Source of the DNA: Thermodesulfobacteriota bacterium
GTDB taxonomy: Bacteria > Desulfobacterota > BSN033 > UBA1163
NCBI GenBank assembly: GCA_049514515.1
Contig: JBEKUZ010000017.1
Location: forward strand, 1,006 to 65,005
Reading direction: 5' to 3'
DNA length: 64,000 bases
Under the pieces are notes generated by a model that worked only from the letters and a program-made list of their open reading frames with translations, was not told the origin of the DNA and did no database searches. The position numbers and the translations under genes were made by a program. This document shows positions 1 through 64,000 of the stretch, piece by piece (within the stretch, counting starts at the first letter, position 1; each line of letters starts with the position of its first letter).

Positions 1-14
1 AAAACATTCTTAAG

Positions 15-683
15 ATGGGACCGAAGCCTACAGGGCCTTTCAAAACCTTTGAGGATTTCAACAAGATTCATACAATGGTTTTTGTAGAGGAGAGGGAACC
101 TCAGGTAGCCATCACCTATTTTCAGTCTTTGATCGATGCCAACCCCCATCGTTGCGAGGGGTACTATGGTTTAGGTCTGGCCTATCGGAAGATGGGAAGA
201 TTCGATAAATCGATGGAAGTCCTTCAACAGGCGCACTCTTTGGCCCCTAAGGATCTCGATGTATCCAGAGAGCTGGGCATCGTTTATTTCCTTTCAGGAA
301 AGGTGGATCAGGCCATTGAGCATCTCGAGGCCTTACAATCCACTCCCGGACAAGGTCAACACAATGACCCGATGATGATTTATTACCTTGGGAGGGGATA
401 TCAGGAGAAAGGGGACCTTGCCAAAGCTCTCCCACTCCTTCTGAAGATTCAAAAGGAGAAACCTGAATTCCTTGATGTCTACTACTCCCTCGGATCTGTT
501 TACGGAAGAACAGGGCAGAAGGGACTTTCCCATTTCTATTTTGGGAAATATTTCAAATTAAAGCAGGAGAGAAACAACGCCCTCCTTCACTTCAGAACAG
601 CTATTGACTTGCTGGAGAGGGGAAGCCCCGAGAGAGAAGAAGCCCAAAGCGAGATCAAAGAAATCACGTCACCCAAACGATGA
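15..683 (+). CDS. Tetratricopeptide (TPR) repeat protein; possibly 5'-truncated by the window edge
   Basis: Repeated TPR-like helical motifs (GLGLAYRKMGRFDKSMEVLQQA, LGRGYQEKGDLAKAL, LGSVYGRTGQ). The ORF begins 14 nt into the window. Confidence 0.6.
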   Translation: MGPKPTGPFKTFEDFNKIHTMVFVEEREPQVAITYFQSLIDANPHRCEGYYGLGLAYRKMGRFDKSMEVLQQAHSLAPKDLDVSRELGIVYFLSGKVDQAIEHLEALQSTPGQGQHNDPMMIYYLGRGYQEKGDLAKALPLLLKIQKEKPEFLDVYYSLGSVYGRTGQKGLSHFYFGKYFKLKQERNNALLHFRTAIDLLERGSPEREEAQSEIKEITSPKR

Positions 684-931
684 AACATTTATGGGAGGGC
701 AACCCATCTTTTCCATCCATTTTTAAAAAGGCCAACATTATATCCGAGACCCAAGACGACTACCGGTTCAAGAGAGACGAAGGCAGGATGAAGCCCGCCG
801 AGGTTTATTGCAAAGAGATTTTAGAGATCGGGGTTGACTCTTAGTGAAGTGATTGTGATATTCCCCCACGGCCCAATTGGGTGAACGGTTCGGGACCTTG
901 CTTGGCCAAGGTCCATGGGAGAGACGACCGC

Positions 932-3625
932 ATGAAGGAACGGACGAAGAAGTCGAAAGAGGAAATGATGAGGCTCAATCAGGAGCTTTCGATCCTCAAT
1001 GCCATCGGTCAGACCGTCAATCAGTCCGCCGATCTGGACGAAATTCTGAATAAGAGTGTGGATAAGATGATGGAGATGATCGACGTCCACCAGGCCAGCA
1101 TTTATCTTTTTGACGAAAAGAAGGGCGAGTTGACGTTAGTGGTTCATCGCGGATTTTCCAAGAAGTTTTTGGAACTTATGAAGCATAGAAAGTTCGGGGT
1201 AGGAATATCTGGAAAAGTTGCCCTCTCGGGTGAGTCGGTATTCGTGGAGGACTACCCCAATCATCCGGATGCCTTAGCCATTGCGGTTGAGGATGGGTTG
1301 AAGTCCCTGGCCGTTATCCCCGTTAAGTCGAGAGACAAAATCTACGGGGTGTTAAACATCGCGAAAAAAGAATTTTCAGAGATCGCTCCGTTTGATAAAA
1401 ACCTCTTCAACTCGATCGGACAGATCATCAGCGGAGCGATGGAGAGAACTTTTCTTTATACCGAGAACGTTAAACGTCTGGAAGAGCTGAAGACGCTCTA
1501 TTCGATCAGCCAGGAGATTGCGTCGAAACTTGAGTTAAAAGTGATTCTTCAGAAGATCGTGGAGAGCGCTGTGGAGCTCTTGGGTGGTGATTCAGGAGCC
1601 ATTTCCCTCTGGGACAATCGAAAGCAGAATTATTCTATTGCGATTGTGCATGGATTATCCGAATCGTTTATTGGAATGGAAGTTTCTCAACCCGGGGGTG
1701 GTGTGTCAGCGGAGGTGATTGCCAAGAAGTCCCCCGTCGTCTATAAGGATTATGAGCACCATCGTAACCGATTAGAAGCATTAGATTCCTATCATATTCA
1801 AGAAGGTTTGGGCGTGCCTTTAACCGTTAGGGAGATGATTATTGGGGCGATGGTGATTTGTTCTTCTAACCCTGAGGTCCACTTTAAACAAAAAGAGATC
1901 GATCTTCTGTACAACTTTTCCCATCAGGCGGCCGTGGCTATTGGAAATGCCAAACTCTACGAGGATTCTTTGGCAAAGATCAAACAATTGACTACCCTTT
2001 ACGAGATGGGGAAAACCCTTTCCTCTACCCTGGATCTTGACGATTTGCTCAAAAAGGCATTGGAACTTCTCAAAGAGCGTTTAGGCTACACCGCCTGCGG
2101 AATTCTTCTCCTGGATAAAGAAAAGGACGAACTCTATATGAAGCAACTCATCGGCGGAAATCTGGAGGAGATCAAGAAATTCAAATTTAGAGTTGGAATC
2201 GATGGTATTGTGGGTTGGGCGGCCAAAACCGGGGGACTCGTTTATGTCCCCGATGTTTCCAAGGATTCCCGATACATTCCTGTGGGACCTTGCATCAAAT
2301 CGCAGGCAACCTTTCCTCTCAGGGTGAGGGATCAATTGTTCGGAGTTTTAGACATTGAGAGCGATGAACTCAACGGGTTCGATGAAGAAGATTTGAAGAC
2401 GCTCTCTTCCTTTGCGAGCCAGATGAGCATCTCGATTGAAAATGCTCAGCTTTTCTCCAATCTGAAGCAGACGCTACAGGAATTAAAGCAGGCCCAGGAC
2501 CAGATTGTACAGGCTGAGAAATTAAGAGCCATGGGAGAGATGGCCAGTGGCGTGGCTCACGATTTTAATAACGTCTTGGCTGTCGTCCTGGGGAACATTC
2601 AGCTCCTCCTCCATCAGTTGGATCACCTGAGCCCTGAAGAAGTTCGTGAAGGCTTGAAAACCATTGAGCGCTCCTCGAAGGATGGCGCGGAGACGATCCG
2701 TCGTATACAGGAATTTACGGGCGTGAGAAGGGATAGAGAGTTTGTCACCCTTTCTCTCAACGAAATCATGATGGAAGTCGTGAACATTACTCAACCCCGT
2801 TGGAGGGATCAGACACAAAAGAAGGGGATACAGGTTGGATTGACAACTCACCTGGGAGATATCCCTATGGTTATGGGGAATCCTTCTGAACTGAAGGAGG
2901 TGCTGACCAATATCGTTTTCAATGCTGTCGACGCAATGCCTAACGGGGGTAAGCTGACGGTCACCACGCAACCCCAAGCAGAGGATTGGGTGGAAGTGAG
3001 GATTGCGGATACAGGAGTCGGAATGACCGAGGAGGTGAAAAGGAGGGTTTTTGACCCATTTTTCACCACAAAGGGCGTGACGAATTCCGGGTTGGGAATG
3101 AGCGTTTCCTACGGGATCATCAAGCGTCATGGAGGCGAAATCCTGATCGAAAGCGAATTAGGAAAGGGGACGAGTTTTGTCATTCACCTGCCGACAGGAT
3201 ATGGGGAAGAAGAAGCCGTTGCGAAAGAGGTCACCCCGGTCAAGGAGTCGCGACAAGCACGGATCCTGGTGATCGACGACGAAGATTCTGTTCGAGATGT
3301 TCTCTCCCGCATGTTGAAGGCTAAAGGTCATCAAGTGGCAGTTGCCTCCAACGGCGAAGAGGGAATTGAACGGTTCAGATCTGAGCCATTTGATTTGGTT
3401 TTCACGGACCTGGGAATGCCGAAGGTCTCTGGATGGGAAGTGGGAAAGACGATCAAGGCGATCAATCCCAAAGTCCCCATCGCCATGATCACCGGATGGG
3501 GGGTGGAGCTGGATAGAGAAAAGTTGAGCGAAAGCGGGATTGATCTCAGCATCGCTAAACCTTTCAACTTCGATCAAGTGATTAATTTGGTCTTCGAAGC
3601 CATGGAGTTGAAAGAAAGGATGTGA
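932..3625 (+). CDS. Hybrid sensor histidine kinase with multiple GAF domains, HisKA, HATPase_c and a C-terminal receiver
   Basis: GAF-like segments are present. H-box is AHDFNNVLAVVLGNIQLL. ATPase N and G boxes are NAVDAMPNGG and GVGMTEEV..GLGMSV. Receiver motifs are ILVIDDEDSVRD and FTDLGMPKVSG. The ATG at 932 has a GGGAGAG Shine-Dalgarno upstream; an alternative GTG start lies at 881. Confidence 0.85.
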   Translation: MKERTKKSKEEMMRLNQELSILNAIGQTVNQSADLDEILNKSVDKMMEMIDVHQASIYLFDEKKGELTLVVHRGFSKKFLELMKHRKFGVGISGKVALSGESVFVEDYPNHPDALAIAVEDGLKSLAVIPVKSRDKIYGVLNIAKKEFSEIAPFDKNLFNSIGQIISGAMERTFLYTENVKRLEELKTLYSISQEIASKLELKVILQKIVESAVELLGGDSGAISLWDNRKQNYSIAIVHGLSESFIGMEVSQPGGGVSAEVIAKKSPVVYKDYEHHRNRLEALDSYHIQEGLGVPLTVREMIIGAMVICSSNPEVHFKQKEIDLLYNFSHQAAVAIGNAKLYEDSLAKIKQLTTLYEMGKTLSSTLDLDDLLKKALELLKERLGYTACGILLLDKEKDELYMKQLIGGNLEEIKKFKFRVGIDGIVGWAAKTGGLVYVPDVSKDSRYIPVGPCIKSQATFPLRVRDQLFGVLDIESDELNGFDEEDLKTLSSFASQMSISIENAQLFSNLKQTLQELKQAQDQIVQAEKLRAMGEMASGVAHDFNNVLAVVLGNIQLLLHQLDHLSPEEVREGLKTIERSSKDGAETIRRIQEFTGVRRDREFVTLSLNEIMMEVVNITQPRWRDQTQKKGIQVGLTTHLGDIPMVMGNPSELKEVLTNIVFNAVDAMPNGGKLTVTTQPQAEDWVEVRIADTGVGMTEEVKRRVFDPFFTTKGVTNSGLGMSVSYGIIKRHGGEILIESELGKGTSFVIHLPTGYGEEEAVAKEVTPVKESRQARILVIDDEDSVRDVLSRMLKAKGHQVAVASNGEEGIERFRSEPFDLVFTDLGMPKVSGWEVGKTIKAINPKVPIAMITGWGVELDREKLSESGIDLSIAKPFNFDQVINLVFEAMELKERM

Positions 3626-4344
3626 TGGCCTCAGCGATTGATCCCATCGCGTTGGCCGACGAGGCTGGGAAGATTGTTAGTTCTGGAGAGGAAAGGAAAT
3701 ATTACCGATTCCGTCCTGCTCTTTATTACGGGGGGATCGCCACAGCTGACTGCGTGGGATGTTGTTTGAGGTGCCTCTTTTGCTGGTCCTGGCGCATCGT
3801 GGTTCAACCTGAAAAGGCAGGACGATTCTACTCGCCGGAGGAGGTAGCTGAAAATCTCACTTCGATCGCCGGGAGAAAAGGATTTCATCAAGTTCGGATA
3901 AGTGGTAACGAGCCCACCCTTCACCGATCCCACCTCTTAAGTGTTCTCGACCTCATTCCCAAGGAGATTCATTTCATCCTTGAGACCAACGGGATTTTGA
4001 TCGGCCATGATCCTTCTTATGCAAAGGACCTCTCCCGTTTCCCTCATCTCTATGTCCGGGTGAGCCTGAAAGGGGCCTCTCCTGAGGATTTCACCCATTT
4101 AACCAATGCAAGACCTGAAGGATTTAACTATCAATTGGAGGCGCTGGAGCACCTGGTGGGGGAAGGAATAAATTGTTTCCCGGCCGTGATGGCAAGTTTT
4201 TCTTCCCAGGAGGAGATAAAAAGTTTGAGGCGGAAATTAAAGGGGATCCGGCCCGATTTTGAAGACTTTGAGGAAGAGGAATTGATTCTCTACCCCTTCG
4301 TGTTAGACCACCTCCGGAAAGCCGGCCTTTCTTATTCAATCTGA
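3622..4344 (+). CDS. Small radical SAM enzyme of the PFL-activase-like type, overlapping the stop codon of the histidine kinase
   Basis: CxxxCxxC motif in CVGCCLRCLFCWSW, of the C-L-R-C-L-F-C type seen in glycyl-radical activases. The GTG/ATG start at 3622/3625 overlaps the kinase TGA at 3623-3625. Confidence 0.65.
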   Translation: MMASAIDPIALADEAGKIVSSGEERKYYRFRPALYYGGIATADCVGCCLRCLFCWSWRIVVQPEKAGRFYSPEEVAENLTSIAGRKGFHQVRISGNEPTLHRSHLLSVLDLIPKEIHFILETNGILIGHDPSYAKDLSRFPHLYVRVSLKGASPEDFTHLTNARPEGFNYQLEALEHLVGEGINCFPAVMASFSSQEEIKSLRRKLKGIRPDFEDFEEEELILYPFVLDHLRKAGLSYSI

Positions 4345-4359
4345 AATCTAAAATTGTGT

Positions 4360-5280
4360 CTACCACCATCGCCAGAGGGCAATAACAAGGGTGATCAAGA
4401 AGACGAAAATGAGATTCATGTAAGCCATGAAATAGAAAACTTTTTCGTATGGCGGTTTTTCAGGTTTTGTTTCAACTGGCGTCAGCTCGGCTATTTCGGG
4501 CATCGTCCATATTTTCTCTTCCCCATGAGGCGCTGTCTTAAGAAGATCTGTCAAGTCATTGCCTGCCTGATGCTTTTTGAAGTGGGTTCCTCCTTTCCAA
4601 ACCTTACTCAGACATACATCATAGACCTTGCCTTTGTAAGCGAAATAGGCTGGTCTATTCTCTGTACCGTCAAAATGTGGGAGGTCATCGAAGGTCATTC
4701 TGGCCTTGGGTTGAGTGGGGATGGAAGTCCTTTGTTTCCTGATTTTAGGCCCAATCACAAATGTCACGATGAAGGCCGTCGCCACCATGATCGCGAACAG
4801 GAATATCTTCACGCTCAATAAAATTCCAAATCTTGTGGCATAGAAGATTTTCCATGCTGGGATTCGAGAGACCGTTAACAGCGTTCCTGTAATCGAAAGG
4901 ATAACGATCCCAAGCCACCCGAGGATCAGTTCCCCTTTTGGAAGACCTTTTGCTGCATACGCCGGTTTCAGCAATATATGGACATATAGAATAGTTCCAA
5001 ACCAGGCAATGGCCATCAGAAGATGGACGTATCCGACGATCAACCGGACCACTTTTTGAATGGTACTGAGAGGGCGATAAATGCCTTTCGCTTTCAGATC
5101 TTCCCTGAAGGCTTCTCCATTCTTTGTCAGTTTTCCTCCTGTGGCATCCACATGACAGACCTTACACTCAAACCCCGTCTGTTGAGCATATTCAGGATTG
5201 GAGTGCGAAACCGCAGGGACACAAATGATGGATAGGAAAAAGAGGGCCAGAACATGGGTATTCAAAAGAGACTTCATCAA
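4360..5280 (-). CDS. Membrane-anchored c-type cytochrome fused to a C-terminal cytochrome b5-like heme-binding domain
   Basis: Signal peptide, then a single CKVCH heme c motif, then about 4 TM helices. The C-terminal segment FDGTENRPAYFAYKGKVYDVCLSKVWKGGTHFKKHQAGNDLTD matches the cytochrome b5 / MAPR-like fold (VYDVT..HPGG..AGxDxT pattern). Confidence 0.6.
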   Translation of the reverse strand: MMKSLLNTHVLALFFLSIICVPAVSHSNPEYAQQTGFECKVCHVDATGGKLTKNGEAFREDLKAKGIYRPLSTIQKVVRLIVGYVHLLMAIAWFGTILYVHILLKPAYAAKGLPKGELILGWLGIVILSITGTLLTVSRIPAWKIFYATRFGILLSVKIFLFAIMVATAFIVTFVIGPKIRKQRTSIPTQPKARMTFDDLPHFDGTENRPAYFAYKGKVYDVCLSKVWKGGTHFKKHQAGNDLTDLLKTAPHGEEKIWTMPEIAELTPVETKPEKPPYEKVFYFMAYMNLIFVFLITLVIALWRWW

Positions 5281-5387
5281 TCGGTCATTTTAAGCGTAAA
5301 GAGATCTTTGAACAAAAGGGCGAACAAATCTTACGGTAACACTTCATGTTCGAACTCCATTTCGTTGTCTGTTTTTACCGAGGTTAA

Positions 5388-5870
5388 CTATCCCACCAGG
5401 CAGACGGCTATTCCTGCTCCTCGACTGGTGATCTTGTTCGCAATGCTTCCCATGAGAGCGTGTGCCGTAGCCGAGGCACCGCATCGTCCCATAATCAGAG
5501 TCTGATATCCCCCCGCCTTGGCTTCGGCCAGAATGCATTCCGCCGTGTTTTTGACGGACTCGGAAACCGACTTCGTTTCGATCTGCTTCGGGTTGATCCC
5601 TCTCTGCGTGAGGCTCTCAATCGCGGGCTGAAAAACAGACTCGATCTTGGCCTGTTGGTTGGCCAGCCACTTGTCGAGAACTTTTCTTCTGGCCGCCTTT
5701 TCCTCTTCATTCAGGATATGCCCGTCATCCCAGAGCTCCGGAGGAACTCCCGGGGAGACATGATAGAGGGTGATCTGTAAATCACTTATACCCGTGAACT
5801 GTTTGCCCGCATAGTCCACTGCTTTTGAAGCGCCCTCTGAGCCATCAATGGCAATCAATATCTTTCTCAC
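5388..5870 (-). CDS. uspA: Universal stress protein (UspA family)
   Basis: MRKILIAIDGSEGASKAV at the N-terminus and the C-terminal ATP-binding-type motif LIMGRCGAS...GSIANKI. 22 nt downstream of the qNOR stop codon. Confidence 0.8.
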   Translation of the reverse strand: MRKILIAIDGSEGASKAVDYAGKQFTGISDLQITLYHVSPGVPPELWDDGHILNEEEKAARRKVLDKWLANQQAKIESVFQPAIESLTQRGINPKQIETKSVSESVKNTAECILAEAKAGGYQTLIMGRCGASATAHALMGSIANKITSRGAGIAVCLVG

Positions 5871-5892
5871 GTCGATCCCTCCTTTTCGCCCA

Positions 5893-8160
5893 TCATCTTC
5901 TCACGAATCGATAGGTGAGTCCTGCTGAAATGAGTAAAGGGACCACGCCCAACAGAATGAAAACGGCATCCGCCGGCAAACGCATCCACTCGATCAGAGT
6001 GGTGATGCGAGCATTTAGAAACTCAGGACCTCTCGCATGCCAATATCCGTTCTTCAATACATCGAAGAACTGGAGCACGCCCCCAGGAAAGAGATTCAGA
6101 ACCACCATCCCCGCCAGGCCGATATTCAGCCCCCAGAAGGAGAGCCGAATATATTTCTCCACCCGTGCCCACTCTTCATCGGGCAATACCTGCCGAATGG
6201 CGAAAACCATGAAGGCAACAGCGAACATTCCGAACACGCCCATCATCGCAGCATGGCCGTGATTGGGGGTGAGTATCGTGCCCACCTCGAAATAGCTGAC
6301 AATAGGCAGGTTGATGAGAAACCCGAATATCCCAGCCCCGACAAAGTTCCAGAATCCCACCGCCATCATAAAATAGAAGGTCCATTTGTGAGGGATCGAG
6401 ATTTCTTTGCCGCAGATGTCGCATTTTCCCTCGGACAACTTTATAAAGTCCCAGGCATCCAGTGTCAGCAGTGTCAGGGGTACGACCTCCATGGCGGAAA
6501 AGGTGGCGGCAAAGGCCATCGTTACGTTTGACTGTCCCGTCCAATACCAGTGATGCGCCGTGCCGATGATGCCGCCCCCGAGGAAAAGAATCGCATCTAA
6601 GTAAATGACCCGGGTTGCTGTTATTCGGGTGACCATTCCGAGCTTGTAGAAGAGGACAGCCACCATCGTGGTGACAAAGAGTTCAAAGAAGCCTTCCACC
6701 CACAGATGGATAATCCAAAAACGCCAGTTGTCCACCACCGTGAAGTGGCTCGTACTGGTGAAGAACATGGCCGGTAGATAAAACAGAGGAATCGCAAGAG
6801 CCGCCAACAGGAAGAGGGTGGAAATCTCACGTTCTTCCGGTTTTTTTCTTGCGGGACTGCTCGCTCTGAATATCAAGACGAGCCAGATGATCAGGCCGAT
6901 CGCCAGCAAAATCTGCCAGGCACGACCCAGGTCAAGATATTCCCATCCCTGATGTCCAAACCAGAACCAGAGTTTTCCAAGGAGTTGATAGACGCCAAGC
7001 ATCTCGCCCAGCAGACTGCCGAAGACGACGATAACCAGTGCAACAAAGAGAAAATGGATCCATTTTGCCTGGCCTTTTGGTTCTCTGCCTCCCAATGAGG
7101 TGGCGAGAAACAACCCTCCTGCGATATAGCCGGTGGCTATCCAAAAGATGGCTAACTGTAAATGCCAGGTGCGAAAGACATTGCCTGGAAAGAATGAAGA
7201 TAGATCAATGCCATAGAAACTTCCCGGATCGGCGCGGTAGTGAGCCGTTGCGCCTCCGACGAGGACCTGGGCTAAAAATAGCAAGGCAACAACTACAAAA
7301 TACTTTATTGTCGCTTTCTGGCTTTCGGCGACCGCCCCGGGGATCATTTGAGGATGGATATGTTCGCCCCCACCTTTCCAGCCAAGAAAATTGAATCTGC
7401 CGAAGGAGAAAAGAACGATGGCTGTTCCGGCAAGGAGGGTAATAAGGCTCAAAGCACTCCAGAGAACCGCGTCACCGGTTGGTGTATTTCCGATCATGGG
7501 ATCGTAAGGGAAATTATTTGTGTAAGAAAATGATTTCCCAGGACGATTTGATGCGGAGGCCCATGCGGTCCAGGCAAAGAAAGCGGTCAGTTGCTGGAGC
7601 TCTTTTGGATCCTTGATATGGTTGATCAGCAAGCCTCGATTTAACAGGGGTTGTGCAAAGTATTCTGTCCACTTTCTTATTTGGTTTCCGTAAGACATTA
7701 CTTCAGGAAGGGTGAAGGTCAACGTTTTGGTCTGCTGGTCATAGCGATTCTGTTTCAGCAACTGCTGGACTTCTGCAGTGACGGCAGCTCGTTCAGTCAA
7801 TGTGAGGTCCTGCCACTCGAGATGATAAATCTGTTTTGCGAGGAGGGTACTCGTATCCACGGCAAGCGTGTGAAGATACTCGGCGGAAAAATCAGGCCCG
7901 AGATAGGCACCGTGCCCCCAGATGGTCCCATTCTCCATCAGTCCGTATTTCAGGAAGACTTGTTGGCCAGTCACGATATCGTTGTGGGTAAAGATCGTTT
8001 CCCCGGATGGACCCACAACATTTTCGGGAATGGGTGGGGCATCCTCATGCGCCCGGATGGCCATCCAGATCAACACGGAAAACCCTATGACTAAGACGAT
8101 GATAACAGACCTTCTCCACCAGGGGGACAGTTTTTGAGAAGGACCTTTTTTCTCTGCCAT
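5893..8160 (-). CDS. norZ: Nitric oxide reductase large subunit, quinol-dependent type (qNOR / NorZ)
   Basis: 755 aa. One N-terminal TM and a roughly 200-aa hydrophilic domain (GLMENGTIWGHGAYLGPDFSAEYLH), then a 12-TM heme-copper-oxidase core. The non-heme Fe ligands are canonical (HLWVEGFFE and GTAHHWYW). The heme b/b3 ligands are canonical (NHGHAAMMG). The M24 stop and the qNOR start are 22 nt apart. Confidence 0.8.
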   Translation of the reverse strand: MAEKKGPSQKLSPWWRRSVIIVLVIGFSVLIWMAIRAHEDAPPIPENVVGPSGETIFTHNDIVTGQQVFLKYGLMENGTIWGHGAYLGPDFSAEYLHTLAVDTSTLLAKQIYHLEWQDLTLTERAAVTAEVQQLLKQNRYDQQTKTLTFTLPEVMSYGNQIRKWTEYFAQPLLNRGLLINHIKDPKELQQLTAFFAWTAWASASNRPGKSFSYTNNFPYDPMIGNTPTGDAVLWSALSLITLLAGTAIVLFSFGRFNFLGWKGGGEHIHPQMIPGAVAESQKATIKYFVVVALLFLAQVLVGGATAHYRADPGSFYGIDLSSFFPGNVFRTWHLQLAIFWIATGYIAGGLFLATSLGGREPKGQAKWIHFLFVALVIVVFGSLLGEMLGVYQLLGKLWFWFGHQGWEYLDLGRAWQILLAIGLIIWLVLIFRASSPARKKPEEREISTLFLLAALAIPLFYLPAMFFTSTSHFTVVDNWRFWIIHLWVEGFFELFVTTMVAVLFYKLGMVTRITATRVIYLDAILFLGGGIIGTAHHWYWTGQSNVTMAFAATFSAMEVVPLTLLTLDAWDFIKLSEGKCDICGKEISIPHKWTFYFMMAVGFWNFVGAGIFGFLINLPIVSYFEVGTILTPNHGHAAMMGVFGMFAVAFMVFAIRQVLPDEEWARVEKYIRLSFWGLNIGLAGMVVLNLFPGGVLQFFDVLKNGYWHARGPEFLNARITTLIEWMRLPADAVFILLGVVPLLISAGLTYRFVRR

Positions 8161-8181
8161 GGTATTCTCCTTAGCGTGAGT

Positions 8182-9303
8182 CTATTTCTCAAGTTGCCGA
8201 GGATATTCGGTTAGAACCATCGGTCCTTTCAGGCTCACCACCACGGTGTCTTCTACCCGGACGCCCCACGGACCTGTGTACAATCCACAATTACCTACTG
8301 CGATGACTACGTTCCTCTCGAGAGGAAGTGGCTCTTTCTCCCCATGGAAGAAGGCATGGCCCGGAGGCAAAGGAGATTCCTCGAAGTCAATGCCCACCCC
8401 ATGAATGGGAGGTCCAAAGATATGCCCGCCATGCCCTCCTTCTTTGACCACTTGACGAAGCGTCTGCTCCAACTCAACCATTCCAACTCCCGTCTTCACT
8501 TTGGCGATGGTGTTTTGCTGAGCTTTCAGATATAGATCGTAAGCGGTCTGCTGCTCGGCCGTCGGTTGACCTACACACACCGTCCTGCAGATATCCGCAC
8601 TATAACCGTTGACGATAGGATGGATGTCGATCATCACCAGATCGCCGGCCTGCAATTTGCGAAGTGTTGGAAAACCATGGGCAATATTCGTGCGCGGGCC
8701 AGAAGAGACGTAAGTGCGCCAGAACTCCTCTGCGCCAGCCCGTCGCATAGCAAACTCCGCCTTGGCCGCCACCTGGCTCTCCGTCATCCCTGGTTTCAAA
8801 GCTCCCACGGCTGCTTTCATTCCCTTTACAGCCACTTTTGCTGCGGCTTTGATGCGTTTGATCTCCTCTTTATCCTTGACGATACGCAATTCAGAAAGGA
8901 TGTGCGTGCAATCCTTGACTATTATTGCTGCAGGTTTGGCATGGGGATGGGTGAGTATGCCCATCATGGATTGTGTGAGAAAGGTATACTCCAGCCCGAC
9001 ACTCCCTTCTTTCACTCCAAAATGTTCAAAGTTGTGGGCGATGGAGTGGATCATCCCCACTTCATCATCAAAGCCAACGATGTGATCAAAGTGGGCGAGT
9101 TGTTTTACATCCATGACATCGGTTTGCGGAACTCCCAGAGCCACCTTTCCATCCTGAGTGATCATGGCATAGGCGCAGAGTCGCCCGTCACCTGTCAGGT
9201 AGAACATATTCGAAGGTTTGGTGAGCAAAAGGACGTTGAGACCTGCTTCCTTCATCAATTGGCTGCATCGCGTTAGACGTTCCGGATATTGTTGAGCACA
9301 CAT
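8182..9303 (-). CDS. M24 family metallopeptidase (Xaa-Pro aminopeptidase / creatinase fold)
   Basis: Pita-bread-fold metal-ligand context: DLVMIDIHPIVNGYSADICRTV, HGVGIDFEESP, and the N-terminal creatinase-like domain. Confidence 0.75.
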   Translation of the reverse strand: MCAQQYPERLTRCSQLMKEAGLNVLLLTKPSNMFYLTGDGRLCAYAMITQDGKVALGVPQTDVMDVKQLAHFDHIVGFDDEVGMIHSIAHNFEHFGVKEGSVGLEYTFLTQSMMGILTHPHAKPAAIIVKDCTHILSELRIVKDKEEIKRIKAAAKVAVKGMKAAVGALKPGMTESQVAAKAEFAMRRAGAEEFWRTYVSSGPRTNIAHGFPTLRKLQAGDLVMIDIHPIVNGYSADICRTVCVGQPTAEQQTAYDLYLKAQQNTIAKVKTGVGMVELEQTLRQVVKEGGHGGHIFGPPIHGVGIDFEESPLPPGHAFFHGEKEPLPLERNVVIAVGNCGLYTGPWGVRVEDTVVVSLKGPMVLTEYPRQLEK

Positions 9304-9324
9304 TTCTAAGCCTCCATTGATTCC

Positions 9325-9355
9325 CCTCGCCCCCCTTTATAAAGGGCGGGCGAGG
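9325..9355 (-). other. GC-rich stem-loop between the octaheme gene and the M24 peptidase gene (CCTCGCCC...GGGCGAGG)
   Basis: Inverted repeat seen directly in the sequence. No U-run follows on the transcribed strand, so it could be an RNA processing or stability element or a partial attenuator. Confidence 0.4.
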
Positions 9356-9359
9356 ATTA

Positions 9360-10610
9360 TTATTTCTTTTTTGCCTTTTCATGCATTTCTGCCGCCATTT
9401 CCTTAATTTCTGTCAGGTCCCTCTGCATCTCGCTCCAGCCATACCAGAAGGCATAGTCCGGGTTCGCATGAAATGCTCCTTCGAATGTCCTCATCCGGTG
9501 TTCGAGAAACATGACAAAGAGTTTTTGCTCGACGACGGTTGGAGCATCAGAAAAGGTGAGCAAGTCCGGAAACGGATAAGCATAGTTTTTGGGTTTGGGA
9601 AGGATGCCGTCTTTGTAAAGACTGGCTACTGTCCGGATTGCCTCTGCCATGAGACGATCTGCGTCTTTAATCGTCATATCGCCTTTTGCCAGCTCTGCTT
9701 TAGCAAAATTGATAGAGTGACATCGGTTACATGCCTTAACCATCTTGTCGCGCTCTTTCTGCCAATCTTCCTGGGTCAGCCGGGCCACATTTGCCGCCTT
9801 CACCACGTCTAAGCGGTCGGTCGGTTTCCCTTCAGGGTCGAGAACCCCAAGGGCCTGTAGAATCGTTGCACGGTCAGCGGCCCACTGCTTGTCCTCCGGC
9901 ATGGGGAGTCTCACGGCAAGAAATCCCCAGGCTGTGAGTACACCGTGATTTCCGTTCTGCATATGGCAGGTCTGGCAGGTTGGGGCGGAAATGGTTGAAG
10001 GGAGCACCTTGATTTGCTTAAGCATGTATCGGACGCCATGTTTCGAGCCAGAATACATCTCCCATTGAGGATGGTCGAAACCCGTGTGGCAGGTCTGGCA
10101 GGCCTGTGGTTGCTTCGCTTCCTGAACGGAGAAAGTATGCCGGGTATGGCATGCGTCGCAGGAGGCCAGGCCAAATCCTACGCCTTCCTTCTTTAATTCC
10201 TTTATGTCGGTTTCGCTCTTCAGCCCAATCTTGTGGCATCCTCCGCAGCCCTTCATGCCTTCGATCAGTTCCATGGGTTGCCAGTGTATGGTAGGCATTG
10301 CGTTCATCGCCGCCCACGCAACAGCATGCTTTCCGCTTTTGAATTGTTTTACCCGGGCTTCATGGCACGCTCCGCACGTATCGGGAGTGGGAATTTTCGC
10401 CTTTGCCACATCTTGAGCCGTTTTGTGTTGATCACCATGGCAATCTGAACAGCCAACCTTATTCTGATGGTGTTTGCTCAGTTGCCAATCCGAGACAATA
10501 TTAGGCGTAATTTTTTTATGGCATTCCACACATACCTGGGCTGAAGCAACAGAAATAAAGACCAAACTAAAGAAAGTAATAAGCACCGTTCGAAATGTTA
10601 TTCGTCCCAT
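9360..10610 (-). CDS. Octaheme c-type cytochrome with HAO-family-like heme spacing
   Basis: Signal peptide followed by eight canonical CxxCH motifs (CVECH, CSDCH, CGACH, CGGCH, CDACH, CQTCH, CQTCH, CNRCH). Seven lie in the first ~220 aa and the eighth follows an ~80-aa gap, as in hydroxylamine-oxidoreductase-like octaheme proteins. There is no CxxCK or CX15CH motif. Confidence 0.6.
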   Translation of the reverse strand: MGRITFRTVLITFFSLVFISVASAQVCVECHKKITPNIVSDWQLSKHHQNKVGCSDCHGDQHKTAQDVAKAKIPTPDTCGACHEARVKQFKSGKHAVAWAAMNAMPTIHWQPMELIEGMKGCGGCHKIGLKSETDIKELKKEGVGFGLASCDACHTRHTFSVQEAKQPQACQTCHTGFDHPQWEMYSGSKHGVRYMLKQIKVLPSTISAPTCQTCHMQNGNHGVLTAWGFLAVRLPMPEDKQWAADRATILQALGVLDPEGKPTDRLDVVKAANVARLTQEDWQKERDKMVKACNRCHSINFAKAELAKGDMTIKDADRLMAEAIRTVASLYKDGILPKPKNYAYPFPDLLTFSDAPTVVEQKLFVMFLEHRMRTFEGAFHANPDYAFWYGWSEMQRDLTEIKEMAAEMHEKAKKK

Positions 10611-10848
10611 ATCTCCCTCCTTTTGAGATCATATTCCAATAAGGTGATCATTTCCGCTGCCTGCCCTGTATCCCGCGAGACGCGGGACTAGGTTCAGGGC
10701 CTGTCGGCAGGTCGGTGATTGGATTTCGGTATGATAAGGTTGTAGGCTTACCCTCCTTAGCCCCTACCTTCATGGTCTCTTTCCATTCTAAACATCTCGC
10801 CATTCCTATATCAATCTTTTTTTTGAGATCTTTTTAGGTTCAGGGTAC

Positions 10849-10899
10849 GCCCCGCCCTCGGTCTGGACCGGGGCCGGCAGGCAGGGGCGGGGTTCTTTT
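10849..10899 (+). terminator. Strong GC hairpin (GCCCCGCCC...GGGGCGGGG) followed by TTCTTTT, downstream of mlaD
   Basis: Inverted repeat plus a T-run. It lies in the 330-nt gap that also carries repeated ggttcaggg..cggcagg motifs. Confidence 0.4.
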
Positions 10900-10937
10900 C
10901 TCGTATGGTCGCCTTAATGAGTAAGGCTGCGATGGGT

Positions 10938-11918
10938 TTAAAATACGCTGAATTTAAGGTATTTCTTTGGGTGTTCTTTGATATCTTTCGCCAGGCCCTC
11001 CAATTCGGAGCTCAATTTCCTAAGCTCCAGAAGGAGATCTCGCAGCTCCTTTACAAGTTCTTCATCGCTGAGTAATGCTCCTGCCATGCCTTTGCCTTTT
11101 TCTACACCTTCCAAGATAGAGGAGAGCCGTGAGGCCGCCTGATTGAGGTTGCCGTACAATTCAGGGTCTTCAATCAGTTTCTTCAACGTCCCGGAGCCCT
11201 CATTCAGTTTTCTGGTAAATTCTTCAATCGATGAGATCGTCGTTGCGGTTTTTTTGTAGAGAGAGGGGTCTTCGATGAGCATCTTCAAGGTGCCCTCAGA
11301 ATTTTTGATGTCTTCTAATAGCAGAGCAAGGGTTTCTGTGGACTTCTTTAGATTATTATAGATGGCAGGGTCGGTGAAAAATTTAGCAACGGTCCCTTCC
11401 CCCTTTTCCATTTTCGTCACAAGGATGTCGAGTTTGTCTATGAAGTCGCCCATTTTCCCGATGGCTACAGAAGTAATCTCGATGATCTGGGAGAATTGGA
11501 TTGCCTCTGTTCCCTTTATCAGTTCGCCAGGTTGGAGTGGCGCTGCCCCGGGAGAGCCGGCACTCAGTTCAATGTATTTGTCGCCCAGAAGTCCCATGGT
11601 CAGAATACTTGCTTGGGAGTCCTTTTTGAGAAACCTCAGGGCGTCTTTATTAATAGAAATGGTCACGATGGCTCCGCGGACTGGGTCCAAGTGGATGTTT
11701 CTCACGGAGCCTACCTCTGTGCCGAATATCCAGACAGGGGCACCTCTTCTTAACCCTCTGACATCCCGAAACTCTGCTTTCAACTCGGTCTTTGGTGAAA
11801 ATATTTTCTCGATGTTTCCCGCAAAAAACACGGCCACCAATAGTGCTAAGAACGCAATCGTGATGACCAGACCGGCCTTTAGTTTTGACCATCTGAGCTG
11901 TTTTTTGATATCGAACAT
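10938..11918 (-). CDS. mlaD: MlaD/MCE-domain protein (periplasmic component of the Mla phospholipid ABC transporter)
   Basis: N-terminal TM helix, MCE domain, C-terminal coiled-coil repeats. Last gene of mlaE-mlaF-mlaD. Confidence 0.75.
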   Translation of the reverse strand: MFDIKKQLRWSKLKAGLVITIAFLALLVAVFFAGNIEKIFSPKTELKAEFRDVRGLRRGAPVWIFGTEVGSVRNIHLDPVRGAIVTISINKDALRFLKKDSQASILTMGLLGDKYIELSAGSPGAAPLQPGELIKGTEAIQFSQIIEITSVAIGKMGDFIDKLDILVTKMEKGEGTVAKFFTDPAIYNNLKKSTETLALLLEDIKNSEGTLKMLIEDPSLYKKTATTISSIEEFTRKLNEGSGTLKKLIEDPELYGNLNQAASRLSSILEGVEKGKGMAGALLSDEELVKELRDLLLELRKLSSELEGLAKDIKEHPKKYLKFSVF

Positions 11919-11952
11919 TTTAGTCTCCTCAATGGTTAACCTCCCCCTTTTT

Positions 11953-12699
11953 TTAGGAAGATGCCGGCAAGGGGGGATTTAACTCAGTCAGAAATACGCG
12001 GATCTCCGGGATGGACGACTGCATCAACTGGTCTCTGTTTCCGTCAAATAGGATCGAGCCGTTTTTTAGAAACATAAATCTTTCCGCCAGCCTGAGAGCA
12101 TCGAAAACCTTGTGGGTGACGATAATAAAGCCTTTTCCGCCCTGAGTCAAATCGACAATCAACTTGCATATAATATCCGCATTCACAGGGTCGAGCCCGG
12201 TGGTCGCCTCGTCGTACAGAAACATTTTGGGATCGAACGCTGCCAGGGACCTCATAATGGCAACCCTTCTAAGCATGCCACCGCTCAACTCTTCGGGCAT
12301 CAATTCGATCGCGTGCTCCAGACCCACCTCCCCAAGTAGTCCTCTCACCTTCTTATCGATTTCCTCTTCGGTCATTTTCGAGTATTCCCTTAGGCCAAAG
12401 GCGATATTCTCCTTTACATTGAGCGAGTCAAAAAGCGCCCCTTCCTGGAAAACAATGCTGAATTTCGTTCTGACTTCCCTGAGTTCGTCCTCGTTTTTAT
12501 CCGTGATGTCCTCCCCATCAACGACAATTCTTCCAGAATCGGGTTTTAAAAGTCCCACGATTAGCTTGAGAAGTGTTGTCTTCCCGTCCCCACTTCCTCC
12601 AAGAATGGCTACCCTTTCATTGAAAGGGATGGAAAAACTGACACCTTTCAAGACTTGCTGTATCCCATAAGAAAATGAGACTCGGTCGAATACAATCAT
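11953..12699 (-). CDS. mlaF: ABC transporter ATP-binding protein (MlaF-like)
   Basis: Walker A GGSGDGKTTLLK, signature LSGGMLRRV, Walker B FLYDEAT. The start was trimmed to MIVFDRVSF, which overlaps the mlaE stop codon; the six-frame ORF runs upstream to 12852. Confidence 0.8.
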   Translation of the reverse strand: MIVFDRVSFSYGIQQVLKGVSFSIPFNERVAILGGSGDGKTTLLKLIVGLLKPDSGRIVVDGEDITDKNEDELREVRTKFSIVFQEGALFDSLNVKENIAFGLREYSKMTEEEIDKKVRGLLGEVGLEHAIELMPEELSGGMLRRVAIMRSLAAFDPKMFLYDEATTGLDPVNADIICKLIVDLTQGGKGFIIVTHKVFDALRLAERFMFLKNGSILFDGNRDQLMQSSIPEIRVFLTELNPPLPASS

Positions 12700-13475
12700 A
12701 ATGAAAAACCAAAAATATAAAATAATACCCGGGTCAGGATAAAGTCGGCGACAATGATCATGACAAACGATGCGACCACGGCCCTCGTTGTTGACCGCCT
12801 GAGGCCTATGGCTCCACCTTTTGTGGAGAGCCCCATATAACAGCTGATGCATGCGGTCAGGTATCCAAAGATGAAGGGTTTGATAGAGCCCGATACCACA
12901 TTCTCAAAATTAAGCACGCCCCGAATCGAAGTCCAGTAGACCGAACCGCTCTGATGGCTCACGAACACGGCGATGTAATAGCCTCCTAAGATTGAGACGG
13001 TATCTCCTATAATGGTCAAGGCCGGGAGCATGATCAGCGATCCGATTATCCTTGGGGTAACCAACTTTCTTAGCGGGTCGACGCCAAAAACTCTGAGCGT
13101 ATCCACTTGATGCCCGAGGACCATGGAGCCCAATTCGGACGCCACACCAGAACCCACTCTCCCTGCATAAACCAGCGCCGTCATGACAGGTCCGATCTCC
13201 CGGATGATCGAAACGCCCACGATCTTTCCGATATACATTTTGAATCCCATGGCCGAAAGCTCGGCAGAAAGCTGGAGGGAGAGTGCCATCCCGATAAAAA
13301 GGGAGATGAGAAGAATGATGAAAAACGAACCTGCTCCGGAATAGTCCATCTGTTCGATAACATCCTTCGAGTAAAAGGGCCTTTTCACCAAACCCAAAAG
13401 GCCCTGAAAGGAGAGGAAGTAAAAATCCTGAAGGTCGCTGATCCACTCCTTTATATGAATAGTCTCTTTTTTCAT
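12696..13475 (-). CDS. mlaE: ABC transporter permease (MlaE-like)
   Basis: Multi-TM permease with the MlaE-family C-terminus (STKGGAIGLRRSTTRAVVASFVMIIVADFILT). Confidence 0.75.
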   Translation of the reverse strand: MKKETIHIKEWISDLQDFYFLSFQGLLGLVKRPFYSKDVIEQMDYSGAGSFFIILLISLFIGMALSLQLSAELSAMGFKMYIGKIVGVSIIREIGPVMTALVYAGRVGSGVASELGSMVLGHQVDTLRVFGVDPLRKLVTPRIIGSLIMLPALTIIGDTVSILGGYYIAVFVSHQSGSVYWTSIRGVLNFENVVSGSIKPFIFGYLTACISCYMGLSTKGGAIGLRRSTTRAVVASFVMIIVADFILTRVLFYIFGFSL

Positions 13476-14235
13476 CAGGCTGCCATCGAACCATTAAGGT
13501 CCCCCCGTTGGGTAGGTTATACCCCGAATCAACCTATTGGAGGAGACCGTCATGGTCCCTCGACTAATTTCTCGGCAGTTCAAACCGAAAAGTATGTCCG
13601 AGGAATAGACGATCAGATTTCTTATGAATTTATTGGAAAAAGGTAAATATGTCAATATGGAAATTTTCCTTGTCAAGCCAATTTAGAAATGTCCTATTCT
13701 TACCAAAGTAGAAATGTCCGGGAATTTTCCTTATTTTGAGATGAGAAAGTTCGCATTTTTTGCCGAGATTTCCGAATCCTCAATGGATGTCCAAGCCGTC
13801 TTCAAAGTAGTTTGCTCAGGAAAAACGTTCGCGGGGTTTTCTCAAGGAAGGAAATGAGCCATCTCGCTGGATGTGACAGGGTATTCGAGAAGGCGATTGG
13901 ACAGATAAGATATGAATCATCGAGCAAATACAGTATTTTCCAGCATCAAATACAGTATTTGCCCCATTTATTTATAAATTCATCGTTAGTATCTTGTTGC
14001 TAATACAAACACGTTAGGTATCCTTACATTTCATTGAATCGCCCCTCGCCTATTCCTCTCCCCAGCAGGGAGAAGGGAGGGTGAGGCGGCTTCCATGTTG
14101 AAGCATTTAATGCGCTCGTATTAGTAATCGGAAGATTCAGAGATCAGCAAAAGGAGGTGATGAGCAGAAGGGAGAATCGCAACGGTGCTGAAATGTGCGA
14201 GCGGAGGGTATTAAGGAAGAAAGGAGGAAAATACA

Positions 14236-14598
14236 ATGCGCAAAATAATGATTCTCGGTGTCTTGGCAAGCTTCTTTATGGTTATGAGTGTGGTCCTTCC
14301 AGTCTATGCAGCTGAAACTGTGACAGTCAAAGGTGAGGTGATCGACACCTACTGCTATGCCTTGATGGGAGCAAAAGGCGAGAGTCATCGGCAGTGTGCC
14401 ATCGACTGTGTTAAAGCTGGGATTCCGGCAGGGCTACTTGAGGAAAAAACCGATAAGGTCTATGTCTTATTGCCCAATAAAGACAAGACCGCTTTACCCA
14501 AAGGGGTGATGGACAAGATGGGGCGTATGGCCTCTATCACCGGCAAGGTCTATATGAGCGGCGGAAGTAACTTTTTGACTGTCGAATCCATCAAGTGA
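14236..14598 (+). CDS. Small secreted protein of unknown function
   Basis: Signal peptide MRKIMILGVLASFFMVMSVVLPVYA and several Cys residues. The stop codon overlaps the start of the next gene. Confidence 0.5.
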   Translation: MRKIMILGVLASFFMVMSVVLPVYAAETVTVKGEVIDTYCYALMGAKGESHRQCAIDCVKAGIPAGLLEEKTDKVYVLLPNKDKTALPKGVMDKMGRMASITGKVYMSGGSNFLTVESIK

Positions 14599-15086
14599 TG
14601 CCTATGCTTGAGATCATTCTCCCAGGAGTGCAGCACTTCCAAAATATCCACCCCTTGGTAGTTCATTTTCCTATTGCGTTCCTGGCGGGTGCTGCACTCT
14701 TCTACTTTCTCTCTTGGGTTTTGCGAAACGAGACTTTTGCAACGACCGCATTCCTATTGCTGATCCTCGGCACCCTAGCCGCTGGAGCGGCAGTAGCAAC
14801 CGGCCTTTACGGGGAAGAAGGAGTGATGGTCTCGCGCTCGGTTCGAGAAAATCTTTTGGAACACCATGAAGCATTGATGCTGGCAACACTTGGCGTAAGC
14901 TTTGGCTTAGCCATCTGGGCGGTGATGGCGAAGCCCTTTCCAAAGAAAAAGCGATTGCTATTTCTCTTTGTGCTTTTGGTATTGTTGGGAATTATGACCA
15001 TAGGCGCAGACTATGGTGCCCGGATGGTTTACGATTACAACGCAGGCGGAGATGCCTGTTCACAGCCCATCGACTTTACCAGGTGA
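14595..15086 (+). CDS. DUF2231-family integral membrane protein
   Basis: HPLVVHFPIAF motif and 4 TM helices. Translationally coupled to 14236-14598. Confidence 0.55.
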   Translation: MMPMLEIILPGVQHFQNIHPLVVHFPIAFLAGAALFYFLSWVLRNETFATTAFLLLILGTLAAGAAVATGLYGEEGVMVSRSVRENLLEHHEALMLATLGVSFGLAIWAVMAKPFPKKKRLLFLFVLLVLLGIMTIGADYGARMVYDYNAGGDACSQPIDFTR

Positions 15087-15123
15087 AAGTTCCTAAATTC
15101 TTTTCGAGAGAGATTCGAGAGAG

Positions 15124-15747
15124 TTATCTGGTGGTAAAAAATCCCTTGAGGTTCCGGTATTTCTTTTCTCCGATCCCTTTCACATTTCTTAAATCCTCAA
15201 CGGATCGAAAACCTTTTCTTCTATCCCTATAAGCTATCATTTCCTGCGCTAAGGATTCTCCGATCCCAGGTATCAAACAAAGGTCTTCCGCCGATGCTCG
15301 ATTGAGATCGAGAGGTACGGAAAAAGCGAGCAATTTATTAGCAGCCATCCTGCTGATTTTTATCTTTATCCCCTGTTGCTTCATCTCCCCATGTTTTTCC
15401 TTTGATAATCGACGAAGAGGGGCGATCTGAGGAGATTCTTTCGTGACGATGAGAAGTGTCCCTGATTTCAAAATCTGTGAGGCTGAAGGGATATCGAACC
15501 CGGCAGTTTCCTTCAGACCTCCAGCCCGGTCAACGGCCTCCCTCAAAGTGGGGGAATTCTCGAAAAGATAGACGCCGGGACTTCGAACTTCTCCCGAGAC
15601 TTCAACGACGACTTCTTTCACCGATTCTTCCGGGAAGGGGGAGGGAGCGTGATAAAGAAAACCGAAGTAGAGACTGCCGAGGATGAGAAGAACGATACCC
15701 AAGAGAACCCACTGCTGGGAAAGCGAAAAGTGTTTCATGAATGCCAA
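15124..15747 (-). CDS. comEA: ComEA-family helix-hairpin-helix DNA-binding protein
   Basis: N-terminal TM helix, SLBB-like region, and the C-terminal tandem HhH motif LNRASAEDLCLIPGIGESLAQEMIAYR...LRNVKGIGEKKY. Confidence 0.75.
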   Translation of the reverse strand: MAFMKHFSLSQQWVLLGIVLLILGSLYFGFLYHAPSPFPEESVKEVVVEVSGEVRSPGVYLFENSPTLREAVDRAGGLKETAGFDIPSASQILKSGTLLIVTKESPQIAPLRRLSKEKHGEMKQQGIKIKISRMAANKLLAFSVPLDLNRASAEDLCLIPGIGESLAQEMIAYRDRRKGFRSVEDLRNVKGIGEKKYRNLKGFFTTR

Positions 15748-15897
15748 AGTTCAAAATCTCCCGCTAAAGCGGGATCAAATCAATGACAAATGGCCAAATA
15801 GCATTTTGTCGGCCCCCTCACCCTTCCCCTCTCCCCGCCGGGGAGAGGGAGGGTGAGGGGAATATTCGTGCGAACTTTGACATTTGCTAGTATCTTG

Positions 15898-17478
15898 TTA
15901 TTTTCCATTTTCTTCTTTTAAAAGCTTGTAGTCGATCGAGTCTACCAAGGCTTGCCAGCTTGCCTGAATGATGTTTTCGGAAACTCCCACTGTCCCCCAT
16001 TTTGATTTCCCATCCCACGATTCGATCAAAACCCTCGTTTGGGCTCTGGTTCCATCCTTGGTGGAAAGGATCCTGACTTTGTAGTCGAGCAGATTCACTT
16101 CTTTCAGTTCAGGATAGAATTTTTCCAATGCCTTTCGTAGGGCATTATCCAGAGCATTGACCGGACCATTTCCAACGGCTGCTGTATGCTCCACTTGATC
16201 CCCTACACGAACCATGATGGTGGCTTCTGAAAGGGCTTCTTCCTCGGTCTTCTTTTCCACAATGACGCGGAATCCCATCAGTTCAAAAAACCTTTTATGT
16301 TGCCCGAGCGCCTTCTTGATAAGAATCTCAAAAGAGCCTTCGGCTCCTTCAAACTGGAAACCTTCGCTTTCAAGGTGTTTCAAGTCGTCGAGGATCTTTC
16401 TCACTTTTGGATCTTTGCTCTCCAAATCAATTTTAAACTCACCCGCTTTGTAAAGAACGTTTGATTCGCCGGAGAGGTCGGAGATAAGAACCCTCCGGTG
16501 ATTTCCGACTCGCTCAGGGGAGATGTGTTCGTAAGTGGCGTCCTTTTTTCGGATCGCGCTGACATGCACACCGCCTTTGTGAGCAAAGGCGCTTTCCCCC
16601 ACATAAGGAAGATATTTGTTATGGGGCAGGTTGGCCAGCTCTGAGACGAAGCGAGAGACCTCGGTGATCTTTTTCAACTGGTCGTCTGTGACACAATCAA
16701 TTTCCATTTTCAGTTTGAGATTGGGGATGACGGAACAGAGATTGGCATTCCCGCATCGTTCCCCGTAGCCGTTAATCGTGCCATGAACCATCCTGACACC
16801 TTCCTTGACCGCCAGGATTGTGTTGGCTACTGCCATCTCGGTATCATTATGGACGTGAATGCCCAAGGGAACCGCAATGTTGTTTTTTACCTCTTGGACG
16901 ATGGATTGGATCTCGCCGGGGAAGGTCCCCCCATTCGTATCGCATAAGACGATCCAATCCGCCTTAGCTTCCTGGGCTGCTTTCAGGGTGGAGAGGCTAT
17001 ACTGGGGGTTGTTCTTGAACCCATCGAAGAAATGCTCGGCATCAAACAGAACTTCCTCGACGCACCCCTTGAGGAACTGAATTGAGCTATAGATGATTTC
17101 GAGATTCTGATCAAGAGTAATTTTTAGCGCTTCAAGGGGATGGATATCCCAGGACTTCCCTACGATCGTCACCACCTTCGTGCCAGCCTCGATCAGGGCC
17201 CGGATGTTTGGATCATTTTTCGGCAGAATTCCTGCCCGGCAGGTGCTTCCGAAGGCGACGATCTTCGCAAGAGAAAGGGAAACCGATTTGATCTCCTGAA
17301 AGAACTGAAGGTCCTTTGGATTGGAACCAGGCCATCCCCCTTCGATGTAGTGGATGCCCAATTCGTCCAGCTTTTGCGCGATTCGAACTTTATCCTCAAC
17401 AGAAAAAGAAATGTCTTCTGCCTGAGATCCATCGCGGAGTGTGGTGTCGTAGATTTTTACAGGAATCGAGTCGATCAA
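15898..17478 (-). CDS. cimA: (R)-citramalate synthase / 2-isopropylmalate synthase family enzyme
   Basis: DRE-TIM barrel start ([14 protein letters not shown]), HxH metal motif (HVHND), and the C-terminal LeuA-dimerisation domain; 526 aa. cimA is known to sit next to aspartate kinase in some anaerobes. Confidence 0.65.
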
Positions 17479-17519
17479 AGTAATACTCCCTTGCTGTAGT
17501 GAGCGATCAAAGTAAAGTT

Positions 17520-17593
17520 GTCATTGCGAGGAGTCTCGCTTTGGCGGGACGACGTGACAATCCCCGAGATTGCTTCGCCTCGCTCGCAATGAC
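17520..17593. repeat. Palindromic REP-like element (gtcattgcgag...ctcgcaatgac)
   Basis: Perfect terminal inverted repeats. The same family recurs at 32523-32663, 60751-60781 and 61081-61232. Confidence 0.7.
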
Positions 17594-17681
17594 ATTCTGG
17601 GAATAAGAACGTATTCAAGTCGTTCACTAAAGACGATGAACAAATGTATTGGTTCGTTGTTCATCGTCCGTACTTCTTCGT

Positions 17682-18920
17682 TTATCGTTCTTCTGAAATA
17701 ACAGACTTATCCAATTCAAAAGCGTCGTGGAGAGCCCGGACGGCTAATTCCGTATACTTGGAATCAACAATGCAGGAGATCTTAATCTCCGAGCTGGAAA
17801 TCATTTGAATATTAATTCCCTCTTTGGCCAAGGCAGAGAACATTTGGGTGGCCACATTGGAATGGCTCCTCATGCCCACCCCCACAATGGATACCTTTGC
17901 AATGTCTTCGTTGGATTTGACCTCTTTCCCGCCCAACTCCTTAATCGTGTTTTTGACGATCTGGAGGGTCTTTGCAAAATCGGACTTGGGGACGGTGAAC
18001 GCGATGTCGGCGCAACCTTTCTCGGTGCTGGAGGTTTGAATAATCATGTCCACGACGATATTCGCGTCGGCGATGGGCTTGAAAATTTTTGCCGCCATCC
18101 CCGGGACGTCCGGAACACGCATGATCTCTATCCGTGCTTCATTTTTGTTGTACGTCACACCCGAAACCACAACCCTTTCCATCTCTCTGTCCTCCTTGCA
18201 GACGATTGTACCAGGATTATCGTTAAAAGATGACCTGACATGAATGGGGACATCGTATTTCTTGGCAAACTCAACAGATCGGATCTGTAATACCTTCGCT
18301 CCGAGGCTGGCCATCTCCAGCATCTCATCGTAGGAGATCTTGGACAACTTCCTTGCCTTGGAGCAGACATTGGGATCGGTCGTATAGACTCCGTCGACGT
18401 CGGTGTAGATCTCACAAACATCTGCTTTCAGAGCGGCCGCGACGGCAACGGCCGTGGTGTCGGATCCTCCCCGACCAAGGGTCGTGATATTTTCTGATTC
18501 ATCCACCCCCTGGAACCCGGCTACCACCACGACCCGCCCGTTCTTCAGGTCGCTTAGTATCTTCTCCGATTCAATGCCCGTAATACGGGCTTTGCCGAAA
18601 GCGCTGTCCGTGGCAATCTTAATTTGGAACCCGAGATAGGATTTTGCCTCCGCTCCCATATCCTTCAGAGCGATGGCAAGCAAGGCGATGGAGACTTGCT
18701 CTCCCGTCGAGATGAGCACGTCCATTTCCCTTTCGTCAGGGTTGGGCGTGACCTGATGGGCCAAGCGGACGAGTTTATCCGTTTCTCCGGCCATCGCAGA
18801 GACGACGACCACCACCTCGTGACCTTGGTTGCTACTGCTGACGACCCTCCTGGCGACATTTTTGATTCGATCGATGTCCCCGACAGAGGTGCCGCCATAT
18901 TTTTGAACGACCCGCGCCAT
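17682..18920 (-). CDS. lysC: Aspartate kinase
   Basis: [11 protein letters not shown] and the amino-acid kinase fold, followed by two ACT domains. Confidence 0.9.
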
Positions 18921-18969
18921 TCAAATGCCTCCTTTTCCCCGCTGGGGAATATAGCATGCGGATTTAGAA

Positions 18970-19449
18970 TTAATTCCGCAATTCGCAATCTGAAATCCGC
19001 AACTCCTTAACTAATTCTTCGTAGCGCTTTCCCTTTCCGACGATTTCCAAAGACCTTCTATTCCTTCCTGTGTAGGCTATGCGGATGAGCAGAAGCTCCT
19101 TCGGGAGGAGAGAGGGGATTTTGTCCGCCCATTCGATGGCCGTGATCCCCTTGCTTTGGAAATAATCCTCCAGGCCTAGCTCTTCGGCTTCCTTCTCTTC
19201 GCCGAGACGAAAAAGATCAACATGGTAAAAGGTCATCTTTCCCGGGTATTCGTTAATCAGGGTAAAGGAAGGGCTTGAGATATAAGCCGGATTCCTAATT
19301 CCCGCCCCCGCGGCGAGTCCTTTGATGAATTGCGTTTTTCCTGCCCCCAATTCACCCACCAATGCCACGACATCCCCGGGCAGAAGTCTCCTTCCAATGC
19401 TCTTTCCGATCCGAATGGTCTCTACTGTCCTGCCGGTCTGAATAACCAC
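18970..19449 (-). CDS. tsaE: tRNA threonylcarbamoyladenosine biosynthesis protein TsaE
   Basis: P-loop GELGAGKTQFIKG and the TsaE/YjeE size and signature. Confidence 0.8.
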   Translation of the reverse strand: MVIQTGRTVETIRIGKSIGRRLLPGDVVALVGELGAGKTQFIKGLAAGAGIRNPAYISSPSFTLINEYPGKMTFYHVDLFRLGEEKEAEELGLEDYFQSKGITAIEWADKIPSLLPKELLLIRIAYTGRNRRSLEIVGKGKRYEELVKELRISDCELRN

Positions 19450-19506
19450 TTGTCTGGATTTCAGCTTTCGTAGGGAACGAATATATGCGTTCCCTACAAT
19501 TTCCTC

Positions 19507-19980
19507 TTAGGCCTTAAATTTAAAGTCATCGGGATTGAGACTTTCCAGCCACTCCTTGAGATGATCTCCTTCTTTTTCCATATCGATGGTTCGGGCTTTT
19601 TCGATGACCTGTTCGGACACGAAGATTGGGGCGTCCACAGCCAGAGCGATGGCCATGGCATCACTGGGACGGGAGTCGATAATGATCTCCTCCCCTCCTC
19701 GGTTGAGGTAGATCAAGGCGTAGTAGGTATTTTCCTTCAGGTCATTGACCACGATTTTTACCACCTGGGATTGAAGGGTCTTTAAAATGTTATGGATCAA
19801 ATCATGGGTCGATGGCCGATGAGAACCCATCTTCTTCAGTTTCATCGCGATAGCATTGGCCTCGAAGGGACCGATCCAAATAGGAAGCCCTGTTTTATTC
19901 GATAAATCCATCAGGAGAACGACAAATCCGTTTGATGTGGAATCGAATGTCAGAAACTTCACCTTCATCTCGAAGTACAT
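19507..19980 (-). CDS. Bifunctional nuclease family protein (DUF151/BFN domain)
   Basis: GFVVLLMDLSNKTGLPIWIGPFEANAIA and the BFN-domain signature. Confidence 0.7.
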   Translation of the reverse strand: MYFEMKVKFLTFDSTSNGFVVLLMDLSNKTGLPIWIGPFEANAIAMKLKKMGSHRPSTHDLIHNILKTLQSQVVKIVVNDLKENTYYALIYLNRGGEEIIIDSRPSDAMAIALAVDAPIFVSEQVIEKARTIDMEKEGDHLKEWLESLNPDDFKFKA

Positions 19981-20397
19981 CCCGTCTCTCCTTTCGTTCC
20001 GCTGATCCTTGGCATAAACATGCCGCCGTTTCTCTCGGTCTTCGAATTGCTTCAGGGTTCCTGTTGACCAAATCTTGGGTAACGAGACGAATGAGTCCGC
20101 GCTTCTGTTTATCGTTACACTTCGTTTGGAAATAGAGGGACAAGAAAGGTCGGGGAACCTGCTCCGGGTGGGCCGCTATGTTATTCCGGTCCCTCCTATC
20201 CACGGCCTAGCCCTGCCTCTTCTTCCGCAAGAAGAAGGGGGACGAGCGGATAAGCAAATCAGAACGCTTAATTTAATCTATCTTAAATGAAGAAGGATGG
20301 AAAAATCAACCCTTCGACCTCGGGCTCAGGATCAAGAGGTTCCCGGGCGAAACGACGAACTCGGCCCCGAAAAGACAGGGTTTGGCGTCGTTAAGTA

Positions 20398-21948
20398 TCA
20401 GATCCCTCCCCTGAGAAGAGTGGGCAGTCTTTGAAGAATGTCTGTGGCAATTAAAGATTTTTCGCCTATCTCCCGAGCAACCTCATCACCCGCCAATCCA
20501 TGAATGTAAACGGCGATTTGGACAGAGGTGAGAATGTCAAATCCTTGACAAACCAGCCCACCGATCATTCCGGTGAGCACGTCTCCCGTTCCTCCCGAGG
20601 CCATCCCCGCATTGCCGGTCGGGTTGATAAAGACCTCTCCCTTGGGGGTGGTGATCAGGGTGGGATGCCCCTTGAGGACAAGATGTACGTGCTGGGATTG
20701 TGAGAAATTTCTGCTCAGACCGACCCGATCTTCCAGGACTTCCTTGGTCTGGGATCGGATCAGTCTTGCCATCTCTCCTGGATGGGGGGTGAGAATAAAC
20801 GAGCGATTCTTGATGGGAAGGGTCTTAGGTTGGGTTGCCAATGCCGTCAAACCGTCGGCATCCAAAATGATCGGGAGATCCAGTGTCTTGATCAGCTTGA
20901 GGACGAGCGATTGCGTTTCTTTAAACGTTCCCAGGCCAGGACCAATGACCACCGCCTTTTTGTTTTCGCAGAGACGGACGATGGTCCCGAACGCCCGGAG
21001 GCTAAGTGTTTGTTTGGCGGTCTCCGGAAGAGGCTCCGTCATGACCTCTGTCAATTTTATCTCCATGACGGCATTGAGGCTTTTGGGGAGGGCAAGGGTG
21101 ACCAGGCCCGCTCCCACCCTGAGGGCAGCCTGACTGGCCATGGCTGCGGCTCCTGTCTTGCCAACCGATCCCGCAATGACCAGCAGGTGTCCGTAATCGC
21201 CTTTGTGGGTATTTGGATTCCGGGGGACAGACAACCATTTCTGGATCTCTTCTTTCTCCAAAAGGTAGGTCGGGATTCTTTCCTCCTCCACCAACCTCCT
21301 GGGGATACCGATATCGATGACCTTCACCTTTCCCACATAGTCGATTCCTGGCGGAATGAGGTGGCCTATCTTGGGCAAACCAAACGTGATCGTGAGAAAA
21401 GCCCGGATCGCCGTGCCAAGAGGTTTGCCGGTGTCGGCGTCTAAGCCGGAAGGAATATCAATGGCAACCATAGGCTTTTGGATCGTATTCAAATGATCGA
21501 TCACCTCTCTGTAATAACCCCTCACCTCCGCATCGAGCCCCGTGCCAAAAATGCCATCTATCAAGATGTCGAACTTTTCGATGTCCCTTTTCACTTTGAT
21601 GTAGTCTTTAGAAGAAGGAACAGGGACGACTTCCCCCTTCATGCGGTGGAAGATGGTAAAATTCGTCTCCGCATCGCCTCGGAGACCCTTGGGGTCGGTA
21701 AGGAGATAGGCTCTTACAGAAACCCCTCGGTTCAGAAGATATCGAGCGATCACAAACCCATCTCCTCCGTTGTTCCCTTTCCCGGCGATGATCGCTATCT
21801 TCTTGTTGCGGATATCGGGGAAGGTATCGGAGATCACCTCCGCCGCTCCCCTTCCTGCATTTTCCATGAGGACGATTCCGGGAATACGATAGGTCTCAAT
21901 GGACTTCCGATCCAACTCCTGCATCTGTTCAGCGGTCGCTACTTTCAT
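20398..21948 (-). CDS. nnr: Bifunctional NAD(P)H-hydrate repair enzyme (epimerase plus ADP-dependent dehydratase)
   Basis: YjeF-N (AGKGNNGGDG) and YjeF-C carbohydrate-kinase domains. Confidence 0.85.
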   Translation of the reverse strand: MKVATAEQMQELDRKSIETYRIPGIVLMENAGRGAAEVISDTFPDIRNKKIAIIAGKGNNGGDGFVIARYLLNRGVSVRAYLLTDPKGLRGDAETNFTIFHRMKGEVVPVPSSKDYIKVKRDIEKFDILIDGIFGTGLDAEVRGYYREVIDHLNTIQKPMVAIDIPSGLDADTGKPLGTAIRAFLTITFGLPKIGHLIPPGIDYVGKVKVIDIGIPRRLVEEERIPTYLLEKEEIQKWLSVPRNPNTHKGDYGHLLVIAGSVGKTGAAAMASQAALRVGAGLVTLALPKSLNAVMEIKLTEVMTEPLPETAKQTLSLRAFGTIVRLCENKKAVVIGPGLGTFKETQSLVLKLIKTLDLPIILDADGLTALATQPKTLPIKNRSFILTPHPGEMARLIRSQTKEVLEDRVGLSRNFSQSQHVHLVLKGHPTLITTPKGEVFINPTGNAGMASGGTGDVLTGMIGGLVCQGFDILTSVQIAVYIHGLAGDEVAREIGEKSLIATDILQRLPTLLRGGI

Positions 21949-22330
21949 CGGTTCCTTCCTCTAATAGCACATGGGCCACGGCATAGGGTCGATCGTGGGA
22001 AAGGGTGAGAAGAGCCTTTTCAATGCGGAGGGTTTCATATGCCTCCTTTGCCTTTCGATGGAAGGAGAACATGGGTTTTCCCATGGGATCGTTCTCCACT
22101 TCGATATCCGTCCATTGGATACCGTTCCGGAGCCCCCATCCGATGGCTTTGAGGAAGGCCTCTTTTGCCGCAAATCGGATGGCGAAGCACTCAGCCGGGC
22201 GGGCCTGGCGTTGACACCGGGCGATCTCTTTCTTTGTAAAGACTCGACCCAGAAAAAGATCTCCCCAACGGCCCATCAGATGCTCGATTCGATCAATGTT
22301 CACAATGTCAATACCCGTTCCGATGATCAT
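21929..22330 (-). CDS. acpS: Holo-[acyl-carrier-protein] synthase
   Basis: MIIGTGIDIVNIDRI and the ACPS fold. The start was trimmed to the internal Met because the six-frame ORF runs upstream through a palindromic repeat. Confidence 0.8.
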   Translation of the reverse strand: MIIGTGIDIVNIDRIEHLMGRWGDLFLGRVFTKKEIARCQRQARPAECFAIRFAAKEAFLKAIGWGLRNGIQWTDIEVENDPMGKPMFSFHRKAKEAYETLRIEKALLTLSHDRPYAVAHVLLEEGTDESSDR

Positions 22331-22339
22331 ACAACCATT

Positions 22340-22410
22340 TCGGAATGCGGAATTCGGAATGCGGAGGTCAAAAGCTTTTATTCCGCACTCCGCACTCCGC
22401 AATTTATTTA
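22340..22410. repeat. Palindrome with tandem ggaatgcgg / ccgcactcc units
   Basis: cggaatgcggaattcggaatgcgg ... ccgcactccgcactccgcaa. The six-frame acpS ORF reads through it artefactually. Confidence 0.6.
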
Positions 22411-23117
22411 ATAAGGGCGACCATCTCCCGAACAGCCTGATCTAACCCTACCAGAACCGCCCGGGCAATAATGCTGTGGCCGATATTGAGTTCCTCGATT
22501 TCCTTGATTTCTGCAATCCGTCGGACGTTCACGTAATTCAACCCGTGGCCTGCGGCAATCCGGAGATCACGGTGAGAGGCCTCGGCGACTGCGTCGAGAA
22601 TTATTTTTAGCTCTTCATCTTCCTCGGAAGGATTCTTTGCATCGCAGTACCGACCGGTGTGAATCTCGATGGCATCCGCGCCCACATCCTCCGAGGCCTT
22701 GATTTGATTTTTTTGGGGATCCACAAAGAGGCTGACCGGGATTCCTCCCTTGTGGAGTCGTTGAATCGCCTTTTTGAGAGATGGACTGAATTTGATGACG
22801 TCGAGCCCGCCTTCTGTCGTCAATTCTTCTCTTTTTTCAGGAACGAGGGTGGCGATATTTGGCTTGGTTGATAGGGCAATGCGGATCATCTCTTCAGTAG
22901 GCGCCATTTCAAGATTCAATCGGGTCTGAATCGTCTCTCTGAGTATTCGTAGGTCTCGATCTTGGATGTGGCGTCGATCCTCCCTCAGGTGACATACGAT
23001 TCCGTCCGCTCCGGCCAATTCCGCGATTCCTGCAGCGGTGACAGGATCGGGGTACATCACCCCTCTGGCCTGCCTGACCGTGGCGACATGATCAATGTTG
23101 ACACCCAACCTCGGCAT
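22404..23117 (-). CDS. pdxJ: Pyridoxine 5'-phosphate synthase
   Basis: [16 protein letters not shown] and the PdxJ signature. The start was trimmed to MPRLGVN. Confidence 0.85.
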
Positions 23118-23188
23118 GATCCCCCCTGCATTCGAATGTCGAAAGTGGAAAGGAGAAAGCGGTTTAACCACATTCCCCTCTCTAGATT

Positions 23189-24544
23189 CTACTTCCCGAT
23201 GTATTTCTTAACCAGCTCGACAAGGTCTTGGGCAAACCGATGGAGTTTTGTTTCATCTTCTCCCTCGACCATGATTCGGAGGAGAGGTTCTGTTCCAGAA
23301 TAGCGAATCAAAATCCTTCCGGACTGTTCCAATGTTTTCTCAATCTCCCTGATCCTCTTTTCGATTTCTGGAAACCCAGACAGGTTTTTCTTCTCTTTGA
23401 CTTCTACGTTATAGAGAACCTGAGGAAGAGGTTCCATCACGTGGGTCAGTTCGTCTAAGGGACGTTCTTTCTGTTTCATGATGGCCAGAACTTGTAGGGC
23501 CGTGAGGACCCCATCGCAAGTCGTATTGTAATCCAGAAAGATGGTATGGCCTGATTGCTCTCCCCCAAGATTGTAATCTCCCCGGACCATCTCCTCCACA
23601 ACATAACGGTCTCCTACTTGAGTCCTAATGACTTTCCCACCCGCATTTTTTATCGTCCGGTCCAGCCCAATATTACTCATTACGGTAGTGACCAGCGTTC
23701 CCTTTTTCAGCCTGTTTTCGGATAGCATCTGGTGAGCACAGATCGCCAGAATATAATCTCCATCCACCTCCTTCCCTTTTCGATCCACAAAGACGATTCG
23801 GTCCGCATCTCCGTCGAGAGCGATCCCGATATCTGCTTCCTTCTCCAGGACAAGGCGACTGACCATTTCCGGATAAAGCGAGCCGCAATGGTCGTTGATA
23901 TTTTCTCCATTGGGATCTACCCCAATTGGAATCACCTCGGCTCCCAATTCCTCGAGGACCGTCGGAGCTACTCGGTAGGCGGCCCCATTGGCACAATCTA
24001 AAGCGATTCGAAGACCGTCCAATGTTAAGTTGTTGGGAAAAGTATTTTTGAGAAAGACCACATACCTCCCGACGGCATCGTCGATGCGATGGGCCTTTCC
24101 AACTGCATTCGCTGTGGGACGGAGGGAATGGAGATGATTCGAAAGGATCAATTCTTCGATCCGGTGTTCGATTTCGTCCGGAAGTTTAAAGCCATCCTGA
24201 GAAAAGATTTTGATTCCATTGTCGTAGTAAGGATTGTGAGAGGCCGAAATCACGACACCCGCATTGGCCCTCATACTGGTGGTGATGAAAGCGATGCCGG
24301 GAGTGGGTAAAGGGCCCACCAACATGACATCCGCTCCCATGGAACAGACGCCGGAGGCCAACGCGGTTTCCAGCATATATCCCGAAAGCCGGGTATCTTT
24401 TCCCACCACAATCCGATGTCTTCCCTTCACGTCCTTAAAGATATGGGCGATGGCCCTTCCCAACTGCATGGCCATCTCTCCGGTCATGGGATCTGCATTG
24501 GCGACCCCTCTGATTCCATCCGTTCCAAATAGTTTACGTGTCAT
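23189..24544 (-). CDS. glmM: Phosphoglucosamine mutase
   Basis: LFGTDGIRG, the active-site Ser loop SASHNP, 451 aa. Confidence 0.9.
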
Positions 24545-24749
24545 TCTGTTTCACCCCCACCCGTAAAAATCCCTATTTTTTCCCTCTGCCTGCCTGCAGA
24601 CCGTGTACCTAACTACCGTGCGAGGCAGGCTTTTCTAAGATGGATTGGGAAGGATTAGGTTAGTCATCGTTATCATATTTTCTAAATAAAGGTCAAGTAG
24701 CGCCTGCATTTACTGCGGACGCATTCTATCCCCCCATAAGATGAGGGCG

Positions 24750-25955
24750 CTACGCTTCTCCTGCCAGACGGATGGCGTCGGCTACAGCGATAGCCCTTTT
24801 TGCCTGGAGCACATCGTGACAGCGAATGATATTGGCCCCGTTGAGAACGCCAACCGCAATACTTGAGAGCGTTCCTTCCAATCGCTCTCCGACCTCCGCG
24901 TTCAGAATTTTCCCGATGAAAATTTTGCGTGACGTCCCCAGAAGAATAGGCTTTCCAAGTACTCGAAATTCAAAGAGATTTTTTATGATAGAAAGGTTAT
25001 CCTCAACGGTTTTTCCAAAACCGATTCCGGGATCGATGATGATCTGGCACGGGTCCAACCCCGCGGATTCTGCCCTCTGAATAGAATCTTTCAAATACTG
25101 AAGTATTTCAGAAAATAGGGAATCGTAATGGATATTCTTCTGCATCGTTTCAGGGGTTCCACGGATGTGCATGAGGACAAGGGGGATATCCTCCTTCGAG
25201 GCCACTTTCGCCAGGTCGGGGTCGAAGTTCAACCCGCTGATATCATTGATTATTTCAGCTCCTGCCTCGATCGCCTTCTGCGCTACAACCGATTTATAGG
25301 TATCGATGGAGATGGGCACATCCACTTTGGCGGCAATCGATTTGATAACGGGAATGACGCGGCGAAGCTCCTCTTCTAATTGGAGAGGCTTCGAGCCAGG
25401 TCTGGTCGATTCCCCTCCGATATCGATAATATCCGCCCCCTCCTCAACCATCTTCAGTCCGTGCGAGATAGCCTTTTCTCTGTCAAAGAAGAGGCCACCG
25501 TCTGAAAAAGAATCCGGAGTGATATTGAGAACCCCCATCAAAAGCGTTCTCTTTCCCAGCAACAACGTCCGCTTTCGGCAGCGGATGGCGTATTGTGTCT
25601 TAGAAATGTTCTTAAGGGTTTCTTTAATGGACTGACCAAGAGGGTTGAGGCCTGGATATTGTTCCAATTTGGAGATCAGTTTTTCGAAATGTTTCTGATT
25701 TCCCATTAGAAGGGCGTCCGTCTTTTCGGTGCTGCAATCAAATCCCCTTTCATCGACAGCAATGTCCCCGCCCAATGCGAACATCTCCTGTTTGAGAAGA
25801 TTAGCCGTCCGAGGTTCGATCCCTTCTACTTTGAGATTGAAATGGAGGGTCTTACCCTCCATTAGCCCGATGCTCGCCGGATCCACCCCCATGCTCTCCA
25901 TTTGGTGAATGGCTTCGCTGGCATTTGTAATGTGAAGGCATCGAATCAGATTCAT
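24750..25955 (-). CDS. folP: Dihydropteroate synthase with a ~120-aa N-terminal extension
   Basis: Pterin-binding core (GVLNITPDSFSDGG ... IIDIGGEST ... ILLGTSRK) preceded by an additional domain not found in the minimal FolP. Confidence 0.8.
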   Translation of the reverse strand: MNLIRCLHITNASEAIHQMESMGVDPASIGLMEGKTLHFNLKVEGIEPRTANLLKQEMFALGGDIAVDERGFDCSTEKTDALLMGNQKHFEKLISKLEQYPGLNPLGQSIKETLKNISKTQYAIRCRKRTLLLGKRTLLMGVLNITPDSFSDGGLFFDREKAISHGLKMVEEGADIIDIGGESTRPGSKPLQLEEELRRVIPVIKSIAAKVDVPISIDTYKSVVAQKAIEAGAEIINDISGLNFDPDLAKVASKEDIPLVLMHIRGTPETMQKNIHYDSLFSEILQYLKDSIQRAESAGLDPCQIIIDPGIGFGKTVEDNLSIIKNLFEFRVLGKPILLGTSRKIFIGKILNAEVGERLEGTLSSIAVGVLNGANIIRCHDVLQAKRAIAVADAIRLAGEA

Positions 25956-25960
25956 CTTGC

Positions 25961-27754
25961 CTAAACATTCTCACCCTTGATGATGGCCTCGATTTGATTT
26001 CCGTCAAGAACCTCTTTTTCAAGAAGCGTATTTGCCAACGTATGGAGAGTGGTCATATTCGTCTGGACGATCTCTTTCGCCTTTTCATAGCCTTGGGCGA
26101 CGATGGTCCTTACTTCACCATCAATCAAACGTGCTGTCTCCTCACTATAGTCCCGGTGGCGGGCAAACTCTCTTCCCAAAAAGATCTCTTCTTCTTTCTT
26201 ACCAAAAGTCAGAGGGCCAAGCTTTTCGCTCATTCCCCACTCGCAGACCATTTTTCTGGCGATCTCCGTGGAGCGTTCGATGTCATTTCCCGCCCCGGTG
26301 GTTTGGCTGTTCAACACCAGTTCCTCCGCCACCCTCCCACCCATCATCACGGCGATGTTGTTCAGCAGATAGTCCCTGGGGTAGGTATGCTTTTCGTCTA
26401 TGGGGAGCTGTTGTGTGATTCCAAGAGCTCGGCCCCTGGGGATAATCGTGACTTTGTGAATGGGGTCTGTTCCCGGGATCATTCGTGCGACCAACGTATG
26501 ACCTGCCTCATGAAAAGCGGTAATTCTTCGCTCCTCCAGAGGGATGATCATTGATTTCCGTTCGACGCCCATCAGGACTTTATCTTTGGCCTGTTCAAAG
26601 TCGGCCATCTCGATGCGTTCTTTTCCTAACCGGGCGGCCAGCAGAGCCGCTTCGTTCACGAGGTTCTCCAGGTCGGCTCCGGTAAATCCAGGGGTTCCTC
26701 TGGACAGGACTGCGAGATTGACATCTGCCCCCAACAGGGTCTTGCCAGAGTGAACCTTCAGGATTTGCTCTCTTCCTTTGACATCGGGAAGGGGCACAAC
26801 CACCTGACGGTCAAAACGACCTGGCCTGAGTAGGGCAGGGTCTAAAACATCTGGCCGGTTTGTGGCTGCGATCAGGATGACCCCTTCGTTCGATTCGAAT
26901 CCGTCCATTTCAACCAACAGCTGATTTAAGGTCTGCTCTCGCTCATCGTGCCCCCCGCCCAGGCCGGCTCCTCGATGCCTTCCAACGGCGTCGATCTCGT
27001 CAATGAAAATGATGCAGGGGGCGTTCCGTTTTCCCTGAAGGAAGAGGTCTCGAACCCTGGAAGCTCCGACTCCCACGAACATCTCCACGAAATCAGAACC
27101 GCTGATGCTGAAAAAGGGAACGTCAGCTTCGCCTGCAATCGCTCGTGCGAGAAGCGTTTTCCCCGTTCCGGGGGCGCCGATGAGAAGAACTCCCTTAGGG
27201 ATCCTTCCGCCAAGCTTCGTAAACTTTTTGGGATCCCTGAGAAAATCGATGATCTCCTCAAGTTCACCTTTGGCTTCTTCAATTCCAGCGACATTCTCAA
27301 ATGTTACCTGATGGAGTTCTTTCGTCAGAACTTTCGCCTTACTCTTTCCAAAAGAGAGGGCCTTTCCACCGCCGATTTGCATCTGCCGAATGAAAAAGAG
27401 CAAAACGCCTACGAGAATAATCACCGGAAGCGATGTGATGAGAATACTCCAGAGAGAGAAGGACTCCTCTTCTTTCTTCACATTGATAACCACCCCTTTA
27501 TCTCGGAGAAGTTTAATCATCTCGGGGTCTTCAGGGGCATAAGTTTTGAAGCGTCTTCCTTCTTTATCCCTCCAAATAATGTTTCTACCGCGTATCTCCG
27601 CCTCCTGAACCCGATTGTTTTCCACGGTGGAGATGAAATCGGAATAATTTTTTTCTACCGCTGTTTGACGGGGTTTACTGAAAAGCTGGAAGAGAAGAAC
27701 CATCAGGATGACGATAATTGCCCAGAAGATCAGGTTCTTATAAAGAGAACTCAA
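25961..27754 (-). CDS. ftsH: ATP-dependent zinc metalloprotease FtsH
   Basis: AAA+ motifs ([14 protein letters not shown]), the HEAGH zinc motif, and N-terminal TM helices. Confidence 0.95.
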
Positions 27755-28049
27755 AAATTTTCCTCCGATATTGAAATTTAGCTAAAAAAGATTAACATAG
27801 TCTATATTTTATTTCAATATCAGGGATTTACTCGTAGACATAGTCCGGAGCCCATGGAATCCTTGAGACGGGATCGCACCCTAATCTCTTAACTCTTTGA
27901 ATTATTTGGGTAAATGTTCTATGAGAACGCATGGTTTATTTTTATTAAAAAAAGACTAATAATATTGCTGTGTTACGAATAAATATTAAAGTAAAATATA
28001 GTTTTTTTGCAAAGTCCAAATAAAGCGACGGAGCGTTTAGGGAGTAAAT

Positions 28050-28739
28050 ATGGTGATTGAATCATTGAAACGGTGTCCTCTTTTTGCCGGGCTGAAAGAA
28101 GAAGACCTGAAAAAGATCAAGGCAGTTGCTTCGCTAAGGCGGGTCGGAAAGAAGCAGATTCTCTTTTCCGATGGGGAGGAGGCAAGGGGATTCTATGTGA
28201 TCCTTTCGGGAAAGGTGAAACTCTTCAAGATATCGCCGGAAGGCAAGGAGCAGATTCTTCATGTGGTGTCTCCGCCGGAGGCCTTTGCTGAGGCAGCTCT
28301 GTTTCTCGAAGGAAATTACCCAGCCTTTGCCGAGACCCTAACAGATAGCCAGCTTCTGTTTTTCCCCAAGAGGGATTTCATCCATCTCATCGAGCGGAAT
28401 CCCCAGCTTAGCATCAATATGATCGTCTCTCTTTCGCACTTTTTGAGAAAATTTGCTTCCCTCATCGAAGAGCTTTCCCTCAAAGAGGTTTCATCGCGAG
28501 TTGCAAAATATCTGATCGATCTCTCTTTGAAATCAGCAAAAGAGGGAAGGAACCCCAGAGAGGTCGATTTGGATTTAAGCAAAAGCCAATTGGCTTCAAA
28601 GCTGGGGACAATTAGTGAGACCCTTTCAAGGAGCCTGGCAAAGATGAAAGCCAAAAAGATTATCGAGGTGAAGAAGAACAGGATTCTCATCTTGAATCGA
28701 GAAGCCTTAGAAGCGGTGGCCTCAGGTTTGAAAATATAA
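28050..28739 (+). CDS. Crp/Fnr-family transcriptional regulator of the DNR/NnrR-like class, with no N-terminal Cys cluster
   Basis: cNMP-binding-like beta-roll plus a C-terminal HTH whose recognition helix carries the E--SR motif (SETLSRSLAK) typical of regulators that bind TTGAT-N4-ATCAA-type boxes. Only one N-terminal Cys, so not an FNR-type [4Fe-4S] sensor. An AT-rich promoter region lies upstream. Confidence 0.75.
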   Translation: MVIESLKRCPLFAGLKEEDLKKIKAVASLRRVGKKQILFSDGEEARGFYVILSGKVKLFKISPEGKEQILHVVSPPEAFAEAALFLEGNYPAFAETLTDSQLLFFPKRDFIHLIERNPQLSINMIVSLSHFLRKFASLIEELSLKEVSSRVAKYLIDLSLKSAKEGRNPREVDLDLSKSQLASKLGTISETLSRSLAKMKAKKIIEVKKNRILILNREALEAVASGLKI

Positions 28740-28836
28740 TCCGTCCTCGATCAGAGGTTTCCGCCGTTTGCACAAGAGTTATCCACAGAGTAGGTGTCGA
28801 TGATTCCAATCCATTTGTGAGAAATGCCGAAGAGAT

Positions 28837-29928
28837 TCAGAAACTGCTTTTCTCAATTAAAAGTTTTACTTCTGGAAGGGCCACCTCCTCTATCGTGGAG
28901 GGCTGCCAGTGCGGCAGGTCATCTTTGTCCAGAATGCGAGCGCGGATGCCTTCGAGATAATCCGAGTGTCTTATCATAAAGCGGGCCGCCCTGGTCTCCG
29001 CAGCAAACACCTCCTCCAGGGGACGTCCTTCATTATGCCGCAGCAGCGCCAAGGTGAGGACGAGTGCTGTGGGAGATCGTTCCGACAGCCGGTGATAGAC
29101 ATCCTGACACAAACGGTCCTCCTGGCTGCATCGGGAGAGGGAATTCATGATTTCAGGGAGCGAGGTCTTCCCAGCGAAATGGGTTGCTACCCACTCATCC
29201 ATTTCAGGATTGATAGGCATGTCTTTCTGGAAGAAGGAGGCAAGATAGGATTTGAGGTGCTCTATCGCTACCGTTTGGTCATCGGTGAGCTTTCCCTGGA
29301 AACTTTGAAGGGCCTTTCTCAGTCTCGGCAATCGCTCTCCCCTGGTTAACGAGTTTGCCAGTCCCAGGCGTACGCATTCCGCCCCTTCCATTTCGTAACC
29401 TACAAGTCCAAGGTATTCGGGGTATCCTCTGGGACACTTTGTAAACATCCAGCCTGTTGCGCCCACATCGGGGAAAAAGCCGATACGGGTCTCGGGCATC
29501 GCCATGAGGGTTCGCTCTGCGGCAACCACAATATTGGCCCCGGCAGATATACCAAGACCTCCTCCCATGGTGATGCCATCGGCGATCACGATCACCGGCT
29601 TCGGAAACCGGTGTATAAAAAGGTCCAAACCATATTCCTCTCGAAAAAACTCATCCGCAACGGAGAAAGATTTCTCCTTGACTGCTTTTGCGAGTCTCTT
29701 AAGGTCGCCACCTGCGCAAAACCCTCGGTTCCCGGTTCCGAGGAACAGGACAAACTGATATTGGTCCTCTTGAATCGCTTCGTCAAGGGCTTGGCGGACC
29801 CGCAGGATCATCTCAGTAGTGAGAGCATTGATGACGCGGGGCCGGTTGAGGATGATCTCCATCATAGACGGGTGACGCGTTACAATAACCTCAGGTTCTC
29901 GTTGATATGAACCGGTTGCCATAAACAA
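28837..29928 (-). CDS. Enoyl-CoA hydratase/isomerase superfamily protein (3-hydroxyisobutyryl-CoA hydrolase-like)
   Basis: Crotonase-fold signature (ILNRP..INAL, GNRGFCAGGDLK) and the long C-terminal extension typical of HIBYL-CoA-H-type members. Confidence 0.7.
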   Translation of the reverse strand: MFMATGSYQREPEVIVTRHPSMMEIILNRPRVINALTTEMILRVRQALDEAIQEDQYQFVLFLGTGNRGFCAGGDLKRLAKAVKEKSFSVADEFFREEYGLDLFIHRFPKPVIVIADGITMGGGLGISAGANIVVAAERTLMAMPETRIGFFPDVGATGWMFTKCPRGYPEYLGLVGYEMEGAECVRLGLANSLTRGERLPRLRKALQSFQGKLTDDQTVAIEHLKSYLASFFQKDMPINPEMDEWVATHFAGKTSLPEIMNSLSRCSQEDRLCQDVYHRLSERSPTALVLTLALLRHNEGRPLEEVFAAETRAARFMIRHSDYLEGIRARILDKDDLPHWQPSTIEEVALPEVKLLIEKSSF

Positions 29929-30221
29929 TATCCGCTATTTCCTCCATGAAAAAGAGTTCGCTGACGATGGCTTTCCCATTTTCTTATACATGAGTGATCA
30001 AGATAAATGGGGTGAATCAAGTATTTTTCGGGTTAAGAGACTGTATTTGAACCCCGCTTATACCAAATTCTTTTCTCTCCGGGCCTGTCATGTCGGATCT
30101 TCCGGGAGCAAGAGGAAAGATGAAATTGATAAATCGATAAATTGTTGGTAAATTGGTCTCAGTCCCACGATGAGGATGAGAAGGCATGTATCGACATCGT
30201 ATAAGAGAAGGGAGACCATAG

Positions 30222-31097
30222 ATGGAGATCGAGAAAGTATGCGTGGTCGGTATGGGAACGATGGGAAGCCAGATCGGGATAGTCTGTGCCAGAGGCGGTT
30301 TTCAAACCATCCTGGTGGACCTTTCCGAAGAGTTAACAAGAAAGGGCTTAGGATCTATCAAATCATTTCTAAGCAATCAGGTCAAAAGGGAAAGAATGAG
30401 AAGTGAGGAGATGGAGAAGGTTCTTTCTCTTATTGCCACGACGACAGATTTGACGAAAGCCCTTTCAGACGCGGCATTGGTGATCGAGGCGGTTTTTGAG
30501 GATATCAAGGCGAAGAAGGAGTTGTTCAAGAAGATGGACGGGATCTGTCTTAAGGAAGCCATTCTGGCAAGCAACACGTCCACGTTAAGCATTACGGAGA
30601 TGGGAGCAGTCACGTCTCGACCGGAAAGATGCATTGGAACACATTTCTTGATTCCGGCGGCCTTGACGCCGCTTGTCGAATTGGTGCGTGGGATAGAGAC
30701 TTCTGATGAGACCCACAAAACGATTATTGGCTTCATTACAACCTGCGGGAAAGAGACCGTTACCGTCGTGGACTCTCCGGGTTTTGTGGTCAACCGCCTT
30801 TACCTTCCGATGGTGAACGAGGCTTTCTATGTCTTGGAAAGTTCCCTTGCGAGTCCTGAAGACATCGACAGGTGTTGCGCAAGAGGCCTTGGCTTTCCTT
30901 TAGGCCCCTTGGCCGCGGCGGATGCCTTCGGGCTGGACATTCTTTTGCAATGTATGGAAACGTTTCATAAGGAGCTGGGTGAAAAATATCGACCGGCACC
31001 CCTCCTCGTCAAACTGGTCAAAGCAGGACGCCTCGGCCGCAAGAACGGAAGAGGAGTCTATGATTATCGCCTCTCCCCCCAGGGGACCGCATCGTAA
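30222..31097 (+). CDS. hbd: 3-hydroxyacyl-CoA / 3-hydroxybutyryl-CoA dehydrogenase
   Basis: Rossmann NAD motif [12 protein letters not shown] and the 3HCDH N- and C-terminal domains. Confidence 0.8.
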
Positions 31098-31100
31098 TGA

Positions 31101-32450
31101 TTGGAGGAAGTTACGAGACTTTCCGCTTTCGTTAAGAGGGAAGATATAAAATCCTTCATGTCACGCAGCTGGTCTGTGAGCTGGCCGCTGACGGTGATCA
31201 TGTTTTTTGAGTTCTTGATGGGCCTGACGGATGTTTACATTGCCGGCAAGGTGAGCAAAGAGATCCAGGCGACGTACGGTTTTGTCATTCAGCTCTATTT
31301 TGTTCTTATCGTGATTGCCAATGCCCTTACGGTGGGCACTGTCTCAGTCGTATCGAGGTTGTTCGCGTCACGAAATCAAAATGACTTAACTCAAGCGATT
31401 TTTTCCTCCCTCACGGCGACTGCCGGTGCAGGAATCGTCCTCGTCGCAGGGGGTTTCTTCTTTAGCCCTGAAATCATCCATTTTGTAAACATCCCGGAGG
31501 AGCTCAAATATCTTGCGGTCCCTTTCATCAAAATTTATTCGGTTGGTTTATTCTTCCACTACCTTCTCATCAACTCCAACGGGGTTTTGAGGTCTTGTGA
31601 CAGGGTGAAAGAGTCTTTGAAAACCCAGGCCCTTGTCTGTGCGCTCAACATCGGTCTCAATTTCTTTTTTGTGTTTTATACGCCTCTGGGATACAGGGGA
31701 ATTGCAACGGCCACCGCTTCAAGTGTCTTGATTGGTAGCCTGGTCAACCTATGGAAGGTGAGAAGTTTGATGACTGGGGAGAGGACATTTTCCGTCGGTA
31801 CCGTGCGAAAGATGATGACCATAGGCTGGCCGATTGGAATGCTTCAGGTGCTGTGGCAGCTCTCTTCCATGGTTCTTTTCCTGATCTTGAGCGCATTGCC
31901 CGAACGCCGGGTTGAAATTCTCGCTGCCCTGACGACCGGCCTGAGGATCGAATCGGTCATCTACCTTCCGGTCTTCGGGTTCAACATGGCCAATGCGGTG
32001 ATCGTCGGAAATCTGCTGGGCGAGAAGAGAAAAGAAGATGCCTTGCGAAGCGGATTCATCACCGCTGCGATTGGCGTGGTGGTTGTCACAATCATAGTCA
32101 TCGCGGTCATCTTGAATGCTCGATGGATCGCCTCGTTCCTGTCACATAATGAGATTGTGGTCAGGGAGAGCATGAAATATATTTATATCAGCATGATCAG
32201 CGAGCCATTTATGGCCTGGGGCATTATCCTCGGTGGAGGCCTGAACGGAGCGGGGGATACGCGAAGCGTCCTGATACGGGTTGCCCTGAGTGTATGGCTT
32301 GTAAGGATTCCTTTGAGCTATATCTTTGTCGTCTTCTTTGGGTTCGGACCGGCCTCGGTCTGGTGGTCGATGAATATCTCTCAATTCGTCCAGGCATTTC
32401 TAATGTCCAAAAGATATTTCGATAGAAAGTGGCTGTCCCTGGAAAAATAG
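31101..32450 (+). CDS. MATE-family multidrug efflux transporter
   Basis: 12-TM protein with the MATE repeat architecture. An alternative start lies at 31158. Confidence 0.7.
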   Translation: MEEVTRLSAFVKREDIKSFMSRSWSVSWPLTVIMFFEFLMGLTDVYIAGKVSKEIQATYGFVIQLYFVLIVIANALTVGTVSVVSRLFASRNQNDLTQAIFSSLTATAGAGIVLVAGGFFFSPEIIHFVNIPEELKYLAVPFIKIYSVGLFFHYLLINSNGVLRSCDRVKESLKTQALVCALNIGLNFFFVFYTPLGYRGIATATASSVLIGSLVNLWKVRSLMTGERTFSVGTVRKMMTIGWPIGMLQVLWQLSSMVLFLILSALPERRVEILAALTTGLRIESVIYLPVFGFNMANAVIVGNLLGEKRKEDALRSGFITAAIGVVVVTIIVIAVILNARWIASFLSHNEIVVRESMKYIYISMISEPFMAWGIILGGGLNGAGDTRSVLIRVALSVWLVRIPLSYIFVVFFGFGPASVWWSMNISQFVQAFLMSKRYFDRKWLSLEK

Positions 32451-32490
32451 GAAGTCAGAGGCCGTCCGTATTTTTGTAATCTTTAACCCA

Positions 32491-32710
32491 TTGCGTGCAA
32501 CCCAAATCCCAATTTAGGAAATGGTCATTGCGAGCGAAACGAAGCAATCTCTTCTTTTGCAATGAGATTGCCACGCCTGCGTACCGAAACTATTACTTAC
32601 CAAATGCCTTTGACGGGCCACTTCGGCGTGCAGGCACGCACCTTTTAGGTGCTCGCAATGACTGGATATCGAAGGGGTCTTATTCTTTAAATGGGAATTT
32701 GGGTGCAACA
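32491..32710. repeat. Composite ~220-bp palindromic element with imperfect outer inverted repeats, nested around a gtcattgcgag-family core
   Basis: Outer arms: tgcaacccaaatcccaattt / aaatgggaatttgggtgcaac. Inner arms: gtcattgcgagcg / gctcgcaatgac. Confidence 0.6.
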
Positions 32711-32716
32711 TCTGTG

Positions 32717-32730
32717 TTGACTTAGGTCAA
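32717..32730 (+). promoter_or_regulatory. FNR/DNR-type box TTGAC-N4-GTCAA centred 29.5 nt upstream of a TATAAT hexamer (32753-32758), upstream of the YgbA-like gene
   Basis: Perfect palindrome TTGACTTAGGTCAA. The spacing to the -10 element matches class II (-41.5) FNR/DNR-dependent promoters. Confidence 0.6.
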
Positions 32731-32768
32731 GGCACTTATTTTATTCTGGAATTATAATTAAATAATAG

Positions 32769-33158
32769 ATGGTGATGAAGGAAAGAGGAATGAGATTTAA
32801 AAAAGAAGGGACACCCAAAACGGAAAAAGATGATGTTCGGACTTTGATCAAGTTTGTGGGGATCTACTGTAGAAAGAATCATGATGGAGATAAGTCTCCT
32901 TTTTTATTCAAACTTTTCGATATCAAAGAGATCGAAAAGAGGGAGATCTCGCTATGCCCGGATTGCACACGACTTCTCACCTATGGCCTGACGATGAGGC
33001 TGAAGTGCCCCCATGATCCTAAACCCATGTGCAAGAAATGTGAGACTCAATGTTACCATGGTGAATATAAATCGAAGATCCGGGAAGTGATGAAGTTCTC
33101 CGGGATGTACCTGGTGAAGCACGGTCGGGTGGATGCGCTCTACCATTATCTCCGGTGA
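32769..33158 (+). CDS. ygbA: YgbA-like (nitrous-oxide-stimulated promoter family) Cys-rich protein
   Basis: Pattern IYCRKNH...CPDCTRLLTYGLTMRLKCPHDPKPMCKKCETQCYHGEYKSKIREVMKFSG matches the YgbA family (C..C..L..Y...R...CP......K..C..C..HCY....REKIR.VM..SG). The more likely start is the ATG at 32790, which is preceded by AGGAAAGAGG. Confidence 0.65.
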   Translation: MVMKERGMRFKKEGTPKTEKDDVRTLIKFVGIYCRKNHDGDKSPFLFKLFDIKEIEKREISLCPDCTRLLTYGLTMRLKCPHDPKPMCKKCETQCYHGEYKSKIREVMKFSGMYLVKHGRVDALYHYLR

Positions 33159-33237
33159 AATTCAGAAGGCGGAAAGCACAAGGCAAGAGGCAGTGATTAA
33201 TCTGCATTCTCCTTTCAGCCTACTGCTTTCTGGGGTC

Positions 33238-33251
33238 TTGATCTAAGTCAA
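33238..33251 (+). promoter_or_regulatory. FNR/DNR-type box TTGAT-N4-GTCAA centred 29.5 nt upstream of a TAAATT -10-like hexamer (33274-33279), upstream of the zinc-ribbon ORF
   Basis: TTGATCTAAGTCAA with the same geometry as the box at 32717. An AAGGAG Shine-Dalgarno and the ATG at 33301 follow. Confidence 0.55.
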
Positions 33252-33300
33252 AACACTTTTAGGGAAGGGATGTTAAATTTAAACTAAAGGAGACAAACGA

Positions 33301-33438
33301 ATGGCTGAGAAAAAGGAAATCGCCTGTTTCCTCTGTCACAAAACGGAACACGAGGGAGTTTTGATTCCTTGCCGGAAGGGTGGGCAAGATCTTTGGGTAT
33401 GTACCCGATGTTTACCCATGCTGATCCATGGTGGGTAA
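33301..33438 (+). CDS. Unannotated 45-aa C4 zinc-ribbon protein (ClpX-type zinc-finger-like)
   Basis: Not in the supplied ORF track (under 60 aa). MAEKKEIACFLCHKTEHEGVLIPCRKGGQDLWVCTRCLPMLIHGG has the CxxC...CxxC pattern resembling the ClpX N-terminal zinc finger (CSFCGK...VYICDECV). A strong AAGGAG SD lies 8 nt upstream. Confidence 0.55.
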   Translation: MAEKKEIACFLCHKTEHEGVLIPCRKGGQDLWVCTRCLPMLIHGG

Positions 33439-33508
33439 AACAGATAATCCCCTCAGTTCCTATTTTAGTTAAGGGGGATGAATGGGAATTTGTTAAGGAG
33501 GCACTGGA

Positions 33509-33916
33509 ATGGATAAATATGCAAAGGCATTTGTCAAATCGAGCCTGATCTATCTCGGAATTGGGACCATTATGGGAGTATGTATGGTTTTGTCTCCGGA
33601 TATTCGATTTACCCTCACGCAAGTTCATGTCCATATTCTTCTTCTGGGATTTATGGCGATGATGATTTACGGCGTAGGATATCATATTCTTCCCCGGTTT
33701 ATGGGGAGACCGGTTTACAGCCATCGTCTTGGTAATATTCAGGTATGGCTTGCTAATATTACGCTCATAGGTCTTTCCATTTCGTGGATTACAGAGGCCT
33801 CGCAAGGCGGAGTCTGGCACCTCTCAGCGATTTTATTCGGAATCGGTCAGGGGGTTGCGATTTTTTTGTTTATTTTCAATCTGTGGAAGAGCATGGTTCC
33901 TCAAACCACGGAATAG
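33509..33916 (+). CDS. Small 4-TM membrane protein with conserved His residues; function unknown
   Basis: Four predicted TM helices and an AAGGAGG SD. His-containing motifs are VHVHILLLGF and YGVGYHILPRF. Preferred over the antisense ORF 33284-33820. Confidence 0.55.
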   Translation: MDKYAKAFVKSSLIYLGIGTIMGVCMVLSPDIRFTLTQVHVHILLLGFMAMMIYGVGYHILPRFMGRPVYSHRLGNIQVWLANITLIGLSISWITEASQGGVWHLSAILFGIGQGVAIFLFIFNLWKSMVPQTTE

Positions 33917-34003
33917 TTCGGAGTTTAAAGCTTTGAGTTCGGAGTAAATCGATTAAATCTCCGCACTACAAACTAATTAATCCGAACCGAAAAGGAGTGT
34001 AGA

Positions 34004-34207
34004 ATGGCTGAGAAAAGGTTTCATAAGGATATGGTTATTGGAGATGTTTTGAAGGCGAACCCTGCAGCGATCAAGGTGATCGAAAAATATTTTGGGCAGG
34101 GCTGCTTCACTTGCCCTGGGATGAAGATGGAATCCATCTCTTTTGGAGCGATGATGCACAACATGGATCCAGAAGCAATTATTAAAGAGCTGAATGAGTT
34201 GGAATGA
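34004..34207 (+). CDS. DUF1858-domain protein (hybrid-cluster-protein-associated redox disulfide domain)
   Basis: 67 aa with a GCFTCPG motif and the DUF1858 pattern (IGDVLKANPAAIKVIEKYFGQGCFTCPG..SISFGAMMHNMDPEAIIKELNE). GGAG SD. Confidence 0.7.
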   Translation: MAEKRFHKDMVIGDVLKANPAAIKVIEKYFGQGCFTCPGMKMESISFGAMMHNMDPEAIIKELNELE

Positions 34208-34551
34208 GTGGTATGATGGAGCCTATTCATCTTTTTGAAAAAGCAGAGTTCTCTAAAGAGAACTTTATACCCAAGCAACTCCATATCGGGGATGCAGGAG
34301 CGGCAGTGCTCATCTGCTTTGAACCCGGCCAGTCCATGCCTCTTCACCCTCATCCGGGGGCTTTAGAAGTGATCCTCTATGGGGTTGAAGGGGAGGGGAC
34401 TTTGATGATCGGGGATGAGGAGAAACCCTTTAAGAAAGGAGACCTTATGTTTTGTAAGGGGGAGGTTCCCATCGGCCCCAAGAACACGGGTCAAGGAAGG
34501 TTCATGGTTCTGGTCATTCTTGTCTTAAAGCAGTTGGTTTCCAAAGGGTAA
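34204..34551 (+). CDS. Cupin-domain protein
   Basis: Cupin motifs (PGQSMPLHPHPGALEVILYGVEGEG ... GDLMFCKGEVP). The ATG overlaps the stop codon of the DUF1858 gene. Confidence 0.65.
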   Translation: MSGMMEPIHLFEKAEFSKENFIPKQLHIGDAGAAVLICFEPGQSMPLHPHPGALEVILYGVEGEGTLMIGDEEKPFKKGDLMFCKGEVPIGPKNTGQGRFMVLVILVLKQLVSKG

Positions 34552-35473
34552 GCTTTTTATAAAGGAGACCGTATCTCACCCCGTGGCAACTGATTAAGGC
34601 AGAGGGAGAGTTCAGTTCCTCCATCGCCAGATAAAGAATCGCTCCTCCAGCCAAGATCACATCCGCCCTGGCCGCGGGAAGACCGGGTATCTTCTTTCTC
34701 TCTTCGATCGTTCTGGATCGGTAGAGGAGAAGCTGGTTTTTCAGGCCCTCCCTTCTTAACACGAAATGATGGATCTTTTGAGGGATGAATTCCTCCAAAC
34801 CCTGTTCAACAGAGGCTAAGGTCGTCGCCGTCCCTCCCACAGCGACCATTGACGACGGCTCCTGTGAATGCGGGATTTTGGCAAGTAGCTCTCGGATTCT
34901 GTTCTCCATCGTATTCCACTCTTCCTCTTGAACAGGATCGGAGTGAAGATACTGTTCTGTGAAGCGGACCGAACCGAGTGGAAGGCTTATCCACTGATTG
35001 ATCTGATTGCCTCTCCCCAGGATGAACTCCGTACTTCCCCCACCTACATCGACCACAAGGATAGGTTCGTTTACCTCCATGAGATCCTTTGACACAGCCA
35101 AGTAAGAGAGTCGGGCCTCTTCTTCTCCGGAGATGACCTCAATGGAGAGATTCAGTTTTTCCTTAATCAGTCTTAAGAATTCTGCGGAATTTTTGGCTTC
35201 TCTGAGAGCGTTCGTCCCGACGGCAAAGATGTTTTGGACCTTCATCGCCCGGCATCGTTCCCAATATTGTGACAGAGTTTCAATGCCCCTATTCATTGCC
35301 TCTTTTGCAAGAATTCCACTCTTTTGGACACCCTCACCCAATCGGGCCACCGTCTCCGTCTCAAAAAGCGGCTTTATCTTCTCCCCTTCTACTTCGGCAA
35401 TGAGGAGTAGAATTGTGTTCGTCCCAATGTCAATGGAGGCCAACCTTTTACGCGAAGTAGGGCTGAATTTCAC
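34514..35473 (-). CDS. ppx: Ppx/GppA-family phosphatase (exopolyphosphatase / guanosine pentaphosphate phosphohydrolase)
   Basis: ASIDIGTNTILLLIAE and the ASKHA-fold motifs (DVGGGSTEF). Confidence 0.75.
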   Translation of the reverse strand: MKFSPTSRKRLASIDIGTNTILLLIAEVEGEKIKPLFETETVARLGEGVQKSGILAKEAMNRGIETLSQYWERCRAMKVQNIFAVGTNALREAKNSAEFLRLIKEKLNLSIEVISGEEEARLSYLAVSKDLMEVNEPILVVDVGGGSTEFILGRGNQINQWISLPLGSVRFTEQYLHSDPVQEEEWNTMENRIRELLAKIPHSQEPSSMVAVGGTATTLASVEQGLEEFIPQKIHHFVLRREGLKNQLLLYRSRTIEERKKIPGLPAARADVILAGGAILYLAMEELNSPSALISCHGVRYGLLYKKLTLWKPTALRQE

Positions 35474-36533
35474 GACAGAGTTCCTCGGGGATGATGTTGG
35501 ATGTCAGCTCAGAGTGAAGGGTCTCGAAGGAAGTCCAGTCATTCAGATAATAAGGCTGGAAAGGGGCGCGCGAGATAATTCGGGTGAGAAGCTGGTAATG
35601 GGCTTCGCCGGAAATGGAGTAGACGGAAAAGTTGAAGCTATTGAGGCCTTTCTCGTCGTAATACTTCAGGGTGGAGGCTATTCCCCTGGCCAGAGAAGCA
35701 ATCTCCTCCTTGCCGAAGGTGGCCACGGATCCATGTCCTTCCGCACTTGCACACACTTCGTTGAATCCAGTAGGGGCAAAGGAGACATACCAGTGGACCT
35801 TTCCGATGCAGGCGATATATCGTTTTCCAAGTTCCTTTTCAATCTGGATGAGATCCTTCCAGTAGACGGTTCCATTCTTCTGGTAATAGGAGGAACTGGC
35901 ATCTAATAGCCATTCAATCTCATTCGTCGGAATAGGATCACCAATGACCTGAAGATGGGGATGGAGGATGGTACTTCCTCCAGGGAGAAGGAAATTTTGA
36001 CTGATTTGCCAATAGCGGGTATCCGGATCAAATGCCGTTGTTCTTCGAATGATCTCGATAGCAGCCGTAAGACCCTCTTCGTAAATCTCGGACGTAAATT
36101 GGGTAAGGCTGAGAAAATGCTCATGACAGAGGACGACGACACTTCCGTAGGATCCCACTGGATTGAGATTCGGAAAACCGACTGCCCTTCCGATGCAAAC
36201 CCTTCCTTCCGGGACGATTTCTTTTATGAACTGAGGAGTCTTCTGAAAAATATTCTCAGGACAGAAGAGACATCCTTTCGATTCCTCGGCCATATTCGAG
36301 AAATCGAATTTTCCCGGAGAGGGAAGTCCCCAGGTGATGATGCGACTTCGCCGTTTTGTCAGGGGATCGATCCGGACCTCGGTTGGAACTGAGACCGTTT
36401 CAAATCCCTCAAGGGGAGAACGGAGGTCCGATTGGAGATGATATCGCTCGAACTTGATTTCCATCGTTCGAATAAAATGAAGGACGCCGATATCCCCCTT
36501 TTTAAGGGGACAACCAAGTCCTCCCTTCATCAA
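35448..36533 (-). CDS. Galactose-1-phosphate uridylyltransferase-family (GalT/HIT-like) nucleotidyltransferase
   Basis: Zn motif CLFCPEN and the HIT-like active site ILHPHLQVIGDPIP. An alternative start lies at 36464 (MEIKFERY). Confidence 0.6.
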   Translation of the reverse strand: MMKGGLGCPLKKGDIGVLHFIRTMEIKFERYHLQSDLRSPLEGFETVSVPTEVRIDPLTKRRSRIITWGLPSPGKFDFSNMAEESKGCLFCPENIFQKTPQFIKEIVPEGRVCIGRAVGFPNLNPVGSYGSVVVLCHEHFLSLTQFTSEIYEEGLTAAIEIIRRTTAFDPDTRYWQISQNFLLPGGSTILHPHLQVIGDPIPTNEIEWLLDASSSYYQKNGTVYWKDLIQIEKELGKRYIACIGKVHWYVSFAPTGFNEVCASAEGHGSVATFGKEEIASLARGIASTLKYYDEKGLNSFNFSVYSISGEAHYQLLTRIISRAPFQPYYLNDWTSFETLHSELTSNIIPEELCREIQPYFA

Positions 36534-36582
36534 AGGGAGATTGGGAGGGGTTTTCCGGTCTGCAACCCCAAAGAGCTTCGTT

Positions 36583-37164
36583 TCACGGGTTCACCTTGAA
36601 GAAGAGGTAGTGCTCCACCATTTCACAGAGGATGTGTCCGATGAGAATGTGGGCCTCCTGGATGCGGGGCGTGCTGGTGGAAGGAACGATCAGAGGGAAA
36701 TCGGCCATCTTCCCGACGATACCGCCGTCATTTCCAGTAAGGGCAATCGTCTTAATCCCCATCTCTTTCGCCACTTCAAAAGCCTTGACGACGTTCGGGG
36801 AGTTCCCGCTCGTGGTGATGCCGATGGCGACATCCCTTTCTTTACCGAGGGCCCTAATTTGTTTAGCAAAGATTTCATTGAAAGCAAAGTCGTTGGAAAC
36901 ACTGGTCAGAACAGAGGCATCCGTGGTGAGGGCGATCGCAGGCAATGGCGGACGGTCCATGACATATCGATTGACGAATTCCGCAGCCAGGTGTTGGGCG
37001 TCGGCAGCACTTCCCCCATTTCCGAAGAAAAAGAGTTTGTTTCCTGCTTCGAAGGTGTGAGAAATCAATCTGATTACGTCGAGAAGTTTAGGAAGATTTT
37101 CTCTGAGAAAACGACTTTTGACTTCGGAGCTTTCTTTAAATCGCTTCAGAATGATATTTTCCAT
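36583..37164 (-). CDS. gmhA: D-sedoheptulose-7-phosphate isomerase (phosphoheptose isomerase, SIS domain)
   Basis: LFFFGNGGSAADAQHLAAEFVNRY and ITTSGNSPNV. Confidence 0.85.
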   Translation of the reverse strand: MENIILKRFKESSEVKSRFLRENLPKLLDVIRLISHTFEAGNKLFFFGNGGSAADAQHLAAEFVNRYVMDRPPLPAIALTTDASVLTSVSNDFAFNEIFAKQIRALGKERDVAIGITTSGNSPNVVKAFEVAKEMGIKTIALTGNDGGIVGKMADFPLIVPSTSTPRIQEAHILIGHILCEMVEHYLFFKVNP

Positions 37165-37176
37165 TGAACAAAAATA

Positions 37177-38355
37177 TTATACTTCCCGGGTTCCCATGTC
37201 AAGGGAACCTTTTTGATAAGGCTGTTTCCAGCGTCGATTCAGCCATGGCCATTGGCTCGGATATTGTCTGATGGAATCTTCGATGGTCTTTGTAAATTTG
37301 GCGGTCAGTAATTCCGTGTTCTTCCTTTGGTCTGATGTTAGTTCTATTTCAATAGGACTTCCGATGAACAGGGTCTTCGGGATCCCGTTTTTTCGCACGA
37401 GAAACATGGGCAAAATAGGAGCCCCTGTTTTGAGCGAGAAGATGGCCGGTCCAGGGGGAGTATAGGCTGTTTGGCCGAAGAACGGGACGGGAACTCCTCC
37501 GAGAATTTGTTGTTCATCAGCGATCAGATAGAGGATTTCATTTCGACGGAGGCAATTGAGGGACTTCTTGATTGACGCTGTAGCAGGTTTTGGAGGAAAG
37601 GGTTTCTGCCCCAGCCTTTGCTGATAGCCTCCTAATCTGTCCCATATCTTTGGGAAATTCTCTACCTTGATGATAATATTAAATGGGTAGCCCTCCTTGG
37701 CAAGGATCGTCCCCAGCGTCGTAAAGGCACCCAAATGGCCGCCTAAAGCAATCACTCCGTTCCCTTTCGCCAATGCCGCATCCAGATATTCCCTCCCTAC
37801 GATTTTGATTTCCTTGATGAATTGGCTGGAAGGAGCAGCAGCCGTAAGGATGATTTCGAAAAGCGTGAGTATAAAGTTGAAGAAGACCTCCTTGGCGAGT
37901 CTTGTGATCTCCTTGAAATCCTTCTCTCGTCCAAACGCCAAGAGGAGATTACTAAGAACTCTATCCCTATATTTCTTGGCCAAATAGAAAGCCATGGTCC
38001 CGGAAATTCTTGCAAAGAAGACGATGCTTTTCGGAGGAAAGATACGAAATGTAAGGACGGAGAAGGCCAATAGGAGATCGCCCAGAAGATCCCCGAGCCG
38101 GTATTTTATTTTCTTAGAGTAGGCTTTGACCATGCGATTTCGATACAGAATAAAAGCGGTCCAAATGCTCTCAACATAGATTATTTTAGGCCGGATTTCA
38201 ATAGATATCCGCGGAAGTGCCGTATTCAAAGTAGGATTGACGTTTGGAACTATATTGTTTATCATGTTCTGGAGATTTCGGAGAAGCCTTCGGAAAAATT
38301 CCAATCCACCGATTAAAGTTAAAAAATCAACACACAAAATGCTCTCTCTGGTCAA
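37177..38355 (-). CDS. Lipid A biosynthesis (Kdo2-lipid IVA) acyltransferase family protein (LpxL/HtrB-like)
   Basis: LPLAT-family core (KGNGVIALGGHLGAFTTLG ... IADEQ). The N-terminal ~70 aa of the ORF are probably not translated, and the true start is uncertain. Confidence 0.6.
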   Translation of the reverse strand: MTRESILCVDFLTLIGGLEFFRRLLRNLQNMINNIVPNVNPTLNTALPRISIEIRPKIIYVESIWTAFILYRNRMVKAYSKKIKYRLGDLLGDLLLAFSVLTFRIFPPKSIVFFARISGTMAFYLAKKYRDRVLSNLLLAFGREKDFKEITRLAKEVFFNFILTLFEIILTAAAPSSQFIKEIKIVGREYLDAALAKGNGVIALGGHLGAFTTLGTILAKEGYPFNIIIKVENFPKIWDRLGGYQQRLGQKPFPPKPATASIKKSLNCLRRNEILYLIADEQQILGGVPVPFFGQTAYTPPGPAIFSLKTGAPILPMFLVRKNGIPKTLFIGSPIEIELTSDQRKNTELLTAKFTKTIEDSIRQYPSQWPWLNRRWKQPYQKGSLDMGTREV

Positions 38356-40396
38356 AATGAAAGCAAAAGTTCTCCCAAAGAAATGCTTTGGTTTACTTAC
38401 AAGTGTTTTCTCTTCCAGCAGGGCGTCCCTTGCTTTCTTTATCTGCCTTTTAGCCGTCGTATTCGCCTACCGGATTCAACTGACCATAAGTTTATTTACG
38501 AACGCGGTCAGACCTTTTGACTTTAACCCAGCACAGCATGCGGTCTGGCTTGTTCTTGCTTATTTGCCGAGTGACCTTGCCTTTGTCTTTGTCTGTTTCT
38601 CACTCTCTTGGCTCCTATCTCGGGTGGCTTCTTTCATCAAACAGAGTAAGATGTTTCGGATCTTAAGAATTTCAGGACTTATTTTTTTGCATCTTGTTTT
38701 GTTGGCTGCGGTTCTTATCCACGGAATTCACGGCAGGCTGCTCTTTGATGTTCAGACAGGGTTTGACAGTGCGGTGATGAAGGAGGCGTTCTCAGGCATT
38801 TCGCTGATCGAGACCCTCAGGCTCGTCGGATGGAGGGATTACGTATTTCTTCTTTTTCCCTTTGGATTTTTTTGGCTGACGCTCCTATTCTCCCTTCGTC
38901 TAAGAATTTGGATAGCGGGGATTTCTTTGACATTGGCCATCTTGCTGCTGTCGCTTTCCTTGTTGATGATCGATAACAAAGCGGAGAAGGTCCCTGACGA
39001 GATCCGTCTCAACCCAGTCGTCTTTCTTCTTTCCGATATGACGAAGAGTACGTCCTTTATACATCTTAAGCAAGGTCAAACCATGAGTGCTGTCGGAGGA
39101 AAGGGTTCAGGTATCCAGTCCTTTCGTCCCATGGAAACTAAACCCATAGAGCGAGCGCTATCTCTGCCGGCGAAGAACAATCGTCCTTGGAATCTGATCA
39201 TTTTCATCATGGAGTCAGCAGGGGCCCGATATATCTTTGATACAAGCGACGGCGATGCGATGCCCATGCCGTTTCTCCATAAGATATCGCAGGAAGGCTG
39301 GTATTTGAAAAGACACTTTACGACATCGAATGTCAGTACCAAGGCAGTATTTTCAATACTTAGCGGGCTTTACGATTTCTTCAGTAAGGAGACGTTCGGC
39401 ACACGTCCGGACGTTGAAGTCCCTGCGGTCTATAATTGGCTGGACCAGGGATACGACAGGTTCTTGGTAACCCCTTCTTCGATCTCTTGGTACTTTCCGA
39501 CGAAGTTCGTCGTCAACAGTGGGCTGTCGGAGATCCATAGCTATGAAAATCTGAACTTTAAGATAAAGGAAGAGTTTCATTCGCTGGGCCATTATATTGC
39601 AAGAGACGAGGTCCAAACGACGGATTTCTTCATTCAGAGATTGCGTGAAGCGAGAGAGCCTTTTCTGGGCATCTACATCAGCTTTGCTGCCCACTTCCCT
39701 TATTTCGACTATGGCGAGGACTATCGCATAAGGAAGGATGACGGACATTTGATCAGCCGCTATTATAACAATTTGAATCTTCTGGACCACGGGATTAAGC
39801 GGATTGTTGATCATCTGCGGGAACAAGGTCTGCTGGAACATACCCTGCTGGTCATCGTGGGAGATCATGGCCAGGCTTTTGGTCAACACCATCCGAATAA
39901 TTTTATGCACTATCGCTATAGCTATAATGAGAACCTGGAAGCCCCGGCGATCCTCTATCAACCGGCGCTTTTCAGGCCGAAGACGTTCGGGTTTCCCACA
40001 AGCCACGTAGATTTATTGCCGACCCTGCTTGACGCCATGAGAATTCCGTATCCTTCAACGGCCTTTGACGGGAGGTCTCTTTTCAGCCACCGGGCGAGGC
40101 AAGCCCCCATCTTCTTTTATGGATATGAAGAATCCATCTCGTCGTTGGACAGTCATCTCATAAAAGTTCAGTATTCGTTGAAGAAAAATAAGTGCTGGGC
40201 CTTCGACTTGAAGCTTGATCCGGACGAAAAAAATCCCCTTGATTGCTCTTCATTTCCGCTTGAAGTGGAGGGACTTCACAAATTCGTCGCAGAGCACGAT
40301 GCGAATCTCCTCAAATACAACGCCAGTTTGAGGGAAAAGAAGGGATTGCAGGGGGCAGGAGTGCCCATCTTGAAAGCGGTGAGCTCTCCGAGATGA
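38339..40396 (+). CDS. Membrane-anchored sulfatase / alkaline-phosphatase-superfamily enzyme (phosphoethanolamine transferase or LtaS-like)
   Basis: Five or more N-terminal TM helices. The C-terminal sulfatase-fold domain carries metal-site motifs (IIFIMESAGARY, VIVGDHGQAFGQHH). The start is uncertain (38237, 38339 or 38357), and the six-frame ORF overlaps the divergent lpxL-like ORF. Confidence 0.65.
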   Translation: MLSLVKMKAKVLPKKCFGLLTSVFSSSRASLAFFICLLAVVFAYRIQLTISLFTNAVRPFDFNPAQHAVWLVLAYLPSDLAFVFVCFSLSWLLSRVASFIKQSKMFRILRISGLIFLHLVLLAAVLIHGIHGRLLFDVQTGFDSAVMKEAFSGISLIETLRLVGWRDYVFLLFPFGFFWLTLLFSLRLRIWIAGISLTLAILLLSLSLLMIDNKAEKVPDEIRLNPVVFLLSDMTKSTSFIHLKQGQTMSAVGGKGSGIQSFRPMETKPIERALSLPAKNNRPWNLIIFIMESAGARYIFDTSDGDAMPMPFLHKISQEGWYLKRHFTTSNVSTKAVFSILSGLYDFFSKETFGTRPDVEVPAVYNWLDQGYDRFLVTPSSISWYFPTKFVVNSGLSEIHSYENLNFKIKEEFHSLGHYIARDEVQTTDFFIQRLREAREPFLGIYISFAAHFPYFDYGEDYRIRKDDGHLISRYYNNLNLLDHGIKRIVDHLREQGLLEHTLLVIVGDHGQAFGQHHPNNFMHYRYSYNENLEAPAILYQPALFRPKTFGFPTSHVDLLPTLLDAMRIPYPSTAFDGRSLFSHRARQAPIFFYGYEESISSLDSHLIKVQYSLKKNKCWAFDLKLDPDEKNPLDCSSFPLEVEGLHKFVAEHDANLLKYNASLREKKGLQGAGVPILKAVSSPR

Positions 40397-40481
40397 GATG
40401 CTTGGAGACCGGCAGAAAACTTGGCTCGTGGGCCTTTTATTTTGGTTTCCTAAATAAGCGTCGGAAATGAGGTGTTGAAAG

Positions 40482-40958
40482 ATGTTAGAGCTTAACGAGA
40501 AGATCAAAGAGCATTTTCGCAATCCTCATAACGTAGGGGAGATTGAAAACCCAGAAGGGACGGGAACGATTGATAATCCGGTATGCGGGGATACGACAAA
40601 ACTTTATTTGAGAATCAAAAATGGAGTCGTTGAGGATGCCAGGTTTTTATCCTTTGGATGCGCCGTAACCATTGCCTCCGCCTCTGTGTTAACCGAGAAA
40701 ATTAGGGGCAAGGAGATTTCTGAACTCCTCTTGGGGACTGATGAAGAAGTCGTCAAACGTCTCATGAGCTTAATTGAAACCGAGCTAGGGGAGATTCCTC
40801 CGGTAAAGCTCCACTGTCCGCCCGCCACGGTTCAGGTTTTTCTCGAATCAATTGGCGGATACTTTGAAAAGGAAGGAGAGAATGAGTTGAGTTCGAAAGC
40901 CAAACGCTTAATCCCCCAGATCTCTGAATATTACAAAAGAGGCGGAGAGAAAGAATAA
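40482..40958 (+). CDS. iscU: Fe-S cluster assembly scaffold, IscU/NifU N-terminal-domain type
   Basis: HFRNPHNVGEIENPEGTG..NPVCGDTTKLYLRI ... FGCAVTIASAS carries the three conserved Cys. Confidence 0.8.
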   Translation: MLELNEKIKEHFRNPHNVGEIENPEGTGTIDNPVCGDTTKLYLRIKNGVVEDARFLSFGCAVTIASASVLTEKIRGKEISELLLGTDEEVVKRLMSLIETELGEIPPVKLHCPPATVQVFLESIGGYFEKEGENELSSKAKRLIPQISEYYKRGGEKE

Positions 40959-41359
40959 GGGGAAAACGCTGCGTTAAAGATCGAAGTTATCCCTTTTATG
41001 TGCCTCTAAACCTTCTAACAGAAATCAATAAAAGGGCCTTTCTAATTTAATCTGTAAGTTACTCTGTTTAAAATCAAAATTCCAATCTTGTCATGTAGGA
41101 TTCTTTTAACCGGGAATTCTTGTCGAACTGATCATCAGTATTGTCGAAGCTCATTATTAATTGAATTCTAAGAAGAAAGCATTTACCGCTTTAAAAAGAT
41201 CGACAAAACATTCCGGTTTAAGACCAAACTTTTTTACTCTGTTCTTTATAAGAATTCAATTTAACGAGAGGTCGAAGGTCTTAATAAGCCATTAAATATT
41301 CTGGATAAGGTAGGTTGGAGATGGTGCGAAATATCTCCTAAATTCTCTTGAAAATGGAT

Positions 41360-41375
41360 TGGCACGGGAGTTGCT
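41360..41375 (+). promoter_or_regulatory. Sigma-54 (-24/-12) promoter TGGCACGGGAGTTGCT
   Basis: Exact GG-N10-GC spacing and consensus match (TGGCAC-N5-TTGCT), located 37 nt upstream of the ATG of the ZraP-like gene. Tandem TTGTCGAA repeats about 150 nt upstream could be an enhancer site. Confidence 0.65.
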
Positions 41376-41411
41376 TCCACATCTTTTGTTAAACAAAAAA
41401 ACTCAGAGGAG

Positions 41412-41936
41412 GTGAGATCGATGAAAAAGGCAATGATTGCATTAGGGTTGGTAACTGTGATGTTTTTGGGTGTCTCATATGTCTATGCCCAAGAGCAGGG
41501 TAATTCTCCAGGACATGGGTGGATGCACGGTCAGAAACACGAGGGTCAATGGAATAAGCTCAACCTCACCCCGGAGCAGAAGGTGAAGTTTAAGGAATTG
41601 CGCCGAAGGTTTAAAGGAGAAAACGCTCAACTCATAGGGGGACTTGTGGCCAAACGGTTGGAGCTTCGGTCACTTTGGACCGATCCAAAAGCCGGTTCCC
41701 AGGCCATTTTGGCTAAGGAAAAAGAGTTGAGAGATCTTCGAAACCAGATGAGGGACAAGATTATCCGGTATAGATTGGAAGCTCGCAGTTTCCTCACGCC
41801 CGAGCAGATTGAAAAGTTTGGAATGATGGGTGGAATAGGTTTCGGTCGTGGTTTTCACCGCCATCATCACCATCATGGCTGCGGTTGTCACCATCACCAT
41901 GGTCAAGAAATAGGTCGCCCCGAAATGAGGGAGTAG
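41412..41936 (+). CDS. zraP: Spy/CpxP/ZraP-family periplasmic protein (LTxxQ motifs) with a His/Cys-rich metal-binding tail
   Basis: Signal peptide, two LTPEQ motifs, and the C-terminal HRHHHHHGCGCHHHHGQE. A GGAGG SD is present. Confidence 0.65.
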   Translation: MRSMKKAMIALGLVTVMFLGVSYVYAQEQGNSPGHGWMHGQKHEGQWNKLNLTPEQKVKFKELRRRFKGENAQLIGGLVAKRLELRSLWTDPKAGSQAILAKEKELRDLRNQMRDKIIRYRLEARSFLTPEQIEKFGMMGGIGFGRGFHRHHHHHGCGCHHHHGQEIGRPEMRE

Positions 41937-41980
41937 GAAAAAGACCTATCAATTTGAAACGAAGATAAATAAGGTTTGGG

Positions 41981-42838
41981 ATGACCTTTCCAAATACCGG
42001 AAGAAGTGCTTGGCACTTGTCAAAGGAAATATCTCCTGCCCTGGCCGTTTTGTTCTTCGCTATCTTTTTCTCCCTTTTCTTGAACAATTTATCGGTACAA
42101 GGTTGGGAGACTATCTACAGGGCACTAATCCGATTTTTCCGGCTCACTTTACTCCTTTGCCTTCCACTTTATGTGCTTTCACCCATCTATAGTTTTGTCG
42201 TCAACAAAATAAGGGGGAAGCTTCTTCACACGGGAAAAATGTGGGAATTGCAGATCAAGCCCGTTAAACACTGGATTTTTCGGCCTTTTCAAGGAATTGG
42301 CATAGAACTTCTGTTTGAAACAAAATTGCTTACAGCCCTTCAGGTAATCACAGGGGTGACGACCAAGCCTTTCGTTTTATTCCCCCGAAGTCAGTTTCAG
42401 CCTGGGTGGTTGTTGGTCATCGGTGGGATTACGGTAGTTATTTCCCTTCTCCTATCTATTATCTGGACCCTTGATGACGTAGGGATAAGATATGTCAACC
42501 GGAAGGATCAAGAGATCAGGATGATCGGGAAATATGTAGGGACACTTATGCCCATTATCTTTGGATTTTATGGAATATTCAGCCTGAGTACGGATTTTCC
42601 AACATCACAAGTTTTCGTCTACATATTTAAAACCGTTATCATTCTTTACCCTCCGTTCACAGTCTTCACGGTCTTCCACACCCGGTTCCTCAAAAACAAA
42701 GCAGAATATTTTTTCTCAAAAGCATTACTTGGAAAAGGAGGCGTCTGGTCCGGAGCTGAAAATGATCAAAGGAAGGGGGCGTGGGCGGATGATGGGTTAT
42801 GGCTGGGGAATGGGCTACCGCCTCGCCCCGGAGTGTGA
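41981..42838 (+). CDS. Hypothetical polytopic membrane protein
   Basis: Six or more hydrophobic helices and no recognisable motif. Confidence 0.4.
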   Translation: MTFPNTGRSAWHLSKEISPALAVLFFAIFFSLFLNNLSVQGWETIYRALIRFFRLTLLLCLPLYVLSPIYSFVVNKIRGKLLHTGKMWELQIKPVKHWIFRPFQGIGIELLFETKLLTALQVITGVTTKPFVLFPRSQFQPGWLLVIGGITVVISLLLSIIWTLDDVGIRYVNRKDQEIRMIGKYVGTLMPIIFGFYGIFSLSTDFPTSQVFVYIFKTVIILYPPFTVFTVFHTRFLKNKAEYFFSKALLGKGGVWSGAENDQRKGAWADDGLWLGNGLPPRPGV

Positions 42839-43014
42839 GAGTAGGAAGACACATCTTGTATATGGAAAAAGGAAGAGGAAACTTCTTTTTTTTCCATATT
42901 TGATTAATAAGTTTCTTTGTCAAATTATCTGCTTCTATAAAGAAGAGTGTGTATAAGTTTCGCAGAATTCTGCCCACCAATAATTTTTCATTCTGAGCAG
43001 GGGCGTAGGAATCG

Positions 43015-43431
43015 ATGAAGAAATGGATCGTTCCCTTATTATCCTTACTCTTGATCGCTTTGTTGCTCTTGATCTCCAGCCCCTTCAATCTCCTCAAAGC
43101 ATCGATGACCAAGAAGGAGAGCGGAGAGAAGCCCGGGATTCTTTTTGCCCAGGACGAGGGGAAAGAGGAACAGACAGACCCTCATCTGATTTTGGTCTTA
43201 AAGAGATTGCGTGAAAAGCTCGATGAATGGCTAAAATCGATCAACGACCGGATCGAGAGTGAAGATGTAACTCGTTTAGAGGTTCGGTTCTTGGAGATTT
43301 TGAGGAGTATCTTGGGATGGGTGAGAGAGAAGGTAGATGCAATGATCGCATCTTCTGAAAAGGGAAAAGCCAAGGAGACTTATCAGAAAGTGTTTTCATT
43401 ACTCAAAGCAGGATGGTGTTTTGCTGTTTAA
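43015..43431 (+). CDS. Small secreted protein, unknown family (paralog of 57044-57478)
   Basis: Signal peptide MKKWIVPLLSLLLIALLLL. The conserved core DPHLILVLKRLREKLDEWLKSINDRIESEDVTRLEVRFLEILRSILGWVREKVDA recurs at 57044. Confidence 0.55.
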   Translation: MKKWIVPLLSLLLIALLLLISSPFNLLKASMTKKESGEKPGILFAQDEGKEEQTDPHLILVLKRLREKLDEWLKSINDRIESEDVTRLEVRFLEILRSILGWVREKVDAMIASSEKGKAKETYQKVFSLLKAGWCFAV

Positions 43432-43509
43432 GACATAGCGGCAGATAAAAGGCTAACGCTGTGAGACATCGAAGTCGCAAAAAATCATTAGCGGCGCAGG
43501 GAGATAATT

Positions 43510-44886
43510 ATGCGACGGACAGTCGGAATCATGGTCCTGGTCGTTATCGGGCTGGCTGTGATGGGTAGCGCGGGCATGTGGTGGTTGCGGTCCAAGCGGG
43601 ACAACGAGCCGACGTTCCACACGGTGCCGGTGAAACGGGGCGATCTGGTGGCTAAGATCAGCGCGACAGGCACGCTCGAGCCGGAGGCAGCCGTGGACAT
43701 AGGCGCTCAGGTTGCTGGGGTGATTATCGCCTTCGGCAAGGACAAAGGCGGGAAGGAAATTCAATGGGGTTCGGTCGTGGAGAAAGGCATGATACTGGCG
43801 AAAATTGACGACTCCCTTTACGCCGCTGCTGTGGAAACTGCCAAGGGCCAATTGGAGCAGGCCATAGCGAACAAGGTTAGCGCCGACGCCAATGTGCTCC
43901 AGATGAAAGCGAAGTTGGTGGATGCCGAGCAGGACTGGGGTCGGGCGCAGAAGCTCGGTCCATCCGACGCATTGGCACAGAGCGCTTACGACCAGTACCA
44001 AGCAAATTATGAGGTTGCTAAGGCCAACCTGGCGGCGGCCGAGGCTGCCGTGGAGCAAATGAAGGCTGCCGTGGCACAAGCAAAGGCCAGTCTCGACACT
44101 GCACAGATCAATCTGGGTTACTGTACCATCAAGTCGCCCGTCAACGGTGTGGTTGTTGACCGGCAAGTTAACATTGGCCAGACCGTCGTGTCCAGCCTGA
44201 GTACGCCAAACCTGTTCATCATTGCAACCAATCTCGAGCACATTCAGGCATGGGTATCGGTCAACGAAGCTGACATTGGCAGCATTTCTATAGGCCAGGC
44301 AGTTACGTTCGCCGTGGACGCCCATCCTGGCCGGGTGTTCCAAGGGCAAGTCGGCCAGGTTCGGCTGAACGCGACGATGCTGCAGAACGTGGTCACGTAC
44401 ACCGTCAGGGTCGACACCAATAACGACGACGGCAAACTATTGCCTTACCTGACAACCAACGCGCAGTTCACGATCGGCCGTCGGCAAGACGTGTTGCTGG
44501 TTCCGAATGCGGCGCTGCACTGGTCACCGAAGCCCAATCAGATCGCGCCAAAATCTGGCCAAACGTCCCGCGCTCCTTCTGACTTTTCAAGTGGAGACAG
44601 AAGCAGTGGGGCTGGCGCCGCCGGTGCGCCGAAAGCGCACGGAACCATTTGGGTCGAGCAAGGCGAGTTTGTCCGGCCTGTTCACGTGAGCGTGGGGTTG
44701 ACGGACGGGACATCGACAGAGGTCGAAGGCAACGATTTGACGGAAGGGATGCGCGTGGTTGTCGGCGAAGCAACGAGGGAAGTTGCAGGTGCCCCGAGCA
44801 CTGAGCGCAGTCCATTCACGCCCCAAATTGGACGCGGGCCGCGGCAAGGCCAAGCCAGCTCGGGCGGTGCCAGTGGCGGACGCTGA
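43510..44886 (+). CDS. Efflux transporter periplasmic adaptor subunit (HlyD/membrane-fusion protein family); orphan with no pump gene
   Basis: N-terminal TM helix, and the lipoyl/beta-barrel/coiled-coil architecture of MacA/AcrA-like MFPs. GC content is about 58-60% with GC3-rich codons, unlike the surrounding DNA. Confidence 0.75.
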   Translation: MRRTVGIMVLVVIGLAVMGSAGMWWLRSKRDNEPTFHTVPVKRGDLVAKISATGTLEPEAAVDIGAQVAGVIIAFGKDKGGKEIQWGSVVEKGMILAKIDDSLYAAAVETAKGQLEQAIANKVSADANVLQMKAKLVDAEQDWGRAQKLGPSDALAQSAYDQYQANYEVAKANLAAAEAAVEQMKAAVAQAKASLDTAQINLGYCTIKSPVNGVVVDRQVNIGQTVVSSLSTPNLFIIATNLEHIQAWVSVNEADIGSISIGQAVTFAVDAHPGRVFQGQVGQVRLNATMLQNVVTYTVRVDTNNDDGKLLPYLTTNAQFTIGRRQDVLLVPNAALHWSPKPNQIAPKSGQTSRAPSDFSSGDRSSGAGAAGAPKAHGTIWVEQGEFVRPVHVSVGLTDGTSTEVEGNDLTEGMRVVVGEATREVAGAPSTERSPFTPQIGRGPRQGQASSGGASGGR

Positions 44887-45005
44887 AATTAGCGGATGGA
44901 GTAAATTAGTTTATTACAGAATAAGAGGGAAGAGCAAACCTTTCTCATGGTTCTTAAGTCCCCAGAATTTTTGGAACCAGGGGACAGGAAGAATAGAGAT
45001 ACGAC

Positions 45006-45533
45006 ATGAAGCTGCTTTGTTGCCATCCGAGCGGGCTTATGTACACAGAAATCTACCTTCGTCTTGAGCCACTCGGCGTGGAATTGGTTGCTCAGGCTGC
45101 GCGCCGCGCTGGACACAAAGTACGTATTCTGGACTTGCAGGTCTTTTCCCATCAAGATTATTTTAAGGCCCTGGATCAATGGCATCCTGACGCCGTCTGC
45201 TTCGGTATTAACTATCTTGCCAATATTCCTGAGGTCATTGATCTTGCGAAAGAGACCAGGCAGTGTCTTCCCCAAACCTTCTTCTTCGTGGGAAGGCACA
45301 GTGCCTCCTTCACCGCGCGGGAGATTCTGGAACATGCACAGGGGACGATTGACTGCGTCGTCAGAGGGGAGGTGGACCAGATCGGTTCATCCTCTCTGCG
45401 GCGATGGATGATCGAAAAAGAATCGGCGTGCTTCCGGGGGTGGTCACACAAGAAGGGGAAGGACCGGCACCTCAAATGGTCGACGACCTCGATCGCAAAG
45501 GTACCCATGATGGTGGCTCAAGTCACACCTTAA
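45006..45533 (+). pseudogene. Truncated N-terminal B12-binding domain of a class-B radical SAM enzyme (gene remnant)
   Basis: LEPLGVELVAQAARRAGHKVRILDL matches the cobalamin-binding-domain start of B12-rSAM proteins. The ORF stops after 175 aa, before any CxxxCxxC motif. Confidence 0.5.
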
Positions 45534-45756
45534 AAAGCACCGCTCTCCTCCCCTCGCTTCCTAACACCGCCTAATAACTACCTCTCACATCCCGGGCACA
45601 ATATCATAGCCCCTCGTCTAAGATTAGACTGGTTCCCTCCATTAAGCGTACCAAACTCTCCTGCATTCGGCACACTCATTATCGAGATTTTCGGCTATCT
45701 TGACTTTTGCTCTACATCCTCATAATAATTGAACAACGAGAAGGGAAAAATGGGGA

Positions 45757-47715
45757 ATGATCAGAGAAGGAGTTGCCAAGGCATTTCGGGAAATATTGAA
45801 TATGGAGGAGATCCCCTTCAATGTACCCCCTCAGCGAGAGTTGGGGGATTTTTCCAGCGCCGTTTGTTTGTCCATGGCAAAGCAAAGAAGGGAATCCCCA
45901 ATGAAAATCGCTCAGGAAATGGCTGAGCGATTGAAATCGAACCTCCCACCTTACATTCAAGATATCAGTGCTTCTCCGCCCGGGTACCTAAACTTCAAAG
46001 TGGATTGGGTAGCATTGGCTCAAGACCTCGTCCCTCGGATCCTTCAGGAAGGAGAGTTTTTTGGGAAGCCGGCTTCGGGATCTGGGAAAAAGGTCTTTAT
46101 CGAACACACGAGTGTGAATCCCAACAAGGCGATGCATATCGGCCACCTCAGGAATTCGGCTTTGGGAGACACGGTCGCCAGGGTTCTGAAATGGCTTGGT
46201 TTTTCAACAGAGGTCTGCAATTACATTGACGATACTGGTCTCCAGGTGGTGGATGTGGTGACCGCGCTTCTTTATCTGGATCGTCCTTCCTATACAGAGG
46301 GGTCTGATTTTAAAGTAATCTGGGCAAAGATCCCCCCGGAGAAACCTTTGGATTATTTCTGCTGGGACCTCTACGCCCGTTTTCAGAATGAACTTGAGAA
46401 GAATTCTTTCCTCCTTGAGAAAAGGGAGGAAGTTCACCGCAACATCGAAGGCGGAAATCATCCTATTGCAAGTTTTGCTAAGGAATTATCGATAAAGATT
46501 GTCGAATCTCACCTGGAGACAGTGGCTCAGCTCTCTATCTTCTACGACCTTCTCAACTGGGAGTCGGATATCATCGAGCGTGGATTCTGGGAGGCTACCT
46601 TCGAGCTTCTGAGAGAAAAGGGGACCCTTCGATTGGAAACGGAGGGTCCGAATAAGGGGTGCTGGGTAGTTCCGTTTGGCGGTATCGTCGAGACAGCTGA
46701 AGGGATGAAGAGCCTGGACAAGATTCTTGTTCGATCGAACGGGAGTGTGACGTATACCGGGAAAGATGTTGCTTATCAACTCTGGAAGTTCGGCCTACTC
46801 AAGAAAGATTTTTTATACAGACGCTGGGGTCCCCAAGCCAACGGAATGATGCTCTGGACAACGGCTCGGGATGGCGAGCCCGGGGAAAGTCTTGCGAGAC
46901 CATTCGGCCACGCAGAAAAGGTCATCAATGTGATTGATACCCGACAGAGTTATCCTCAGCAGGTGGTCATGGAATGCCTTCGACAAATGGGCTTCGAGAG
47001 AGAGGCGAGCGAGTCGGTCCATCTGGCCTATGAAGTCGTCAACCTTTCTCCCCAGGCTGCCCGACTTCTGGGGATGGAGGAGACAGAGGAAAAAAAAACC
47101 TATGCCATGTCGGGCCGTTCCGGGACGGGCGTGAAGGCAAAGGACTTTATCCGGATGGTGAAGCAAAAGGTGATCGAGAAGGCAGATCATCCGCTGGAAG
47201 AAAAGGTTGCCTCGGCCTTAGCTTCGGCGGCCATCCGGTACTATTTGCTCAAATTCACGTTGGAGAGTCAGATCGTCTTCGATTTCGATGAAGCCCTGAA
47301 AACGACGGGGGATTCGGGAGTCTATTTAGAATATGCCCATGCCCGGGCGTGCAGTATCCTGAGAAAGGCCGAGGGCCAGAAAATCGATTTCGGATGGAGA
47401 AGGGATTGCATCCCCAAACAATTAACCGAGACGGAAAGGGGACTGCTTGATGCTCTATCGCGGTTCTCTTCAACCGTTGGAAAAGTCGGGAAGGCGCTGA
47501 GGGTCTCTCAACTGGCAGAATATGCGTTTGATCTTGCAACCTCCTTTACTAACTTTTATGAGCATCCTGATCCGGGGGACGACGTACGGACTCCATTTAT
47601 TCATCTTCAAGATCGGGGAATTCGAACCTTCCGTCTTTCTTTGGTCAAGGCATTTCAAAAAGTGATGGAGAATGTGCTCAACCTGATGGGCATGCCCACG
47701 CTTGAAAGAATATAA
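45757..47715 (+). CDS. argS: Arginine--tRNA ligase
   Basis: N-terminal Arg_tRNA_synt_N-like segment (GDFSSAVCLSMAKQRRESPMKIAQE), a class I HIGH motif (AMHIGHLRNSALGD), MSGRSG replacing KMSKS, and the C-terminal DALR-type domain (YAHARACSILRKA). 652 aa, which is longer than typical. Confidence 0.75.
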   Translation: MIREGVAKAFREILNMEEIPFNVPPQRELGDFSSAVCLSMAKQRRESPMKIAQEMAERLKSNLPPYIQDISASPPGYLNFKVDWVALAQDLVPRILQEGEFFGKPASGSGKKVFIEHTSVNPNKAMHIGHLRNSALGDTVARVLKWLGFSTEVCNYIDDTGLQVVDVVTALLYLDRPSYTEGSDFKVIWAKIPPEKPLDYFCWDLYARFQNELEKNSFLLEKREEVHRNIEGGNHPIASFAKELSIKIVESHLETVAQLSIFYDLLNWESDIIERGFWEATFELLREKGTLRLETEGPNKGCWVVPFGGIVETAEGMKSLDKILVRSNGSVTYTGKDVAYQLWKFGLLKKDFLYRRWGPQANGMMLWTTARDGEPGESLARPFGHAEKVINVIDTRQSYPQQVVMECLRQMGFEREASESVHLAYEVVNLSPQAARLLGMEETEEKKTYAMSGRSGTGVKAKDFIRMVKQKVIEKADHPLEEKVASALASAAIRYYLLKFTLESQIVFDFDEALKTTGDSGVYLEYAHARACSILRKAEGQKIDFGWRRDCIPKQLTETERGLLDALSRFSSTVGKVGKALRVSQLAEYAFDLATSFTNFYEHPDPGDDVRTPFIHLQDRGIRTFRLSLVKAFQKVMENVLNLMGMPTLERI

Positions 47716-47802
47716 GTCAGTTCAGAGTGAAGAGTTCAGAGTTAAGAGTTCCGGACTCGTAGAGGTCTTCACGACTCACGATTCACCAGTCACGAGAGAG
47801 AG

Positions 47803-48657
47803 GTGAAAGCCATGAACCGAAGAAGAAGAATTTTGCCGAGGCGATGGTATCCTATTGATGGAAAGGATTGTAAAAGAGAGATCGAATCTTATCTGGAAGG
47901 ATGGACACCCTCTCGACTTCCTGCGAGCAAGGGATTGGGTGGAATCGTCCCTCACGCAGGATGGTATTTCTCCGGAAAGCTTGCCGCAAGGGTGTTCTAT
48001 ACGTTGAAATTAAACAGTAAGGCTGATGTCGTTGTTCTTTATGGGGGTCATCTTTCCGCTGAAGACTTCCCCCGGATTGTGACAGAAGAGGCCTGCGAGA
48101 CGCCTTTTGGTGATATGGAGATTCATACACGCTTTGTAAAGAAACTCATGGAGAGCATGGATATGGGAAAAGAGGGCTCAACCAGCGGAGACAATACGAT
48201 TGAGATTCAGCTGGCCATGGTGAAGTATTTTTTCCCCGAGGCAAAGCTTATCGCCATCCGGTCTCCTCTGTCGCTTAAGGCAGAAACATTAGGGAAAGAA
48301 GTCGCGGCCATTGCAAAGAAGGAAGGCATTTCAATCCTTGCGATTGGATCAACCGATTTAACTCACTATGGGCCTAATTATGGGCTTTTGAGGAAAGGGG
48401 TTGGCCCTGCTTCTGTGGAGTGGGTCAAGAAGGAGAACGATAAGGGATTTATTGACCGAGCCTTGAGCATGGATGCAGAGGGCCTGCTGAAACATGCCAT
48501 GGAAAATGATAGCGCCTGCAGTGCAGGAGCTGCCCTTGCCGCCGTGGCTACCTGCAAAGTCCAGGGATCAGAAAAAGGAGTGCTTCTCGACTACTACACC
48601 AGTTACGACATCATGCCAGACGATAGTTTCGTAGGGTATGCAGGAATCGTTTACTAA
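47803..48657 (+). CDS. Memo-like / AmmeMemoRadiSam system protein B family
   Basis: Hallmark PHAGWYFSG motif with the His residues of the LigB-like fold. A start at 47812 is possible. Confidence 0.7.
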   Translation: MKAMNRRRRILPRRWYPIDGKDCKREIESYLEGWTPSRLPASKGLGGIVPHAGWYFSGKLAARVFYTLKLNSKADVVVLYGGHLSAEDFPRIVTEEACETPFGDMEIHTRFVKKLMESMDMGKEGSTSGDNTIEIQLAMVKYFFPEAKLIAIRSPLSLKAETLGKEVAAIAKKEGISILAIGSTDLTHYGPNYGLLRKGVGPASVEWVKKENDKGFIDRALSMDAEGLLKHAMENDSACSAGAALAAVATCKVQGSEKGVLLDYYTSYDIMPDDSFVGYAGIVY

Positions 48658-48660
48658 CGG

Positions 48661-48897
48661 GTGCCAGCGAGGATTCAAGCTTACAGGGAAGATTATGTGC
48701 TAGAAGGGAATGGGATTAAAGAGATGCAAAAATCACGCGTATTCGCCCACGATCATTTTGCAGTACGGCGGCCTCTCATGCCTTTTTCAAGTGTTGCTTT
48801 CGAGCCCACTCCCATTGGAATCTTGGAGGTCGAGGGCGGGTTGAGAGTAACGGGCTGGATCCCGAAAGTGGATTTGAAAAATATCCCTGGGGGGTGA
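48661..48897 (+). CDS. Hypothetical small protein (weak call)
   Basis: GTG-initiated 78-aa ORF 4 nt after the Memo-like gene. No clear SD and no recognisable motif. Confidence 0.2.
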   Translation: MPARIQAYREDYVLEGNGIKEMQKSRVFAHDHFAVRRPLMPFSSVAFEPTPIGILEVEGGLRVTGWIPKVDLKNIPGG

Positions 48898-48989
48898 AGA
48901 TGCGAGCTTCCCCGCAAATACTTCCCGATGGCAGAATCACCATCGTCCTTGTGCCGAGTTAGAAAATTTTAGATTTCGGTAGGTTCAGC

Positions 48990-49304
48990 TTAATAACGGC
49001 CCCTGCCGCCCTGGTTGGATCTTCCCCCCCGGCCGCCTTGACCTGGGGATCCTCCACGGTTCGGGCGAGGCCGCGCTTCATTCACATTCATCTGCCGGCC
49101 GAGGAGCTCTTTTCCATTGAGGTTCGCAATCGCGGTGCGAGCCTCATTTTGATCGGGCATTTCGACGAACCCAAAACCTCGAGGCTGGCCGCTATACTTA
49201 TCTCTCACGATCGTAGCCGAGTCGACCTTTCCGAAGGCTTCGAAGGCTGTTTGGAGGTTTTCTTCTTTCACGTCAAATGATAAATTCCCCACATAAATGT
49301 TCAT
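48990..49304 (-). CDS. RRM-type RNA-binding protein with a Gly/Arg-rich tail
   Basis: RNP motifs IYVGNLS (RNP2) and GFGFVEM (RNP1), and a C-terminal RGG-rich tail. The start was trimmed to MNIYVGNL. Confidence 0.8.
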   Translation of the reverse strand: MNIYVGNLSFDVKEENLQTAFEAFGKVDSATIVRDKYSGQPRGFGFVEMPDQNEARTAIANLNGKELLGRQMNVNEARPRPNRGGSPGQGGRGGRSNQGGRGRY

Positions 49305-49318
49305 CGTCTCTCTCCTTT

Positions 49319-51055
49319 TCAATATTCGACAAAGCTCTTCAATTTCTCTGCTCGGCTCGGGTGTTTTAGCTTCCTCAATGCCTTCTCCTCAATCTGCCGG
49401 ATCCGTTCCCGTGTGACGTTAAAGTCCTGTCCCACCTCCTCAAGCGTATGGTCGTGTTTTTCCCCGATCCCAAACCGCATCCTCAGAATCTTTTCCTCCC
49501 GCTTATCCAGGGTGGAGAGCACGGTCTGAGTCTGTTGGGCCAGGTTGGAAACGATGGCGGCCTCCTGAGGCGAGATGGATCCCTTATCCTCGATAAAATC
49601 CTCCAGGCGGCCATCCTCCTCCTCGCCGATAGGGGTCTCAAGGGAAATCGTTTTTTTACTGACCTTCAGAATCTTCTGAACGTGGTGAAGGGGGACTCCC
49701 ATTCTTTCGGCGATCTCCTCCAGGGTGGGTTCCCTTCCCATCTGCTGAACAAGAGATCGAGAGGTCCGGTTCAGTTTGTTGATGATCTCGATCATATGGA
49801 CCGGGATGCGTATGGTCCGGGCTTGATCCGCGATGGCGCGGGAAATGGCCTGACGAACCCACCACGTCGCATAGGTGCCGAACTTATAACCCCGCTGGTA
49901 TTCGAACTTTTCAACCGCCCTCATCAACCCGATATTTCCTTCCTGGATCAAATCCAGAAACTGGAGCCCTCGATTCAAATATCTCTTGGCAATGGAGATG
50001 ACCAATCTGAGATTGGCTTTGACCAGTTCCGCTTTCGCTTCCCTGATTTTGACCTCTGCTCTCTCAATGGCTGCCAACGCTTCCTTCAGCCGGCGCGGAG
50101 CAAGGCCCCATTCCGCCTCCATCCTTGCCATTCTACGTTTGGCATTTCGGAAAGCCCTGTTTCTCTCCTCGACCTCTTTTCGCTTGAGGTTGACCTTCTT
50201 CATCTTCGGAAACTTCTTATCCCCTTGGGCGGCGATCCCCAGATCTTCATTGATTTTCTTTACGTCTTGTTCGGCGTTTTCCATTTGAACGTGAATTTGC
50301 TTCAGCTTCTGAATGATCTTACTAACCTGTTCTCCCCTTAAGTTGATTCGCTTGAAAGCGTCGAGCACTTCAGTCTGCTTCTTAACGATCTCTCCCCCCA
50401 CTCTTTTCTTGGAGGATTCCTTCTTCATACCCCTCAACTTCTTTTGAAGAAGTTGAATTTTATTTCCTCCCTTCCGGATTTTATCGATGAGGCGGAGAAC
50501 CCTTATTTCTTCAAGCCTCTTTGCTTTGGCCGTCGTCTCCTCGTCGTCGATCTCATTGGTAACGTCATTGATCTTGATCTTCCCCGTCCGGAGGGCCTTT
50601 CCAAGGAGGGTGATCTCCCTGATCGAAATGGGACATTTGAGAACGGCACCGAGGACCTCATGCTGTCCGCTCTCGATCCTCTTGGCCACTTCCACTTCCC
50701 CCTCTCGAGTCAAGAGTGGAAACGATCCCATCTCCTTCAGGTAGATCCGAACAGGGTCGATGATTTTCGCGGGAATGTCCACATATCCAACCTCAACCGT
50801 TTCCTCTTCATCGGTCGTTTGGATATTTTCATACTCTGTATCGACTCCCGGCAATTCAACGAAGAAATCCATGTCCAACTCATCAGACAGGATGCTGGGA
50901 TCTTCGGTCGGCTCGAACACGTAGGATTCTTCCGATCTTTGTTCTTCCAAGCCTTGCCCCTTTTTCCAATTTTCTTGCATCGGATTTGTCTCAGTAAAAC
51001 ACGGTGAAGGTTGTAGCGGGAGAGGACGAACATGGGCGCCCGACAAAAAGGCCAC
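49319..51055 (-). CDS. rpoD: RNA polymerase sigma factor RpoD (sigma-70)
   Basis: Regions 1.2-4.2, including IAKRY, the [17 protein letters not shown] region 2 and a region 4 HTH. The start may be the internal Met at 50980. Confidence 0.9.
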
Positions 51056-51341
51056 AAAGAACTATCGGGAATTCCCTGCGCCTGCCCCCGCGATGGAACG
51101 ATCTCGCTTCCACAATGAACGTTTGACTACTATACACTATCGTCCTCCGAATAGCAAGGCGATTTGTCCTGTCAATTTTTGTTGACACCTTGTTCCCGAT
51201 TTAATACACTTTTATTGGACCGTAGACCACCTGCATTAATTTCAATCCTATAAGGTAAAGGTGGCATTGCTTTTGCACGGTGACCTGTTGTTCATGAACC
51301 ACAGGCCTTGCCCGCAGGGTTCTACAATGAAGGAGGGGAAA

Positions 51342-51668
51342 ATGCCAGAGATCAAAATTACGTTTAGAAAAGCGCCGGACTACAGAATCATTCCTATAAC
51401 GGGTGCTTGGGGTGGTGTGAACCCTCAGGGAGAAATAATTTTTGATCTATTTGTTGAGAAATTAGAAATTCCTGAATCAGTCCAGCTGAAGGTCGAACCT
51501 GGTCGGCCTCCTGTGGAAATCGCAAGAGAGGGTCAGGTTCATGTGCGTGAGTCCCAGATCGGTGTGGTTGTTCGTCCCGATATCGCCCGTTCCCTGGGAG
51601 AATGGTTGATTCAGAAAGCCAATGAAGCCGCTTCTGGCATTGTAGGAGGAGGCGAGGGCCACGCCTAA
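51342..51668 (+). CDS. Conserved hypothetical protein
   Basis: ATG at 51342 with a perfect AAGGAGG SD. No recognised domain (MPEIKITFRKAPDYRIIPITGAWGGVNPQGEIIFDLFVE...). Confidence 0.45.
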   Translation: MPEIKITFRKAPDYRIIPITGAWGGVNPQGEIIFDLFVEKLEIPESVQLKVEPGRPPVEIAREGQVHVRESQIGVVVRPDIARSLGEWLIQKANEAASGIVGGGEGHA

Positions 51669-51851
51669 CAAAAGTCCAAAGGGAAGAGGGCATGCTCTAA
51701 CCGATAGGATGAGTTCACGGTGTGCAGAGTGCTGATACGCACTTTTGCAATGCAAGCGGTAAGTCCCATTCCTTGCTTGTCATTCCGGACTTGATCCGGA
51801 ATCCAGCCTTTTTAACTAGATTAAATTATTAAGTTCGTCCGAGGCCATAAA

Positions 51852-52091
51852 ATGCCTGAAAAAGATGAAAAGATTAAATGGTATTTAAGACCGGTCAGTG
51901 TAATTCTGCTCTTGTTTTTTGTACTTGGACCTCTTGGACTGCCTCTGCTTTATAAAAGCCCTAAATTCAACAAGACATTAAAAGCCATACTAACCATTAT
52001 CGTGGTTCTTTACACATGCTACCTGATCTACGCTACCTTAGAGATTGGAAGACTATTTTACCTGAGGATGGAAGAATTGCAGAAGTATTAA
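51852..52091 (+). CDS. Small 2-TM membrane protein, hypothetical
   Basis: Two hydrophobic helices; 79 aa. Confidence 0.35.
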   Translation: MPEKDEKIKWYLRPVSVILLLFFVLGPLGLPLLYKSPKFNKTLKAILTIIVVLYTCYLIYATLEIGRLFYLRMEELQKY

Positions 52092-52288
52092 AGTAAAGGT
52101 GACATACCTTTGAGAATTCTTAAATTTATGTATTTTTCCAAGGGCTTATATCTGCCCACTTTTCGAGCAAAACGGTGGAGACGGCCTCTTTCAAGAGGAA
52201 GATAATCTAATTCCACAACGACTCAACAATTCTTTGTGGATTGCGCGGGAAAAGCTTTTCAAAACCGATTTTTGTGAAGAAAAATTGG

Positions 52289-52669
52289 ATGAAAGACGGA
52301 GAAAATAAAATTAAACTCCCTGACGGGACCGGGAACTTTGAAAAAAGAAGGCATCCCAGGTTTACTGTTGATTTGCCAATAGAATATCGACGGAGGGATT
52401 TAGTCGACAAATATGTTCGCGTGATGAATGCCAGTGAAAGCGGATTATCGATTTATTTATCCGAACAGATGGAGGTGGGTCAATATCTGAGGACAAAGCT
52501 CTTCTTCCCCTTCGGTTCCGAACTTAACTTCATAGAACTGGTGACGCAGGTTGTTTGGATGGACGTTCAACCGGGAAAAGATTGGGGAGATTACAGGGCC
52601 GGGGTCAGGTTTATTGATATTTCTCCTGCTGACCTGAGTAATCTAAAAAATTATTTGGGAAGCCTTTGA
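52289..52669 (+). CDS. PilZ-domain protein (c-di-GMP-binding type)
   Basis: RxxxR motif (EKRRHPRF) and D-x-S-x-x-G (NASESGLSIY). The start was trimmed to the internal Met. Confidence 0.65.
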   Translation: MKDGENKIKLPDGTGNFEKRRHPRFTVDLPIEYRRRDLVDKYVRVMNASESGLSIYLSEQMEVGQYLRTKLFFPFGSELNFIELVTQVVWMDVQPGKDWGDYRAGVRFIDISPADLSNLKNYLGSL

Positions 52670-52779
52670 GGATAAACGAATCTGAAAATGACCGTGGGAT
52701 GTGATGCACTGGTTAGAGAATATCAGGAAAATCGAGGATTGAAACCCCTTAGCTTTTTGACAACTGCGTATTAATTTAC

Positions 52780-53679
52780 TTACATCAATTCACGATATGG
52801 AGTGGTGGACTCCTTTATTGCAACTTGTTTGAGATCCTTCTTTAAAAGGAATTGTTGCAAAGAGGAATGAGCAAGGCGTTGTTCAAGTGCGGGACCTACT
52901 ATTATCTCATCAATTGGAAAAGGTTCGACGTTGGCAAAGCTCAGCTCTAAATAAGGTAGAAAGATAGACTTCCTAAGCCCGAACGACATCCGGTTATTCT
53001 CTATTGGCTCGGAAATAATTCTCCACTCGCATTCCTCGTTAAATGCCGGGTGCTTTAGCTTGCTCGCTATTCGCGAAAATTCCATAACAAAATTAATCGT
53101 AACCTTTTGCATTATATTTTCAAGATTATCCGGCTCAGCAGACAGTTTCTTTATCAGATCATCGCCCTTTTTAACAATCTCTTCTCTAATAATAGCCTCT
53201 TGTTTTGTCTTGTCATAAATACAGGGTTCTAACAATAATTTATTAGACTTTAACCAAGGAATCAGCAATTCTGGACGGAATCCAATTGAATATCCCCCAT
53301 TAGACGGGCAGTATCCTCTCCATTGGCTTAAGAGGTCTCCACATGGCGAGAAAGAGAAAACACAAACAGGCATTCTGGTTAATACGTCGAACTCAAAATA
53401 TATTCTTTCTATCGTTCTATAAAATAAATCCAACGATTCTTCTGTGTCAAGCGGAGGCACAGGTATGGCACGCTTCTTTTGAAGCCTGTCCTTAAATTCG
53501 GGAGTCAACTTCTTTAAAATATCAAATGAATATTTAAATTCTTGGGTGTCGTTAAGAAAATGAATTTGGCTGGCAAAAAGACAGCGTGATTCCAAAATGC
53601 CTTTCAACCCATCAATAGACGTATAGTGATACAGGCGCTCTGGGAGTTTCTTTTCAATTGTCCGGTTTGGTTCTTCCAT
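52780..53679 (-). CDS. DUF2971-family protein
   Basis: N-terminal LYHYTSIDGLKGILESRCLFASQIHFLNDTQEF matches the DUF2971 signature. Lies in a low-GC segment. Confidence 0.6.
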   Translation of the reverse strand: MEEPNRTIEKKLPERLYHYTSIDGLKGILESRCLFASQIHFLNDTQEFKYSFDILKKLTPEFKDRLQKKRAIPVPPLDTEESLDLFYRTIERIYFEFDVLTRMPVCVFSFSPCGDLLSQWRGYCPSNGGYSIGFRPELLIPWLKSNKLLLEPCIYDKTKQEAIIREEIVKKGDDLIKKLSAEPDNLENIMQKVTINFVMEFSRIASKLKHPAFNEECEWRIISEPIENNRMSFGLRKSIFLPYLELSFANVEPFPIDEIIVGPALEQRLAHSSLQQFLLKKDLKQVAIKESTTPYRELM

Positions 53680-53876
53680 GTTAGCGCAAAAGCGGGTAGC
53701 TTATATCTGGAAGGAGTCTATACCTTTTGGAAGAATTTGTCAAAACTTGGTTGGAGCAAATAAGGAAAGAAAAGTTTTCTAGATAGGATCTTTCAAATCG
53801 GGTCGGAACAAAAAGCTTGACGAAAGAAATAGATTGTGTATGATTGACTCACAAGATGAAGGGAGGTTATGTGCCC

Positions 53877-54035
53877 ATGACGATGAAACGGATGAACTTC
53901 TATTTGGCAGGTTTACAGATAAAGAGGTTGAAAGCGATCAACAAAAAAACTGGCCTTCCACTGTCAGACATTTTAAGACGAGCGATTGACCAGTATTGGG
54001 AAAGGTTTGAAAAGAAAGGAGGCATGAAAGCATGA
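53877..54035 (+). CDS. Ribbon-helix-helix (CopG/Arc-like) small DNA-binding protein
   Basis: KRMNFYLAGLQIKRLKAINKKTGLPLSDILRRAIDQYWERF has the RHH beta-alpha-alpha pattern. A GGGAGG SD lies 11 nt upstream of the ATG at 53877. Confidence 0.55.
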   Translation: MTMKRMNFYLAGLQIKRLKAINKKTGLPLSDILRRAIDQYWERFEKKGGMKA

Positions 54036-54400
54036 AAAAGATCATATTGGTTCTATTGCCTATGGCCATTTTGAGCGGATGTACTCACACTCTTACAAGG
54101 GTTGAAAGAAAGTATGGAAGCCCTGCAAGAATTGAAATTGAATGTATTGCTGGCGCTATTTGTGACGAGAATACTTACTACAACAATAAAGATGCCGTGA
54201 AATATATTTATTGGTTTTACTACTGGAAAACGAGCAGATTGCTCCAACCATGGGATAGACAAGAATGGTGTTGGGAAATTAAGGCCGATAAGAATGGTAA
54301 GGTTATTTCCCAAAGTGAATACATAGAACAGCAAAATAAGGTGAGATCTGCCAGAGCTCCGGTTCAGGTAAGAGGTGGAAAATTACCAGGGGCCGAATAA
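54032..54400 (+). CDS. Lipoprotein, hypothetical
   Basis: Lipobox LLPMAILSGC. The ATG overlaps the stop codon of the RHH gene. Confidence 0.5.
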   Translation: MKKIILVLLPMAILSGCTHTLTRVERKYGSPARIEIECIAGAICDENTYYNNKDAVKYIYWFYYWKTSRLLQPWDRQEWCWEIKADKNGKVISQSEYIEQQNKVRSARAPVQVRGGKLPGAE

Positions 54401-54638
54401 GGGATTGACCAAAGAAAATAAGAAAAGAAGTGACCTGAATAGCAATCGCTCTTGATCCTAAACAAATCGTTTCCTCTGATGAACTCCTCATGTCCCAGGT
54501 AGTCTCTCAGGAGGCCGTTATCCGGTCACTTGTGGAAAAGGGAATATTCAGCAAAGAGGAGTTTTTAAAAATGGTGAACATGGTAAATCTCGAAATCGCG
54601 AAAATGGTGTAACAAGCCTGGAAAAGGGGTGAGACGCA

Positions 54639-55052
54639 GTGAAATTCAGGATTAACCGAGCGGAGCCAATGATTACGTGGCCTGAGAAGTGCGTCTGGTG
54701 TGGAGGCAAGCCTACATTGAAATTTGAAGATTCTGGTACGGGCTTTGTTGGAAGTGGGTTTTATCGCCGGACCCGGGGAAAGGTGGTGGTTTACTATCCG
54801 CTATGTAAAAGGCATGGGTTATGGTTAAGTGTTTTACAGTCAGTATATCCGATTTCTATCTATGCGGTGATTCTTAGTTGGTGGATTCACTATTCGCTTT
54901 TCTGCTTGCTTCTCGGCGCAATATTTTTTTGGAATCTCTTCGTGAGACCAGTCAGGATCAAGAAAATAACCAAAGACTTCTATACATTGAAAATTCGGAA
55001 GAGGGATTATGCGAGGGAATTTGCTCTGCTTAATAGCTTAGACCCTTTATAG
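54639..55052 (+). CDS. Hypothetical membrane protein with an N-terminal Cys pair (GTG start)
   Basis: CVWCGG...CKRH Cys motifs followed by two TM helices. Confidence 0.35.
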   Translation: MKFRINRAEPMITWPEKCVWCGGKPTLKFEDSGTGFVGSGFYRRTRGKVVVYYPLCKRHGLWLSVLQSVYPISIYAVILSWWIHYSLFCLLLGAIFFWNLFVRPVRIKKITKDFYTLKIRKRDYAREFALLNSLDPL

Positions 55053-55294
55053 GAAAGGAGGTCCCCTAATTCGTTGGTTCATTGTATGGGGTTTATCATT
55101 GGCAAAGGTGTTTTGGAGAGCATTGTGGGAAATGATTTTTAAGCGTGCGATTGATGAGTATTGGGAGAGGTTTGAAAAGAAGAATAAAAGATCATAAAAT
55201 GAGGAAATGGCTGAGTGATATATAAAGAATTGGCAGGAACATGAGAGGCGTTCGGAGGGTTATGCCAGAAAAGAAGAAAAAGAACGGATCGAAA

Positions 55295-55939
55295 ATGGGA
55301 GGTACTCGTATCTTCCTTGTCCGTCACGGTGAAACCCATTGGAATCTGACGCATCGATTCCAAGGCAGGAAAGACGTCCCATTAAACCAAGAGGGTAAAG
55401 ACCAGGCTCGTGCTTTGGCTTTGACGTTGAAAGATGCGCCCCTTACGGCCATCTATTCGAGCCCTTTGGTTAGAGCTATCGAAACAGCACGATGCATAAA
55501 AGAATTCCACCCGTCAACGCCCTTTATTGAAGAAGAGGGTTTAATCGAGATGGATTTGGGAGAGTTTGACGGAATGGAAGCTGCTTACTGGTTTGCCCAT
55601 TACCAAGATTTCATTAAAGCCTGGCGGAGTGCTCCAGGATGTCTCAAAATGCCAGGTGGAGAAAGCCTCCAGGAGGTTCAGACGAGAGCCATAGATACGC
55701 TGAGGCGCATAAGCAAGCTTTATCCATCTGGGAGTACGTTATTGCTCTGTAGTCATAATTTTGTAAACTGTGCCCTGTTATGCCAAGCATTGGGCTTTCC
55801 TCTCGATAGGTTTCGGGACGTGCATCAGGATACTGCGACGCTCAATATTCTTTATATGCGAGGGCAGCGGTTACGGGCGGAACTGGTGAACGACATATCT
55901 CATCTCAAGAAGTACAAAGGCATCTCGACACACAGATAA
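55295..55939 (+). CDS. Histidine phosphatase (phosphoglycerate-mutase-like) family protein
   Basis: RIFLVRHGETHWN catalytic RHG motif and a conserved His in the C-terminal region (CSHNF). Confidence 0.75.
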   Translation: MGGTRIFLVRHGETHWNLTHRFQGRKDVPLNQEGKDQARALALTLKDAPLTAIYSSPLVRAIETARCIKEFHPSTPFIEEEGLIEMDLGEFDGMEAAYWFAHYQDFIKAWRSAPGCLKMPGGESLQEVQTRAIDTLRRISKLYPSGSTLLLCSHNFVNCALLCQALGFPLDRFRDVHQDTATLNILYMRGQRLRAELVNDISHLKKYKGISTHR

Positions 55940-56090
55940 TCTGCGATGATCTCGACAGAGGTTTCTACGGCAACCACATTCGACTCCGAACATGTGGTCT
56001 TTTTTCAAAAAAACTCCTAATGTCCCGGGAGGCCGTTAGGGAATATTCAGCAAAAATGAATTGTTAGAAATATTGAAGGTGGTAAATCAA

Positions 56091-56822
56091 ATGAAGTCCT
56101 TATCAGGTAAGTTGGGAGTTATTCTTATCGGCCTAATTATCTTTGGATGTGCGCAAGTGTCGGGGGCGGACAAGACGGTTTATCGCTCGACCGGTGCGGG
56201 GTATATTTTTCATCCAAAAGTTTCCAATGGCAGAGCCCTCGTATATTGCCATGGCGGTTTTGGAAAGGTTCGTAACCCGGATTTACCCGATGTCGATTAC
56301 TTTGTCAATCATGGCTGGACAGTCGTTGTCCTGAAATACGAGGAAGAGACCGGGAAACGGATGTCCATCCAGGGGGATATTCAAGAAATAATGGGGGTAA
56401 CTCTGTCTTTAAAAGAAAAATTTGGGAGCGTTGACCTCCTTGGGGTTTCAAGAGGCGGATTTGTTGCATTGCAGACCTTTATAAGACACGGTGAGAAATT
56501 TGGAAAATGCGTTGCCGTGGTGGCTCCCACCCATGTTGAATCGTTGGAGGTAATACGAGAGATGACCCGGGAACAGCAGCAGTATGTTAAGGAATTGGAT
56601 GACCCCGATGAGTATGTCGGGGAAATGTCCCTGGTTGACAGACTCGAACTGGGAAAGAAATTATTGCTAATTTATGGCAGTAAAGATGATGTGGTCCCAG
56701 CTTCCCAAGCGGCGGAATTTTGTGAGAAGACAAAATGCAAACTTATTCTGGTAGACGGGAACCACATGTTATTTTCTAGACAAGAGAATGAAAGACTGGC
56801 GGAAGAGTTTTTATTAAATTGA
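56091..56822 (+). CDS. Secreted alpha/beta hydrolase (dienelactone-hydrolase / peptidase S9-like)
   Basis: Signal peptide, and a nucleophile elbow GVSRGG with downstream Asp/His (GSKDDVV, GNHM). Confidence 0.6.
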   Translation: MKSLSGKLGVILIGLIIFGCAQVSGADKTVYRSTGAGYIFHPKVSNGRALVYCHGGFGKVRNPDLPDVDYFVNHGWTVVVLKYEEETGKRMSIQGDIQEIMGVTLSLKEKFGSVDLLGVSRGGFVALQTFIRHGEKFGKCVAVVAPTHVESLEVIREMTREQQQYVKELDDPDEYVGEMSLVDRLELGKKLLLIYGSKDDVVPASQAAEFCEKTKCKLILVDGNHMLFSRQENERLAEEFLLN

Positions 56823-56937
56823 GTAAAGCAGTTTAACGTAACTCATTGATTCATGGTACGGAACGAATCAAAAATTGACAGCGACCTTGGAAAGTGGTAA
56901 AAAGTCTTCAAGGGTGATTATGTCTTTTCGGTAGCCT

Positions 56938-57014
56938 GGGCGATTAGCTCAGTTGGATAGAGCGTTGGTCTCCGGAACCAAAGGCCGTGGGTTCAACTCC
57001 CGCATCGCCCGCCA
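56938..57014 (+). tRNA. tRNA-Arg (anticodon CCG) with encoded CCA
   Basis: Cloverleaf read directly from the sequence: acceptor stem GGGCGAT/ATCGCCC; D-loop AGCTCAGTTGGATAGAGC; anticodon stem TTGGT/ACCAA with loop CTCCGGA; T-arm GTGGGTTCAACTCCCGC. Confidence 0.85.
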
Positions 57015-57043
57015 TTTTAAGAGCTACGGAAGGTGTATCGATT

Positions 57044-57478
57044 ATGAAAAAATGGATCGGTCCTTTCATATCATTATTTCTGATTCTTTTCTTGGGAATT
57101 GGTTTGGTTTACGATTTCTTCCCCATTGCGAGAAAGACGTCACCCAAAGAAATAAGATTAGAAGCGTACCAGGTTGTCCCCATCCTGGATGAGGGGGAAA
57201 AAGGAGAAGCAGACCCTCACATGCTCCAGCTTTTGAAAGAAATACAGAAGAAGTTGGATGGATGGCTAAAATCGCTTAACGAAAAGATTGAAAGTGAGGA
57301 TATCAGCCGTTTTAAGGTTCGTTTTTTGGAAATTTGGAGAAATATCTTGGAATGGGTAAAAGAGAAGGTCGATGCAAAGATCGAATCTTATGAGAAAGAA
57401 AAACCCAAAAAGCAGCCGGGAAAAGGGCTATTTCCGGAGACGTATCAGGAAATTCGGCCCTTCTCTAAAATGGGATGA
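57044..57478 (+). CDS. Small secreted protein, unknown family (paralog of 43015-43431)
   Basis: MKKWIGPFISLFLILFL signal/TM segment, then the conserved core DPHMLQLLKEIQKKLDGWLKSLNEKIESEDISRFKVRFLEIWRNILEWVKEKVDA. Confidence 0.55.
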   Translation: MKKWIGPFISLFLILFLGIGLVYDFFPIARKTSPKEIRLEAYQVVPILDEGEKGEADPHMLQLLKEIQKKLDGWLKSLNEKIESEDISRFKVRFLEIWRNILEWVKEKVDAKIESYEKEKPKKQPGKGLFPETYQEIRPFSKMG

Positions 57479-58107
57479 AGGAAGAAAGAGTATTTATTGC
57501 GTCTAACGGGGTTCAATTAGAAGGCCTCTTGAGTATTCAAGAGGCTTCTTCTTTTAAAGGCGGAGTCATCGTTTGCCATCCTCATCCACAGTACGGTGGA
57601 GATATGGACCACCCAGTTGTTACGACTTGTGCGGAGGTCGCCTCTAAAGAAGGACTTTCCACACTTCGCTTTAACTTCAGGGGAGTGGGCGAGAGCCAGG
57701 GATCTTACGGAGAGGGGATTGCAGAGAGACACGATGTGAAGGCTGCTGCCGACTACCTCTATTCAAGACTGAAGGACGATCATCTTCCGCTTATTTTGGT
57801 AGGGTACTCTTTCGGAGCCTGGGCAGGTTTCCCCATTGTCGTCGAGGATGAAAGATTTGGAGGGATGGTAGCCGTGGCTCCCCCTCTTGAGATTTATGAT
57901 TTTGGTTTCCTGAAGGGCTGCAAAAAGAAAAAGCTTTTCATTGCGGGAGACAAGGATCTTTTCTGTCCACTCTCTCTTTTGGAGAAATGGTATCAACAAC
58001 TCAACGAACCGAAATCCTTAGCCGTTATTCCCGGTGCAGATCATTTTTTCCTTTTTCACACCCAATATCTCACCGAGCCCCTGAGAGAGTTCTTAAAGAC
58101 CTTTTAG
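57475..58107 (+). CDS. Alpha/beta hydrolase (dienelactone-hydrolase-like esterase)
   Basis: GVIVCHPHPQYGG, a GYSFGA nucleophile elbow, and C-terminal Asp/His (GDKD, GADHFF). The ATG overlaps the stop codon of 57044-57478. Confidence 0.65.
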   Translation: MKEERVFIASNGVQLEGLLSIQEASSFKGGVIVCHPHPQYGGDMDHPVVTTCAEVASKEGLSTLRFNFRGVGESQGSYGEGIAERHDVKAAADYLYSRLKDDHLPLILVGYSFGAWAGFPIVVEDERFGGMVAVAPPLEIYDFGFLKGCKKKKLFIAGDKDLFCPLSLLEKWYQQLNEPKSLAVIPGADHFFLFHTQYLTEPLREFLKTF

Positions 58108-59108
58108 GGTTCAAGGATTCGAGGGTTCAAGTGGTTCAACTTGTAAGGATCTGTTCGCGTCAAGACTTCCCAACGCCTTACAGAGTCAATAACACGAAGG
58201 TTTATTCGTTTATTTTTTCCCTCGAACCCTATACCCCTCGACCCCCAGGACCCCACAATTCTTTCTACTGCCCAGCCGAAGCGATATAACAAAAGCCGAA
58301 GCGAATAGGTTCGAAGCGCCTTCTCCATCGTCTCCCTGATTTCTTTATCGTCTCCGGCATAGGCCAAAAAGAAACGCCAGCGATCCGTTCGGGTGATCGG
58401 TAAGCCAAAGCGTCTCCACTTTTCCACGGAACGGTTGAGGCGAAGAAGATTCTTCATCTTTTCCCGATTAGAAAGTTTGGGTTTCCTATAGGAACGATCA
58501 AAATCGATAAGCAGGAGCTGTTCTCCTACTATCAGAATGTTTTTAAGCTGAAGATCGCCATGGAAGAATCCAGCCTGATGAAATTGCCGGATAAGAAGGC
58601 CAGCAGACCGAATCGTTTTTCTCTTTAAAGGAAGAGTTTGGCGCGAACGACGTGTTCCGAACTGCCTCAGATATTGAATCAGGTCGGCAGCCTGAGAAAC
58701 CTCCAAGGAGAGAAAGTAGGCGTGGTAGAGAGGATAGAAGATGCGATAGTGGATGGCTCCGATGGGCTGGATCGTCGGGATCCCGCAGGATCGGATCTCT
58801 TCTGTTAAGGCCAGTTCTCGGAAAGACCTTGCCCCAAAGAAGTAAAGCTTTCCGGTGATGGCTCGTAATAGTCCTCCGTGTGAATATTGGCGAACAACCA
58901 TCCTCCTCCCATCCTCAAGAGGAATGCAGGGATGCGGGGCTCGACCTTTAAGATAATGGGAAACTTGGCTGCTTTTCTCAAGAAAAGTTTTTAAATCATC
59001 AATTCCTTGTTTGAGAAGGGCCTCTTTATACCCCCTTCCAAGGAGGAAAAGGGTCTTTCCTTTTTTGATGAGGGAGAAGGATGGCGGGATCTCGTTATGT
59101 TTGAACAT
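58104..59108 (-). CDS. Lipopolysaccharide kinase (Kdo/WaaP) family protein
   Basis: Kinase catalytic loop HGDLQLKNILI followed by DFD, and the Kdo/InaA-type fold. Confidence 0.6.
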   Translation of the reverse strand: MFKHNEIPPSFSLIKKGKTLFLLGRGYKEALLKQGIDDLKTFLEKSSQVSHYLKGRAPHPCIPLEDGRRMVVRQYSHGGLLRAITGKLYFFGARSFRELALTEEIRSCGIPTIQPIGAIHYRIFYPLYHAYFLSLEVSQAADLIQYLRQFGTRRSRQTLPLKRKTIRSAGLLIRQFHQAGFFHGDLQLKNILIVGEQLLLIDFDRSYRKPKLSNREKMKNLLRLNRSVEKWRRFGLPITRTDRWRFFLAYAGDDKEIRETMEKALRTYSLRLLLYRFGWAVERIVGSWGSRGIGFEGKNKRINLRVIDSVRRWEVLTRTDPYKLNHLNPRILEP

Positions 59109-59267
59109 TTTGGATTAAGGTAATGGAATCGATCAGGTTTGTCAACCCCGAACCCGGCTGGAAACCCGGCTGGATTCATGGCGAAACTACTTACCAAATG
59201 GTATATTTGACATGGTCTTGTCTTTATTATATTTAATTGGATATGACAAAACCTGGAGGGGAATCTT

Positions 59268-60707
59268 GTGGAATATGAACCTGTTATCGGCCTGGAAGTC
59301 CATGCACAGCTCCTGACCCGATCGAAAATATTCTGTGGTTGTTCCACCACATTCGGGGAAGAACCGAATACACAAACCTGTCCTGTGTGTACCGGACAGC
59401 CCGGCTCTCTTCCGGTGATCAACCGGAAGGCGGTGGAGTTCGCAATCAAATTGGGTTTGGCGACCTCCTGCCGAATTGCTCCTTATAGCCTTTTTGCCAG
59501 AAAGAATTATTTCTATCCTGATCTCCCAAAGGGGTATCAGATTTCCATGTATGAGTTCCCTTTGGCCGTGGGTGGCTTTATTGACATCATGGTGGATGGC
59601 AAAAAGAAGCGCATTCAGATCATCCGGATTCATATGGAAGACGATGCCGGGAAGTTGAAGCATGGCGAGACACCCGAGACGGCATCCTTCAGTTATGTGG
59701 ATTTCAACCGCACAGGCGTCCCCTTAGTTGAGATTGTAAGCGGACCGGACATCCGATCTCCAGAGGAGGCGGGTGATTATTTGAGAAAACTCCGGTCGAT
59801 CCTTCAGTACCTGGAAATCTGCACAGGAGATATGGAGAAGGGTACTTTTAGATGTGACGCAAACGTTTCGGTCCGGCCAAAAGGCCGGAAAGAATTCGGG
59901 ACGAGGACGGAATTGAAGAACATGAATTCCTTCCGTCATGTAGAAAAGGCATTAGAGTTTGAAATCAAACGGCAGATGGCGGCGTTGGAAGACGGAGAAG
60001 AAGTCGTTCAGGAGACGCGGCTCTGGGATGTCGATCAGGGAGTCACGATTTCGATGAGGGGAAAAGAAGAGGCCCATGATTACCGCTACTTCCCGGATCC
60101 GGATCTTGTTCCGTTGAGGATCGATGAGAACTGGGTTGGGGAAGTTCGGAAAAAGCTTCCCGAGCTTCCTGATGAAAAGAAAGAAAGGTTTATCCGGCAA
60201 TATGAAATCCCTGAGTATGACGCGGAAATCCTCACCTCGGCAAGAGCTATGGCCTATTATTTTGAGGAATGTGTCAGTTTCTTTCCGGAGCCTAAAATCG
60301 TGAGCAACTGGATGATGGGAGATTTGCTCCGGGAGTTGAAGCGGGACGAAAAGGAGATCGATCATTGTCCTGTTACTCCCAAGCACCTGGCAGAGATGCT
60401 TTCGATGATCAAAAAGGGGACGATCAGCGGAAAAATTGCCAAGGATGTTTTTGAAGAGATGTATCGCACGGGGGCCTACCCGGAAGACATCGTGAAAGAC
60501 AAAGGTTGGGTTCAAATCCTTGATGAAGGGGAGATCGAAAGAGCTATACAAAAAGCGATAGACGCCAATCCGAAGCAGGTGGAGGATTATCGAAAAGGCA
60601 AGGAGAAACTCTTTGGCTTTTTCGTGGGAGAAGTGATGAAGCAGACCCATGGAAAAGCGAATCCGAAGTTGGTCAATGAATTGCTGAAGAAGAAACTCAA
60701 AGCGTAG
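59268..60707 (+). CDS. gatB: Asp-tRNA(Asn)/Glu-tRNA(Gln) amidotransferase subunit B
   Basis: [13 protein letters not shown], and full-length GatB including the C-terminal YqeY-like tail. Confidence 0.9.
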
Positions 60708-60792
60708 GGATTCTATCGGGCTATGCCCTCGTAATGACTTTTTTCCTTTTGGTCATTGCGAACGGAGTGAAGCAATCTCAGAAAAATGATCC

Positions 60793-61080
60793 ATGAGTAA
60801 ACAATACTATGTTTACATCATGACCAACAAAAATAATAGAGTCCTCTACACCGGTATAACCAATGACTTAAAGAGGAGAGCATACGAACACAAAGAGAAA
60901 CTTGTTGATGGGTTTACGAAGAAATATAATGTTTCAAAACTCGTTTATTATGAAGCCCATGAAGATCCAGAAAATGCCATTTTGAGAGAAAAGAAGATAA
61001 AGGCGGGCTCAAGACAAAAGAAAATTGATTTGATTAATTCAATGAACAAGGAGTGGCGCGACTTATATGAAGAAATTTGA
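60793..61080 (+). CDS. GIY-YIG nuclease family protein
   Basis: YYVYIMTNKNNRVLYTGITNDLKRRAYEHK. Bracketed by direct copies of a REP-like repeat. Confidence 0.75.
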   Translation: MSKQYYVYIMTNKNNRVLYTGITNDLKRRAYEHKEKLVDGFTKKYNVSKLVYYEAHEDPENAILREKKIKAGSRQKKIDLINSMNKEWRDLYEEI

Positions 61081-61249
61081 GATTGCCACGCTACGCTCGC
61101 AACGGCTTCGTCGGATTGCCACGGGCTACGCCCTCGCAATGACAGCCCTTTTGGCGCTGAAAGGTTTCTTTCCTGTCGTTGCGAACGAAGCCCTGCACCG
61201 CATGGTGTTCAGGGCGGAGTGAAGCAATCCCAGATTTTGAATACATTTT

Positions 61250-62335
61250 ATGAAATTCAAAACCATCGAATGGAAAGGTGACCGGGTGAGGATCCTCGAC
61301 CAGAGGAGGCTTCCGCAGGAGGTCCGTTATCTGGATTGCCGGGATGCGTCTTCTGTCGCCCAGGCCATCCGAACCATGGCTGTCCGCGGGGCACCTGCCA
61401 TCGGTGTCGCGGCGGCCATGGGAATCGCGCTCGCAGCAAAGAGGATTCGATCCAATCAGGCTAAGATGTTCCGAAAGAATCTCAAAAGGGTTTGTGATGA
61501 AATGAGCCGGACCAGACCCACGGCAGTCAACCTCTTCTGGGCCGTGAACCGAATGAAAGAAATATTGAATCTGGTCCATGCGGATGGGGCTGAGAAGACG
61601 AGGCATCATTTAATAGAGGAGGCTTTGCGGATTTACGAAGAAGACGTGGAGATCAATAGAAAAATTGGGGAGAATGGGAAGAAACTTATTCACAGCGGAG
61701 ATGGAATCCTGACTCATTGCAACGCCGGAGCATTAGCGACGAGTGGATACGGGACGGCACTGGGAGTGATCTACGCGGCGCGAGACCAAGGAAAGAAGTT
61801 TCAAGTCTTTGTGGATGAGACAAGGCCCATGCTCCAGGGATGCCGACTGACGGCGTGGGAGCTGGTTCAGGAAAAGATTCCGGCGACTCTCATTACCGAT
61901 AATATGGCCGGTGTTTTAATGAGGAAGGGCTTGGTTAATCTGGTCGTGGTGGGGGCGGATCGAATTGCAAGAAATGGAGATACCGCCAATAAAATTGGGA
62001 CCTACGGACTTGCGGTTCTCTCGAAATTTCATGATATTCCTTTTTATGTGGCGGCCCCGACCTCTACACTTGACCTCTCTTTAGTTTCCGGAGAGGAGAT
62101 ACCGATCGAAGAAAGAAACATTGCAGAAGTGACCCATTTTTGTGGGTATCCGATCGCTCCAAAAGGCGTGAAAGCCTTTAATCCCGCCTTTGACGTGACT
62201 CCCCATTCACTCATTAATGGCATCATTACGGAGAAGGGGATTATTCGAAAACCTTTTGAAAGAGGTCTAAAAAGGATAATGACAAATTCCAAATCACCCC
62301 CCCACCCATCCCTCTCCCCGCGGGGAAGAGGGTAA
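61250..62335 (+). CDS. mtnA: S-methyl-5-thioribose-1-phosphate isomerase
   Basis: eIF-2B alpha/beta/delta-like fold with the MtnA signature ([12 protein letters not shown]...[19 protein letters not shown]). The last ~15 codons run into a GC-rich palindromic repeat. Confidence 0.8.
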
Positions 62336-62352
62336 GACGGGCTGACAAGTCC

Positions 62353-63144
62353 ATGAAGAAGCCAATCATCACCTTACTCACCGACTTCGGCACCAAAGAC
62401 CATTACGTGGCTTCGATGAAGGGCGCGATTTTGAATATCAACCCTCGGTGTCTCCTAGTCGACATTACACACCAGGTGAATCCGCAGGACATAGAAGAAG
62501 GCGCCTTTATACTGGCCAATGCCTATTCTTATTTCCCAAAGGGAACGATTCATCTTTCGGTGGTGGACCCAGGGGTAGGGGGGATCAGGAGGCCCATTCT
62601 TGTCGTGACGCCACATTATTTTTTTGTGGGCCCCGACAATGGGCTCTTTACGCTCGTGGCACAGAGGGAGAAGATTAAACAGGTGGTGGTTCTCACCCAA
62701 AAGAAGTATTTTCTTTCAAAAATCAGCAGCACATTTCATGGAAGGGATATCTTTGCCCCGGTGGCTGCACATCTCTCTCTGGGTGTCAAGCCCAAGGCTT
62801 TTGGACACGAAATCAAATCCCTGAAAGAGCTTGGGCCTCGGAGACCCTTTGTCAAAGAAGGGAAATTATTCGGAGAGATCCTCCATATCGATGCGTTCGG
62901 AAACGTGATCAGCAATATTGATGAGGAAAAACTTCTTCGGTTCGTTCAAAGTAGATCTTTTGCCATTTGTGCAGGAAGGAAAGTTATCTCGGGTTTGAAG
63001 AAAGGATACTGGGAGGGCAAGAAAGGCGAGCCCATCGCACTTTTGGGAAGCGGCGGGTTTGTCGAAATCTCTGTAAGGGAAGGGAATGCTCAAAAGATAC
63101 TGAAGGTGAATAGGGGAGATCAGATTATAATAAGCACCAAATAA
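62353..63144 (+). CDS. SAM hydrolase / SAM hydroxide adenosyltransferase family (DUF62)
   Basis: ITLLTDFGTKDHYVASMKG and the VVDPGVG signature. Confidence 0.75.
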   Translation: MKKPIITLLTDFGTKDHYVASMKGAILNINPRCLLVDITHQVNPQDIEEGAFILANAYSYFPKGTIHLSVVDPGVGGIRRPILVVTPHYFFVGPDNGLFTLVAQREKIKQVVVLTQKKYFLSKISSTFHGRDIFAPVAAHLSLGVKPKAFGHEIKSLKELGPRRPFVKEGKLFGEILHIDAFGNVISNIDEEKLLRFVQSRSFAICAGRKVISGLKKGYWEGKKGEPIALLGSGGFVEISVREGNAQKILKVNRGDQIIISTK

Positions 63145-63189
63145 CATGCCCCGTACTTAATATAATGCGGGAAAAATTCCCTTCGCTTT

Positions 63190-63266
63190 GATTGTCATTT
63201 CGGGCTTGACCCGGAATCCAGGGGAAGGCTGGATTCCTGCTTCCGCAGGAATGACCGCAACAAGAA
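63190..63266. repeat. Second REP-like family (gtcatt-ccgg-cttga-cccggaatccagg ... ctggattcctgc..caggaatgac); a related copy lies at 51780-51808
   Basis: Inverted repeat seen directly. The copy at 51780 (gtcattccggacttgatccggaatccagcc) shares the core. Confidence 0.55.
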
Positions 63267-63325
63267 CTATTGAGAATTGGATGGGTGAGGGGGCCGAAAA
63301 AACGAATAGGGAGATAGGGTGCGCC

Positions 63326-64000
63326 ATGGTATCGAATAAGGCTCAAGACATTCCTCCATTCATTGTGATGGATGTTCTGGAAAAGGCTCAAGAACTGGAG
63401 AGAAATGGGGAGCATATCATCCATTTAGAAGTAGGGGAGCCGGATTTCGACACTCCGGAATGTATCAATGAGGCTTGTTATCGTGCAATCCGTGAGGGGA
63501 AGACCCATTATACGCACAGCCTGGGGTTGATCGAGCTACGGGAAGCCATTGCAGAAGATTACTTGAAAAAATATGGGGTGAAGGTTTCCCCCGAACAAAT
63601 TCTTGTTGCTTCAGGAACCTCTCCGGCCATGCTCCTTCTCTTTGCTGCCCTCTTAGAATCTGGGGATGAGGTTATCCTGTCCAATCCCTATTATCCATGT
63701 TATCCCAATATCATTCGGTTTGTTGATGGATCTCCTGTTTTTGTCAAGGTGATGGAAGAGGAAGGGTTCCAGTATCTTCCGGAGATGATCGAGGAGAAAT
63801 TGAGGCCAAGGGTGAAAGGGATCATGATCAATTCACCTTCCAATCCCACTGGAAATTTGATGCCTGCGGAAAGGATGAGAGAGATTGCTCGTTTCTCTCC
63901 TTTTATCATCTCGGACGAAATTTATCATGGGTTGGTCTATGAAGGGGAGGTCCATACAATTCTTGAGTTCACAGACCGCGCTTTTGTGATCAACGGGTTT
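63326..64000 (+). CDS. Class I/II pyridoxal-phosphate-dependent aminotransferase (aspartate-aminotransferase-like); 3'-partial at the window end
   Basis: HLEVGEPDF, SNPYYPCY and INSPSNPTG motifs. No stop codon within the window. Confidence 0.75.
   Translation, partial: MVSNKAQDIPPFIVMDVLEKAQELERNGEHIIHLEVGEPDFDTPECINEACYRAIREGKTHYTHSLGLIELREAIAEDYLKKYGVKVSPEQILVASGTSPAMLLLFAALLESGDEVILSNPYYPCYPNIIRFVDGSPVFVKVMEEEGFQYLPEMIEEKLRPRVKGIMINSPSNPTGNLMPAERMREIARFSPFIISDEIYHGLVYEGEVHTILEFTDRAFVINGF

Follow-up and report, generated by a model that had tools for sequence, protein, structure and literature searches.

What kind of system is encoded near the middle of a 64,000-nt stretch of DNA from a Thermodesulfobacteriota bacterium (the window), where a 45-codon ORF (ORF45) and a 135-codon ORF for a membrane protein (ORF135) follow each other behind an FNR/DNR-type palindrome? 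An earlier note on this DNA had taken the two ORFs for a ClpX-type zinc ribbon and a His-rich 4-TM protein that form a pair under a DNR-type box, and had judged such a pair not to be a described system. Here we report a sequence, structure and synteny analysis of these genes and of their relatives; the features of the region are listed in Table 1.

Table 1. Genes and signals around the ORF45–ORF135 operon (window coordinates)
Feature	Position	Strand	Evidence or remark
Crp/Fnr-family DNR-like regulator	28050..28739	+	NCBIfam/Pfam Crp/Fnr
FNR/DNR-type palindrome TTGACTTAGGTCAA 5' of ygbA	32717..32730	+	16/16 distinct window-type loci
ygbA-family gene (NO-stimulated-promoter protein)	32769..33158	+	PF11756 E 2.6e-15; NF007714 94.6 bits, cut-off 88
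FNR/DNR-type palindrome TTGATCTAAGTCAA, ORF45 operon promoter	33238..33251	+	fixed distance in 13/15 distinct orthologous loci
Antisense 178-aa ORF, judged spurious	33284..33820	-	no family match
Shine-Dalgarno AAGGAG of ORF45	33287..33292	+	8 nt 5' of ATG
ORF45, 45-aa zinc-finger protein (ZnR)	33301..33438	+	ATG start; C9xxC12-x11-C24-x9-C34xRC37LPxLIH43GG
Shine-Dalgarno AAGGAGG of ORF135	33495..33501	+	sequence
ORF135, 135-aa four-helix membrane protein	33509..33916	+	H40-x-H42 and Y58-H59-x2-P62-R63-F64 motifs
DUF1858 / 'hybrid-cluster-protein-associated redox disulfide' protein	34004..34207	+	GCFTCPG motif; PF08984 E 1.6e-13; TIGR03980 59.6 bits, cut-off 44.95
Cupin_2 protein (3'-most operon gene)	34204..34551	+	PF07883 E 2.2e-13

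ORF45, an unmodelled zinc-finger family

The 45-aa ORF is present with the Shine-Dalgarno sequence and the two CxxC pairs (C9xxC12 and C34xxC37) that had been claimed for it, its product being MAEKKEIACFLCHKTEHEGVLIPCRKGGQDLWVCTRCLPMLIHGG, and the gene is called by public gene callers (JGI, NCBI, ENA, Logan). Twenty-six close homologues were found, and 437 clusters were recovered by profile; differences at the three codon positions number 82/18/265, and 224 codon changes are synonymous against 84 that are non-synonymous. Judged by this pattern of substitution, ORF45 is a real protein-coding gene under purifying selection. The Cys/His pattern of the family signature CxxC-x11-C-x9-CxRCLPxLIHG is invariant, the protein is stand-alone and 42-52 aa long in all 437 clusters, and ORF45 has no match to a Pfam or NCBIfam family. 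As far as sequence comparison goes, it belongs to a previously unmodelled 42-52-residue zinc-finger family. Among 392 retrieved proteins, the only candidates for a fusion of ZnR with DUF1858 or with the 4-TM protein were gene-call extensions. The longest ORF on the opposite strand has a median of 83 aa across 87 homologous loci, and only 32-58 aa in several close relatives, so that it is not conserved where the sense-strand genes are, in agreement with the earlier view that the antisense 178-aa ORF is spurious.

The label 'ClpX-type' fared less well. The ORF45 model (pLDDT 88) is a hairpin-plus-helix structure resembling a treble clef, and its top PDB match in Foldseek, at prob 0.93, was ClpX (2ds5_A), although E was 0.27 and TM 0.58/0.61. 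An hhalign comparison with residues 1-60 of E. coli ClpX scored a probability of 62% and placed the Cys in register, as is also seen in the CxxC...CxxC spacing of the ClpX N-terminal domain (PF06689; PDB 2DS5). The model PF06689 (zf-C4_ClpX) did not match ORF45 at E<=1 and matched two of 30 relatives at E 0.05, far under its cut-off; single-sequence and profile searches of PDB sequences returned nothing significant, with no ClpX entry at E<=10, and the sub-threshold sequence matches of the family lean to RING-like models. Furthermore, the ClpX zinc-binding domain (ZBD) is the N-terminal domain of an AAA+ unfoldase, whereas ORF45 is free-standing and lacks an AAA+ body, and the C24, R36 and LPxLIHG(A/G)H tail that are invariant in the ORF45 family are absent from ClpX. 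The best structural match is the ClpX domain, as the label implies, but it is a weak one and the Pfam model is unmatched, which only weakly suggests a likeness between ORF45 and the ClpX domain.

ORF135, a single repeat of the oxidase subunit I and NnrS superfamily

As had been claimed, ORF135 follows ORF45 in the same orientation after a gap of 70 nt that contains its Shine-Dalgarno sequence, and no terminator-like site was found in this gap. The AlphaFold2 model (pLDDT 96.4) has four helices (residues 3-28, 30-65, 72-99 and 101-129), consistent with the four-helix membrane protein proposed earlier. The family comprises more than 1000 homologues (668 representatives), and full-length 135-aa proteins with the motifs kept occur in at least 595 species genomes, which confirms the conservation of this ORF as well. 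The three His that had looked conserved are so across the family (H40 invariant, H42 at least 90%, H59 about 88-90%), but conservation does not extend to H72 and H104. MAGs of anaerobic Thermodesulfobacteriota and Nitrospirota are where the family is most frequent, and homologues carry the JGI name 'cbb3-type cytochrome oxidase subunit 1'.

ORF135 matched the Pfam COX1 model (PF00115) with E 5.6e-8 and 32.5 bits, below the gathering cut-off of 34.8, and all 51 one-repeat representatives matched it at E<=0.01 (best 1e-14). With phmmer, ORF135 aligned to the cbb3 subunit CcoN (3mk7_A, E 3.3e-9) over residues 56-110, 213-247 and 309-411, one stretch per pseudo-repeat, with H40/H42 opposite H345/H347 and H40 opposite H60, which we take to be metal-ligand His of helices 2 and 10; a correspondence of H40/H42 with the ligand position of helix 6 would follow by extrapolation. 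In Foldseek, query-normalised TM-scores of 0.76-0.83 were obtained to subunit I of cbb3, ba3, aa3, bo3 and cNOR, the next fold class being V-ATPase c subunits at about 0.4. ORF135 has the four-helix pseudo-repeat fold of subunit I of heme-copper oxidases (HCO) and NO reductases (NOR) (PF00115; CcoN, NorB, CoxA), one pseudo-repeat of which matches its fold, with sequence similarity in all three. The 12-helix core and the six canonical metal-ligand His (helices 2, 6, 7, 7, 10 and 10) are absent from it: at one third of the size of subunit I, ORF135 has one HxH pair, equivalent to that of helix 10, and no counterpart of the HH copper ligands of helix 7. No gene for a subunit II/III or a cytochrome c partner was recognised among the genes neighbouring ORF135, and, unlike HCO subunit I, the family is found mainly in anaerobes. 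ORF135 thus represents one four-helix repeat within the superfamily of HCO subunit I and NnrS, and the description as a His-rich 4-TM protein needs revision in that the protein is not an anonymous one.

Among 150 representatives of the family, 121 have one repeat, about 5 have two and 18 have three. The three-repeat relatives keep HxH...G...Y[HQ]..P in every repeat and pass the Pfam NnrS model (P0221 and P0225 score 53-57 bits against PF05940, with a cut-off of 28), and ORF135 matches these proteins, which carry DUF1858, at E about 1e-17; PF05940 itself found no match in ORF135 and weak ones in two of 51 relatives. DUF1858 is fused to the 4-TM unit or to an NnrS-like 12-TM protein in 18 of the 150 representatives; the domains seen in fusions are thus DUF1858/ScdA_N and no oxidase subunit is among them. 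Some two-repeat (8-TM) relatives are stand-alone proteins, which makes a poor fit to a simple rule that three repeats make one unit, and no one-repeat gene lies beside a two-repeat relative (2+1=3) on the one short contig examined. One three-repeat relative is followed by a gene for a SCO1/SenC copper chaperone. The uncharacterised small membrane family DUF2871 (PF11070) was matched weakly by three of 51 one-repeat relatives and not by ORF135; given these matches, DUF2871 may be a sister group of the small relatives.

NnrS (PF05940; R. sphaeroides, V. cholerae) is a heme/copper 12-TM protein of about 370 aa that belongs to NO-responsive regulons. Like ORF135, for which this is predicted, it is a membrane protein that an NO-type regulator controls in the setting of NO stress, and the conserved His of the two lie on the equivalent helix. 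The two differ in that NnrS has 12 helices, whereas ORF135 is one 4-helix unit of 135 aa, accompanied by separate DUF1858 and zinc-finger proteins. By analogy with NnrS, and from its context, ORF135 may bind heme and copper and take part in NO tolerance.

Operon partners, promoter boxes and the DNR-like regulator

The ygbA-family gene upstream of the operon probably begins at the ATG at 32790, and its called homologues have 121-122 aa. At the other end, the start of the cupin gene overlaps the stop of the DUF1858 gene by 4 nt, and the cupin gene is syntenic in window-type and type-ii loci. Among the 54 loci examined, ZnR and a stand-alone DUF1858 occur together in 36 of 36 and neither is ever alone; their spacing is 0-3 nt in Nitrospirota. 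The 4-TM gene was found without a nearby ZnR or DUF1858 at the other 18 loci, so these partners are not obligatory for it, and ZnR is tied more closely to DUF1858 than to the membrane protein. The neighbouring genes share an NO and iron-centre theme (YgbA_NO, DUF1858/ScdA_N-type domains, NifU, DUF364 and cupin). ORF45 does lie directly upstream of the 4-TM gene in the same orientation, as the two-gene pair had it, but the functional unit is wider: gene order suggests a module whose core is a DNR-like regulator, the 4-TM protein, DUF1858 and the zinc finger, while cupin, YgbA, NifU and DUF364 are variable members.

The operon shares a DUF1858 with the GCFTCPG motif, and a link to nitrogen-oxide metabolism, with RIC/ScdA/YtfE, with DUF1858 'redox disulfide' proteins and with DrpB of Thermus, and the DUF1858 and ScdA_N that are fused to relatives of ORF135 are domains of this same group. 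Unlike in RIC/ScdA/YtfE/DrpB, a zinc finger and a membrane unit accompany the DUF1858 protein of the operon, and the genes scanned showed no hemerythrin-like di-iron or DUF2249 domain. No description of the one-repeat form with a zinc-finger partner turned up in the literature that was searched, and to that extent the novelty claimed earlier stands, but NnrS-type membrane heme proteins under NO control are a described kind.

The DNR-type box that had been proposed before ORF45 was found and is conserved among orthologous loci (Table 1), and a conserved box is also present in six of six type-ii loci; box conservation spans three different gene arrangements. A search of the window for the loose motif TTGAT-N4-ATCAA with 1 mismatch found 5 sites against 4.5 expected, which is not above chance, and phylogenetic footprinting and a refined consensus were therefore used instead; TTGAY-N4-RTCAA occurs 3 times in the window against 0.41 expected, a number reached by 0 of 100 shuffles. 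On the ygbA side a perfect TATAAT (32753-32758) would place the centre of the box at about -41.5, and a -10-like TAAATT at 33274-33279 fits the same class II (-41.5) layout for the ORF45 box. Neither a sigma-70 promoter scan of the + strand, which gave nothing useful, nor an Rfam scan of 32300-34700, which found no RNA family, added to this picture. At >=8/10 matches, TTGAY-N4-RTCAA is absent in most Nitrospirota loci, so regulation there may differ.

The Crp/Fnr-family protein encoded upstream has DNR of P. aeruginosa (3dkw) as its best solved relative (E 8.9e-30, against about 1e-19 for FNR). It contains a single Cys and lacks the FNR Fe-S cysteine cluster, and its HTH holds 'ISETLSRSL', presumably the E--SR recognition motif of FNR/DNR-type regulators. 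Of 54 genome loci, 37 have a Crp/Fnr gene in synteny with the 4-TM gene. Both boxes are most likely read by this syntenic DNR-like activator, and the operon is probably induced by NO.

Proposed function and alternative readings

With moderate confidence we favour the view that the region is a DNR-controlled NO/nitrosative-stress operon (ORF45, ORF135, DUF1858 and cupin) in which ORF135 would be a self-associating heme-b unit, with DUF1858 and the zinc finger docked on it, that acts in the manner of NnrS. The ygbA gene precedes the operon with a putative promoter of its own, and both promoters carry TTGAY-N4-RTCAA placed as in class II FNR-family promoters. ORF135, with both N and C termini predicted to be cytoplasmic, would self-associate, in the simplest case into a trimer with the 12-helix architecture restored. 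Heme b would be bound between its subunits, with H40 and H42 as ligands, close to the outward-facing side of the membrane. The cytoplasmic CxxC protein DUF1858 would dock on ORF135, the zinc finger would bind DUF1858, and the assembly would help NO tolerance as NnrS does. Most plausibly, it would either shuttle electrons between the membrane and a thiol-metal module made up of DUF1858 and the zinc finger, or trap NO for this module, which would protect or repair iron centres.

It is also conceivable, although we consider it rather unlikely, that the system is a sensor and not an effector, the membrane heme protein sensing NO or redox state and modulating the DNR-like regulator via DUF1858 and the zinc finger. 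The syntenic Crp/Fnr gene is near the 4-TM gene in all three gene arrangements, and the ClpX-ZBD-like fold is generally known as a protein-protein interaction module, both of which would suit a signalling role. There is also a parallel with Thermus, where DrpA/DrpB tune DnrS/DnrT: DrpB, the one DUF1858 protein that has been studied, is membrane-binding and governs denitrification promoters; its role is in regulation and not in repair (PMC6282519), which counts as well against the repair step of the NO-stress operon that we favour. However, the regulator in the window is 4.5 kb off with unrelated metabolic genes between, the accessory YgbA, NifU, DUF364 and cupin resemble effectors, NnrS-type proteins are effectors of NO tolerance, and the DUF2249 domains of DrpB are missing here.

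We give little credence to the possibility that ORF135 is not an autonomous hemoprotein but serves a full-length HCO/NOR encoded elsewhere in the genome, be it as assembly factor, as heme/copper chaperone or as surrogate subunit. Six marker searches found no 12-TM relative within 5 kb of a single-repeat gene except at one locus (L080), and neither the prevalence of the family in anaerobe MAGs nor fusion partners other than oxidase subunits would be expected of such a factor, even though ORF135 has in common with one third of subunit I both its fold and its metal-ligand positions, and the SCO1/SenC gene mentioned above would fit a copper chaperone. Finally, it is barely credible that ORF135 is what remains of a decayed cbb3 oxidase gene, ORF45 a chance ORF and the antisense ORF the real gene. 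The JGI name does imply a cbb3 origin, and ORF45 has no Pfam or NCBIfam family, but a pseudogene fragment is ruled out by the full-length homologues with conserved motifs and by the compact, high-confidence fold, ORF45 has a clear coding signature and homologous clusters, and close relatives show the antisense frame interrupted.

Returning to the NO-stress operon, the ORF135 family may show how respiratory heme-copper oxidases first arose. By the triplication hypothesis, the 12-helix core of these oxidases and of the NO reductases would be a fused, diverged triplication. More speculatively, and with considerable doubt, we propose that ORF135 and its relatives could be living single-repeat 'proto-oxidases', in which one four-helix unit would associate with itself, most simply into a trimer, to restore the 12-helix heme-binding core, with H-x-H at the future ligand positions of heme b, heme b3/a3 and CuB (helices 2, 6 and 10). 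The one-, two- and three-repeat forms with an HxH per repeat would then be intermediates, and ZnR and DUF1858 would together be cytoplasmic partners, not described before, of a membrane hemoprotein of ancestral type. The literature searched held nothing relevant on one-repeat oxidase-like proteins or on a relationship between NnrS and HCO.

The origin of heme-copper oxidases and NO reductases, and the order in which NO and O2 chemistry appeared, have long been debated, almost wholly on phylogenies of the full 12-helix subunit. The ORF135 family offers a different handle, namely a widespread, easily expressed protein of 135 residues that corresponds to one pseudo-repeat with the putatively ancestral His pair, that anaerobes encode in operons predicted to respond to NO, and of which relatives with two and three repeats exist in nature. 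Its one-repeat size, His pair, operon setting and multi-repeat relatives make the triplication hypothesis testable at the bench. In addition, a zinc-finger family without a model is defined, DUF1858 is given two concrete candidate partners, and the common mis-annotation 'cbb3-type cytochrome oxidase subunit 1' is corrected, a label that can inflate the aerobic capacity inferred for MAGs of anaerobes.

The two small genes and their opposite strand

The ORFs, Shine-Dalgarno sequences, intergenic gap and antisense ORF described in an earlier note were all found (see the table), and neither a terminator-like site between ORF45, the 45-aa zinc-finger gene, and ORF135, the gene for a 135-aa membrane protein, nor an Rfam match in this region was detected. 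ORF45 is unannotated only in the track available for that note, since public pipelines already call the gene. Comparison of the window with 16 distinct orthologous DNA sequences revealed a clear coding signature in ORF45, with 82/18/265 differences at codon positions 1/2/3 and 224 synonymous versus 84 non-synonymous changes.

Conservation searches recovered homologues of both small ORFs. Close homologues of ORF45 number 26 and are 45-51 aa long. A family profile, made once diverged copies in other phyla had been found, retrieved 437 clusters; their proteins are 42-52 aa, except where a gene call is over-extended (to 84 aa at most), nearly all are unnamed or "hypothetical", and none contains a Pfam domain. 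Homologues of ORF135 form more than 1000 clusters at 90% identity and reduce to 668 representatives at 50%, with relatives in at least 595 species genomes. No family assignment was found for the 178-aa antisense ORF. Over 87 homologous loci, the median length of the longest antisense ORF is 83 aa, and several close relatives have no more than 32-58 aa there. The 178-aa frame is a by-product of the genes on the sense strand, and the suspicion that it is spurious was correct.

Features of the ORF45-ORF135 region and related sites (window positions)
Feature	Position	Strand	Remarks
ORF45	33301-33438	+	ATG start; AAGGAG at 33287-33292, 8 nt upstream; product MAEKKEIACFLCHKTEHEGVLIPCRKGGQDLWVCTRCLPMLIHGG
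ORF135	33509-33916	+	70 nt past ORF45 stop; AAGGAGG at 33495-33501
Antisense ORF, 178 aa	33284-33820	-	opposite ORF45/ORF135
FNR/DNR-type box TTGATCTAAGTCAA	33238-33251		upstream of ORF45; fixed distance in 13/15 distinct orthologous loci
Second box TTGACTTAGGTCAA	32717-32730		upstream of ygbA; kept in 16/16 loci
Third exact TTGAY-N4-RTCAA match TTGATTTCCGTCAA	25994-26007		inside 3' end of ftsH-like gene, - strand
Predicted -10 hexamer TATAAT	32753-32758		
Predicted -10 hexamer TAAATT	33274-33279		
Crp/Fnr regulator	28050-28739		
MATE-ygbA spacer repeats	32489-32704		nested, inverted; e.g. GTCATTGCGAGC ... GCTCGCAATGAC
Further copy of repeat core CATTGCGAGCGAAACGAAGCAATC	17568-17591	-	
Spurious ORFs	32455-32725		

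ORF135 and the heme-copper oxidase fold

The most fitting description of ORF135 is a single-repeat member of the superfamily of heme-copper oxidase (HCO) subunit I and NnrS. It gave partial matches to HCO subunit I in Pfam and NCBIfam (COX1, E 5.6e-8; ccoN, E 5e-7), and Pfam COX1 matches 51/51 one-repeat proteins (those with one four-helix unit), among which weak matches to DUF2871 (3/51) and NnrS (2/51) also occur. In a phmmer search of PDB sequences, ORF135 matched the cbb3 subunit CcoN (3mk7_A, E 3.3e-9), aligning to three separate stretches (residues 56-110, 213-247 and 309-411), one per pseudo-repeat of the 12-helix subunit. H40/H42 pair with H345/H347 and H40 also with H60, and H42 falls opposite H207 when the middle alignment is extended without gaps. 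We take H345 of 3MK7 to be a ligand of heme b3, H60 and H347 of heme b, and H207 of CuB; with these pairings, the single HxH of ORF135 covers the metal-ligand positions of helices 2, 6 and 10. Among 51 one-repeat representatives (28-81% identity), H40, G47, P62 and F121 are invariant, H42, Y58, R63 and N124 are kept in at least 90%, and H59 in about 88-90%.

The four-helix membrane protein proposed in the earlier note is borne out by the AlphaFold2 model built from the 51-representative alignment (four helices, mean pLDDT 96.4). Foldseek placed this model on subunit I of cbb3, ba3, aa3 and bo3 oxidases and on cNOR with query-normalised TM-scores of 0.76-0.83, V-ATPase c subunits being the next fold class at about 0.4. 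Charge distribution suggests that both termini are cytoplasmic, which would place the HxH near the outer membrane face, as in oxidases. ORF135 as a true HCO subunit I or NnrS was rejected, as membership tests for both 12-helix families failed. JGI labels 135-aa homologues "cbb3-type cytochrome oxidase subunit 1", and one "DMT-like permease"; the oxidase labels could mislead, so that aerobic respiration is falsely inferred for MAGs of anaerobes.

Among the best 150 of the 668 representatives, 121 have one repeat, about five have two (one such gene stands alone on a short contig) and 18 have three. In several three-repeat proteins, all repeats have retained HxH...G...Y[HQ]..P; some of the three-repeat forms passed Pfam NnrS and carry a C-terminal DUF1858 domain, one of them also ScdA_N. 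In one homologous locus (L090, 481-2487), a three-repeat gene (413 aa, HxH in all three repeats) stands between a PDZ_3 protein gene and, immediately downstream, a SCO1/SenC copper-chaperone gene, a neighbour that hints at copper binding by the three-repeat forms.

ORF45 and the conserved gene neighbourhood

No Pfam or NCBIfam model reached threshold on ORF45, and sub-threshold matches were mostly RING-like. Against the E. coli ClpX N-terminus (residues 1-60), hhalign gave 62% probability and aligned both CxxC knuckles in register, and the AlphaFold2 model (pLDDT 88; a β-hairpin, then a short C-terminal helix) had as top PDB match the ClpX zinc-binding domain 2ds5_A (prob 0.93, E 0.27, TM 0.58/0.61). 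The resemblance behind the earlier ClpX-type label is therefore real but weak, and does not establish family membership. Positions C9, C12, C34, R36, C37, L38, P39, L41, I42, H43 and G44 are invariant and C24 nearly so; C24, R36 and the LPxLIHG(A/G)H tail are the family's own features relative to the ClpX domain. One speculation is that a second or shared metal site involves the fifth Cys together with the His of the tail.

Six-frame ORFs of 88 loci were compared with the window's proteins and the profile of the ORF45 family (ZnR). Three arrangements were found: (i) the window type, in Thermodesulfobacteriota, with YgbA, ZnR, [NifU], the four-helix (4-TM) gene, DUF1858 and cupin; (ii) Crp/Fnr, 4-TM, DUF1858, DUF364/DUF4213, cupin and ZnR; and (iii) in Nitrospirota, DUF1858-ZnR divergent from the 4-TM gene, with a convergent Crp/Fnr gene. 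The NifU-domain gene (72 aa) lies between the zinc-finger and 4-TM genes in some orthologous operons (L003 6201-6419, L004-L006), and the DUF364/DUF4213 gene ("putative heavy-metal chelation") between DUF1858 and cupin in arrangement (ii) (L027 4205-5074, L057 5676-6527). In the genome loci flanked by 2 kb or more on each side, ZnR and stand-alone DUF1858 each occur in 36/54, the identical 36 loci, Crp/Fnr in 37/54, cupin in 16/54 and YgbA in 11/54. Nitrospirota loci either have 0-3 nt between the end of DUF1858 and the beginning of ZnR or show an overlap between DUF1858 and the longest ZnR frame. ZnR is thus tied most tightly to DUF1858, which is itself tied to the membrane unit by fusion, given that 15 one-repeat proteins carry one or two fused DUF1858 domains (motif GCF[TSD]CPGQ).

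Regulation and proposed role

With 0.41 TTGAY-N4-RTCAA sites expected, the window contains three, a count reached in 0/100 shuffles; as a loose match, the box upstream of ORF45 is not significant in the window. The match within the ftsH-like gene may have arisen by chance or may serve the gene downstream. In arrangement (ii), TTGACCTA[AG][AG]TCAA lies 12-78 nt upstream of the 4-TM start in 6/6 loci, and at 74-78 nt in five. The syntenic Crp/Fnr regulator has one Cys, hence no FNR Fe-S motif, an E--SR motif in its HTH, and P. aeruginosa DNR as nearest solved relative (E 8.9e-30 vs about 1e-19 for FNR); "DNR-type" was a fair label. Most Nitrospirota loci lack TTGAY-N4-RTCAA at 8/10 matches or better; ATGAT-N4-ATCAT stands upstream of the 4-TM gene instead in L038, L043, L047, L052, L058, L066, L078 and L084 (some magnetotactic), which suggests regulators with shifted half-site specificity.

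Boxes centred at -41.5 would point to the predicted -10 hexamers. The ygbA promoter so predicted would leave no leader before ATG 32769, and the probable ygbA start is ATG 32790, with GGAAAGAGGA ahead of it; homologues as called have 121-122 aa. The MATE-ygbA spacer repeat looks REP/MITE-like and generates the spurious ORFs there.

NO and iron centres are a common thread among the neighbouring genes (YgbA_NO, DUF1858/ScdA_N, NifU, DUF364), and the reading with the best support is a nitrosative-stress operon under DNR control, presumably induced by NO. ORF135 would form a homo-oligomeric, heme-binding, NnrS-like membrane core onto which the cytoplasmic DUF1858 CxxC protein and the zinc-finger partner would dock, the complex serving to tolerate NO or to protect iron centres. 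In the main rival reading, the module would be a sensor that feeds back on the DNR-like regulator, for which the parallel is Thermus DrpB, a membrane-bound DUF1858 protein that controls denitrification promoters (PMC6282519).

NO-regulated NnrS/HCO-like membrane hemoproteins with DUF1858/ScdA-type partners are already known, and what is new is a one-repeat architecture that comes with its own zinc-finger partner. The literature searched, whose incomplete coverage makes this absence of evidence only, held no description of one-repeat oxidase-like proteins or of the ORF45-type family; the statement that this is not a described system thus holds for the one-repeat form with its partner, but not for the general kind. 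It is possible, though rather unlikely, that the one-repeat proteins represent the pre-triplication unit of heme-copper oxidases, which, if true, would be of high interest.
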